This document shows, in pieces, positions 1-64,000 of a stretch of 64,000 nt of DNA (position 1 is the stretch's first letter; every line of letters starts with the position of its first letter). The notes under the pieces are model-generated. The model ran no database searches and had not been told where the DNA came from. It was given only the letters and a program-made list of their open reading frames with translations. The DNA comes from Haliotis rubra (Eukaryota), in NCBI RefSeq assembly GCF_003918875.1, contig NW_025767313.1, positions 1,302,001 through 1,366,000 of the forward strand, read 5' to 3'. The position numbers were made by a program, and so were the translations under genes.

Positions 1-1077
1 TATGGTAATCGATTCCACCAGCATCTGGTATATCAACACAGGCTATGGTAATCGATTCCACAAACACATTGTATATCAACACACGCTATGGTAATCGATT
101 CCACCAACATCTGGTATATCAACACACGCTATGGTAATCGATTCCACCAACATCTGGTATATCAGCACTCGCTATGGTAATCGATTCCACAAACACCTTG
201 TATATCAACACACGCTATGGTAATCGATTCCACCAACAACTGGTATATCAACACTCGCTATGGTAATCGATTCCACAAACATCTGGTATATCAGGACACG
301 CTATGGTAATCGAGTCCAACAACATCTGGTATATCAGCACTCGCTATGGTAATCGATTCCACCAACATCTGGTATATCAACACACGCTATGGTAATCGAT
401 TCCACAAACATCTGGTATATCAGCACTCGCTATGGTAATCGATTCCACAAACACCTTGTATATCAACACACGCTATGGTAATCGATTCCACCAACATCTG
501 GTATATCAACACACGCTATGGTAATCGATTCCACCAACATCTGGTATATCAGGACACGCTGTGATAATCGATTCCACCAATATCTGGTATATCAGGACAC
601 GCTATGATAATCGATTCCGCCAACGTCTGGTATATCAGGACACGCTATGGTAATCGATTTCACGGACATGTGGTATATCAAGACACCCTATGGTAATCCA
701 TACCATGAACATCTGGTATATCAGGACACGCTATGGTAATCGATTCCACGGACATGTGGTATATCAAGACTCTCTATGGTAATCGATTCCACGGACATGT
801 GGTATATCAAGACACTCTATGGTAATCGATTCCACGGACATGTGGTATATCAGGACACTATGATAATCGATACCACGGACATGTGGTATATCAAGACTCT
901 CTATGATAATCGATTCCACGGACATGTGGTATATCAAGACTCTCTATGGTAATCGATACCACGGACATCTGGTATATCAGGACACTCTATGGTAATCGAT
1001 ACCACGAACATCTGGTATATCAAGAAGCTCTATGGTAATCGATACCACGGACATCTGGTATATCATGAAACGCTATG
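1..1077. repeat. 43-bp minisatellite array, truncated by the window start
   Basis: Unit GCTATGGTAATCGATTCCACCAACATCTGGTATATCAACACAC; TATGGTA recurs at 1, 44, 87 and onward. The unit drifts to a CCACGGACATGTGGTATATCAAGACTCT variant after ~650. Confidence 0.97.
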
Positions 1078-4000
1078 AAGTTACATCAGACCATTGCATT
1101 GGACATATGTACACGTTTGGATACTCGTATAAATACCATGTCGGTCAGGGCATATGAGATAAACTAGGTCATCCAGAAACTACATTAGTGGGTTCCGGGC
1201 GTGTCTTTTGAACACTACCGCTTGAATTGTTGATAATTGATCGGTATTAGCATGCCACCAAGGACGTGGCATTCACAAACGTATTAATTATTTGGCACTG
1301 CTGTTCTAAAGAGTACTGATGCAGCTGTTAAGGGAGCAGAGACTTGTCAATACCCTTTGGGGATTTTTGAAAAGTGAATTGTGGCTTTTCTTTGGTTTTA
1401 ATAATAAATAGAAAGAAGGCACGCGCGTGGCATTTCTTCCACAACCACCTTCTGTGGTGACTCTGCCACTGGACTCTCCAGTAGGAACTCTGCACCAAAG
1501 TCAACTCTGAAGGTTACGGATGAATTTAACTACATGCATTTAGTGAGCGTAGGCTGAATACCTTGGAAGATGGCAACTTGTTATATTTGTTGTACATGTT
1601 TCAGCATGTTATTATCATGATGTGTATTCTCGTTGCTCGACAATCACAATTACATTTCATTCCAATAATGTCATGACTTGACGATGGACATCGGCATGTG
1701 TTGAAATAAATAATACAAGTTTGACATCTAACACAAATACTCAGAGTAGTATCACTGATTTCTTCCACCTCAGCGTGCTATAAAACGTGATTTGAACGGG
1801 TCATGAAAAGAACGTCATAGTTCTATCGTGTGAATGAGCTGTGTATATTGTCTCATATATACATGAGGTTGTAATGGCGAAGCGCTGCGCCCACGTGTCA
1901 AGCGTCCCACCGAAGACATTTGTATTACGACTGAATTTATTTAACGTGGGTAGAATTAGCATCTCAGTTTCATGAGAATACCATTATAATGTCACGGTGA
2001 AAGATACATTTTGTGCTCAGCACAACAATGAAGAAGTCATGTAGAAGATTTCCCCAAACACCCTGAAGAGAGCGTATATGGTGGGAAACGTTCTTGTAAA
2101 ATAGTCTGTTTTTCTCTCTGTCTTTGGTGTGTGAAAATATCTCATCTTGGTAATGAAGGTCAGGTCTAACACTTAAGCTCATTTGAAAAATGTATCGATC
2201 GAAGATATACAGATGTGGTCCAAAAAGTATTTCTTACCCAAATCATTCTTGAACCAATATTCCTTTTCACACAATTACCCAGCCAGTGGTTAACTGTTGC
2301 AGGAATGACTGATGGCTTAAGATACATACTCAAATTACAAATAATTCTTTCAATTCAATGCAAATACATAAACTAAAAAGTTTGCGTACATTCTTCTGCC
2401 ACTCTGTTTACGATATCATACGTGTATATCATCAAGTTGCTTGATGCCATTTTAAGAGGAGGTCATACAAATTTGGAAATATTGAAGTAAGTTTCATGAT
2501 ACAAGTTGTAATATTAATTCAACCATTAAACGATATCGACATCCTTGTTGAAACGTTATTTGAGATGCATAGAATATCTTCTTCATGTCTAGAGCGTGTA
2601 ATGTTTTCAGATCTAATGGCAAACACGGGAGTGGGCTATCTATTGTTCTGTGGATCTATCAAACCCAAATTTCATATTATCTTATAATGTCATATTCGAG
2701 CATTAGTTTTCATTCAACAGCCTGTACAGTGTTTAATGGCAAAGTGGGTCAATCATTTTTTTAGTATGCAAGGAAAAACACTATCCAAGTCCTCGTTCCC
2801 GAACAATTTGTTATTTTTGCCGTGTTTCCCAAACCTGACAATATGTCATAGAAATCTTTTAGTTGCAAAGATGTTTAGGTTCGACATCCATGACAGGTCT
2901 AAAATAATCTGGATTTTTTTCAGCTTACAAAGAGAGACCATGCACAATTGCTCACGGCTATACTCTCGCAATACGAGCTTTGTTATCAATCACTTCACGA
3001 GTGCAATTATTTATACTTTGAAGAACAGCATTGCATGTCTTTGAGCCAGCGGTTTTTGTCAGTCAAAAAGCACCTAACTGCATTCCGACAGACAATACTT
3101 AGTTGTAAACACATGCTAACACGTGTTCATTGTTGAATAGTTTCATTCAAAAAAACTCATAACTTAACTTGACTGATGAATTGAAGATGAGTCTAGAATC
3201 TGATAAATCATGGCCATGATGGAGTGAGTGAGTGACTACAGGTCACAGACAAATCTCTCTTCTTTAAATCACTGGGTATTGGTGCTGGTAGGTTTGGCAG
3301 GTTTATCATGCATCATGTCTTGTTCATCTGAACATGCTGAAGACACGTTCACTGGAGTTAAAGTTATCTGACTCGGCTAAAACATCACTTTACGTCAGAA
3401 CTGCACTTTGCGTCTGTCTGTCTCACTGACACAATAGAGTAAGAGCATGGTGATCTACAAATTAACCTCAGATGTTTAAGATTTGTATTTTCTTGTCAAA
3501 TGAATTGTTTATGTTATCTTGGGTTTTGATTTATGGTTGTGCTGCTCATGAAAATGTCATATCAGAAGAATTTAGCATGTTTTCTTGACAATGTTCTTTT
3601 TGGGTCTTTTTCATATTTATCACTTTGTTTGAATGAATTATCAAAGCGTTTTCATCGTACCATCTGATTTGATTTGAACGAAAATTATGTAGTACTTAGT
3701 GAAATATTACATGGTATTCGCTTGCGCTAAATAAATAATAAATGTTTGACAAAACGTTTGTATTCTTAAAATAGTGTACTAACCCAAATTGATTTCGCAA
3801 CCACTTTTCTAATTTCTGATGTTATAAATTTGATTAACCATTATATGTTACTATCCTGAACATAAACATCACATGGGTTCACATGAAGACTAGACAATTA
3901 CTGGCCATTAATATGTTTGGTTGTTTTGTTTAAACATTTTTGCAGATCAAACTGTAGTTTACTTGTTAACAATTCCACAACGTTTCAGTAATATTCCAAT

Positions 4001-4389
4001 ATATGTAATACACCATACGACCCGTGCTGTCTCATATGTAAAAACTGACAAAATTACTACAGAAATGTTTTACGATTACCACACTTGAACTTGTAGAGGG
4101 GTGATATTGAATTGTGATTATCTTGAAGGTCATACAGATTCTTAGTTTAAAGTCCTGCATTCTCGATATACTTTCCAAACAATCACAGCCGAAATACTAC
4201 ATGACCATTCAACTACTCCGAGCATATTGGTAAGGGGAGATTCTTGATTTTGAAACTCAGCATTGGTTTTTTCCACGGTAATACGTAAGTTCTCTATTCC
4301 TGTTTAAGTGTTGCTGTGGACAACAGCAATAATAACGTTCTCTATCCGAGCTTCAAATCATTATCTGTGATCAGCTTGGACGGGGACCA

Positions 4390-5415
4390 CTAACGTGATG
4401 AACGAAAAAGGGCTATTGGCATGCTTCAGAATGATCGAACTTAGCCAGTGTGTTGAGCATGTCTCAGTTTGACTGTTTGTAGTCTACCCCCGCACTCTCC
4501 AATACTGGGGGTACATGACGGCCGTTTCTCAGTATTCGAGTCTGGACCAGACATTCCAGTGACTCTCATCATGAGCATCGATGTAAGCATTTGGAAACGA
4601 TGACATGCAGCAACCAAGTCAGCAAGTCTGACCACCTCATCCCGTTAGTCCACGATCCATTAAGCAGAAAACAGGTTTTGAGAAAGCGCGCCCAAAAGCC
4701 CGTCGACTCTCTGTTCACTTACACCAGGCCAATGGACTTCAAGTTACTGACTACAAATCTGCACGTTCATCGTCCACGTGCTTGACCACGTGGACAAATC
4801 GACACATTCTAGCCATACGCCAGTGGTGTTTAGAGCATAAAAACTGGGGGAATTGCCGATGGTCGCATGTAATGTCGTCGGAGGCGTCCAGATTCACTCT
4901 GGGATTTCTTGACGTGGACATGTCTGTAGGCGTCTCATGGAATGCTATTCGGGGGTGGGTGTTTGATATCCTGGGATCGCCAGGACTGGCAGGACGAAAC
5001 TGCACATTTACCACGGAAGGGTCACACTACATCACTACCGAGGCATAAACTGGAGACGAACACCGAGACCAAACCCTACTTGGCCAGAGGCTGCCAAAGA
5101 AGAGGACAACAATCCTTCAAATCGTCTTTTGGAGATCGATTGAGGCCATGCTACGTCGTATGAACGAATGTTTGAGCAATTGAAGGGTTATGACCTATTA
5201 TTGATCCTGTCATCTCAAACGTTCGTGGTTTTACTTCACACTTCTGTCGTCTTTCTTGGTTATTTTCACCCCTGCAATACACTACCAACATGTTCTGTTG
5301 GTTGTTATCTTACACCTCATTCCTTTGTTCTTAACCACCCATTCCCATGAATCGACACTACATTAAATTTCTGTAATAATCTGTTAGTTTCGAATACCTA
5401 CATTCGTGTGCAGTG
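4390..5415 (+). mobile_element. Degenerate Tc1/mariner transposon remnant
   Basis: Fragments ERKRAIGMLQ (HTH start) and W..VMSSEASRFTL (resembles Tc1 WxxVLFSDESRF) with frameshifts. Interrupted by a SINE fragment at ~4530-4650. Boundaries approximate. Confidence 0.65.
4530..4650 (-). mobile_element. SINE family A fragment inserted in the Tc1 remnant
   Basis: TCGAGTCTGGACCAGACATTCCAGTGA...CCAAGTCAGC...ATCCCGTTAGTC matches the internal body of the copy at 25055-25305. Confidence 0.75.
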
Positions 5416-5793
5416 TTTGTTACATTGAGATAGACATTATCAACAAACAAGTTCATTTCTGACATGATGTAGACATCAGCTATACAGAAGTGTCGGAATG
5501 TGTACAAGCGCAATACCCAGGCTGTGGTTTACACTGTCGTGGTTTACACACACACAAACTGGCTCAAGCCAAGTCATCCTTCTTGCTGATGTGGTATAGC
5601 GTTGGTCTACAGCCATGACATGGTCCTTTCTTCCTGACATGTGTCTGATGCCATTCTTTACCACTTATGTTATGTAACGTGACTGTAGCCAATATTCTTC
5701 ACACGTCATATACCGTGGCCAGACCCGGGTTTTTACTTCATACATGTGTCCTGTATGGAACATTTTCGATTTAGTACAGTTTCAGTGTGAGAG

Positions 5794-6029
5794 ATCCGTG
5801 AAGATCCGGGTTAGAATTGATCTTCAGTAACCCATGCATGTCATAAGAGGCAACTAACGGGATCGGGTTCTCAGGTTCGCTGACTTGGTTGACACATGTC
5901 ATCGTATCCTAATTGCGTAGATCGATGCTCATGGTGTTGATCACTAGATTGTCTGATCCAGACTCCATTATTTACGGACCGCCGCCATATATCTGGAATA
6001 TTGCGGCGTAAAACTTAACTCACTCACTC
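5794..6029 (+). mobile_element. SINE-like retroposon family A (headless, ~240 bp, (ACTC)n tail)
   Basis: Starts CCGTGAAGATCCGGGTTAG and ends GCGGCGTAAAACTTAACTCACTCACTC. Homologous to copies at 12957, 23038, 25055, 28775 and 43583. Confidence 0.9.
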
Positions 6030-8674
6030 GCTACAATGTGAGATCTGGCTGAATGTGTCTCGTTCCATTTTTTGCACAATCTGTGCAGTACTGTGTGATC
6101 TGGTCGGTGTTTGCTAACAGTGTCACTTTGCTGATTGCTGTGAAAATGTGCGGGCTGCGTGTACTTGTACTTCGTAATGCTTATGCTATCAACCACTAGC
6201 ATTCCTGGCCATAGGTCGACTGTCAGCAACCATGCTGAGAGTGGCGTCGAGTAGTTCCCATCCTTTCCAATAATGAAGCATTAACCCACACAGGCCTGTG
6301 TAGTTAGGTCCACCGAGTACTTTACTGGTGGTGGCAAAGAGCCTTATCTTCTCAACGCATAAAAACAGTCATCGCCTTAATAAAATCATAAGCGTAGCAA
6401 ATGTTGTATTGGATGCTCGCACCACCATCCCTAGAGAGATCCCAGTCTCGCTTCCCTAGAAGTATTTCACCGGTCGCCCCTTGAGCTGAAGGTCGAAATA
6501 GCGATGAACAGTATTCAAGCAATTAATAGACAGGACATATACTGAAATCAAACAAATTGATTGAAAAAAGAATCACGCAAGGTGTCATTCCTCTATTCAT
6601 ATCTGATGTAGAAAATATCAACGGGATAGTTTTTACACGACAACTTGGTGCTTCTCGAGCAATGGGGAGTGTACACGAGCTGAAAATCGAAGTAGACCAT
6701 GTTAGCTTGCGTGGGAGGTAGTCAAACAAAATACATTGAGTTTGTAAACCGAGGCTGCAGGTACTTGAAAAAGCTCCTAGTCAATGGTGCGTTCGAGCTG
6801 TACGTTCTAGTGTTACAAACTGCTGTTCTGGAAGATACGGCGCTATAAGAAATAGCTGCAAACCGACATTTATGACATGATGTGACGCAACGATGAAAGA
6901 ACACACTTTATTCTTGTAACACATTATTTTAAACATTTCCTTGCGTCGTAAAATAGTCTTGTCTTTATTCCGTTTGAAGAAGGAAAACGTCAAATTTTAT
7001 TACAGTCTTGATGTCTCAATAAGCAAGAACAATCGAGGCAATTTACCACTAGGACCATGGGGTTCAAGTGTTTTTGCTTATGTGTCAGTAACCAATGAAA
7101 GCAATCGATAATTTAAGGGGTAAAAATTACACGAGACACCAGTGACATACACTCATTGTGGGACATACAGGGACGTGTGTTTGAGGTGCAGTTTTAGCCA
7201 TGACTGATGCTGTTCGATGTCTACTGAAATACCAGCAATATGTTTACTTCAAATACGACCCTATTGGGGATGCAGTTTTCAACAGGGAAGACGTGGAACC
7301 AGTATTATTCAGTAACGCGATCAGTTGGAACGGTCTTGAACGCTTGTATATTATTAAGATAATGTGACTGGTATACCCCTGAGAACATTATCAAGTAGGT
7401 TTACATTTCTGTCTCGGCAAAATAATTTACTATAACATATTGCCTCGGTGGCTGAATAGTGAATGGATTGCGTCATCATCTATGGTAATATTTTACGACT
7501 TACGTCACCAACGACCGACGGAAGACGTTCCAGCTGTTCATGTCCCAGAAGGTCTGTACCAGCAATGTGAAGATGATCACGAAATCAGTGCTGCTATCAC
7601 CTGCTCTTAGTAATGCCTCAGGTTACTGATATAGATACATGACGTGAAAAACGTCAATGAACAGTTCGTCCAAACGCCACCTCGGGTGAAAATCCTGACA
7701 AATGAAGGATAACAGTCGCAACGTTTTCAATATGTCACGTTTAATCTGATGTTGTATCTGTCCAGCGCGGCTTCTCGGAACATCAATTTAATATCCCGCT
7801 CAAGTCTGCCGCCGCAGCAGCTGGAACATTTTCGTCAGGAGATGCAAATCTTTATAGAAACTTAGCTTGCCTTGCTGAAGGCCCCTGACAGAAGGATCAT
7901 GTGTAAATGCCCCAGGTCGGAGAGCCGATATCCCACCCATTGGTGCCACTGAGAAGTAGTTCGGTCCGTTGTTAGTTGCTCCACACTACAATCAGGTCTA
8001 CAATTGCAAGCACATCCCTAATACATATGAGAGTAGGTGGGCATCTCACCTTTGTCCATTATCAGTATTGAGATTGTGTTACTAGCGTTGGGGATAGAAT
8101 AGCGATATAAGCAAAATGTCAAATGTCAATGATGTAGTTGCTATAAAATGTCCCTATTGACAAGTACGAACATCAGCCGGGCTGTCTACTCAATGAGATG
8201 AGTTGACAGAAAGAACGTTAATGTCCCCCTCTCGCTGGAATGTCGCTGTCGCCGGCAACATTCCCAGCGATTTGGAGAAAAGTTGGAATCGTCTCATTTT
8301 TTCATATAGACTATTCAAATTGAACATAATACATTCAGGTATCAAATATAGGCTGGATCATGCAAATCATTCAGCTTTTTCCATCTTCGTGACGTCTTAC
8401 TGAGATGTTGGAAGTGCAATTGGTAACAGAGGTTGTTGAGATTCCGGTAAGGTACGATGAGAATAATAAGCAATGTTGCAAGTGCAAATACTAACAATTT
8501 CTTGCAAGAATAGTAAGCAATGTGTTATTGTAAGAACACAAGCAATGGGTTCTTGCAAGTGCAATACATAAATGCATGCAAGTGAAGTAAGCAACGTATG
8601 CACAGTTCCCGACATATATATTGTTGCAAATTCGGTTACTTAAGCAGGTAGTTATTAAGCCAGACAACGGCTAG

Positions 8675-11600
8675 ACTGTACCAACAATTACAATGTGTAG
8701 AGTATATGCTGCAAGAATAATGTGCAACATGTGCTGCAAGTACAATGTGTAACATGTGTGTTGCAAGTATAATGTGTAAACGTGTATTCTGCAAGCACAA
8801 TGTGTAAGATGTGCGTTGCAAATAATAATGCATAACGTGTGTGCTGCAATTACAATGTGCACCGTGTGTGCTGCAATTACAATGTGTAACCTGTATTCTG
8901 CATGTACAATGTGCAACGTGTGTGCAGCAATTACAGTGTGTAACGTATGTGCAGCAATTACATTGTGTAACCTGTATTCTGCATGTACAATGTGTAACGT
9001 GTGTGCAGCAACTACAATGTGTAACCTGTATTCTGCATGTACAATCTGCAACGAGTGTGCAGCAATTACAGTGTGTAACGTATGTGCAGCAATTACATTG
9101 TGTAACCTGTATTCTGCATTTAGGATGTGTAACGTGAGTGCAGCAATTACAATGTGTAACCTGTATTCTGCATGTACAAGGTGCAACGTGTGTGCAGCAA
9201 TTACAATGTGTAACCTGTATTCTGCATGTACAAGGTGCAACGTGTGTGCAGCAAATACAGTGTGTAACGTATGTGCAGCAAGTACAATGTGCAACGTGTG
9301 TGCTGCAAGTACAGTGTGTAACGTATCTGCAGCAAGTACAATGTGCAACGTGTGTGCTGCAAGTACAATGTGTAACGTGTGTGCTGCAAGTACAATGTGT
9401 ACATGTGTGTAACGTGTGTGCAGCAAGTACAATGTGCAACGTGTGTGCAGCACTTACAATGTTTAACCTGTATTCTGCATGTACAATGTGTTACGTGTGT
9501 GCAGTAATTACAATGTGTAACCTGTATTCTGCATGTACAATGTGTTACGTGTGTGCAGCAATTACAATGTGTAACCTGTATTCTGCATGTACAATGTGTT
9601 ACCTGTGTGCAGCAATTACAATGTTTAACCTGTATTCTGCATGTACAATGTGTTACCTGTGTGCAGCATTTACAATGTGTAATCTGTATTCTGCATGTAC
9701 AATGTGTTACGTGTGTGCAGCAATTACAATGTGTAACCTGTATTCTGCATGTACAATGTGTTACGTGTGTGCAGCAATTACAATGTTTAACCTGTATTCT
9801 GCATGTACAATGTGTTACGTGTGTGCAGCCATTACAATGTGTAACCTGTATTCTGCATGTACAATGTGTTACGTGTGTGCAGCAATTACAATGTGTAACG
9901 TGAGTGTTGCACGTACAATGTGTTACGTGTGTGCAGCAATTACAATGTGTAACCTGTATTCTGCAATTACAATGTGTTACGTGTGTGCAGCAATTACAAT
10001 GTTTAACCTGTATTCTACATGTACAATGTGTTGCGTGTGTGCAGCAATTACAATGTGTTACGTGTGTACAGCAATTACAATGTGTAACCTGTATTCTGCA
10101 TGTACAGTGTGTTACGTGTGTGCAGCAATTACAATGTGTAACCTGTATTCTGCAATTACAATGTGTTACGTGTGTGTAGCAATTACAATGTTTAACTTGT
10201 ATTCTGCATGTACAATGTGTTACGTGTGTGTAGCAATTACAATGTTTAACCTGTATTCTGCATGTACAATGTGTTACGTGTGTGCAGCAATTACAATGTG
10301 TAACCTGTATTCTGCAATTACAATGTGTTACGTGTGTGCAGCAATTACAATGTTTAACCTGTATTCTGCATGTACAATGTGTTACGTGTGTGCAGCAATT
10401 ACAATGTGTTACGTGTGTGCAGCAATTACAATGTGTAACCTGTATTCTGCAATTACAATGTGTTACGTGTATGAAGCAATTACAATGTGTAACCTGTATT
10501 CTGCATGTACAATGTGTTACGTGTGTGCAGCAATTACAATGTTTAACCTGTATTCTGCATGTACAATGTGTTACGTGTGTGCAGCAATTACAATGTGTAA
10601 CCTGTGTTCTGCAATTACAATGTGTTACGTGTGTGCAGCAATTACAATGTTTAACCTGTATTCTGCAATTACAATGTGTTACGTGTGTGCAGCAATTACA
10701 ATGTGTAACCTGTATTCTGCATGTACAATGTGTTACGTGTGTGCAGCAATTACAATGTTTAACCTGTATTCTGCATGTACAATGTGTTACGTGTGTGCAG
10801 CAATTACAATGTTTAACCTGTATTCTGCATGTACAATGTGTTACGTGTGTGCAGCAATTACAATGTGTAACCTGTATTCTGCATGTACAATGTGTTACGT
10901 GTGTGCAGCAATTACAATGTTTAACCTGTATTCTGCATGTACAATGTGTTACGTGTGTGCAGCAATTACAATGTGTTACGTGTGTGCAGCAATTACAATG
11001 TGTAACCTGTATTCTGCAACCTGTACAATGTGTTACGTGTGTGAAGCAATTACAATGTGTAACCTGTATTCTGCATGTACAATGTGTTACGTGTGTGCAG
11101 CAATTACAATGTTTAACCTGTATTCTGCATGTACAATGTGTTACGTGTGTGCAGCAATTACAATGTGTAACCTGTGTTCTGCAATTACAATGTGTTACGT
11201 GTGTGCAGCAATTACAATGTTTAACCTGTATTCTGCAATTACAATGTGTTACGTGTGTGCAGCAATTACAATGTGTAACCTGTATTCTGCAATTACATGT
11301 AACCTGTATTGTGTTACGTTACGATGTGTGCAGCAATTACAATGTTTAACCTGTATTCTGCATGTACAATGTGTTACGTGTGTGCAGCAATTACAATGTT
11401 TAACCTGTATTCTGCATGTACAATGTGTTACGTGTGTGCAGCAATTACAATGTGTAACCTGCATTCTGCATGTACAATGTGTTACGTGTGTGCAGCAATT
11501 ACAATGTTTAACCTGTATTCTGCATGTACAATGTGTTACGTGTGTGCAGCAATTACAATGTTTAACGTATGTGCTGCTAGTACAATTTGTAGCATGTGTG

Positions 11601-11825
11601 TAGCAAATATGTGTAGCAAATTATAAAATGGAATGTGTGTGTATTGCAAATGCTATGGGTAAATATGTGTTGCAAGTACAATGTGTAACGTGAGTGTTGG
11701 AAATAATAATGCATAACGTGTGTGCTTCAAGTACAATGTTTAACGTGTGTGCTGCAAATACAATATTTAACGTATATGTTGCAAGTGCAATGTGTAATGT
11801 GTGTACTGCAAATACAATGTGTAAG
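8675..11825. repeat. 27-bp minisatellite with 54-bp dimeric higher-order unit
   Basis: Alternating TACAATGTGTTACGTGTGTGCAGCAAT / TACAATGTGTAACCTGTATTCTGCATG monomers. Degenerate flanks extend to ~8400 and ~11930. Confidence 0.97.
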
Positions 11826-12956
11826 TTGCAAATAAACTGAATAACGCTTATGTTGTGTAATGTGATGTAGCAGTTACGTCGAAGGTATAGTGAGTAATGT
11901 TTTTGTTACAAGTATAATATGTAATGTCTGTGTACTACCGTGTCATGCCACTGCCACACTCTCCATGGAAGCCGAGTAACACGTAGACAAACAAAATGCA
12001 TCAGATACCACAATGACAGGTTTGCATTAGCACATCACCATGGCATAACGGTTAGATGCCTCCACATCGATCAAAACCTGCAACCACATCACTGCAACAG
12101 TACGTATGTCTGATGTATAGACTCATTCTCTAACGGTGACAAGACACGCGCTTCAAATACATTAGTTTCAATTAACACTGGACAGAATAAATACTTCTGC
12201 CATCAAATAGAGACAAATATAATGGCACGAATACACATTTCATGTCGACTTCTCGTTTTTTATGGAATTGAATGCAATGTGACCGATGTATTTGAAACGT
12301 TCATATGGTATTTTCTGCTGCAACAAACGGTAGTTTGACCTATGAATATCCCTAGTCGTCTCTATTGGTCTAACGGATGCACATATTTGACTAATTAAGT
12401 ATACAGACAGGTTAATGTAGATTCCATTGTGGATATTCCGGTCCAGTGTACTTGCCGATAGATAACCGTCAATCTCATCAGTGTCCCGGGGGATCAGCAT
12501 GCAAACACGTGCCATGAACATTTGTATAGCTCCCTAACACTGCACTCAGCACTCTGTGACGTGAACATATATTGGTAGGTTTCAGATTAACAAGATATAG
12601 ATGTGTCACCTAATATTTTGTTTCCTCTTTCATTTCGGATTACGATTTCCGTGACCACATATGAAGTTTGACATAGTTCATGTGTTCAGTAAATATAGAA
12701 ATATGTGTAGTAACTCAATGTTTTGTTTTTTTGACATAGAAACTTGTTTCTGAAAGTGAAAATGACCTTTTTGCTCCTGACGAAAACAAGACAATCTAGA
12801 GCACAAAGTATATATGGATTTCTTCTGTTAGTGTTATCGCCTATACGTAGGTACAGTTTGGCTCCACGGTTCTGTCTGTTCTCATACTGATAGTTCAAAG
12901 CCATATAAGTGCATTTGTGGCGTGAAAGCATCTGGAATGATCAAAAAGCTACTGTC

Positions 12957-13174
12957 AGAGTGGACGTTTTTGGCCGCACTCAGCAATATTCCTGCTATAT
13001 GGCGGACGTCTGTAAATAATATAGACCAGACAATCCAGTGATCAACAACATGAGCATCGATCTACGCAATTTGGATAAGATGACTTATGTCAACAATGTC
13101 AGCGAGTCTGACCCCCGATCCCGTGGTTGCTGAAGACCAATTCTAACCCGGATCTAACCCGGATCTTCACGGGT
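12957..13174 (-). mobile_element. SINE family A copy with internal deletion and a small duplication
   Basis: Reverse complement begins ACCCGTGAAGATCCGGGTTAG; tail GCCGCACTCAGCAATATT on the plus strand. Confidence 0.88.
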
Positions 13175-13505
13175 GTTAATAACAGAACAACACAGTAGTC
13201 AAGAAGATTCACCCATGAGTGAATTATCAATGAACCCCATCCACATCTTTAGAGAACGTCACCCATGTGTGAAGACAAGACTACAAAATGGGGTGCTTCT
13301 CGATCAAAAGACACACTTGACAAGATACGGGTCAACCTCAAGTACATGTTCAATCAGGAAACATAATGTTCATGACATGAGATTAACATCAACGGAATCG
13401 GCGGTAATAAACATTTGACCAAAACAAATACAAACGTTACGAAAACGTTACACGGCTGAAAACAATTGCCAAAACACTGCAGACTGAGGATCCCAAACAC
13501 AACTA

Positions 13506-14029
13506 CAAATCCCGATGAGTCGAATCTCTGGGGACCAAGTAATAAATTCGACTTATCGATGTATTCGAGACATAGGTATGTCTATGAGGGTAGAAAAAAA
13601 GATGATCCAGTCCTAATTCCTCCGCCTAAGCATTTGTTTATCTAATGATTTCCCTATCACTAATAGGGGCACCTTATCAGTTCCAGTCTGATTAGCACAG
13701 ACAGTGATTTTCCTAAAATCACTAATCTGCCTTTTGAACACACCCGTCAAAGGCGGAAAGGTGTGAGCCGCGCTTTAATTGGATCAGTTTGCTACACCAA
13801 TCAACTTCTCATTGACTGACTTCGGCTTATGTTTACAAGATTGCTGTTGTTTGAATCTGATGGTACCAAATTTTCTTCTCGAGTCATCGTGTGTATTTAT
13901 GAGTCGAATTCGTGTCACCGGTATTCAAATGATGACAACTATAACAGGGAATGGTCGGGACCGACAGGTACTTCGAGTTATGCAAAATATATTCGAGACA
14001 CCGGCATTCGACCCATCGGGATTTGACTG
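13506..14029. mobile_element. MITE, Tc1/pogo-like TIRs
   Basis: Left CAAATCCCGATGAGTCGAA is inverted to right TTCGACCCATCGGGATTTGACTG. Subterminal TTCGAG motifs; no coding capacity. Confidence 0.7.
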
Positions 14030-14969
14030 TTTATTGCCGTATCAATACACCGATGTCTACTCAGTATTTTGTTTGTTTCAAGTTCAGACAGCATTAAACA
14101 TGGTGTTTACTCTCCTCAGTCTGGCACTTCATATCACGGGAATGGATTGACGTCAGTCCCATCAGCAGGCATGACGCAGTATATGTTAATGAGGGAAGAT
14201 TAACGTCACCCATATCGGCGGTCAGGACTGTTGCGAATGACAACAGTTAGTGATTCGTGTCATTCCTGTCGGCAAGGTTGAGGCAGCCTGTGTCAATGAC
14301 AGTGGACGAAGGTCACTCGTGTAGATTGTTCAGATCGTACTGTTCAAGCCATAGTTGGACAACTGCATACACGAAAGACGAAACATCGTGCCGCCACTAA
14401 ATATCTTCCAGCAAATGCATATCAGAATATAAGGTCACAACATTGTCTCTCCCACGCATATGAGAAAAGTTTAAGGAAGCAGCCAAAACCTTGCATTTAT
14501 GTAACTATATGTAGGAAAATAGTCGATAGTCTAAATAATCACGGACACACTTCCCAAACACGAGACAACAAAGAAAGGGCAGGATAATAGGAGGGTAAAT
14601 AATACCGCTGCCGCACTTGATTGTTCGCTTTTCGTTAAACAAACGGTCACGAGGAACCAGCACAAGAGCACACAATCATGGTCATGTAGAGACGGCCATA
14701 TTAACGTCACGCCACTCATATGCAATAAAAAGTGGTCGGACCAGTGTGTCCTTCCAACCGCGGATTGGACTATGGATCTACATTGTCAGGAGTATGTAGT
14801 CGAGATTATCGGCAGTTGACGAGCGTGTCTGGTGCCTCTCCAACGTAATTCGCGCGACGTCCATAACCGGCGGTTCATATACGTAGCCTATGGCATTAGT
14901 AGAGACCGAAGTAGGCAGTCTTACGTTATTTTACTGAGTGCTTACGTACGTACACTACAACGTCATTAG

Positions 14970-15134
14970 TGAGTGAGTGAGTTTAGTTTTACGCCGCTTT
15001 TAGCAATATCTGAGCAATATCATGGCGGGGGACACCAGAAATGGGTTTCACACATTGTACTCATGTGGAGAATCGAACCCGGGTCTTCGTCGTGACGAGT
15101 GAACGCTTTAACCACCAGGGTACCCAACCGCTCC
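14970..15134 (-). mobile_element. tRNA-derived SINE family B
   Basis: A/B-box-like head (TGGTTAAAGCG...GGTTCGATTC) on the minus strand, (ACTC)n tail and a 13-bp TSD ACAACGTCATTAG on both sides. Confidence 0.92.
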
Positions 15135-16979
15135 ACAACGTCATTAGAGACTGAAGGGTGTAGACTCTGCCATTACATGAGGTCGAATTTAGTAGTCTAC
15201 CAAGAAGTGACTTTATGTTGTCTATGATATTTTTTGTTGACAAATGTCCGCGTTTCTATGACTCTATATCATCGTCGCTATATGACGATGCGACGTAAAA
15301 CTTCAACTCATCATTATCTCAGAGCTACTGCAACGCCGAGAGCCGCGGCCATCTCTTCACAGGTCACGTGAGGACCACGTTCCGCGAACCTTGACCAATG
15401 AAATACGAAACGTTCAGTGGAAAGCAGCGTTCTCCAGCTTTACGGCACTAGTTTCAAAAATATCAATTTTCATTCCAGAATCCGCTTTGAAAAATGGTTT
15501 GACAATGTGATTCCAAATTTGAAAACTCAACAAAGGAGAATCCTTGGTTGTCTGATACATGACCGACGTTGCAAATGGCAGTACTTCCTACGGGCTATGG
15601 AAACTGTTTTCCGTTTCGAATGTTTATCTCATTGAAGCGAGATATAGACGAGGACTTTGACGGGATCAGTCGTACTGTCGTTCGGAAAGCCCGGTGTTAA
15701 CCTTTTCGAGGTTGCATGATTAGAAAACGCATTCAGGCTTTCACTTTCGCGATCTCGTAAGTGACGCTCTGATTGTTTTGATGGAAGGTCGTTCTGACGT
15801 GGCCAGTAACGGGATGTCCTCAGATCGCTGTGTTGTGGTTGCAAGTGCTAAGGTCTGATTGTAATGACAATGGAAGTAAATACAGAAGCCTAACAGTGTA
15901 ACTCCACACATAAAGAAACCGTTACGATATTGAGACTGTCGACATGCTGACGGTGTGGGAGCCCCGACCCTATCAATGCTTATCCAACTCGCTCTCCGAC
16001 ATGTCCTGGGCATGCTGTATCACCTTGCACCAGGATATATGACAACCCGTCCACTGTGAATTGCAGAGTCGTATAATTCCAATAACATCACAACAATGGC
16101 GGATATGAAAGATGACGACGAGAGTCGCTCTAGTGCGCTGTTTTACGTTTAATGTTATTGCAAAAACGCCCATCAATCACTTCGATGAGTGGATTGTCGG
16201 TGAAATGAAAACCCTATCGAATTTCAAATTCATAATTATGATCCCTGTGAACATCGGAGAAGGTCAGGCAATCCCCGGGTGGAGTTTTCTTGCCACGTGG
16301 GACGTAGTAATCAATTAGCATATTCTCACGTAATAGTAACGAGACTCGGGAGACTTGAACCGGCGTCCAACTGGAACGTATGTCAGGTTCCACACTGGTG
16401 CTTCTGGTAATGTCACATAAGCTCACAACTAGTTCATACATTTTTTCCCGAAACACGCGTCACGCAAAAAATAAGTCTGTTTGGCTGTAGTTTGATATAT
16501 GATGCGTGGATCTGTCTATCTCTAAACGCGAGCCACCATCCTAGTTTCCCGAAATCAATAAACAAAATGTGATGATCCCGACGTCGAAGACATACAATAC
16601 GTGTCCTTAAAGTGCCATTGTCAGTATTGATACAGGACCACATGCTAGTCAATAATGATGAATTACCCCATTTATGTATGCCTGCGTTCTGGCGGTGTCA
16701 GATACATGGTCTCAATAGTTTAAACAATAAAGGGGAATGCAGTTAGCAGCCCACACGTTGATAGGGGAGCGTCTGTAAGTGCAAAGTCTGACGTGGCCTA
16801 CAGACCCCGAACACCATATGCCATATGGCTAGACCACTGATCACTTAAGGCCCCACACTGCCCCACTGATACAGTCAAGGCTGAAAATATAAAATACAGA
16901 ATTCTCGATAAAGTCAATGCCTTAAAGGTAAAAGTTGGCAAGACCATTTATACAGGCTAGGTCTAAAATACACAGGCGT

Positions 16980-19900
16980 TAAGGCGGAAGGATGGACACA
17001 TTTCCCTGACAATCCAATCAAACAAGACACGGGATAAACAGCTATTCTATCAGTGCGAGATGAGCACAGGATTGACACATGGTAGATCGTACTAGCAATG
17101 TAACACAGGATGGGCACAGGAGCTAGACCATCTAGACACTGTATACTCAAAGAAGGGTCACATTTGCTGGACCATCTATTCACTATAGTCACAGGAGTTT
17201 ACCTACTTGCTTGGGCATCCATACACTATCGTTAGCTAGACCGTTGATTAGCTATTGACGCACATCCCATACTAGCCAGCCAACGTAACCCATGAATGAA
17301 TGTGCAAGACCATCCTAGCACCATATGTACAGGATGGACACACGTGCTGGCCAACCCAAGCACTCTACACACAGGATGATACACGTGGCACTCTACACAC
17401 AGGATGGCCACACATGCTAGCCAACACAAGCACTCTTCACACAGGGTGGACACACATGCTAGCCAATCCAGGCACTCTACACACAGGATGGACACACATG
17501 CTAGCCAATCCAGGCACTCTACACACAGGATGGACACCCATGCTCGACAACTCTGGCACTCTAGACACCGGATGGACACACATGCTGGCCAACCCAGGTA
17601 CTCTACACACAGGATGGGCACATATGCTATGTCATCCAAGCACGATCAACGGGGGATAGATACATGTGCTGGACCACTGAAGACACACGATTGACACACA
17701 CCCTCCACCACCTGGTCAGTATAAACACAGATTGGGGACATGCGCTAGACAAGCTGGAGACTACTGAAAAAGGGAAGGACACATATACAACACCACCAAT
17801 GCAGCACAGGAGGGACCCAATTGCTTGCGCATCTAGGCATAATGATGAGCTCGACCATGGATTCACTATAAACAAACATCCTAGATAACAGTGGCATTGT
17901 AAACACATAAAGCACAAATGTGTAAGACCACCCTAGCACTAGAAACACAAGATGGGCACATGTGTAAGACCATCCTAGCACTAGAAACACAAGATGGGCA
18001 CATGTGTAAGACCACCCTAGCACTAGAAACACAAGATGGGCACATGTGTAAGACCATCCTAGCACTAGAAACACAAGATGGACAGATGTATAAGACCATC
18101 TCCTGGCACTAGAAACACAAGATGGACACATGTGTAAGACCATCCTAGCACTAGAAACACAAGATGGACACATGTGTAGGACCATCCTAGCACTAGAAAC
18201 ACAAGATGGGCACATGTGTAAGACCATCCTAGCACTAGAAACACAAGATGGGCACATGTGTAAGACCATCCTAGCACTAGAAACACAAGATGGACACATG
18301 TATAAGACCATCTCCTAGCACTAGAAACACAAGATGGACACATGTGTAAGACCATCTCCTGGCACTAGAAACACAAGATGGACACATGTGTAGGACCATC
18401 CTAGCACTAGAAACACAAGATGGGCACATGTGTAAGACCATCCTAGCACTAGAAACACAAGATGGACACATGTGTAGGACCATCTCCTGGCACTAGAAAC
18501 ACAAGATGGACACATGTGTAGGACCATCCTAGCACTAGAAACACAAGATGGGCACATGTGTAAGACCATCCTAGCACTAGAAACACAAGATAGACACATG
18601 TGTAAGACCATCCTAGCACTAGAAACACAAGATTGACACATGTGTAAGACCATCCTAGCACTAGAATTACAAGATGGACACATGTGTAAGACCATCCTAC
18701 CACTAGAAACACAAGATGGGCACACGTGTAAGACCATCCTAGCACTAGAAACACAAGATGGAAACATGTGTAAGACCATCCTAGCACTAGAAACACAAGA
18801 TGGGCACACGTGTAAGACCATCCTACCACTAGAAACACAAGATGGGCACACGTGTAAGACCATCCTAGCACTAGAAACACAAGATGGAAACATGTGTAAG
18901 ACCATCCTAGCACTAGAAACACAAGATAGGCACATGTGTAAGACCATCCTAGCACTAGAAACACAAGATGGACACATGTGTAAGACCATCCTAGCACTAG
19001 AAACACAAGATGGACACATGTGTAAGACCATCCTAGCACTAGAAACACAAGATGGACACATGTGTAAGACCATCCTAGCACTAGAAACACAAGATGGACA
19101 CATGTGTAAGACCATCCTAGCACTAGAAACACAAGATGGACACATGTGTAAGACCATCCTAGCACTAGAAACATAAGATGGACGCATGTGTAAGACCATC
19201 CTAGCACTAGAAACACAAGATGGACACATGTGTAAGACCATCATAGCACTAGAAACACAAGATGGGCACACGTGTAAGACCATCCTAGCACTAGAAACAC
19301 AAGATGGACACATGTGTAAGACCATCCTAGCACTAGAAACACAAGATGGGCACATGTGTAAGACCATCCTAGCACTAGAAACACAAGATGGGCACATGTG
19401 TAAGACCATCCTAGCACTAGAAACACAAGATGGACACATGTGTAAGACCATCCTAGCACTAGAAACACAAGATGGGCACATGTGTAAGACCATCCTAGCA
19501 CTAGAAACACAAGATGGACACATGTGTAAGACCATCCTAGCACTAGAAACACAAGATGGACACATGTGATAGATCGTACTTGGAATATTGAAACAGGTGT
19601 TAGCCCATCCAGGGCCTTTAAATAAATGATGGACACATATATCAGGACCTCCAAGCATGATCGACAGAGAATAGATACGTATGATGAACTTTTGACAAAG
19701 GATTGATACACATCATGGACCATCCAGGCAACATTGACACAAGATAAACCCATGTGCTACGCCATCTAGGCACTATAGGCACATATAGGAGAGCATCCAG
19801 GCACTATCGACAACGAATGAGCCAACATTCTAGGTCATCCAAGAACTATCGACAGAGGGACGCGTATACCATACGTTGGTTTACTATAGGCGTCCATCTT

Positions 19901-21400
19901 GGACACCAGGCAATGTAAACACATGACGGCCAAATATGCAAGTCCATCGAGAATTTATGTACACAGGATGGACACATGCGCTTGCAATAGAGACATACCA
20001 CATTCACATGTTCAAGTCCATCTAGATACTACAGATACTTGATGGACACTTCCTTGTGCTAAAAGTCTTGGCACAATACAAACAGAATGGACACGTATCC
20101 AAGGCTATCACAGCACGATCAACGGAGGACAAAAAACTGTGCTAAACCATTGATGCACTCAAGATACAGGATTAAAACACATCCTCGACCACCAAAGCCG
20201 TAACAACAAAGGATGGACACACATGTACATGTAGACCATTGGTGCACAACAGACACGGAACGGACCGTTTGCTTGGCCACCCAGACACTATAGACAGAGG
20301 CTCAGCACACATGCGAGGTCACCCAAGCACTGCCAACATAGGATGAGGGCTAGACTGTTGACCAAAGTAACAGGATCGACACACATCCTCGCATTTCAAG
20401 GCAATATAAACGCAGAATGGACACATCCTCAACCACCCAAGGCAATATAAGCACTATGGACCCGTGTACTATAGAAACAGAATAATAACATGTGTTGGAT
20501 CATCTAGGTAAAACGGACACTAGAGGAACACATTCAAGCAATATAACCACTGACTGACTGAGTTTGGTTTAACGCCGCTTTTAGCAATATTCCAGCTACA
20601 TCACGGCGGGGGAACACCAGAAATGGGCTTCACACATTGTACCCATGTGGGGATTCGAACCCGGGTCTTCGGCGTGACGAGTCAACGCTTTAACCAATAG
20701 GCTACCCCACCGCCCCCAATATAACCACAGGACTGATCCATATGCTTGAGTATCTGGATCATCCAGACACTATAGACACAGGGCACGTGTGCTAGACATT
20801 CAAGGAACTATGGACACAGGAGGGATACGTGTGCTGGACAATCAAGGCATTACGGACACAGGATGGACACGCGTGCAAGACCATCAAGACATTTCGGACA
20901 CAGGATGGGCACGTGTGCTGGACAATCAAGGCTCTACGGACACTGGATGGGCACGTGTTCTGGAAATTCAAGGCATTTCGGTCACAGGAAGGACACGTGC
21001 GTTTGACTATCAAAGCACTACGGAGACAGGATAGATATGTGCGCTAGACAATCAAGGCAATATTAACACAGGATTGGTACGAGTACGTGTGCTGGACCAT
21101 CAAGGCACTACGGACACAGGATAGTAATGTGTGCTAGACTACCAAGGTACTACAGACACAGAAAGGATATGCTTGCTAGACTATCAAGGCACTATAGACA
21201 CCATTGATGGACTATCAAACAGAGGTGACGCACATCCTCGACCACCCGCGATCCGTTGACAACCATGGCACTATAGATACCGTTTGGCTCCATGTCCTCG
21301 TCCATCGAGCCACTGGAGACACAGGGTGAACGCATACTCTAGGTGAACCAAGCGATAGAGATACAGTTTGAACACACCTGCTAGGCTGTGGGGCTAACAT
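16980..21400. repeat. 42-bp minisatellite: homogeneous core 17918-19567 with long degenerate flanks
   Basis: Unit CATGTGTAAGACCATCCTAGCACTAGAAACACAAGATGGACA, with occasional 44-bp variants. Flanks keep ACACAGGATGGACAC and GCACTATAGACAC motifs at ~42-bp spacing. Confidence 0.93.
20551..20716 (-). mobile_element. tRNA-derived SINE family B inserted in the degenerate satellite flank
   Basis: Full head GGGGCGGTGGGGTAGCCTATTGGTTAAAGCG...GGTTCGAATCCCC; 12-bp TSD CAATATAACCAC. Confidence 0.93.
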
Positions 21401-22159
21401 GGACACATGGCAGACACCTGCGTTATGTCACTAAAGCAATACAAACACAGGCATGAGACAAGCCCTCAAAGGTAAGCAAGTCCATGTAAAACCTCCCACC
21501 TTCTACAAATGGCATCGAGTTCAAAACAGTACACCTTCGATCCCCCACCTCCACAACTTGATAAACCTAGAACAATACCAGCACACTAATGACAGCCTAC
21601 ATCCCATGTATCTCCAAGCACTTAATACTCTCCTTACCAAGTGTCATATCAGATAGCCGTAATAAACAAGTCGCCATTAAAAACTTTAGCCTAAAAAAAG
21701 ATCATAATGGGATTTGGCATCACGATTTGAAGTTGAAATAGCTATAGTTAGAGCACAGAAGCGATTAGCCCCCGTAATCAATCTGTACTGTACACAAGTA
21801 TTATATCTTGGAAAAACATTGGAGACGCTAATTATATGCGCTGGAAAGTCTTCACGTTGTAGTGTATTGTTCCTATGCCTGTTTTATGCATGTACTACTG
21901 GTATTCAACTCTATTGAGAATAATTTGGAAATTGTTGTTTATTAGGAATTAATTACATATTGATTACTTAGTGTTTATTAATTGTAGAATCGGAATATAT
22001 AGAATATGTTTTCGCGACAAGGAGGGGGTTTGGATTCGCATCCGTTTGCAGGCTTACAAATAAATATTTAAAACGAATATTATAATTTTGAACATTCCGG
22101 CTAACTCTGAAACTGTTTGACTGTTTAAATGCATTCGTTTCAGTGTCGGATATACACAC

Positions 22160-22331
22160 CTGCGTGATGATGGCGCGGCTCTGGTAGCCTAGCAACGAAT
22201 TCCCAAGACCCTGTAACGTCATCCAGCACAGAGATTTCATCACACACTGGCTCTGACTTGAGTCTTGGAGCGCCACCTACGACCACAAGGCAATCTCTAT
22301 GAGCAGGAGCTCTGGGAACGGTTCGCGAAGT
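22160..22331 (-). CDS. Kelch-like protein, coding exon 3 (linker and first Kelch repeat)
   Basis: Acceptor ttttcttctctcattgcag; encodes TSRTVPR...CLVVVGG...WEFVARLPEPRHHHA; donor gtgtgt. The phase-0 join to exon 2 gives TLLQ|TSRTVPR, typical of KLHL proteins. Confidence 0.9.
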
Positions 22332-23037
22332 CTGCAATGAGAGAAGAAAAACCAATACAATAAATATCAGCTAGAACACTTGTCAAAGTGAAACAAAAAT
22401 GAGTTTTTTTAATGTAGGAAATAAATAACTGTTTGAGACGGAATACTGCCCTTTAGTAAAAACTTGGGGATTTATGAGACATACTATGAGAATATGCACC
22501 CAGCTGTAAACATGCACGCATTTACACTGCTAATGTAATTAAAGCTCGCGAACACACTGAACAGTAAATGTCACTAGATATGTAGCCCGGTAGAGAGTAG
22601 GTGTACAGTTCTTTCATTGAAATAACTTGCTGTGTAAGCTTTGATCGACAAGCCAGCCAGGTTCACCTGGTATGCACTCATTCTTGGGATTTAGCGGCCG
22701 CTTCAGACAATACATGAGTTTTGTGGCAGGAAATTCCAGTGGAAAAAATTTGCAATATTTAATTTGATTTTGTTTTAAGGATAGTATATTGTTTTGGCAA
22801 TTAAATGATATAAAGTTTCATTAGGTATTTGTAGATGTTAAATCTAAAAATATTTTATAACAGTAAAGAGGAAATGGTGTTACCTTGAAGGCTACTCTCA
22901 TTCATGAGGATCTGAAATCAATCGTGATATCACACTCTGTGCACTCTAATTCCGACGTGCATTAATGTTATGTACCCCGCCGAAAGGCGAACAAATATGG
23001 CACGGTGGTGAAATCAACTCGAAACTATTGTGGTGCA

Positions 23038-23256
23038 ACCCGTAAAGATTCGGGTTGAAATTGATCTTCAGTAGCCCATGCTTGTCGTAAGAGGCGACTA
23101 ACGGGATCGGGTGGTCAGGTTCGCTGACTTGGTTGACCCATGTCATCGTATCCTAATTGCGTAGATCAATGCTCATGCTGTTGATCACTGCTTTGTATGG
23201 TCCAGCCATATAGCTGGAAAATTGCTGGGTGTGGCCTTAAACAACAACCAACCAAC
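23038..23256 (+). mobile_element. SINE family A copy, (AACC)n tail variant
   Basis: Starts ACCCGTAAAGATTCGGGTTG and contains GTCGTAAGAGGCGACTAACGGGATC. Imperfect TSD AACTATTnnGGTG. Confidence 0.88.
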
Positions 23257-23712
23257 TATTCAGGTGGAGACAGGTTGATGGCTTCACTTGAGCTGCGTCC
23301 GTTTTATGATCAAACGGCTAATCTCAATATATGTTGGTACTGATCCCTGAGACATGTGCCTAAAGTGCAGGGCTATAAATGTGGATCAATTGCATATATG
23401 TTCCCATATGAATTAGGCGTATATACATGTATGAATATATTTCCAGTATTTTGAAAAAGTGCACTCTCCTGTCTGGTATCCGGTGACATATACGACCGGT
23501 TTGACCGATCCAAACTGAAATATCTTAAATATTCGTTGAAAAGTCTTTTTAGAAATTACCAGTAATCATTTTGTCGCAGATATAGCAAAACCTTATTTCA
23601 GAGAAAGAAAAAGTCATAAAGGTTAGATAGAAAAAAAGTATATTATATCGGAGCACCTGAGATTTTTGTTGTATACGGGTTAATCTTAAACAAATATCTC
23701 AGGTAATTATTA

Positions 23713-23785
23713 GCCCATTTCTGGTTTCCCCCTCCGTGATATTGCTGGAATATTGGTAAAAGCGGCGTAAATCTAAACTCACTCA
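23713..23785 (+). mobile_element. 5'-truncated SINE family B
   Basis: 3' half of family B flanked by a perfect 15-bp TSD CTCAGGTAATTATTA (23698-23712 and 23786-23800). Confidence 0.9.
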
Positions 23786-24754
23786 CTCAGGTAATTATTA
23801 ATCAATCTGCATATACCAAATATCTCAGGTACCCCATTCCTCACTCGTGACTAGTATCACGTGATAATGTGGAAATAACAAGAAGTAGTTGAATGCAAGA
23901 AGCCAGACCACGTATACGCATAAATGCATCTGTAACACAATGCTGCTCCTAACTGCTTGGCAGACGCAATATCATATGAAGTGGGTAGCATAATAACCAT
24001 CACTGCAAAACACACTCATCAAAAAAAGTGAAACAGAAAGAAGAAATGTATTATTTCAGATTTGATCACGCTAAATTGTTTTGGAACCGAACGCATGGAG
24101 ATGTCCACTACTGCTATAATGACGTCATACTACAAGAGAAACATTGGATTTAGAAAGGCACCACATTACAATCTCTAAAGCATGAAAAACGCCCTTCGGC
24201 GATCCCTGCTCCGAACGTCTTGTCATACATGCTTTGAGTAATTTAGAAGCCCGTTTTATAAACACCATACGTGTCATCATTTGAAATTAATTACAAAATT
24301 AATGAGTAACTTTTCAACGGGTGCATGCTTCCATGTAATGCCGACGTCATATCCACTGTTTCAACTGGTGGTTTTCTTTCCTGCTTCTGACTGACTATGC
24401 GATTGTTTACCAAATTCTTGGTGGAAATGAACACGTAACATTGTTGGCATAACGAAATGCAATCGTTTCTGACGTCATTGTTGACGTCATACTACCTCTG
24501 TAGAGTGTTTACCATCTGGCCCTTTACATACAAACGACAAAGTGTGGACGATGTAGAGATTATTACATTATCGTGTGTATCGCCCTTTCTACATAAAAAT
24601 CCTGACAGAAAGCATGGATATCCCGAGCGAACACAAAACTGCTGACAGTGGTTTGGTGGGAAGACAACAGAATGTTATGTTGTCTCTCGATTTTACACAT
24701 CAAACCCCAAGCAATATTAACTGTGTAAGGTAACCTAAAAAACACATGTGCACC

Positions 24755-24820
24755 CACGCAGACACGCACGCACTAACAAAAACACGCACACGCACGCACG
24801 CACACACACAAACACTCACA
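24755..24820. repeat. (CACG)n/(CA)n microsatellite
   Basis: CACGCACACGCACGCACGCACACACACA. Confidence 0.8.
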
Positions 24821-25054
24821 GATGTACATTTGATCCGTTTCCATAAGTCTCTCGAGGCCTGGCCTCACATCTGCTGACTGTGCAGAACGAATTAGGATCA
24901 CGTTTTAGCTCGCGTGTGTTGCTGCAGTTCAAGATACTGGCTTTCACATACAGATATAAACTGTGTACATATGAATGTTTTCATCTGCAATATGTCCAGA
25001 TCAATTAGCACAAGTCAAGATGGAGTTCATCGCCCGATGTCTAAAACTGAAGTA

Positions 25055-25305
25055 GTGAGGGAGTGAACGAGTTTAGTTTTACGCCGCACTCAGCAATATT
25101 CTAACTATATGGCGATGGTCTGTAAATAATCGAGTCTGGACCAGACAATCCAGTGATCAACAGCATGAGCATCGATCTGCGCAATTGGGAACCGATGACA
25201 TGTGTCAACCAAGTCAGCGAGCCTGACCACCCGATCCCGTTAGTCGCCTCTTACGACAAGCATGGGTTACTGTAGGCCAATATTCTACCCCGAACCTTCA
25301 CGGGT
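25055..25305 (-). mobile_element. SINE family A, apparently full-length copy
   Basis: Reverse complement starts ACCCGTGAAGG. A ~15-bp imperfect TSD GTCTAAAACTRAARTA brackets the element. Confidence 0.92.
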
Positions 25306-25426
25306 CTAAAACTAAAATAAAGTGAAAAAGAATAAAAGTAGGGCAAGACCCAGAAGAAAAAAATGCCTGGCTGCCTTTCTTCCCTGTGTGTGTCTGGACC
25401 AACTCCGTGGTGTAGTGGTTAGAGCG

Positions 25427-26430
25427 TACATACAGACAGGACGTGTGACCGGTACATACAGATAAAGACAGGACGTGTGACCGGAACATACAGATAAGGA
25501 CAGGACGTGTGACATGTACAGGTGGATAAGGATAGGAAGTGTGACCGGTACATACAGATAAGGACAGGACGTGTTACCTGTACATCCAGATAAGGACAGG
25601 ACGTGAGACATGTACATACGGATAAGGACAGGACATGTGACCAGTACATACAGATCAGAACAGGGCGTTTGACCGGTACATACAGATAAAGACAGGACGT
25701 GTGACCGGTACATACAGATAAGGACAGGATGTGTGACCGGTACATACAGATAAAGACAGGACGTGTGACCGGTACATACAGATAAGGACAGGACGTGTGA
25801 CCAGTACATACAGATAAGGACAAGACGTGTGACCGGTATATACAGATAAGGACAGGACGTGTGACCGGTACATACAGGTAAGGACAGGACGTGTGACCAG
25901 TACATACAGATATGGACAGGACGTGTGACTGGTGCGTACAGATAAGGACAGGACGTGTGACCAGTACATACAGATAACGATATGATGTGTGACCGGTACA
26001 TACGGATAAGGATAGGACGTGTGACCGGTACATACAGATAAGGACAGCATGTGTGACCGGTACATACAGATAAGGACAGGACGTGTGACCTGTACAGGGC
26101 GATAAGGACAGGACGTGAGACCTGTTCAGGCGGATAAGGATATGACTTGTGACCTGTACAGGCCGATAAGACAGGACGTGTGACCTGTACAGGCCGATAA
26201 GGACAGGACGTGAGACCTGGACAGGCCGATAAGGACAGGACGTGTGACCAGTACATACAGATAAGGACAGGACGTGTGACCAGTACATACAGATAAGGAC
26301 AGGACGTGTGACCAGTACATACAGATAAGGACAGGACGTGAGACCTGTACAGGCGGATAAGGACAACGTGTACATGTACAGACGGATAAGGACAACGTGT
26401 ACCTGTACAGACGTGTGACCTGTACAGATG
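25427..26430. repeat. 32-bp minisatellite
   Basis: Unit CATACAGATAAGGACAGGACGTGTGACCGGTA, ~30 copies, with a CTGTACAGGCCGATAAG variant toward the right end. Confidence 0.96.
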
Positions 26431-27123
26431 GAGATGTGGCCTGCACAGAATATACGCGTACACAATACAGATGGAACAAGAGGAAAAACATTTCTCTTTC
26501 AATTCGTTTGTTCAGTGATACCAGAGTTGCATGAAGAAATGAACAGATCCATTTCAACACAAATGTGTTGTTTTCGTTACCATGGTAACAGATGTCCGGT
26601 ATTTAACTGTTATTGTGCCAACCAATGGATGGTTTTAATCAACAGTTCTAGAGAACAAATTTAACATGCCTGAATAAGTTCCAGATACTTCTATGCATGC
26701 ATAGTTGCTTGGTGAATTAAACTATTTCCTGTTGTAAACTTCATAACTTGCATAACACGGACGAGGCGTTTCGTCGACATTTTCTTATCAGTTATGTTTG
26801 AGAAGATTCACACGATGTGCCCTCTTGTTTTTTAATTAAACCGCTAAACAAGAATACAATTAGTAAATCTATGATGCCTGTCTTGAAAAACTATATTTTA
26901 CAAACACCCACGACTGTTTATTAAAGAAACATAAAACTACGCCGAGATCCACATTTTGATTTCACCACACGATAATGCATCTGAATTTGTTGAATGTCAA
27001 ATATATCAATTTGCAAATGTAAGTATATTGTACGTGTGTAATCACTTGATGTAAAAAAACTCATTCCGATCTCCCTCTAAGTTCACCTATTTACAAGACC
27101 ATGTATCAAATGTCCCAAGTATA

Positions 27124-27959
27124 CTATTCCAAAAAAGAAACGCACAATCCAGAAATCTGTTGCGAAAATGTTGTATTTTCAAACATGTATAACTCGTCTA
27201 CAAATATACTTTAAGAAAATGAATTTTTACATCAGTTTAGAAGAAGATTATGTCTATACAATCAAGTGGATAATTTTAGATAACGGAGATGTTGAGCGCG
27301 ATGGTGATAACGTAGCATGGCCCCGACGTCGGGTCTCCTGGCTCTCAGTCCAATCTCTCTCAACCTGTTCCGTACAGTTTGACCGGATATCCTCCGAAGT
27401 CCAGGCACCCTGGCTGCTGTGCTCTCACACTACGCAAATGTAGTACCCGGATGTACCGATCTTGGGCTGCAGTGGTGACTCGAGGTCTGCCTGTACGGGA
27501 CGGTCATTTGTCATACCTGTTTGGTTGTAACGAGCTGACTAACATTCCAGACGCCTGGCAACACGAAATTGGTAATCTCCAGCGTGCATTCTTTCAATGG
27601 AATATGTTCCGTGTCGCATCGTCAAGACTTGGCGTAGTGATTTGACCTTGAAACTCCTTCAAAACGAATGCCGATTTCCGAAAGTAATCTGGATTTTTAT
27701 AGCCAGACAGTGCATGCTCTACGCTGCAGTGGAACTGGAAGGTGATATCTGTTGCGTTGCGGCGATGCCTTTTTAATTCTTGCAAGTAATATCATCAAAA
27801 TCAACATTTTCAGGTAAAGTCGACTTTTCACTTGTGCAATTGTGCAAAATCATGTTATCAACACTTTTGTTACATATTTTGACGATTTTTTTAACACAAT
27901 AGGTAATTAATAGATTTTTAAAAAATACAAAACGCCTATGCGTTTCTATTTTGGGATAG
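27124..27959 (-). mobile_element. Internally deleted Tc1-like transposon with TIRs and TA target sites
   Basis: TA|CTATTCCAAAAAAGAAACGCA ... TGCGTTTCTATTTTGGGATAG|TA. Minus strand 27635-27300 encodes frameshifted RYNQTGMTNDRPRTGRPRVTTAAQDRYIRVLHLR...TVRNRLREIGLRARRP (Tc1 paired-like HTH, GRPR motif). The DDE domain is absent. Confidence 0.88.
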
Positions 27960-28774
27960 TATATATTTAACCATCCCATGTATTGAATTCACACAGACGA
28001 ACAGGCGCAATATGCTCAAATTCAGTTTAATAAAACGAATATATTATTATAACTTATGCTTGAGAAATAAACCTGACGCACAAAAGACAGTACTAAGTAT
28101 TTGTTTAAGTACGCCGCCCTGAAGTAGTAATAATTTATAAGTATTAAAATTCTAAAAATCACTCTTACAGATTTATAACTGAACCTTCAGAGATGATATC
28201 GCAGCATGAGGACTTACACGGACACAATGACCCCCAACAAACTTCCTGCTTGACTGACGTCACACAGCATTGTATCGCAGGTGTATGTTGCAGGGGCGGG
28301 AACAGCTTTAAGAAAAAGGGTGTGTGCACACTATTGAGAAAAGGCGGGTGCACATTCCATATGCACCCGAGTTTCAATGGTCATTTAACAAACCTTCAGA
28401 ACAAAATAAATGTCTAGTTGAGTTTCAAGTCAAAATTCGCGAAATATATTTTGACATTCAGAAAGTAAGCTGTCCTTAATTCCAGTAATGTCCTTCCTAT
28501 AACCATGCACTCACGAATAAAAAGAAGTTGTTATCCATAAAGTTTGTTCTATATTATAACCATACAGCCTAATGTACTATGTTACCGGAAACCAGATGTT
28601 CCTTTCTGTTCTAACGTATGTAGTTTCGAAGTGTGTAACAGTCATTTATCTTATACCCACATATTTGTGCCATATGCACTCTTCGTGCACGACGGATATC
28701 TTTAATCTAAAAATGTTGTGCACTTGTTGACAGCTTTTCAAACGAAGGCCACTACGTTACCGAATGTGTCTGAA

Positions 28775-28927
28775 CTGACAATCCAGTGATTCACATCATG
28801 AACATCGATCTGCGTAACTGGGATGCGATAACATCTGTCGACCAAGTCAGCGAGCCTGAACTCCCCATCCAATCGCCCCTACCGACAATCAAGAGGAATA
28901 TCAATTCTAACGCGGATCTTCGCGGGT
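28775..28927 (-). mobile_element. Degenerate SINE family A copy
   Basis: GACAATCCAGTGA...CCAAGTCAGCGAGCCTGA...GGATCTTCGCGGGT matches family A, including the 5' terminus. Confidence 0.75.
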
Positions 28928-29150
28928 GTCCACAGTTTCAGTGAGAATGTTCTCAGAACACGTTGGTGATATTGCTGCATTCTAAAATCGGGGTCGGGAA
29001 CACAATCATGTTTGAGATGCCTGATGTCAGATGCCAAAAAGGGATGAGAACATCGAAATGAATTACAAATATGACCCAGACTAGGCTACATTAGACAATG
29101 GAAGGTTAAATAACACGGTGGGGTCAAACACACAGGTGGAAACTATTCAG

Positions 29151-29368
29151 AAACACCCGAAGACAGAGACATCAGTGGAACCCATTTAGCTCTGCACAAA
29201 ACACCCGAAGACAGAGACATCACTGGAACCCATTTAGCTCTGCACAAAACACCCGAAGACAGAGACATCAATGAAACGCATTTAGCTCTGCACAAAACAC
29301 CCGAAGACAGAGACATCAATGAAACGCATTTAGCTCTGCACAAAACACCCGAAGACAGAGACATCAAT
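29151..29368. repeat. 48-bp tandem repeat, ~4.5 copies
   Basis: AAACACCCGAAGACAGAGACATCAGTGGAACCCATTTAGCTCTGCACA. Confidence 0.95.
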
Positions 29369-29969
29369 GTTTTGTTCGTCAGAAAAACCCGCATTCAACT
29401 GCCGCTGAGGTTCCCATGTGTCACTATGCACACTTATTATAGACACTGAGTATAAGCTCGCACACAGGCCTCTGCAATCATGCAGCCAGGATATGTGAAC
29501 AAGCTGGCGCGGTGCTCCTGAGACGGGCGTGGGCGGGCGGGCAGCTACATCATTGTCACTGGGAGCACCTCACACGGGCCCGACCTTCCCTCTGTGCGGG
29601 GGTGTCACCAAGACAACCTTTGTTCCAACCCGAGACGTATTACTTGGCCATGTCGTGTACAAGCCCTGGCGACAAACGCTGTTTCATGTAATTCTCATCG
29701 TGTGCAAACAATACCCTGTGCAGGATAGACTTGAACGGTATGTGAAGACATGTCGATTTCCATGGCACGTCACGCAAACAGTCAAATGTGTGTCGTGCGA
29801 GCATCGCCCATAATGTGCACCATACATGCATTTACCATTTGCATGCAATCACATGAAGGTAAAACACAAGTCATTCATAAATTGAGGAAACTCTCTGCGC
29901 TTTCTGCCCAAAGCGTACACGTGTTTGTCGTTTCTTGACATTAAGTTTATAAAACTAAACAGTTATAAT

Positions 29970-31555
29970 CATACCTCCCTGCTGGCCAAAGGTAACCCGA
30001 CTCTCACCCATACCTCTCTGCTGGCCAAAGGTAACCCGACTCGCACCCATACCTCCCTGCTGGCCAAAGGTAACCCGACTCGCACCCATACCTCCCTGCT
30101 GGCCAAAGGTAAGCCGACTCTTTCTTTAAAACTCGCACCCATACCTCCCTGCTGGCCAAAGGTAACCCGACTCTTTCTTTAAAATTCGCACCCATACCTC
30201 CCTGCTGGCCAAAGGTAACCCGACTCTCACCCATACCTCTCTGCTGGCCAAAGGTAAGCCGACTCTTTCTTTAAAACTCGCACCCATACCTCCCTGCTGG
30301 CCAAAGGTAAGCCGACTCTTTCTTTAAAATTCGCACCCATACCTCCCTGCTGGCCAAAGGTAACCCGACTCTCACCCATACCTCCCTGCTGGCCAAAGGT
30401 AACCCGACTCTCACCCATACCTCTCTGCTGGCCAAAGGTTACCCGACTCGCACCCATACCTCCCTGCTGGCCAAAGGTAACCCGACTCTCACCCATACCT
30501 CCCTGCTGGCCAAAGGTAACCCGACTCTTTCTTTAAAACTCGCACCCATACCTCCCTGCTGGCCAAAGGTAACCCGACTCTTTCTTTAAAACTCGCACCC
30601 ATACCTCCCTGCTGGCCAAAGGTAACCCGACTCTTTCTTTAAAACTCGCACCCATACCTCCCTGCTGGCCAAAAGTAACCCGACTCTTTCTTTAAAACTC
30701 TCACCCATACCTCCCTGCTGGCCAAAGGTAACCCGACTCTTACTTTAAAACTCTCACCCATACCTCCCTGCTGGCCAAAGGTAAGCCGACTCTTTCTTTA
30801 AAACTCGCACCCATACCTCCCTGCTGGCCAAAGGTAAGCCGACTCTTTCTTTAAAATTCGCACCCATACCTCCCTGCTGGCCAAAGGTAACCCGACTCTC
30901 ACCCATACCTCTCTGCTGGCCAAAGGTTACCCGACTCGCACCCATACCTCCCTGCTGGCCAAAGGTAACCCGACTCTCACCCATACCTCCCTGCTGGCCA
31001 AAGGTAACCCGACTCGCACCCATACCTCCCTGCTGGCCAAAAGTAACCCGACTCTTTCTTTAAAACTCGCACCCATACCTCCCTGCTGGCCAAAGGTAAC
31101 CCGACTCTTTCTTTAAATCTCGCACCCATACCTCCCTGCTGGCCAAAGGTAAGCCGACTCTTTCTTTAAAACTCGCACCCATACCTCCCTGCTGGCCAAA
31201 GGTAACCCGACTCTTTCTTTAAAACTCGCACCCATACCACCCTGCTGGCCAAAAGTAACCCGGCTCTTTCTTTAAAACTCTCACCCATACCTCCCTGCTG
31301 GCCAAAGGTAACCCGACTCTTTCTTTAAAACTCGCACCCATACCTCCCTGCTGGCCAAAGGTAACCCGACTCTTTCTTTAAAACTCGCACCCATACCTCC
31401 CTGCTGGCCAAAGGTAACCCGACTCTTTCTTTAAAACTCGCACCCATACCTCCCTGCTGGCCAAAGGTAACCCGACTCTTTCTTTAAAACTCGCACCCAT
31501 ACCTCCCTGCTGGCCAAAGGTAACCCGACTCTTTCTTTAAAACTCGCACCCATAC
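29970..31555. repeat. Minisatellite with interspersed 39-bp and 53-bp units
   Basis: Core CCCATACCTCCCTGCTGGCCAAAGGTAACCCGACTC, with or without a 14-bp TTTCTTTAAAACTC insert. Confidence 0.97.
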
Positions 31556-32389
31556 AAAGGAGTATATCTTATGTTAAGACAGGAAGCGCATAACACTGTC
31601 ATGGCAGTTTAGGGGTTAAATGTCAGGATATTGAACAATGTAGTTGACGTTTTCTCCACATTAATTGTGTACATCCTTGCGACTTCATCATACCATTCTG
31701 ACTCTACCTCCCCTCAAGTGCGCACTGTACCATTCCACATTGACTGTTTTAATGCTGATGCTTAGACGTATATAATGAGCCGTATTAGAAAACTGTGTAG
31801 AGCCGTTCCGAAGCAAATCACACACGTGCAGATCACAGGTATTCATGCAACAACAACAAAACGTGGATAGTTCATTGAACAAGTAATTGACATAGGGGCT
31901 ATATTCGAAATTCAGAACTCTCTCTACATATTTTGTATCATGCACAATATTTCAGAGTATATGTCAAAATGCAGTGAACTCAGAGGACAAGCTGTATTTG
32001 GAAGTATTCTCTTCCAGCGTACTAATGTTATGATAGTATAAATGAATGTATTGGTAATATCTAGTACTTTGGTCGTTCTGGGCAGCGTATGGACTGGCAT
32101 TTAAACCCCGTTTAGCAAAATGGCATATTACAAGATAGAAGTAAAACGTGTATTAAACCACGTCAAACGTGACTTTTGAGTATTGATCATGTTTCTATTT
32201 TTGTAGATCATCGTAGATATACTAAAGTATATAGTTATGGCCACTTTGTTTTTATCTGCATTTTCTATTTGTATACATACTGATGTTGTTGAAGATGAGT
32301 ACCACTCTCACGTCAGTGTCTGGAACTATTCCCGGATAGCAGGGTTTGGCTTTCGTGTCGCTTATTGCGCCGTTTTTAGGAACCTCATC

Positions 32390-34095
32390 GGGTGAGCATT
32401 GCTTGTGTGCAAACATCTGTCTTGATGACTTTATTTATTAACATAGATCTCACTGCATTATCATTGTGTGCAACATCTGTCTTGAATTACGTTTTTGCAT
32501 AATATAGAGCTCATTGCATTATCATTGTGTGCAAACATCTGTCTTGATGACTATATTTATTAACATAGAGCTCACTGCATTGTCATTGTGTGCAAACATC
32601 TGCCTTGATGACTTTATTTATTAACATGGAGCTCATTGCATTATCATTGTGTGCAAACATCTGTCTTGATGACTTTATTTATTAACATGGAGCTCATTGC
32701 ATTATCATTGTGTGCAAACATCTGTCTTGATGACTTTATTTATTAACATAGAGCTCATTGCATTATCATTGTGTGCAACATCTGTCTTGAATTACGTTTT
32801 TGCATAACATAGAGCTCATTGCATTATCATTGTGTGCAACATCTGTCTTGAATTACGTTTTTGCATAACATAGAGCTCATTGCATTATAATTGTGTGCAA
32901 ACATCTGCCTTCATGACTTTATTTATTAACATGGAGCTCATTGCATTATCATTGTGTGCAAACATCTGTCTTGAATTACTTTACTTATCGACAAAGAGCT
33001 CATCCTATAAACATTACTTTACGTATTGGCAAAGAGCTCATCCTATAAACATTACTTTATTTATTGACAAAGAGCTCATCCTATAAACATTACTTTATTT
33101 AATGACAAATAGCTCATCCTATAAACATTACTTTACGTATTGGCAAAGAGATCATCCTATAAACACTACTTTATTTATTGACAAAGAGTTCATACTACAA
33201 ACATTACTTTACTTATTGACAAAGAGCTCATCGTATAAACATTACTTTACTTATCGACAAAGAGCTCATCCTACAAACATCAATTTACTTATTGACAAAG
33301 AGCTCATCGTATAAACATTACTTTACTTATCGACAAAGAGCTCATCCTACAAACATCAATTTACTTATTGACAAAGAGCTCATCCTATAAACATTGTGTG
33401 CAAATGTCTGGCTTGAAGTACCTGAACTTTCCTTCTTGACATAAAACTCGTCACACTGTTTCGCGTGCAAACATTGGCCTTGAACTACTTTACATGCCGA
33501 CCTGGAGCTCACCACATTAACATGGTGTGCAAACATTGGCCTTGAACTACTGTACATGCCGACCTGGAGCTCACCACATTAACATGGTGTGCAAACATTG
33601 GCCTTGAACTACTTTACATGCCGACCTGGAGCTCACCACATTAACATGGTGTGCAAACATTGACCTTGAACTACTTTACATGCCGACCTGGAGCTCACCA
33701 CATCAACATGGTGTGCAAACAATGGCCTTGAACTACTTTACATACCGACCTGGAGCTCACCACATTAACATGGTGTGCAAACATTGGCCTTGAACTACTG
33801 TACATGCCGACCTGGAGCTCACCACATTAACATGGTGTGCAAACATTGGCCTTGAACTACTTTACATGCCGACCTGGAGCTCACCACATTAACATGGTGT
33901 GCAAACATTGGCCTTGAACTACTGTACATGCCGACCTGGAGCTCACCACATTAACATGGTGTGCAAACATTGGCCTTGAACTACTGTACATGCCGACCTG
34001 GAGCTCACCACATTAACACGGTGTGCAAACATTGGCCTTGAATTACTGTACATGGCGACCTGGAGCTCACCACATTAACACGGTGTGCAAACACC
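32390..34095. repeat. Compound satellite: 61-bp, 38-bp and 62-bp sub-arrays
   Basis: 61-bp units at 32390-32990, 38-bp units at 32990-33400 and 62-bp units at 33460-34095. All share GAGCTCA and AAACAT. Confidence 0.93.
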
Positions 34096-34599
34096 AGTCG
34101 TGAATTGCTTTGCCGATCAACACAACGCCCATCCTATTCACATTGTGTACATATATGCCGCGAAATACGTTAAATATTATAATTCAATTGCAGTTCCATC
34201 GCCACTGGCAAATATATTGTCGTAAAATATGTTAAGATGGTAGTTACTGTTATCCTGCCTGGCGGTATTAGGGTAATGGACTTTCTGGCTCTGTCGGTAT
34301 AAGTGCGAATGTAATGATGAAACATTTCAAAGTTTAGTGTACTAGTTATTGACCGCCTCTGCAAACATAAACTTTGACGAAATCGAAGCCCTAGAACGAT
34401 CAAACTGTATACTTCCAAGGAGCTATGTCTGTGCAACTGAGAGATTACCATAGAGCAATAACCGAGTGAATCAGGCGTTCCAGCTTTTGGGAGGCAGGTG
34501 ATGGAGAATCTAGACGTTTACTATTTGATGAAAAGCCACGAACATGGGTACAATGCCGAAAATTGGAGAGAATTCGTACACCCGATTCTAGCAACCTTT

Positions 34600-34830
34600 G
34601 CTAGACTTCCTGTCTTTTAGGACCGGTCGATTCAAGGTCAGATTCTAGCTCTAAACGAAGGTCCCTGTCTAATAGAACCGATCCTTTGTCAGATTCTAGC
34701 CCAAAACAAAGCTTCCTGTCTAATATAACCACTCCTTTGTCTGATTCTAGCTCAACACAAAGCTTCCTGTCTAACAGAACGGACCTTATCACAGAGTTCA
34801 GCTCATGTACAAGGCTTCATGTCTAATTGG
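34600..34830. repeat. ~51-bp degenerate tandem repeat, ~4 copies
   Basis: Recurring GATTCTAGCT...CTTCCTGTCTAA...CCTTTGTC. Confidence 0.8.
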
Positions 34831-34945
34831 ACCAAACTATATCTCACTGTACAAAGTAGGGCTGACCCTACTCTGAGTAAGGATTCCTATCTCTAGGACC
34901 CATCGTATATATGTAAGCTTCTAGTGTCTGTGCAAGACTTCCTAC

Positions 34946-35505
34946 CTGCAGCAGCGTCTGACGGGCCGGCATACAGTGGTAATGGAGGGCCTCCTTCACA
35001 AGCTTCTGGCAATCTGGGATGTCCATTAAGAAGGTAACAGACTCGACTCTGTCCACGATCTCAGATGGACTCAGAAGTGGGAGGCGGACTGTCTTCAACA
35101 GGTCGTACGCGAACTCCAGACGGTGTTGCCGATCCACTTCGATCCATTCCAACACACGATGGAAAACAAACACCTCACTTCTGGTGACGAGGTCATCACG
35201 GGTCAACAGACAAATCAGTTGTTCTACTGGCATAGACTTAAATTCTACTTTCCTGGAAACTGTTTCAAAATGGCTGGCAGCAATTGCTGACGATATTTCT
35301 GTCAAACGATCAAGGACGTGGGTGACCGATAGGTCCAATAGTGACAAACAGTTGTCCACATTGAGATGGTCGCTTAGGTATTCCTCACACGCTTCGTGGA
35401 TTCCTAGAAACCCCAGAACTGAGGCTGCTGCCAGTATATCACGGACGTTCACGTCAGATAACTGCAGTCGCCCTGTGTACAGACACTCCAGAATAGCCTG
35501 CAAAC
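34946..35505 (-). CDS. Kelch-like protein, coding exon 2 (C-terminal BTB and BACK domain)
   Basis: Acceptor ctctatctctgtgttgcag; encodes GLQAILECLYTGRLQLS...NVDNCL...SEVFVFHRVLEWIEVD...VRLPLLSP...EALHYH; donor CAG|gtagga. 560 nt; the phase-1 start matches the exon 1 end. Confidence 0.93.
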
Positions 35506-36595
35506 CTGCAACACAGAGATAGAGTGGTTCAGCAGTCGGCCTGTATACAGACACTCCAGAATAGCCTGCAAACCTGTAACACAGAGATAGAGCGGTACAG
35601 CAGGTGGCCTGTATACAGACACTCCAGAATAGCCTGCAAACCTGTAACACGGAGATAGAGTGGTTCAGCAGTCGCCCTGTGTACAGACACTCCAGAATAG
35701 CCTGCAAACCTGTAACACGGAGATAGAGTTGTTCAGCAGTCGCCCTGTGTACAGACACTCCAGAATAGCCTGCAAACCTGTAACACGGAGATAGAGTTGT
35801 TCAGCAGTCGGCCTGTATACAGACACTCCAGAATAGCCTGCAAACCTGGAACACAGAGATAGAGTGGTTCAGCAGTCGGCCTGTGTACAGACACTCCAGA
35901 TTAGACTGCAAACCTGTAACACGGAGATAGAGTGGTTCAGCAGGTGGCCTGTATACAGACACTCCAGAATAGCCTGCAAACCTGTAACACAGAGATAGAG
36001 TGGTTCAACAGTCGGCGTGTATACAGACACTCCAGAATAGCCTGCAAACCTCTAACACGGCCTGTATACGGACACTTCAGGTTCTACAGGAGGCCTGTGT
36101 GGAGAAACTTCAGATTACCCAGCACCCCTTCTACAAGGATATGGAGTGGTTCAGCAGGGGCCTGTATGCATAAACTTCAAATTACCCAGCAACCTTGCAA
36201 CTCAGAGATTGAGTGGTTCAGCAGGAGGCCTGTATACAGAAATGTCAGGTTAAACTGCAACCTTGCAACTCAGATACGGAGTGGTTCAGAAGGGGGCCTG
36301 TATACAGAAATGTCAGGTTACACTCTAACCTTGCAACTCAGATATGGAGTGGTACAGCAGGATGCCTGTATACAGAAATTTCAGGTTAAACTGCAACCTT
36401 GCAACTTAGAGATGGAGTGGTTCAGTAGGGGGGCTGCATACAGGAATTTCAGGTTAAACCGCAACCTTGCAACTCAGATATGGAGTGGTTCAGCAGGAGG
36501 CCTGTATACAGAAATTTCAGGTTAAACTGCAACCTTGCAACTCAGATATTGAGTGGTTCAGCAGGAGGCCTGTATACAGAAATTTCAGATTAAAC
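35467..36595. repeat. 68-bp tandem array containing the Kelch exon-2 splice acceptor and the first ~40 nt of the exon
   Basis: AGACACTCCAG recurs at 35481, 35549, 35617, 35685, 35753, 35821, 35889, 35957 and 36025. Diverged 68-bp units continue to ~36595. Confidence 0.95.
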
Positions 36596-36705
36596 ATGAT
36601 GCATGAGTACATGATGCAGACACTTCAGATTCACCAACACAGGTTTGGGAGTACATGATGCAGACACTTCAGATTCACCAACACAGGTTTGGGAGTACAT
36701 GATCC
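36596..36705. repeat. 44-bp tandem duplication
   Basis: GAGTACATGATGCAGACACTTCAGATTCACCAACACAGGTTTGG, twice plus a partial copy. Confidence 0.85.
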
Positions 36706-38757
36706 AGCACGAGAATGGGAGTGAGGTGGATAGAGGGCGCATAAAGGTTTTCTACACAGTTAGTTTTTCGGGATTTACGCCGCTGTGAGCAATATTTCAG
36801 CAACTTCAAGACAGTCAACAGCCCGCCCCGTTAATCAACTCTCCTGATTGTATACAAAATAAATCAATGTCCTTTGAGGTCTTGGTTCATTCCATGGAAT
36901 ATACAATGTGGAATTATTGTCAGCTGGTCTTTAAAGTACGTACGGCTGTGAATGCATTCCGAATAGCAGCTTGAGTGGGGTATAAAATACCATCTCCAGC
37001 TTGCAGGACCACAAATTCCCGTCACTGTATTTTGTGTTTATTCTGTCATTGAGATTTAGTGTTAGGACAAATCAGAGTAATTTCTCCTTATATTCCAGCA
37101 CTTTGAAACATTCAAGCGTCTTGAACTGGTTGTACAGTACAATATGTCAACTAATGCTTGCAGATAATACAAGATATGTGTAGAGATTTAAAAAATCCGA
37201 TATCGTTCGTCATATCGCCATGATCTCTGATTGAAGACGACGCCTAGTTCCTGGATAGCTGACAGCTGACAGACCCGTTGTGCAGTCGTCCCTATGTGAT
37301 GCTAAAGAGATCATTCGTCTGACTGCATGTCTGAATCGGGGGTGGATTCCAAATTATCGAGTCTGGGCGAGGATACCAGATCACATACTTACATGCATGA
37401 TTATCTATCAACGCAATCGGGACACGATGACCAACTACTTCTAGGTCACACTTTGACCTCGTAATTCTGCCCACGAATATTCTAGATATAAGACTTATTC
37501 TTCTTTAGTAAATCAACGGTTAAGGAACAAATCTGGGGTCTCGTGGCTTCACTCACTCTCTCATGTTCCGATGACACTGCAGAGATAACGTACACAAATC
37601 ATACATGCGTACATTCGCGTTACGTCTTGTGCGCATACTGTGATTTGGTACCGCATTTCGAGATATCCCGAGCTATTCCGAAAACGGCCGACTGACTTTT
37701 TGTAATTCACGGAAACAGACAAATGGTGATCGTCTTTGTCTGCATCGATTGTATACATGGTCATCCCTTAAAGGTCAACATATTCAATAAGTTCCTGGGA
37801 GCAGGAAGTTGTCACGAATGACCTTTAACCACCGACGGAAGATAAATGAATTTGAAAGATAACCCTTTGATATCATGAAAAGTCTCATTTTGGCATTGAC
37901 ATACACTAAGAAAATTCTTTGTTCGCGTGCTACGTTAACCAAGTGTTATTTGGCCCTCACAGACAGAGCGTTCGTCTTTCATCCGGCGGTATCAGTCATA
38001 TCGTTTAACCATTCACTGTTAAGGTAGATAGGACTGCCATTACCCCGTGTATTTCAAAGAACTGAAATTGTTTTTGTTACAATGGATTTTAAAGTGGAAA
38101 AATGAGTTTACGCCATTTTCAATTTGGGAGGATGAAATACTAAATAATCATTTAATATTTTCAGGTCGAAACAAATTTAACACCCCCAAATGTAGAGACA
38201 TGGCTATCTCAACAGGTAGTCTTAAAGAGAGGGCAGGTGAAAGACGGAATAAATCAAATATTTTTTTATCCTAAAACTATTCACACATATTGTTACCTGT
38301 CACATCAGATATTTTGAAACGTAAATTTAGACGTCTAGGCAGTAGGCAACTGGAAATATATGGCATAACACATATCAAATTTTAACAGTCCTTAAGAATA
38401 ACGTGTCTTAAGATGCTCAGTCTAGTCATGAAACTAACAAGTATACGTGGAATTTGCATCTCATCATTCCAGTTAAGATGATAAATAAATCTGAATGACG
38501 TCAATTAAATATGATCGGTTGTATCACTGTCCTATAACTGTCGATTTCAATGGTACTTAATGACAGGGTGCTATAACATATCTGCATGATTTTATTGTTA
38601 ATTTGATCAGATCGTGTACTTGCTCATGCCAATGGCGAAAATTTAATATGCTTTTTAATAACATGTATCAGATAGACTGAGCACAGGAGAACGCCCGAAG
38701 GTTCGAATATGAAACTGAAGCTTAAAACGGCCCTCTTGCCCACACAAACTGACCTTG

Positions 38758-39477
38758 GCGTTTTGCGCATCTTGCATGCTTAAATACATGTACCACCGTT
38801 TTGCGTATCTTGCATGCTTAAATACATGTACCACCGTTTTGCGTATCTTGCATGCTTAAATACATGTACCACCGTTTGCGTATCTTGCATGCTTAAATAC
38901 ACGTACCACCGTTTTGCGTATCTTGCATGCTTAAATACATGTACCACCGTTTGCGTATCTTGCATGCTTAAATACATGTACCACCGTTTTGCGTATCTTG
39001 CATGCTTAAATACATGTACCACCGTTTGCGCATCTTGCATGCTTAAATACATGTACCACCGTTTGCGTATCTTGCATGCTTAAATACATGTACCACCGTT
39101 TGCGCATCTTGCATGCTTAAATACATGTACCACCGTTTGCGTATCTTGCATGCTTAAATACATGTACCACCGTTTGCGTATCTTGCATGCTTAAATACAT
39201 GTACCACCGTTTGCGTATCTTGCATGCTTAAATACATGTACCACCGTTTTGCGTATCTTGCATGCTTAAATACATGTACCACCGTTTGCGTATCTTGCAT
39301 GCTTAAATACATGTACCACCGTTTGCGTATCTTGCATGCTTAAATACATGTACCACCGTTTGCGTATCTTGCATGCTTAAATACATGTACCACCGTTTGC
39401 GCATCTTGCATGCTTAAATACATGTACCACCGTTTGCGTATCTTGCATGCTTAAATACATGTACCACCGTTTTGCGC
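38758..39477. repeat. 37/38-bp minisatellite, ~19 near-identical copies
   Basis: CGTTT(T)GCGTATCTTGCATGCTTAAATACATGTACCAC. Confidence 0.97.
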
Positions 39478-40039
39478 TAGCAAGTCCAGGGCAGTAAAGC
39501 TGACAAAAAGTAGAAGAATATTTTAACAGCCATGGCTGTATGTACAATGTCAGGCGCTCACAGAGCCAGCTTGTAATCAAATAAAATATTGTCTAGACTA
39601 TATTGGTTTGCTAATACATTCCTTTCTACAGAAGACGAATGAACGGCGCACGTTATCCCCAAACATACAAATATATATCTATCTATATGTATATATCTAC
39701 TCCTATTCCGCTGTAAGTCATGTATCCTTGTAAAACTGTCCATAATCGATTTCGGGGGCGTTTGTGCTGTGTTATCTTTATGCATGACAACCATACAGTT
39801 TTTAACACAGAGCTGAGTTAATGATAGCACAGTGTGGAGGGCAAATCACATTTCAGATGAGAAGTAAATTATTCGGACGTCATAAGAGGCGTTTGTAGTG
39901 GGTTCTCTAAATACTACTTTCATGTTTTCATACAAAAACAGAAGTAAGAGAGAGATTAGGCTATTACATTCAAGTACGCACTTGTGCAGCTGCTTGTACA
40001 AGTCTACACTGTAAAGAGCTAGCTCACTGAGATACCATA

Positions 40040-40210
40040 CCGGGGTTTAACACAGACACATCACTCGGTCACAGTACTCTTCCACTGGGCCAAACAGGGA
40101 GCGCCAGGCATAGTAAACTTAAGTTCCATCTATAATGCCCATGGACAGGGGATCGAACCACCGACTCTCCTCTCTCTGGGTAGACGCACTATCCACTACA
40201 CCATCGCCGA
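40040..40210 (-). mobile_element. Degenerate tRNA-derived SINE, different family
   Basis: Minus-strand head GGCGATGGTGTAGTGGATAGTG...GGTTCGATCCC, followed by non-tRNA sequence. Confidence 0.55.
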
Positions 40211-40501
40211 AGAGTACATATCATGTGACCTGACAGATACTATTCAGGGCCCCTTTCACAAAGCTATCGTAGCGCTGTGACTGTCGTAAGTCTAGGATGC
40301 TCCGAAGGTGCTGTATGAAATCAATCAGTGGTGAGTCTAATTCAAACTGAACATGTTATACCGTTGTGGCCATTTGTAATGTGGTTGATGTCATGCATTC
40401 TGTCTGAGGGTCACACAGTGTCGACCACTATTTCATATACGTCCCCCACACGTCCCCCGATACTCCACATGGTCCACATAGCTTGACCCTCAAACGTTGA
40501 A

Positions 40502-40618
40502 GGGGAGGTTGGTAACCCAGTGGTTAAAACGTTTGCTCGTCACGCCGAAGACCGGGTTCGATCCCCCACATGGGTAACATATGTGAAGCCCATTTCTAAA
40601 AGTGGCGTAAAACTAAAT
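40502..40618 (+). mobile_element. SINE family B, internally deleted
   Basis: GGTAACCCAGTGGTTAAAACG...GGTTCGATCCCCCACATGGG...GGCGTAAAACTAAA. Confidence 0.8.
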
Positions 40619-41174
40619 GTTGAAAGCTTGAGGCAACAGAACCGTAAAGATTCGAATTGAGAAACGACATGGCAGAACAGACATACCCCATGTTGCAATA
40701 TATGATCTTCGACCTCGTAGGATACAATGCTCCTACAAATCACATTTTGTACTGCTACGAATTCCCACAGTATGAGAGTGGGAAAAGGTCGGTGCCAACA
40801 TTGACATTACAGAAGAGTTCCTTTAAGAAACATTTATGTTTTGGTTAAGCTGAAGTGTAGCAATTCATATTTATATAGGTACGTGTACCCCCATAATATG
40901 TATTTATTCTTCCCTGCCTATAATTTGATGATGCATAGTCAAAACATCGCCATATATAAGTCAAAGCTTTGCGCTAACCCCTAATTCTTTTATCCCGTGT
41001 TATATTATTACGTATTGCCTTGGAAACTGACCTGTGTATGTGGCATTGACAAAATGACGAAATGGACATGAAGATTTGTCCGGACAGTAAACTGATTGGA
41101 TTGGCAGCGGTTGTAGTAACATGTAAATACGCTTCTACGTTCAGCTACATACTTGGCCTCGCTTCCACACTCAC

Positions 41175-41583
41175 CCGTGGCCTTGACATCATTCAGCTCC
41201 ACCTTGCTAGCTTCCGCGTCGTGACCCCGGGTGAACTTGTCGTAGAAGAAGTCGGAACAAGACGCCAAGACCAGTTTATGAGCCAGGTAGGTTTTATTTT
41301 CGACCACTACTGCGACGTCTGTCATCTGCTTGTGTTTCCATAAGGTCTCCAAACCCGACAAGATGCACTCTCCAATATGGGGGACGGTCTTACGATTTGT
41401 TTTGTCGTCAGGACCTGCCCTTGAACGGCGACGGTTGAGGATGGCTCGGTAGCTGTCTGTGGAAGCTACCGAATTAAGCGCACCCCGACTGGGGCGTTTA
41501 TTCATCCCTGCTCTTTGACCGCAGCCATACGTCCAGCATCTGTCCTTACTTCGGCATCCGTACGATTCCGAGTCTGACGTCAT
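41175..41583 (-). CDS. Kelch-like (BTB-BACK-Kelch, KLHL9/13/26-like by motif resemblance) protein, first coding exon seen (N-terminal BTB)
   Basis: ILSGLETLWKHKQMTDVAVVVENKTYLAHKLVLASCSDFF is a classic BTB start; donor ACG G|gtgagt. The start codon is uncertain (41583 or the downstream MNKRP Met). Confidence 0.88.
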
Positions 41584-41707
41584 AGAGTAGTGACGTCATG
41601 GAGAAACCTCATCACTGTTCGGACTGACGTCATAGAATAGTGACATCATAGAGAGAGTCAACCCTCTTCAGCTGAGCCCCGACTCTACTTTCTAACGAAG
41701 CGCATAG

Positions 41708-41851
41708 NNNNNNNNNNNNNNNNNNNNNNNNNNNNNNNNNNNNNNNNNNNNNNNNNNNNNNNNNNNNNNNNNNNNNNNNNNNNNNNNNNNNNNNNNNNNN
41801 NNNNNNNNNNNNNNNNNNNNNNNNNNNNNNNNNNNNNNNNNNNNNNNNNNN
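41708..41851. other. Assembly gap (144 N)
   Basis: Run of n characters. Confidence 1.
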
Positions 41852-42338
41852 NTGTTAACCCATCTGTGATGTCATCATTTTATGCATACTTTATTCAGAG
41901 TATTTTAACATTTTCCCTCCACTGTTGGTACGGGACTCTCTCAGTTCATCTCAAATCTAAAATATACAAAATTGTTAATACTACAAGTAAAATCAGATTT
42001 AGGACTGGAGTCAGATTTGAATGTTTACCATCAATATATGAGCGACAAATCGTGAATCAAGCTGTCAAAATTATATCTGACCTAACTCACTACTTAAATT
42101 CGGAATCCAACCTCCTCCCTTCAGGCCGCCGCTACAAAGTTCCAATTGTGAAAACTAAGAGAGCCCGTACACCCTTTATTCCGAGTACCATATCTCTCTT
42201 AAACAAATGTGAAGATACCTAAATCAAAGAATTTATGTAAATATGTTTGGTATCTCTCTAATGTGTCAGTAGCTCTGCTGATGTAACACAAATTCCTGAA
42301 AAGGCATTAAAGTATTATTCTAATCTATTCTATTCTAA
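41852..42338 (+). mobile_element. 3' end of a Rex1/Babar-like (CR1/L2 group) LINE
   Basis: ORF 41866-42222 has FY..FIQSILTFS..CWYG...HYL....LLPSGRRY....KT.R....FIP..I.LLN, the C-terminal motif set of Rex1-type ORF2. It is followed by ATTAAAG and an (ATTCT)n tail. Confidence 0.85.
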
Positions 42339-43582
42339 ACCTCCTGTACTCATCTACATGCATGTTTATTAATAGTTAAGAAACATATTGCATGGTTACG
42401 TACAAGGATAACATATTTCCACTAACATTCAGGGTACATATATGATGAAAATGTGCAACGAGTGATATAATCTGTTCCTATGGTATACGGAATAATAGCC
42501 TTTGGAAGCTATAAAGACATCAATATACAGGAAAGACAAAACCGAGAATTAATTCCATACATTGTAAGTAGGGAAATCGATAACGGTATCCGCATAGACA
42601 TCACATTTCAAAGTCCAAAGATCCATCATCGAAATAGATATACACACATGATACTCGAAATCATGTCAGGTCGAGCGTGTTTACAACAAAACTGTCAAAA
42701 GAAACTATGTCCATTTCAGTACAGTGGGATTGATTTCAATGTTAATGTTATTTATGCCAGTGTTGTCAATATCACTTGAAATGCATTCCTCAGGTGTGAG
42801 ATATCAATCAATAATGTGTCAGATGTAACCGGGTACTGGTAATTAATCATGGATGTCCGCCAGGCGACATTTAACCTTTGCAGGCATGTTAAACCTTCTG
42901 CGTTTGATTCCCTTAATCCGGCAATCTAGGCTCTCTAATAGCGATGTCGTGTTCGTGTTGATTACACTTTGTTTAAAACGGAATTCAATTTCTTGACTTA
43001 AAAGAGATTGAGACATGATATTATTTCAGGAATGTCGTAACAACAAACGCTACCTAAACATTCATCATTACGGACACAGTCATATGAATCACGGCGACGG
43101 GGCTACAGAGCAGCACATCTCGCTACTGGTCGTGCGATTGACAGGCGAAGGGTGGTTTACCGTCACCATAAAAACTGACCTTTTCTATCAATTTTGTTAA
43201 AATAAACATGTCCATAATTTTCTCATAAAGTTCCTTAGATCACAAAGTTCAGGTCTTTTAGAGGAGACACACAAGGCGTTATACTATATAGTGGTGAAAA
43301 GGTTAAAGCGTGCGTGGGCGACATATTCAATATTATTTAGATGACAAAATATGAATAAGGTCAATTAATTGCCCAGTTCAAAACAACACATTCCGATTGA
43401 TTTCATAAAATCATAAGATAATTCGTGGAAATAGAGATTCATATTATTCCGACAGGTAAAATATCCAATTTGTCCTTCTATATTTGTTCCCTAAGAATGC
43501 GGAGGATGGTTTTGGTAATAGGAAACAAAAACGATATTTTCTTTCGACATAATGTTACTGCATAATATGTTGAAAACGACAT

Positions 43583-43743
43583 GGAGTGAGTGAGTGAGTT
43601 TAGTTTTACGCCGCACTCAACAATATTCCAGCTGTATGGCGGCGGTCTGTAAATAATCAGGTCTGGACTAGTCAATCCAGTGATCAGCAGCATGAGCATC
43701 GATCTACGCAATTGGGATACGATGACATGTGTCAACCAAGTCA
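43583..43743 (-). mobile_element. SINE family A, 5'-truncated or interrupted
   Basis: GAGTGAGTGAGTTTAGTTTTACGCCGCACTC...GTGTCAACCAAGTCA, then an abrupt switch to unrelated sequence. Confidence 0.88.
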
Positions 43744-44341
43744 ATAATAGCGATTGTAAACCAAAAGTCACTGTGTTGTTTAATCTGATTGGTTGAAACA
43801 CGTGATCAAATGGTATTCGATTCCCGGAAATTCGCTGCGTATTAATACATACAAACATCGCTCACACCATTGTATTGTTACGTCGTCAGCTGTGATGACG
43901 TCATTAAATCATATTGTGACGTAAAGTCCGAATGACGTCACAAATGAGCAGTTCCAGATGCTACCATGGGAGACAGTCGAAACGGCCGGCTGATGACATT
44001 TCAATGCTGTACCCGTACTCGATGTCAATGAGTGCAGACACAAAAACGTGTGTGGACCTTTTGGCTTACTTTTGTGCTTACAATGTCGATAAACATCATG
44101 TGTTGGCCAATGTCCGGACGTTATTGAGTATTTGAAGCACGGGAATATTTCATTTGAAACCTCCGGCTGACGGCGTCGGTTCCAAATGAATTCCTGTGCT
44201 AAATTGGCCAACACATGATGTTTATCTCCTAATTTGAAACTGAAGCATTAAACACCTGTTAAAATGGTGCCTTTGATATTTTGGTAGTTGGCGTCCTTGT
44301 TTTACTTACTACACAGTGTCTGCAGCTGGGACACATTTACA

Positions 44342-44502
44342 GAGTGAGTGAGTGCCTATAGTTTTACGCCGCTTTCAGCAATATTCCAGGAATATCAAGG
44401 TGGGGGACACCAGAAATGGGCTTTACACATTGTACCCATGTGGGGAATCGAACCCGGGTCTGATGAGCGAACGCTTTAACCACAAGGCTACCCTACCACC
44501 CC
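44342..44502 (-). mobile_element. tRNA-derived SINE family B
   Basis: Colinear with the copies at 14970, 20551 and 49585; imperfect TSD CATTTA(T)CAG. Confidence 0.88.
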
Positions 44503-45389
44503 CATTTATCAGAAACTACTGAAGTTACTTAATACTGTAGCGTTTTGACAATAATATTTTACCATTATTACATGCCTGACACTTCGCAAGCTTATCTGAG
44601 TGACACTTAACAAGACCGAGTTCGAAACTTCGACACATCACCTTTTTCTAGATTTACGTACCCTGCTTCATGTCTGTTTACAGAAGTAAGGTCCTTACTG
44701 ACGTGGTAAAACTTGTCAATATGTGTGTCCTATATGATAAATATAACAGTTTCGTTATTGAGATCAGTTAAATTTAAGAATCACGTGTTCCAACGTACTG
44801 TCTAGAACTCCTCTAAATAAAGAATTTTTACTTCATTGTTTTGTTTCCTGGTTTTAAAGTCTGTCGCACAAGGTTTTGCCAAATCAGAAGATTCCAACAC
44901 ACATCTTGGTTTCAGTCAGGCCATAAAATGTGTGTGTTACTGTAACACTTGGGTAGTATAATACATATATGTACGGAGGTGTTGTAATTTTGTTGAATGT
45001 TAAATTAAAGAAGGTACATGCGTGGTCCTTTGGGATTATTTTCGAAAACAAGTAACGTAAATGTTTTCAGAAGTGTTTTGATTGTGACTTATATGTCAAC
45101 GCCTCACTTTCCTCGCCCAGTTGACGGGTTCGTGACATGCCCTGAAATGGTCGATATGCCCGGATGCTGACAACAGCACCCATGCAGTTCTCATCACTGT
45201 GTTCAGGCTGATGTAGTCTGTCTCAAAGTCCACGAACCACATTATTTCTCCCGCATAGCGAGTTCTGCAGTACATAAGCTTTACGTGAATAGAAGTAAGT
45301 CTAGATTTCCTCAAAATCTCTCGTCTCAATTAGGCTTTTTTTCTGTTTATATGGAATTATTTGTTTCCATCAATTTATTATGTAGGGAC

Positions 45390-45600
45390 TTTAGAAGTGT
45401 TGCGGGGTGGTCATCCTCGGTCCTCAAGTTCTGGGACTGCCTGGTATCTGGCCAGTCTTGTTGTCGCGTCTCATTAATGTGATGATGGCCTGCCTTGTAC
45501 ATTCAAACAGCTGGCAATATTTGTGTGTTTGTTGTGGCCGCTATATGGCGGTGATGGCAATGTGTAATGACTGTTTGAAGCATCCATCTGCAACATTCAA
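45390..45600 (-). mobile_element. Highly degenerate Tc1-like transposase N-terminal fragment
   Basis: Minus-strand translation LFECTRQAIITLMRRDNKTGQIPGSPRT*GPRMTTPQ resembles the Tc1 HTH/GRPR region seen at 27300-27635. Confidence 0.5.
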
Positions 45601-46629
45601 ATAGCTCGTTCGCGGATAATTTTGATGTTTGCCTTTAACAGGTACACCACTAACAATCTCAGTCTACTGTGTATGACACTGTTGCAGTGTTGGCACATCA
45701 CATGCACGTGCGAATCAACAAAATCATGATTTTCATTATATCCCATGCTCAACTCTGTTAAGGATATCTGTAGTGTTTTGACAGCGTGTACTACAATGTT
45801 TGTGGCAATCAAAACCCTTTTCAAAATATTTACGTCATTTTGGGGGAAATAATAGCAAAACACCACATGTGTACTTTCATGTGTATGTCTATCATTGTTC
45901 AGTAGCCACCATAGTCGATAAGGACATGTCTTCGCCTTCGGGCTTCGATGGGGGTCAAAGTACATGTTTTATTGTTTTATACCTGTGTTGGATTTCAAAC
46001 AAACGTCTGTGCAGTGCGAACCCAGTTATAAAGCACTGAGCCACATTCCAGGGGTTTTGCCCCGAATCTGAACGTGGAGGAGACAATATCAATACGGCAG
46101 GATTTTACAGGCGCTTTAGTCATAACAGGTGGCAGTCTCAACGTTTCCCGGAGGTCTTTCACAAGTGTCTTTGCTCGTCTGTCTACACATTATCATCATG
46201 CCTGTCAAACCAGCAATTCCTGATTACCCTGTGTACACTGTGTCAGTTTCTGATACCATCGAGGCCCTTAAAGCTTAGCGTAGAGTTTCCTGAACAAACG
46301 GTCTGAAGCGAAATAGATGGTAAAAGTAGATTATTTGCTGTACCCCATCGGTCCAAATACCCATTGTGCAAGTGAAATTTGTGATCTGTGTGGTGTGGAC
46401 TATACTGCACAAATCAAATGCATGAGCCCGGTTAGACTAATGCTTAGTCTCTGAATATATATAATTTTGATAGTAACAAACAAGCCCATTTAAATTGAAA
46501 AGGAGCCCCAGGGAGACCAGAGATTCAGAACCTGAGGAAATCTAGACTTGCTTTAGTTAGGGCTTTAGCACTGCAGAGAGAGCTTGGCAGTGGGAAAAAA
46601 ATAATGTGGTTCAGGGACTGTGAGACAGA

Positions 46630-47700
46630 CAAGAGCCCGGTCTGAGCTGCGGTATACAGTGAACGTGAAATACATGAACCTGTGAAACAGTCTGATCTGC
46701 CATGCATAGTGCACGTGAAATGCATGAGAACGGTCATTCTCTTCCCACAGAGGTTACTTGTCATATCTCCCTACGAACCTCTGTTCTAATACGGCCATAT
46801 TTCCCGGTTCTAGTAAAATCCCCTAGCGGCAAAAGATCGCAACACGAATTATCTCCCTTCTTTCTATCCAATCAGAACACGTGTTACATCGACTTAGATT
46901 CAACTTGACTAACACAAGCAAATGTGGGGCCACAAATATCCCCCCATCTGCCGGGGACTTGTGTTGATGTTACACACAAGACGTTTAATGGCAAGCTTAT
47001 CCGTTGTCAACGAGGGCGATGGAGACGCCACTGATCCGCCATAACATGACTGAGTTCTGTCTAGAAGAAACGTTTGCGCATCGCGCAGGGGAAGAGGTTT
47101 AGTTTTCTCGAAGCATACGGAAATTACCGAGGCCTTGCGAATGATCACTTTTGAAACAACGTCGCTGATTGCACAACTAAATCTGATTGCCTCCAATCAC
47201 GAGTCTTGAACGCTCACGTAGGAAGATATGACAGGAGTAACCTCTGTGGGAAGAGAATTGAGAACGGTCTGATTTTCCGTAAACAGTGCACTTGAAATGC
47301 ATGAGCCCGGTCTGATATGCTTCACACAGTTGCACGTGAAATGCATGAGCCCGTGAAACAATCTGATCTGTCATGCATACTTGCACGTGAAAACATGCTC
47401 CCGGTCTGATTTGCCGTACACAGTGCACGTGAAATGCATGAACCCGTGAAACAGTCTGATCTGCCATGCATAGTGCACTTGAAATGCATGAGCCCGGTAT
47501 GATATGCTTCACACAGTGCACGTGAACTGCATGAGCCCGGTCTGATCTACCGAAAACAGTGCACGTGAAATACCTTAGCCTGATCTAATATGCTTCACAC
47601 AGTTGCACGTGAAAGGCATGAGCCCGGCATACCTTGCTTCACACAGTGTACATGAAATGTACGTGCCCCGTCTGATCTGCTATGCACAGCGACATGAGAC
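46630..47700. repeat. Degenerate ~43-bp tandem repeat interrupted by a MITE
   Basis: GTGCACGTGAAATGCATGAGCCCGGTCTGAT units at 46630-46735 and 47260-47700. Confidence 0.85.
46736..47258. mobile_element. Non-autonomous DNA transposon (MITE) with 11-bp TSD
   Basis: TIR ATTCTCTTCCCACAGAGGTTACT at both ends; TSD TGAGAACGGTC at 46725-46735 and 47259-47269. Confidence 0.88.
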
Positions 47701-49584
47701 GGGTTTGATTTAGCATGCAGATCGAACCGGGATTGGAACCATGGATTTCTAACGTGCCCAAGAGACGCTACTCTGTACAGGCAATGGTAGCGCCTTAGAG
47801 GTAGGGAAGATAAAAGAACACAACCAATGAGTATGATTTCACTGGATTGCCTACCAACGTATCAGATGTATTGTTTATTCCCCACAATGAACGACTACCA
47901 TATGATGCATGTGACCGTATGCTCAGATACTAGATTGGCTGATCCAAACTACCGCCATACAGCTGGAATAGGGCTGTCTGCGGCCTTAAACAATAAACAA
48001 ACAAACAAAGGCATAACCACATTTTAACAGAATATCAGCAATGTGATTTGAGATAATCACTTTTGAACCAAGGGATCTATGCACGTTCGTATTATGCACG
48101 TGAAAAAGCATGACTCTTGGCCTATGAACGTAGATATATATATTACGTATATACAATACAGATGCACTAAAATATTTGTAAGTATCGGTCATATGATAGC
48201 AATATTATAAATAACCATAATGTACTATTTCTTCCTTGTTATATATTTGATATATGAGTATGTGTATTTGATGAGTAATATTTCAACATGACCAAAATAG
48301 TGTACGAATCGAGCTCAGGTTGATGTGACTATGAAATGAGACACTGGATTTCATAAACAGCAAGAGAAGTATATAAATATCGTCTTCGTTTTCACTAACT
48401 TCACGATTCTGACACCTACAGGTGTAACGGGACTCCTGCTCGTCAACTGGAATGTGATTTGTTGACATTTAAATGACTGGTATTGTCTGCTCCCTCTGGG
48501 CTCAACTACGCTTCTCGTGAAGACGGGCGGGCGAGCTAGGGATGGGGGTGGTGGCTCTAGGCGGGGGATGATGGATGTAGGAGGGGTGTGTTTCGGATTA
48601 GGCAGGGAGATAGATAATGTAGGGAGGAACTGTTGGGGACAGGGAGGAGAATGGGTGAGGGTGACGGTTGTAGACAGTGGAGCCGAGGGTGTTCATACAG
48701 GGGTTGGGGGGAATGTTTGGGCATGATGGCTTGGGGCAGGGAGACATCTGCTTTCGGGATTTTTGGAATAGGCAGCGGAGGCGGAGTATCTGGTAACGAT
48801 GGCTTTAGACAGGAGGGTGTGTAAGGAGAGACATTAGGACGATGATGTGTAGGGATAGGCAGATAGGGGGGGTTTTACATTCAGGGATTGGGAGGAGTGT
48901 TGGTATATGATGGCTATGAGCTGTAAAGAGGGCGTGTACATAAATGTGTGGGGTGGTCTTTGGGAAAAATGGCTTCAGGCACATAAATGGGAGTGTGTGT
49001 GTTTTGGAATAGTCGGGGATTGTGAATCGAAAGGAATTATAGGGATGGAATTCCGTCACTATGGTACCGGGATTAAGTCCGAATTCCTTAACCTAATCCA
49101 GACATGGTCAGATAACCGCTGAAATTATTTCCGTGGGTGTGAGTAAATATTCAAACTAATTTCGTTTGTGGAATGATAAAACAAAGTAAGATTATCTGAT
49201 AGCCAGCAGCCGGTGTTGTGATTAGAGAGTAGATTGCAGTCAGATTGCTTCCGTCTGTCCTAATTGCCCACATCTGAGCCGTTGATTCATGAAAGCCAGG
49301 GGCCAATCACCGAGAAAAGTGTTCTAATCAATCGTTCACAGTACTGGGCAGTCTGTGGGTTAAATTTTAACGTCTTAATATTTCCGCTAGCCTTGCTCCA
49401 AAGCTGAACTGAATGCTAAGCCCATGGATGTGCAGTAGGTCTATCCTTTAAAAAGGCAAGTCTAGATTAGCAGACAGTACAATCTAGAGACTCTAGTCTG
49501 TTATATATATTTTTTAAGAAATTTTCATTTGAACTATTAATTATTACCTTAGAGACTTATGCAAGTCTGTATTTCAGCCATAAC

Positions 49585-49750
49585 GTGAGTGTGAGTGAGT
49601 GGGTTTTACACCGCTTTAGCAATATTCCAGCAACATCGTGGCGGGGGACACCAGAAATGAGCTTCACACATTGTACCCATGTGGGGAATCGAACCCGAGT
49701 CTTCGGCGTGACGAGCGAACGCTTTAACCACTGGGCTACCCCACCGCCTC
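49585..49750 (-). mobile_element. tRNA-derived SINE family B
   Basis: Full-length copy with TSD TTCAGCCATA. A more decayed relative lies at ~49862-50020. Confidence 0.92.
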
Positions 49751-51290
49751 TTCAGCCATAGAGCGGTCAGTTCGTTAAGACGGGGTTTCATAAACTGAAT
49801 AAGAGAATGGGGAGTTTCAAATCAACAGTACTTTGTTACATCACATCCTGACCAAAACATAGTGAATGTATATTGGTTAACGCTGGTTTTAGCAATATTC
49901 CAGCCATACTACGACTGCAGACACAACTACACCCACTTTGTACGTTTGTACGGAATCGAACCTGGATCTAGGCGTCAGATGCGGACACTTCCCCCATTAA
50001 GCTTTACCTGATCCACCCACCGCGTAGCGTCAATACCTATGTGTGCATGCATTTATGCATGATGTTTCTCAACGAAATTATTATTATTACGACAGATATC
50101 GTTTTGTTCATTATTCCTGGTCAGTTTTCACAATAGAGTGGTCTCCAAGGCCTTATTATATAGACCCTCTAGTCATTACCTACCATAGCCAGAAATAAAA
50201 GTATCAATTTACCAAACAATTTGGAGTAATGTGCAAGAGAAATCATGCATTGGAAATTTGAGGATGCACTCTGCCGATGATCGTATACATTTCACAGAAG
50301 AGGAAAGAATATACCGGTCATTAAAGATCGAAATACGTTTCCCTTTCAGATAACAGAATGCACGTGTATGTCTAAGCCTCCCTCAATTTTATAACATGGA
50401 ATGAAAACGGCAATATAAAGCGTAAAGCCCGTGGGTTTAAATCTGAATCCTAATTTTGAAAGCATAGTGATATTGAGGCAATCTGAGGACATCCAGATTG
50501 GCTTCACTTACATCGTTTGGATTATTACAGGCAGTATTGGGTTAAAGTGAAAGTATTATGGCTCAGGGACTGTTAGACAGGCTATAACTACAGATAGGCT
50601 ACATCTTTTTTCAAGGCACACCGGGTGTCCCCATGTGGAGCAACGCGTCTGTTACTTCGCCCTACTACATATCTACTGTTAGTATCACACAGGTGGTCAA
50701 CCAAACAGTTGGTATCGAGCGACGACTGACAGCTTGTGACAATCAACTGTGCAGCCCAAGTCACTCTATAATAGGAAGGTTTTTCAGTACTGATATTATT
50801 TCGTCTACCTTCCGACCTATAACTATTGCACACCGGGTGTCCCCATGTGGAGCCACAACGCGTCTGTTACTTCGCCCTACTACATATCTACTGTTAGTAT
50901 CACACAGTACGGCTATTGGGGCTAGTGAGGTATCACGTCTGCTGCTGTTTGCTGCGTGCGTATTTCCTATCATGTAATATGAGCTCACCTCCACGCATTG
51001 ACACCTCGTCCATTTAACGGAAGGGTAAATCAAACCAGTTTAACTTCTGTCTACGAAACGCGCCGGTGCAACACCATCACTCCGCGTGCAAACGATGCGA
51101 TCGAAGTGTATGTGTGTTGTATTTGTTTTAGTCGTTGTCGTGTTTTACGTTCGTAGTTATATCACCCTGGAGGATTCATGTCGATCTGTAACAGTATAGG
51201 ACATCCTAACTTACATCATTATGTGTTGAAAATGTACATAAAATCATGTTACTTGCCATATTTTCATTGCACTTTAAAATTTCGTCCGTT

Positions 51291-51420
51291 ATATACTCAT
51301 GCCAATAATGGTTGTCACCCCCTTCCATTTTTTAATTGGAGAGGGGTGTGTGGGTGCGGGGTGAGGTGTGTGGGGGTTGGGGTGGGGAGGGGATGACAAC
51401 CATTATTGGCATGAGTATAT
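51291..51420. mobile_element. Tiny foldback element/MITE with G-rich spacer
   Basis: Perfect 27-bp inverted repeat ATATACTCATGCCAATAATGGTTGTCA / TGACAACCATTATTGGCATGAGTATAT. Confidence 0.8.
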
Positions 51421-51724
51421 ATTTATTGATCTTAATCTCAGATTCATATGCCAAATTACAAAGGATAAATTCATGTTACGTCTACATTAGGAACCTATTA
51501 TGTTACGCCGATAAGAGCTGATGCTTGAAGCCAGACATTGCCTCCCCGTAAAGGTATATCCCATCTATGAAGAAGGTAATTGTTTTAAAACTTTTAAAAA
51601 TCAATATCTACAGGCACGTGTGTTACTTAATGTGATACAATAGAAATCTAGGCGAAATATATTATCCCGTGTTCCATTTACTTTTAGTTTTGACATCAGG
51701 TATTCGTACATACAATAACAATTA

Positions 51725-52240
51725 TCGTATTTCCTCTTATAAGCGCCTATTCCCAACTAAGCGCCGGGCCTCTACTTAGCGCCGTTTCTTTGATTATGTT
51801 GTATAGTTTTCAAATAAAACTTTGAAAGGAACTTTCAGAAATTGTTTCATCATGTTTTCACTGGTACTAGAGTATAATACGTACGAAAAAATGTTAATGG
51901 GCGTTACGTCAAAGTCACGGCGACGGGGAGTTGTAAACAAGTGTTTCAGTGTATGATTTTCTGAATTTCAGCGTCAATGTTTAATTGTTCAAGAAAACAG
52001 AGGTAGATAGGAATTGTTTTTTGATGGAGTAAAATTTAATGTATATGTTCAGGAAAATCATGCATTGGTCAACACACTTGTTCGCAGCTTCCCGTCACTA
52101 ACTTTGACGTAATGCCCACTAACAATTAATCACTCCCAGAAAGCGCAATAGGCGCCGGGTCTCCAATATTTATAAGCGCCGGGTCTGGAAGTCCGTTGAA
52201 AAAAAATAAACGTTTGAGGCGCTTATTAGAGGAAATACGG
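51725..52240. mobile_element. pogo/Tigger-like MITE with TA target sites
   Basis: TA|TCGTATTTCCTCTTATAAGCGCC ... GGCGCTTATTAGAGGAAATACGG|TA; internal TAAGCGCCGG repeats. Confidence 0.85.
51892..52124. mobile_element. Inverted-repeat element nested inside the 51725-52240 MITE
   Basis: TGTTAATGGGCGTTACGTCAAAGT versus ACTTTGACGTAATGCCCACTAACA (22/24 complementary). Confidence 0.7.
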
Positions 52241-53105
52241 TAAGTTAACTGTACTGATTGACGTGAAGCGTGATGTTACACGTTATTTTGTTCAGGTTGC
52301 ATTGCTGATGTTAGTGAGGACGATATTGCGTCAGAGCTGATGCAACTTTGTTTTAGCAGAATCGTTTATGTTTGTCGAAATGCCATGTAGATCTACATAT
52401 ATAATCCAAATGGTAGCGATGTAGAGTCTGCCAGGGCCACCAGCTGAATACACGTACGGGTAAGTACTACGAAATTGTTGAATGAAACGAAACCAGTGTT
52501 TTAGCGGTGTGTCAATATCATGAAACTGAGAGTTGTCTACCTTTGAACGGCATGTTACTATCTAACCTTGAGAACACTTCAATGATTCTAATCAATTTTA
52601 AGGTGACGAGTGAATTTCATATTAGATCTATGTTTAATCCAACTGTTGGATACAACCATAACAAACTGCTCAGGATTTACTCTCATTCAACATGCCATTT
52701 GCGATTCGCGATATTTGAATAAATCACCGAACCAGTAATTCATATCCCACATGCTGATTTTGAAGTATTAACTCTTTCAATTTTGAGTATAACAAAGTGC
52801 AACTTGTGATATAAAGTAGAGATAAGACTGTAGATGTGCATATGCCTGGTTGGTATTGTCACAGCCTTGTTAACTTTAAGTTTACTTTTAGATCCGCCGC
52901 CTATTTGAGGTGCATATTTCATCATCCTGCACCAACTTATGGAAGTGATGAGAATATTGTAGTAACGTTTAAGGTATTCATATGAAATGGGGAGACACCA
53001 ATGACCGTTGTCTGTATCACAGTCTTACCCTTAGAGGAAATGTGGTTTAGCTGTTGAATGTTGTTTAATACTTTTTCATATAACCCTTGTTTCAGAATCA
53101 TCACC

Positions 53106-53414
53106 ATGGAAGTTGAGGCTATTCAACAGAAACTGGGAGGCTATGGCTGCTATCAGATGCTTGTGTATACCCTCCTTGGTCTGTTGTACATGAGAGGCGC
53201 CTGGCACACGTTTAGCATCATATTTCTGGGTGCAGTCCCTGACCATACCTGCACAATTCCAAACGGAACAGTCGACGATGGTCATCATGTTGTAGCAGGG
53301 AAGTGTGATATTACACTTACAGTCTCAAATGGAACATACGCTGTCAATGAGACGGTTGCATGCAGTACCTGGCAGTATGATAACATGCTCAATGGTTCCA
53401 GCATTGTAGAAGAG
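53106..53414 (+). CDS. SLC22-family organic cation transporter-like protein, coding exon 1
   Basis: Acceptor ccttgtttcag at 53095 and Kozak ACCATGG. Encodes LGGYGCYQ...IFLGAVPDHTC...CSTWQYD...SSIVEE (TM1 plus Cys/N-glycan loop); donor GAG|gtatgt. Confidence 0.93.
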
Positions 53415-54394
53415 GTATGTTGCATTCAAATGCTTAGAATTGTCATGAAAATGTATGTAGCACACATTTTGGTTATTATAATATTCACTACTTGTCACCA
53501 TGTTATAGAGGTGATGGTGTTGTGATAGTGAGAAATAGTTAACACAAATAATTCAAGTGAAAAATTAAGTAGAGGAGATATCTTTTTAAAAAAGACTATA
53601 ATCTTACATCTTGTATGTTACTAAAACCATATGCCAGTGGAATATCATTTTTGTGTTTTGTTTTCATCTCAAAGCTCTGGCACACATTTTTAAACGTGAA
53701 ATTTCAGTATGTTAGCATTTTGTATGTTGTTAAAGAGTTGGATTTCCCATGAAAGGAAATGACAAGAGACCAAACTAAAGCATATAAACGTGCGATGTTT
53801 GAGTCAAATAAACTAATAATAGTTAAAGAGCTTTTGGACTAAATCAAGATTTTTGTCAGAGATGTACCTCAAATTGTACCTTGATTTTTGTTGCCTGGCA
53901 TGGAACTTGTGACCCTTCTTTTCGGGACTATGTGTATATAGATGGTTGGACACTATGATTGTAGAACTTGATCTTTCATTTACCTAGTGACACTAAATGT
54001 CTGCAGCAATGATTTAAAAAACTCTCACCTTGATTGCATATCTTCCTTTTTACATGTTAAATCCAATGTATTAATTCATGAGACAAGACAAGACATTATC
54101 CGTCATACAAAAGCTTCAGTTAACTGTTGTAATGTGTGCTATATTAGTTCATTACAAATGGACTAAATGGTTTTCTTTTTTTTCCTGCTGGGATGTTCTT
54201 ACATCATGCACATTGACGTAATGAATCAGTGTGGATGTTTTCAAATGTTTGCTGCTACAAGCTGTGATGTACAGTGTGTAAGCCTCTGAGTGACCTGCTG
54301 TACTATGGCTGATGCAATGTACCATGTGTGTTATTGTTGTGATGAAACTTAAGGAAGTGTGTTTTGAAGACATACAGAACTTATTACTTACACA

Positions 54395-55575
54395 TTGTAA
54401 CTAGAGCTAATGTAGGTAATACTTACACTATACATTGTGACTTAACCTAATGAAGTGTGAAGTGTTGTGACTAGACCTAATATTCCTTAAACTATACATT
54501 GTGACTTAACCTAATGAAGTGTGAAGTGTTGTGACTAGACCTAATATTCCTTACACTATGCATTGTGACCTGACCTAGTGAAGTGTGAAGTGTTGTGACT
54601 GGGCCTAATATTCCTTGCGCTATGCAACTGACTAGACCTAATGAAGGTATCCATACACTATGCATTATGACTTGACCTATCAAAGTACAGAGTGACTAGA
54701 CCTAATGAAGGTATCCATACACTATGCATTATGACTTGACCTATCAAAGTACAGAGTGACTAGACCTAATGAAGGTATCCATACACTATGCATTATGACT
54801 TGACCTATCAAAGTACAGAGTGACTAGACCTAATGAAGGTATCCATACACTATGCATTATGACTTGACCTATCAAAGTACAGAGTGCCTAGACCTAATGA
54901 AGGTATCCATACACTATGCATTATGACTTGACCTATCAAAGTACAGAGTGCCTAGACCTAATGAAGGTATCCATACACTATGCATTGTGACTTGACCAGA
55001 GTACAGAGTGCCTAGACCTAATGAAGGTATCCATACACTATGCATTATGACTTGACCTATCAAAGTACAGAGTGCCTAGACCTAATGAAGGTATCCATAC
55101 ACTATGCATTATGACTTGACCTATCAAAGTACAGAGTGCCTAGACCTAATGAAGGTATCCATACACTATGCATTGTGACTTGACCAGAGTACAGAGTAGT
55201 GTTTCCCCCTGGATCCCAAAAGAGCAGGGCAACAGAATTTCAAAAGGGGCGCCCTTATTCCAAACAGGATATGTAATGATAGATTTCCAAGTATTAACTT
55301 AAGAATCAGATATGCATATGATTCTTAAAGGCTCAAAGAGCACAGTTATTTTACTAAACTTCTACATAAAATAGAAAGTAAAAACAACCACATATATATA
55401 TGACTGTATTACAAATAAGGGCAGGGCACCAAGTAAAAAGGCCAAGGTGTCAAGTGAAAATGCAGGGTGCTGTGTGATGCTACAACTGCCAGGGGGAAAC
55501 ACTACAGAGTGTTGTGACTAATCCCAATGAAGGTATTCTTAGACTATGCATTGTGACTTACCTAAATGAAGTGAC
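54395..55575. repeat. 64-bp intronic minisatellite interrupted by a MITE
   Basis: GTGACTAGACCTAATGAAGGTATCCATACACTATGCATTATGACTTGACCTATCAAAGTACAGA; the array resumes after 55503. Confidence 0.92.
55198..55503. mobile_element. hAT-like MITE
   Basis: TIR AGTGTTTCCCCCTGG / CCAGGGGGAAACACT; 7-8-bp TSD (T)ACAGAGT. Confidence 0.82.
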
Positions 55576-55618
55576 ATTGTGGTGTTCTTGTTTGAGACTT
55601 TGGAATGTTTGCTTCCAG

Positions 55619-55849
55619 TGGGACCTGGTGTGTGACAGGAATTACCTGGTGGAACTGTCTACAACCATCTACATGATTGGCACAGCATCAGGAGCAGTGA
55701 TCCTCACTCCGTTTTCTGACCGATTTGGCAGAAAGATTCTCCTCCTGACCTGTCTCGGTATTCAAGCTGTCATCGGCTTTGCTGTTGCATTTGTACAGAA
55801 CTATGTTGCTTTTACACTGTTGCGAGCCGTGGTGGGATTTCTCAATATG
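55619..55849 (+). CDS. SLC22-like transporter, coding exon 2
   Basis: ttccag|WDLVCDR...SDRFGRK (SLC22 signature and MFS motif A)...GFLNM|gtaaac; 231 nt, phase 0/0. Confidence 0.95.
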
Positions 55850-56880
55850 GTAAACATGAAACTTGATCTGGAGTACATGTCGTCATGTCACAATCACCAT
55901 TTTAACCAGTTATGCATCTATTGATACCTCGTCTTCATCAAGCTCTGACAAAACCCCAATGTAGGACACAAAGGCTCAACACTGAAGGAACTTTTGACTG
56001 TCCAGTCAAAATGGATGATGCCTTGCTTTTTAATCAATCAGGTGTCAACTTACCAATATTATTGAATTTCATTGTCAATTTGGTTGCTTTGGACACTGAA
56101 AGCGTGGTGTGACCTTATATGGATGCTTTATCTGATCATAGAATAGAAGGAAAGAGATACTGATTCAGAGTAAAGATGACAATTAAAGGGGCATTATTAT
56201 TTCGTATTATTGTAAAAACCAACTATTATGGAACAGACCCTGAAAACATCACACCCCAACGCACCACACCACCTGACATGCACACCAGCCTCCCATGTGA
56301 TCATCCAGCGATTGTCACTCTCTCCATTCTTAACATATGGACTGTCTTTAGACAAGCAAGAATAATACAACTGCCCACCACCTTCCAACAGTTTCAAGCT
56401 CAGTTGGAGTCAGGGTAAGGAAAACTATTATTTTATACTTATCCTGATTTATATGCCAAAGTATCCCCCTAGTTGTATATTACAAAAATGGAGAGTGTAA
56501 CAGTCACTGGTTGATCACGTGGGAGGCTGGCATCCATGTGCTGTGGTTTGATGCATTCAGGTGAGATGTTTTACCCGTTCTTGTGGAGCATAACTTGTTT
56601 TCTCAATTTAAAGGAAGAGAGAAGCAAATAGTATGATTCAGGATAAGTATAAAATAATATTTTTTCTCAAAACATACATTTCTGGCAAAATTAGATTTCC
56701 TATGTGTCTGAAAATAAAGCTTTTCTCTGAGTTTGTAAAATATTTTCTGTCCAAGACTAAATATCTACAGCTATTAGTACCAGAATACAGTACTTTCTTT
56801 GTTATTTTCAGTGTAAGTTGTACCAAATGTCTATTGATTTCACTGTACATGCGTTGTCACCCCCATGTTCTTGTTTGCAG

Positions 56881-57077
56881 GGCATAGCACTGAGTGCATA
56901 TGTAATGATGACAGAGGTGTTTCCCGCTTTGCACCGCACTCTTCCGTCCATCGCCATGCAGATCTTTTGGGCTGTCGGGGTCATGTTGCTGTCTTTGTTT
57001 GCGTACCTTGTGCGAGACTGGCGCAAACTGGAGATGCTGGTGTCCCTGCCTAATATGTTGGCCATTGTCTATATATG
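56881..57077 (+). CDS. SLC22-like transporter, coding exon 3
   Basis: tttgcag|GIALSAYVMMTEVFPALHR...AYLVRDWRKL...YIW|gtaata; ends in phase 2. Confidence 0.94.
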
Positions 57078-57135
57078 GTAATAACTGTGATTTTGTATCT
57101 GTGTCAGTGAAATAGATGCTTGCCTGCTGACCTAA

Positions 57136-57507
57136 GGGACTGATCACAATTTATGGCTGGCTAGGGAGGTGATGATTTTTGTTGTTGTTGTTGTTTTTGG
57201 TTTTTTTAATTTTGTTTTTGGGGGTTGTGTGTGGGTTTTTTTGGGGGGTCACTCACCCATTTTGTTTTGGGTAGGTGGGGGGCACATGTACAAGAGAGGA
57301 TCAGCAATTTGGTGCATATGAATATTTAAAAATTATGCTCAAAAATGGGTGGGTAGGGGGAGGGGCATTGATTTTGTACATGATATGCAGGGGGGGGGAA
57401 AGTTTACTTCCTGTTGTACATACGTTTTAGGGAGGTCATTCACATTGTACACGCTTCTGCATAAAATCATCATCAGCCCCCGCTTGCCATGAATTATGAA
57501 TGGTCCC
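57136..57507. mobile_element. PIF/Harbinger-like MITE
   Basis: TAA|GGGACTGATCACAATTTATGGC ... GCCATGAATTATGAATGGTCCC|TAA: imperfect TIRs starting GGG, with a TAA TSD. Confidence 0.7.
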
Positions 57508-58009
57508 TAATAAGTACAATTTATTCCCCCCAAGAATAGTAGTGTTGGCCATAATGAATGATCGTTATGTTTCATGCCTTCCATGTCACTACAAAACACC
57601 ATGATTCTCATGATTGTCCTGGAGTATCTAGGGATGAAGACAGTTGTGCTCTTGTTGCCTGACTTAGTTGACACATGTCATTGTATCTGAGTTGCGTTGA
57701 TGGATGCTCATGCCGTTGATCACTTGATTGTCTGCTCACGACTCGATTATTTTCAGACCACTGCCATATACAAGTACTGTTGCTATGTGTTAAGCAACAA
57801 ACCTGCCAACAAGTAGAGAATCATGAAGGGATCATGACCCATTATTGATCAAGTCGTCTCAAGCATTCATTTTTTACTACACACCTCTGTTGTCCTCTTT
57901 AGTTCATTTTTGTTATTAACACAGTGTATAGTAGTACATGCCACCATTTGGGATTGTTTTTGCTTGTTTATTAAATCAACACATCTGAACTTTTAATATT
58001 TCCACTTAG

Positions 58010-58324
58010 GTGTCTCCCAGAATCTCTCCCGTGGTTATTATCTCAGAAGAAAATAAGACAAGCCAAAGCTGTGATTAGATGGGCAAGCAAGTTAAATAGA
58101 CTTCCATCCAACCTGGATGTGTTGCTTGACGCCCCCAGTTCCTCAGCTGGTCATAATGGGCATGTTCTGGTTGATGGGGAGGGTGAGACTCAAGCCTTAA
58201 CTCTGCAGGATCCTCAGGAGTCGAGTGCAATCAGTGCTGGCAACAATAAAGCTCAGCCTGGAATTCTAGATCTGGTGAAGACGACACGAATACGACTTTA
58301 TTCAATACTGCTGTGGTTTTTATT
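58010..58324 (+). CDS. SLC22-like transporter, coding exon 4
   Basis: cacttag|(W)CLPESLPWL (PESPRWL-like motif)...ILDLVKTTRIR...LWFL|gtaagt; phases 2/2. Confidence 0.93.
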
Positions 58325-58595
58325 GTAAGTATCAGTTCAGTTACCAACACATATCTTTCTGAATTTTTTCCTGCTTTCTACTATAAGATTGAAGAAAATC
58401 AATATTGATGTCTTATATCGGAAAATGGTTTCAAGGAATTATCTTGGAAGCTCATCAATTTTCTATGATAATGAATAGTTGTTATTTATGCAATGTTTTC
58501 TCAATAAAATTACAGAAGAAGTCTGTTAGCATGTTGTTTGACTGTTTGTTTTCCTAATATACACACCTTTTGAGTTATTTTCTCTTTTTTTTCAG

Positions 58596-58730
58596 TTTTG
58601 TGAACAGTTTAAGTTATTTTGGGTTGTCCTTCAATACTCCGAATCTCCATGGCAACCCATACCTCAACCTGTGTCTGATGGGAGCTGTTGAGATCCCAGC
58701 CTATGTTATATGCATGCTGGTCATTTATTG
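58596..58730 (+). CDS. SLC22-like transporter, coding exon 5
   Basis: tttttcag|FVNSLSYFGLSFNTPNLHGNPYLNLCLMGAVEIPAY...|gtaagt. Confidence 0.94.
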
Positions 58731-59109
58731 GTAAGTGCATGTGACCATTCCAATGAAAGTGTTATGAACATATATCTTCAAATTGTTTGCTCATTAAATC
58801 CATTGCATTAATTCTTACATGACAAAGTAAATATTTATTATGTTGAGTTCTATAATGTGCTGAAGGATGTGTGTGTTAGACTGTGTGTGACCACAAAATT
58901 CAAATCTGAATATTATACATTGCCTCAATTATTTCTAAAAAATTCAGTTGAGCTTTGTGGCTGTGGTTCTGAAAATCTCTATAGTCCGTGACATTGATAA
59001 ATACAAATGTATATGAGAAGACATATTGTGTGTTCTATCATCAGGTGTACATTCACAGTGCATCAGTACATTAATTAAATCTGTGATATATATAATATAC
59101 GGTTCAAGC

Positions 59110-61252
59110 CCGGGAAGTCGACAAATGAAGATTTACCACCCAAAATTAGTGTCGACTCTGCGGGCATCGCGGACTATTGTTGCGCTTGGCTGACTTAATC
59201 TCATAGGCAAAAAGTGAACACAACATGGATTAGCACTGGTTTAAACATTCAATAGAATCTGAATATGCGAAATGTTTCAAACAAATATAAAGCATACAAC
59301 GAGCATGATCAACACGTGTAAAATCGATAAATCATTCTTTCATTGAAAACTAGCATTGATACAGCTAAACAAGCATTTAGGTACCCACACAGTCTGCAAT
59401 GTCTATCCCAGGTGAAGGAGTTCTGAGACGTGATCTGTGTAGTCCATTTCACAGTCTCTGGGCAATCAAGTCATCCTTCAGAGATCTGATTTTCATGTCA
59501 GTTTGCCGATACTTCCTCTTCCTAACACGTCCTCTGCCATGTCCTTGGATCTGCTGGATCTTAACCTCAGCCACTGACTGTTCTTTCTGAATGAGACGTA
59601 TGAGTTCATAGATGTTCGGATGGGTTTTCTTTGCAAATTTGTTTATTTCATGGTGCCAGCCTTCAAGATTGTTGTTGGTACAATGTCCATCATTGCCAAA
59701 GTGGTTCCACATGGACAGTGGCCAAGAGCTTTCGATCCAGGTTGACCCGACATAGTCCATCAGCTGTGTTGCCTTTTCACCTTGAGCATTACTGATGGCG
59801 TCTACCCAACATCTTCAACTTTGTCCTCGGGCACAAGGGGAAGTGCAGCCGCTCATCTCACAAGCTTGGTTACATCCTTATCGTGTTTGTATTCAGTTGC
59901 TAGTAATAGTAATATTAATAGTCCGCTTATATGGCACTCATATCCAGGCACATTGCCTGCTCACGGCGCTACGTACATTACTATCCCCGGTTATAGGACA
60001 CTATCGTACTTTCCGATACTTTTTCAACTCCCTGGGGAGCATACAGCCATGCTGCCTGTTAGGCGCAATGAACTTAACACTCACATTGCCAGCACAGCCT
60101 CACAGGTACCCATTTTACAGCTGGGTGAACTGGGACAATGTGGATCTAAGTATCTTGTCCAATGATACTACGCAAATGTGCCCACCTCGGGACCCGAACC
60201 TAGGTGCCTCCACCGGGGATCAAACCCGGGCCTTCAGCATGATAGGCAGACCCCTTACCACTGCACTACTGTGCTCCACTGCTAGTCCGATCTTTTGGAC
60301 ACGATGCCATATACACTGTGTGTAGTGGAAAAAACAACCACGTTTCTGGGTTCCAGGGAAGACAGCAGCAACAGCATTGTGTGACACACGCTCAAAGTCC
60401 ATCTGGAAAGTTGTTGGTACCAGCTGATGTCCTAGGTTCGCCGAGGTCTGCTTCAGATAGGTAAACATCCGTGTGTATGAGTCCTCGGTTCTGTCTGACA
60501 TGAGTCCATACATGAGTGGCAACATATGTTCTTGGAATTCAGCATGGATGGAATATATCTGGTCGAAGAGCCTAGGGCATGTTGAGAAAGTCCCGTCAGC
60601 AAATAGGACGTCAGCATCACTTAGCAGTTATAGAGTCTTGTCAGTGGTGAATATGAAGATAGGAGACTGTCCCTCCAGTCGATGTAAGAATCTTTCCCCT
60701 GCCTCTGTCCTGGTCCACTGGTCCTGTAGGTCTGGGACAGTCTTGGTAGTGTGTCTCTGGCGGTACATACTCGTCCTCATGGCATCGTATGTGGGAATCA
60801 GTCTCAGAAGGGCGTCAGGTGCTACATCTGGGTTTCTCCGCAACTTGGCAATTTCATCTTGGTAGATCTGAGGAATGGGGGTTGTAGCGTCAGATCTGGC
60901 CTGATCGTGGAGCTTGGCTTTGAATGCATCAACTTCAGTAACGTAGTCTGGGGCACGGTGGTTGTGACCATTGCCAACAGCGTTGACCATGCAGTCCACT
61001 GTCATGACATGGCACTGCACCTGGGCTGTGTATATTTCCAGTATGTCTTCTCTGCCCTCCTTCTGTTAACTTTGAACTTGTATCCCTGATGATAGAAGGC
61101 TGTCTATAATTGTCACACGTACCAAAGCATTCGTCATGATAGGATGAATTCATTCGTCCTTTCATTCGTTCATTCTTTGGAGATGTAACAAGCACTACCA
61201 GCATAGCCGATTTCGCACTTGGTGATAAATTCATTCTGCAGCTGACTTTTTC
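59110..61252 (-). pseudogene. Decayed Mutator/MULE transposon (FLYWCH-like zinc finger plus MULE DDE transposase) in an SLC22 intron
   Basis: Minus-strand motifs GYKF..RR...TYWK...HNH, LFADGTF, MDFE, GCFFHYTQC and WNHF...TNNNLEGWH, with stops and frameshifts. Weak inverted similarity between ~59111-59140 and ~61220-61252. Confidence 0.88.
59905..60279 (-). mobile_element. tRNA-headed CORE-like SINE inserted into the MULE transposase
   Basis: Head AGTAGTGCAGTGGTAAG...GGTTTGATCCCC, CORE-like CAGTTCACCCAGCTGTAAAATGGG and a (TATTA)-rich tail. TSD TGCTAGT at 59898-59904 and 60280-60286; its removal restores IGLA-TEYKHD. Confidence 0.88.
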
Positions 61253-61928
61253 ACCAACGTTACTAATTGCTTTAACTCAATAACCAATTTACTAAAACAA
61301 TCCAAAGTCATGAGATTTGAGCAAAGGATTATCATTGACTTTGTTCTTTTGTTCTTAAGATTGATATCTCAACACTAATGATATACTCACTGGAGTATAT
61401 CATTTACTCTCAAAACATCACTACTTAATATATAAACACTACCCGACAAAACCTAAGTCAACAAAAGCAGTACAGCACCTGTAGAACCTGTAAGTTCACA
61501 AGCAATTACTCTCAAAACGTCATATATGGCATATACCTCATCTCAGGCCCTTGTTTCAATGAAGGGAGTCTGATGTATTTTGTAAGTACCGGGGTACCTC
61601 ATAGCAGATTTATGCATAGTAGGACCCTGTTTTTAGGTATTCTCTTAAACAGATTCATACTGAAGCTAATTGTTGCAATAAATATGCCAATGATAATAAT
61701 TCCAAAGACTGTTTATTGAATCATCAACACAACAACATCTGTAGACAACAGTGTTGTAATAATGCACCACAAACAATGGCCATTCTCTTATCAACAGTAG
61801 AAACAAATTACTGTTTGTCAGTCAGGTGCCATGCAATTTATATGTTCATGCAAGACCAAGACAGCAGAGTTTATGTTTTGTGATAGTGATGAGGTAATGA
61901 TGTGATGTATCATTGATACTGTTGCCAG

Positions 61929-62014
61929 GATGGGACGTCGAGTGCCAGTGTGTGTGTTTCTGTTAATCTGTGGAGTGACCAACATAGCGGCCATCTTTGT
62001 TCCAGCTGAAGCAG
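61929..62014 (+). CDS. SLC22-like transporter, coding exon 6
   Basis: ttgccag|(W)MGRRVPVCVFLLICGVTNIAAIFVPAEA|gtatgt; second GRR motif; phases 2/1. Confidence 0.92.
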
Positions 62015-62613
62015 GTATGTCTGTCTACAAGGAAAGATGGCATTTACATAGTTTCTTGCAGTACGTGATTTTATTGATAAGATAGAGACATACAGATAGA
62101 GGGCCATGACAGCACTTTACCTACATGTAGTGGGACAGTTTGCTGATAATGTGCACTCACTAGTTCTCAATCTGGTGCATACATTTCACTTTCCGACCTA
62201 CCAAGCATAGGAGTCTTTGTAATAGGGATGCAATGAATACACCATGAGGTGAATATGATATGTTTTTCGAATATATAGTAATGAATACAAATATGAATTC
62301 ATGAACACTTTATGTTTAATATCAAGCAATCAAAATAACAAACATGCCATGTAATTGCTTAAGTCGAAACATTTAAATGATATTTTCTTTGAAGCCCAAA
62401 ACGCAATACATCATAAACAATGCTGCTTATAGCCAAATGACAGTCCCATACAGGAGCTTGACAAAGAATATTTTGACTATGTTCCACATTATTAACATAG
62501 ACTTACAACTGTAGTGGCTTTGTACAAAGGCACCCTGGTGTATATAACATTTTCGTGTATAAATCATACATTCACTGGCCCAGGGCCTTGAGCTGTGTCC
62601 ATGTTGTTTTCAG

Positions 62614-62734
62614 AGAGTGGGGCCAATCTATCCCATCTGAAGCTGGCTTTGGTGATGATAGGGAAGTTTGGCATTACTGGCTCCTACTCCACGATCTACC
62701 TGCTTGCAGCCGAAACATTCCCTACCTCTGTCAG
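62614..62734 (+). CDS. SLC22-like transporter, coding exon 7 (gene continues beyond the window)
   Basis: ttttcag|..LALVMIGKFGITGSYSTIYLLAAETFPTSVR|gtaggt (ELFPTxxR-type motif). Confidence 0.94.
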
Positions 62735-63708
62735 GTAGGTTGTAGCAAGGAAAATGCTTAATTTAACTAGTCATGCACTGAAACGGAAACTGAATGATAA
62801 CAACAGCCTCTTGTGTACCGGCCACAAAGTATGTGGTACATTTGAAACGATGAATTTAATTCATATTTATTTTTATAAACCTACAGCCACTTTTGCCTAT
62901 AATGAAGTAGGGATTGCTGTCTCATAGTAACCTTGTAAAAGGTGTTTCTTTCTGAAATAAGATCTACTGATAGGTTTTAAATTTTAACTGGCAGACCTTG
63001 GTTATAAACTGCCTTTTACACTCTTCCAGAAAGGAAAAGCTTTCACAAAGTTTGAAACAATTTACTGTGTTCATTTAGAAGTGCATTCATTCATTTAATT
63101 TTGACTGATACACGGATGAGATTTAGTCACATGTTCTGTAAATATAATGGCAATACTGATTGTCCTGTTACAAAACATGTTCGTCAATGAGGGCGGCATT
63201 CTTATCAGTACCTGGTGTCACCACAGTGTGCTGTTGTCACTGCTCTACACCTCCTTGGAACTGACTGAATACGATTCTGTCCTGTGGAATTCTTGAAAAT
63301 TGAAATAGGTGACGCTAGAAGATTTGGGTCCCTATACAGATTTCCAGTCAGATTCCCTGAACCACGACCAAATCAGATCTTCATGTGTAGGTTATGACTC
63401 CCCAGCCATCATGCTTCCCCAGCCATCATGCTTCCACCACTGAATCTGTTCATGTGTGTTACACATTCATTACACTTTGACCTGCTGTCTTCCAGACTTG
63501 CCACCAGTTTCTCAGGGTCCATACCTGTATGGTGTTGCTCCATCACATACTTTGGAGTTGATGCAAACACCTCAATCCAGGGACAAATTTGTTGCCACTG
63601 TTCTACTGGTCAAGAGTTTCACTTCAATAAACATATTACACATTTATAACAATAGTACATATACATGGTTTTGTTTTGGAATTTTTGCAAGTATTAAATG
63701 GGAAATTT

Positions 63709-64000
63709 GCACTGTTGTGAGTCTGTTTGGTCCCCTGCACTGTTGTAAGTCTGTTTGGTCCCCTGAACTGTTGTGAGTCAATTGTGAGTCTGTTTGGTCC
63801 CCTGCACTGTTGTAAGTCTGTTTGGTCCCCTGCACTGTTGTGAGTCAGTTGTGAGTCTGGTCCCCTGCACTGTTGTGAGTCTGTTTGATCCCCTGCACTG
63901 TTGTGAGTCAGTTGTGAGTCTGGTCCCCTGCACTGTTGTGAGTCAGTTGTGAGTCTGTTTGGTCCCCTGCACTGTTGTGAGTCTGTTTGATCCCCTGCAC
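63709..64000. repeat. ~28-bp minisatellite, truncated by the window end
   Basis: GCACTGTTGTGAGTCTGTTTGGTCCCCT, with internal GTTGTGAGTCA duplications. Confidence 0.93.

What the first reader, a model, noticed from the sequence alone, without database searches (positions are those of the whole stretch)
35467..36595. Splice-acceptor ladder: a 68-bp minisatellite built from the Kelch intron/exon-2 junction
Seen: on the gene strand each unit reads ctctatctcYgtgttNcag|GTTTGCAGGCTATTCTGGAGTGTCTG..., i.e. pyrimidine tract, AG and the first ~13 codons of the exon. About nine near-identical acceptors lie 68 nt apart (exon starts 35505, 35573, 35641, 35709, 35777, 35845, 35913, 35981, 36049), and older diverged units run to 36595. 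Only the most downstream site gives an intact BTB domain. Because 68 mod 3 = 2, two of every three upstream sites frameshift, while 35709 is in frame and stop-free (the 34868-35758 ORF runs through it) and would insert 68 aa into the BTB. Inference: the spliceosome must skip about eight decoys, so copy number could tune productive versus NMD-targeted transcripts, acting as a VNTR-encoded splicing rheostat. The true acceptor is the only one of the nine conserved units with TTGCAG; most others have TTACAG.
Basis: partly seen in the sequence, partly recalled or inferred. Interest (0 to 1): 0.8.

Follow-up and report, generated by a model that had tools for sequence, protein, structure and literature searches.

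The report
Splice-junction "mirage" minisatellite in abalone Kelch gene
The first intron of a blacklip-abalone Kelch gene ends in about 17 tandem copies of its own intron/exon junction, a known kind of repeat ("mirage" minisatellite) that three abalone species share and that gene models splice past, so it is most likely a tolerated by-product rather than a splicing dial.

Summary
A 68-bp x 16.3 array (35464-36580, minus-strand gene) is made of the last 27 nt of intron 1 plus the first 41 nt of exon 2 of a BTB-BACK-Kelch gene. The gene matches RefSeq XP_046545753.1 of Haliotis rubra. Eight units carry a full acceptor context. A ninth is truncated, and seven or eight older units have decayed.

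The "rheostat" reading is not supported.
- The RefSeq models of H. rubra, H. rufescens and H. cracherodii all join exon 1 to the last, exon-proximal acceptor.
- The array sits at the same place in H. cracherodii (32 units) and in H. asinina (3 units plus about 12 of a 59-bp derivative), so copy number varies about ten-fold around a conserved protein.
- The proposed TTGCAG/TTACAG discriminator fails. In H. cracherodii 17 decoys match the true site over 66 nt, and in H. asinina the true site is TTACAG.
- The stop-free in-frame decoy (35709) depends on one variant base and has no counterpart in H. cracherodii.

This is a "mirage" minisatellite, a kind described in amphioxus and mirrored on the donor side by the human F7 intron-7 VNTR. 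This scan has already found such arrays on other DNA of the same genome.

Two additions: the units evolve in concert with the real exon, and the host intron is absent from limpets, scallop and Lingula. No RNA reads were available.

The parts
41175..41583 (-). Exon 1 coding part (ATG 41583; 136 codons plus 1 base, phase 1). Encodes the N-terminal extension and the first half of the BTB domain. Donor ACGG|gtgagt.
   Evidence: It is 100% identical to residues 1-136 of RefSeq XP_046545753.1.
35506..41174 (-). Intron 1 (5669 nt). It splits the BTB domain, is present in three Haliotis species, and is absent from Lottia, Patella, Mizuhopecten, Lingula and one unidentified relative.
36087..36595 (-). 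Seven and a half older, diverged units (B type). CAA|G stands at the former acceptor position. They are about 70-75% like the young units.
36605..36707 (-). A 44-bp x 2.3 repeat, probably a degenerate derivative of the same unit (weak HMM matches only).
   Evidence: E about 0.4, so weak.
36009..36083 (-). A truncated ninth young unit (exon-like part intact, preceded by GAG, no pyrimidine tract) plus a 26-nt unit remnant.
35533..36007 (-). Seven young decoy units (k = 1-7). Each has a pyrimidine tract, CAG and 41 nt of exon-2-like sequence. Decoy exon starts: 35573, 35641, 35709, 35777, 35845, 35913, 35981.
35465..35532 (-). The terminal unit, which is the real junction: 27 nt of intron ending in ttgcag (AG at 35507-35506) plus the first 41 nt of exon 2.
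34946..35505 (-). Exon 2 (560 nt). Encodes the second half of BTB plus the BACK domain. Donor CAG|gtagga.
   Evidence: It matches residues 138-323 of the RefSeq protein.
22161..22337 (-). Exon 3, the start of the Kelch propeller. Later exons lie outside the window.
   Evidence: tblastn, 100% identity to residues 322-380.

Best explanation
This is a 'mirage' minisatellite, meaning a tandem array whose unit spans an intron/exon boundary.

Origin (inferred). The genome is very prone to minisatellites. Slippage or unequal exchange copied a 68-nt piece, 27 nt of intron 1 plus 41 nt of exon 2, upstream of exon 2 of a BTB-BACK-Kelch gene. The array has persisted since before the sampled Haliotis lineages split. 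It turns over by unequal exchange and gene conversion. As a result, the units of one species resemble each other and their own real exon more than they resemble the units of another species.

Selection (inferred). Only the terminal unit is under protein-level selection.

Splicing (inferred, not shown). The exon-proximal acceptor is chosen because it alone is continuous with the exon body and its downstream donor (exon definition). Occasional use of a decoy gives a frameshifted, stop-containing RNA that nonsense-mediated decay should remove.

Overall, the array is a tolerated by-product, not a regulatory device.
For: Anatomy of the unit and array.

Seamless BTB only with the acceptor at 35505.

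RefSeq proteins of H. rubra, H. rufescens and H. cracherodii read ...DVKAT-G-LQAILECLYTGRLQLSD with no insertion.

Orthologous arrays sit in collinear introns. H. cracherodii has 68 bp x 32. H. asinina has 3 units plus about 12 of a 59-bp derivative.

Concerted evolution. Unit identity is 0.93 and 0.96 within species against 0.82 between species. Decoys share the species-specific synonymous states of the real exon (GTTTG in rubra and asinina, GGCTG in cracherodii).

Purifying selection acts on the terminal unit only. The first 41 nt of exon 2 diverge like the rest of the exon (4/41 against 56/519). The older units have decayed.

About 23% of the window is tandem repeat, in roughly 15 arrays, so a junction-spanning array is not surprising here.

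The class is described in amphioxus, including an acceptor-side case in globin BflGb6, and is reported not to disturb splicing: PMC3087553 and PMC3902484. The donor-side analogue in human F7 uses only the exon-proximal site: PMC1557585.
Against: No RNA reads were seen. The only transcript-level evidence is three automatic RefSeq models.

The H. asinina model lacks the N-terminus and starts at a Met inside exon 2, so the canonical junction was not recovered there.

Classical duplicated-site experiments gave conflicting answers on which 3' site wins (discussed in PMC1557585), so silence of perfect decoys is not guaranteed.

The nearest decoys are damaged in two species. In H. rubra the branch-like motif is lost, and in H. 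asinina the AG is lost in two units. This hints that intact near decoys may carry a cost.
Confidence: 0.75

Rival explanations
1. Splicing rheostat. Decoy acceptors are used at an appreciable rate, so array length sets the ratio of productive to NMD-targeted transcripts and tunes expression of the Kelch gene.
For: Seven decoys in H. rubra and 29 in H. cracherodii keep an intact pyrimidine tract and CAG|G. Nearly all would give premature stops more than 400 nt upstream of the next exon junction. Array length differs among species.
Against: Gene models in three species show only the proximal junction. A ten-fold range in copy number coexists with a conserved protein. With 31 near-perfect decoys in H. 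cracherodii, even modest use per site would abolish expression. No decoy-spliced product was found in the protein collection searched with exon 1 (a weak negative). Amphioxus mirages and the F7 VNTR leave splicing intact.
Confidence: 0.1
2. Recursive-splicing ratchet. Each decoy is an AG|GT site, so exon 1 is spliced stepwise down the ladder, regenerating a donor at each step until the real exon is reached.
For: In H. rubra each unit reads CAG|GTTTGC, an acceptor abutting a GT.
Against: GTTTGC is a poor donor. In H. cracherodii the units read CAG|GGCTGC, and the 59-bp units of H. asinina read CAG|GGCTGC, so no GT would be regenerated. The feature is not conserved, although the array is.
Confidence: 0.03
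3. Relic of intron birth. Intron 1 arose by tandem duplication of an exonic segment holding a proto-splice site (the Rogers model, or the mirage-based model of Ebner et al.), and the array is what remains of that event.
For: Intron 1 is found only in Haliotis among the orthologues examined, while four downstream introns are shared by all. The unit junction reads ACAG|GT and the mRNA junction reads ACGG|GT. The model is proposed in PMC3087553.
Against: Neither the first 100 nt of the intron nor the last 60 nt of exon 1 resembles the unit more than random intron windows do (score 7.5 against a null mean of 8.2). The unit family occurs only next to exon 2. Other mirages noted by the scan in this genome lie at ordinary junctions, so no special link is needed.
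Confidence: 0.08
4. Assembly artefact. The array or its length is a mis-assembly of a shorter repeat.
For: Minisatellites are hard to assemble, and the H. rubra copy number cannot be verified without reads.
Against: Units carry distinct variants in a non-periodic order. Independent assemblies of H. cracherodii and H. asinina have arrays at the orthologous site with collinear flanks.
Confidence: 0.03

Closest known systems
Amphioxus 'mirage' minisatellites (Adh3, globins BflGb6 and BflGb9, troponin C, PGBD5). Sources: Canestro et al. 2002 as cited in PMC3087553, and PMC3902484.
   Same: Tandem repeats whose unit spans an intron/exon boundary and carries the splice signal. The authentic copy lies at the end of the array. 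BflGb6 is the same acceptor-side layout (3' end of the intron plus 5' part of exon 2). Both show length variation and concerted evolution within clusters, and normal splicing is reported.
   Different: This one is in a mollusc, not a cephalochordate. It is retained at one orthologous site in three species that differ by about 10% in the adjacent exon. It goes up to 32 units with 17 decoys identical to the true site over 66 nt. Here splicing is known only from gene models, not from RT-PCR.
Human F7 intron-7 37-bp VNTR (PMC1557585).
   Same: The first monomer of the minisatellite contains the exon/intron junction, so identical pseudo-sites line up beside the real one. Only the exon-proximal site is used, although the others are functional. 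Position, not sequence, decides.
   Different: F7 repeats the donor (5' splice site) and has 5-9 copies. This array repeats the acceptor with branch-like motif and pyrimidine tract. F7 has minigene experiments behind it, and this locus has none.
Recursive splice sites (ratchet points) of long introns.
   Same: In H. rubra an acceptor AG directly abuts a GT.
   Different: The GT context is weak, and the GT is absent in H. cracherodii and in the main H. asinina units. Nothing suggests stepwise intron removal.
Intron gain by tandem duplication of an AGGT-containing exon segment (the Rogers model, discussed in PMC3087553).
   Same: A lineage-specific intron is associated with tandem copies of a junction that reads AG|GT.
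   Different: The donor end of the intron shows no homology to the unit. The intron is 5.7 kb and mostly unrelated sequence.

Membership tests
Mirage minisatellite | Head-to-tail minisatellite array (unit of tens of bp). | tested here: met
   Period 68, 16.3 copies. 18 HMM matches in register.
Mirage minisatellite | The unit spans an exon/intron boundary and includes the splice signal. | tested here: met
   The unit is 27 nt of intron ending in CAG plus 41 nt of exon 2. The exon part encodes the conserved BTB motif LQAILECLYTG, which is also present in intronless orthologues, so the exon is the source.
Mirage minisatellite | The authentic junction is the terminal copy and forms part of the transcript. 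| tested here: met
   The RefSeq protein joins residue 136 (exon 1) through a split Gly codon to exon 2 at 35505. Pfam BTB is seamless.
Mirage minisatellite | Regular splicing is not disturbed by the repeated sites. | tested here: inconclusive
   Three species' gene models use the real site. No RNA reads were available. The H. asinina model lacks the N-terminus.
Mirage minisatellite | Length instability and concerted evolution of units. | tested here: met
   Unit counts of 3+12, 17 and 32 in three species. Identity is 0.93-0.96 within species against 0.82 between. Polymorphism within a species was not testable.
   This needs junction reads and genotypes. The indirect evidence is negative.
   In H. 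cracherodii decoys and the true site are all TTGCAG. In H. asinina the true site is TTACAG.
Recursive splice site | A conserved AG|GT(R)AGT junction that regenerates a donor after the first splice. | tested here: not met
   GTTTGC in H. rubra. GGCTGC (no GT) in H. cracherodii and in the 59-bp units of H. asinina.
Intron gained by tandem duplication (Rogers) | The donor-side intron sequence, or the end of exon 1, is homologous to the duplicated unit. | tested here: not met
   Local alignment score of 7.5 against a null of 8.2 +/- 1.6 from 84 intron windows. Old age could have erased a signal.

The most novel reading that the evidence does not exclude
The abalone arrays are a natural experiment showing that 3' splice-site choice can be purely positional. 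In H. cracherodii 17 decoys are identical to the true site from -27 to +39, yet the model uses only the last one. That would be the mirror image of the F7 donor rule.

In addition, the host intron is a Haliotis-lineage gain, and the real exon's first 13 codons are drawn into the array's concerted evolution. Junction minisatellites may therefore both follow intron gain and drive synonymous change in coding sequence.
Probability: 0.15. Interest if true: 0.6.

Novelty: new member of a known kind. Interest (0 to 1): 0.3.

Why it matters
As a regulatory device it would have been striking, but the evidence points to a tolerated by-product of a known type.

Its value is as a model. Three abalone species offer graded arrays (3, 17 and 32 units) of near-perfect or perfect acceptor copies in one conserved gene. 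That is a ready-made test of how the spliceosome picks the exon-proximal 3' splice site, the counterpart of the human F7 donor array.

It also matters in practice. Such arrays can mislead gene prediction. The H. asinina model lacks its N-terminus, and the H. rubra gene is split into two models.

Finally, it shows that coding sequence at an exon edge can be homogenised with non-coding copies.

Tried and rejected
1. Recursive-splicing ratchet. Rejected because the GT after the decoy AG is missing in H. cracherodii and in the main H. asinina units.

2. TTGCAG as the mark of the true site. Rejected by the cross-species comparison.

3. A functional in-frame 68-aa insertion isoform from 35709. The open frame depends on the single CTGTACC variant of unit 1. 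No decoy in H. cracherodii is stop-free.

4. Intron born from the duplication. No similarity was found between the unit and the intron 5' end or the end of exon 1. No unit copies occur elsewhere in the window or in the orthologous loci.

5. The unit as a dispersed repeat or transposon-borne satellite. The HMM finds it only at the array.

6. Search for transcripts.
   - The word search with exon 2 found no abalone product in its length range.
   - The word search with exon 1 found only a genomic ORF reading into the intron (P0220).
   - The big representative search gave only relatives of 53% identity or less. It served to reach the scallop protein and, through it, the abalone RefSeq proteins.

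7. The original mirage paper (PMC117041) is not held. It is cited through PMC3087553.

Exons were searched apart by reference, and frames of decoy use were computed from each acceptor without joining.

9. The N run at 41708-41852 was left as it is.

Full report
**What is there.** On the minus strand the window carries the first three exons of a BTB-BACK-Kelch gene.
- Exon 1 runs from the ATG at 41583 to 41175 and ends ACGG|gtgagt in phase 1.
- Exon 2 runs from 35505 to 34946.
- Exon 3 lies at 22337-22161.
- Pfam places BTB profile positions 2-61 in exon 1, and positions 64-109 plus a full BACK domain in exon 2. Joining 41175 to 35505 therefore gives a seamless BTB domain.
- The exon translations are identical to RefSeq XP_046545753.1, 'kelch-like protein 20 [Haliotis rubra]'. 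Residues 1-136 are exon 1, residue 137 is the split Gly codon, and residues 138-323 are exon 2. The single L/M difference is the tool's start-codon rule.
- That protein is encoded in assembly GCA_003918875.1. The window is therefore blacklip abalone, as earlier notes of this scan had said.

**The array.**
- Tandem Repeats Finder reports a 68-bp unit, 16.3 copies and 85% matches at 35464-36580.
None is expected by chance.
- On the gene strand each young unit is 27 nt of intron followed by 41 nt that are 0-4 mismatches from the real start of exon 2. The intron part holds a CTGAAC branch-like motif 24 nt before the junction, a 71-76% pyrimidine tract, and CAG.
- Eight units (k = 0-7) have this full context. 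The ninth (36049) keeps the exon-like part but is preceded by GAG and has no pyrimidine tract.
- Upstream lie seven and a half older units (36087-36595) with CAA|G at the old junction, and then faint remnants.
- A profile HMM of the unit finds it nowhere else in the 64-kb window.

**Consequences of decoy use.** These were computed from each acceptor without joining exons.
- Six of the eight decoys stop 110-122 nt after the acceptor because the frame shifts.
- The decoy at 35913 is in frame but hits a stop.
- Only 35709 is in frame and open. That holds only because unit 1 reads CTGTACC where other units read CTGAACC, which removes the TGA that closes the other paths.
- All stops lie far upstream of the exon-2 donor. 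If mollusc NMD follows the exon-junction rule (an inference), such RNAs would be degraded.

**Related sequences.** The word searches with single exons cannot see full-length relatives, so the route was indirect.
- I used the representative search to reach a scallop orthologue (P0003).
- From it I reached the abalone RefSeq proteins, then their cluster and their loci.
- H. rufescens and H. cracherodii proteins (617 aa) read ...VNDVKATGLQAILECLYTGRLQLSDV, the same junction as in H. rubra with no insertion.
- The H. asinina model (416 aa) starts at a Met inside exon 2 and says nothing about the junction.

**The array is shared by the three species.**
- H. cracherodii (L005): intron 1 ends in 32 units of 68 bp, 96% alike. 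The real exon starts at 9503.
- In that species 29 of 31 decoys keep CAG|G. Seventeen have all 27 intronic bases identical to the true site and differ from it only from position +40 on. None of the 31 decoys gives a stop-free path.
- H. asinina (L004): three units of 66-68 bp adjoin exon 2, preceded by about 12 units of a 59-bp derivative. The true site there is TTACAG. The two nearest decoys have lost the AG (cat|G, cac|G).
- The intron flanks are collinear among the three species, so these arrays are orthologous and the array is not an assembly artefact.
In H. cracherodii nothing within 66 nt of the junction separates the true site from 17 of the decoys.

**Mode of evolution.**
- Units are 93% (H. 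rubra) and 96% (H. cracherodii) alike within a species, but 82% alike between species.
- Decoys share the species-specific synonymous states of the real exon: GTTTG in H. rubra and H. asinina, GGCTG in H. cracherodii.
- The TAT..GGC variant is decoy-only in H. rubra but is the real exon's state in H. cracherodii. Two H. rubra decoys carry the real exon's TAC..GGG.
- This pattern is what exchange between the terminal unit and the rest of the array would produce (an inference).
- The first 41 nt of exon 2 diverge at the same rate as the rest of the exon (4/41 against 56/519 between H. rubra and H. cracherodii). The encoded peptide is invariant in four species.
- Decoys, by contrast, carry changes that would be non-synonymous, and old units have decayed. 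Selection therefore sees only the terminal unit.

**Background.**
- About 23% of this window is tandem repeat, in some 15 arrays. An array that reaches a junction is not in itself improbable here.
- Arrays born wholly inside an exon would be lost. Those spanning a junction survive if the terminal copy still splices.

**The host intron.**
- Intron 1 is absent from the orthologues of Lottia, Patella, Mizuhopecten, Lingula and one unidentified relative. Four downstream introns sit at homologous positions in all of them.
- One gain in the Haliotis lineage is more parsimonious than three or more losses.
- I tested whether the intron could descend from the duplication itself. Neither its 5' end nor the end of exon 1 resembles the unit more than random intron windows do.

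**Comparison with what is known.**
[quoted passage not shown] They were later found in amphioxus globins, troponin C and PGBD5.
- Globin BflGb6 has exactly this acceptor-side layout, shows allelic length differences and concerted evolution, and splices normally (PMC3087553; PMC3902484).
- The human F7 intron-7 VNTR is the donor-side counterpart. Experiments there show that the pseudo-sites are functional, yet only the exon-proximal one is used (PMC1557585).
- My searches of the held library found no report of mirages in molluscs.
- Earlier follow-ups of this scan filed several other junction arrays of this same genome under the same heading.

**Verdict.**
The structural reading is right. The rheostat is unsupported, and some of its specific props are refuted.
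- The most likely account is a tolerated mirage minisatellite whose exon-proximal acceptor is chosen by position or exon definition, with NMD as a backstop.
- The splicing step is inferred from gene models and from precedent, not from RNA reads.

Noticed in passing
window 35506-41174; L003, L007, L008, L009, L001: The BTB-splitting intron 1 exists in three Haliotis species but not in the Lottia, Patella, scallop, Lingula or one unidentified orthologue. Four downstream introns are shared by all, so this is probably a lineage-specific intron gain. Scallop has its own extra intron at residue 217.
   Followed up: partly
L004 10001 (H. asinina) and the H. rubra RefSeq models: The H. asinina RefSeq protein (416 aa) starts at a Met inside exon 2, although exon 1 is intact in the genome. 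The H. rubra gene is split into a 466-aa model and an adjacent 213-aa Kelch model. Junction arrays or very long introns (about 75 kb) may be confusing automatic annotation.
   Followed up: no
window 35573; L004 9590-9665: The decoys nearest the real acceptor are damaged in two species. In H. rubra the branch-like CTGAA is lost, and in H. asinina the AG is lost in the two nearest units. In H. cracherodii they are not damaged. This is a possible sign of selection against near decoys, but it is anecdotal.
   Followed up: partly
window 1-64000: Roughly 23% of the window is minisatellite, in about 15 arrays with periods of 27-106 bp (for example 8685-11824, 17387-19568, 25435-26409, 29970-31555, 32403-34093, 38762-39477).
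   Followed up: no
window 41708-41852: A run of 145 N lies about 125 nt upstream of the start codon of exon 1 (promoter or 5' UTR region).
   Followed up: no
window 34637-34827: A 51-bp x 3.7 repeat lies about 120 nt into intron 2, close to but not spanning the exon-2 donor.
   Followed up: no
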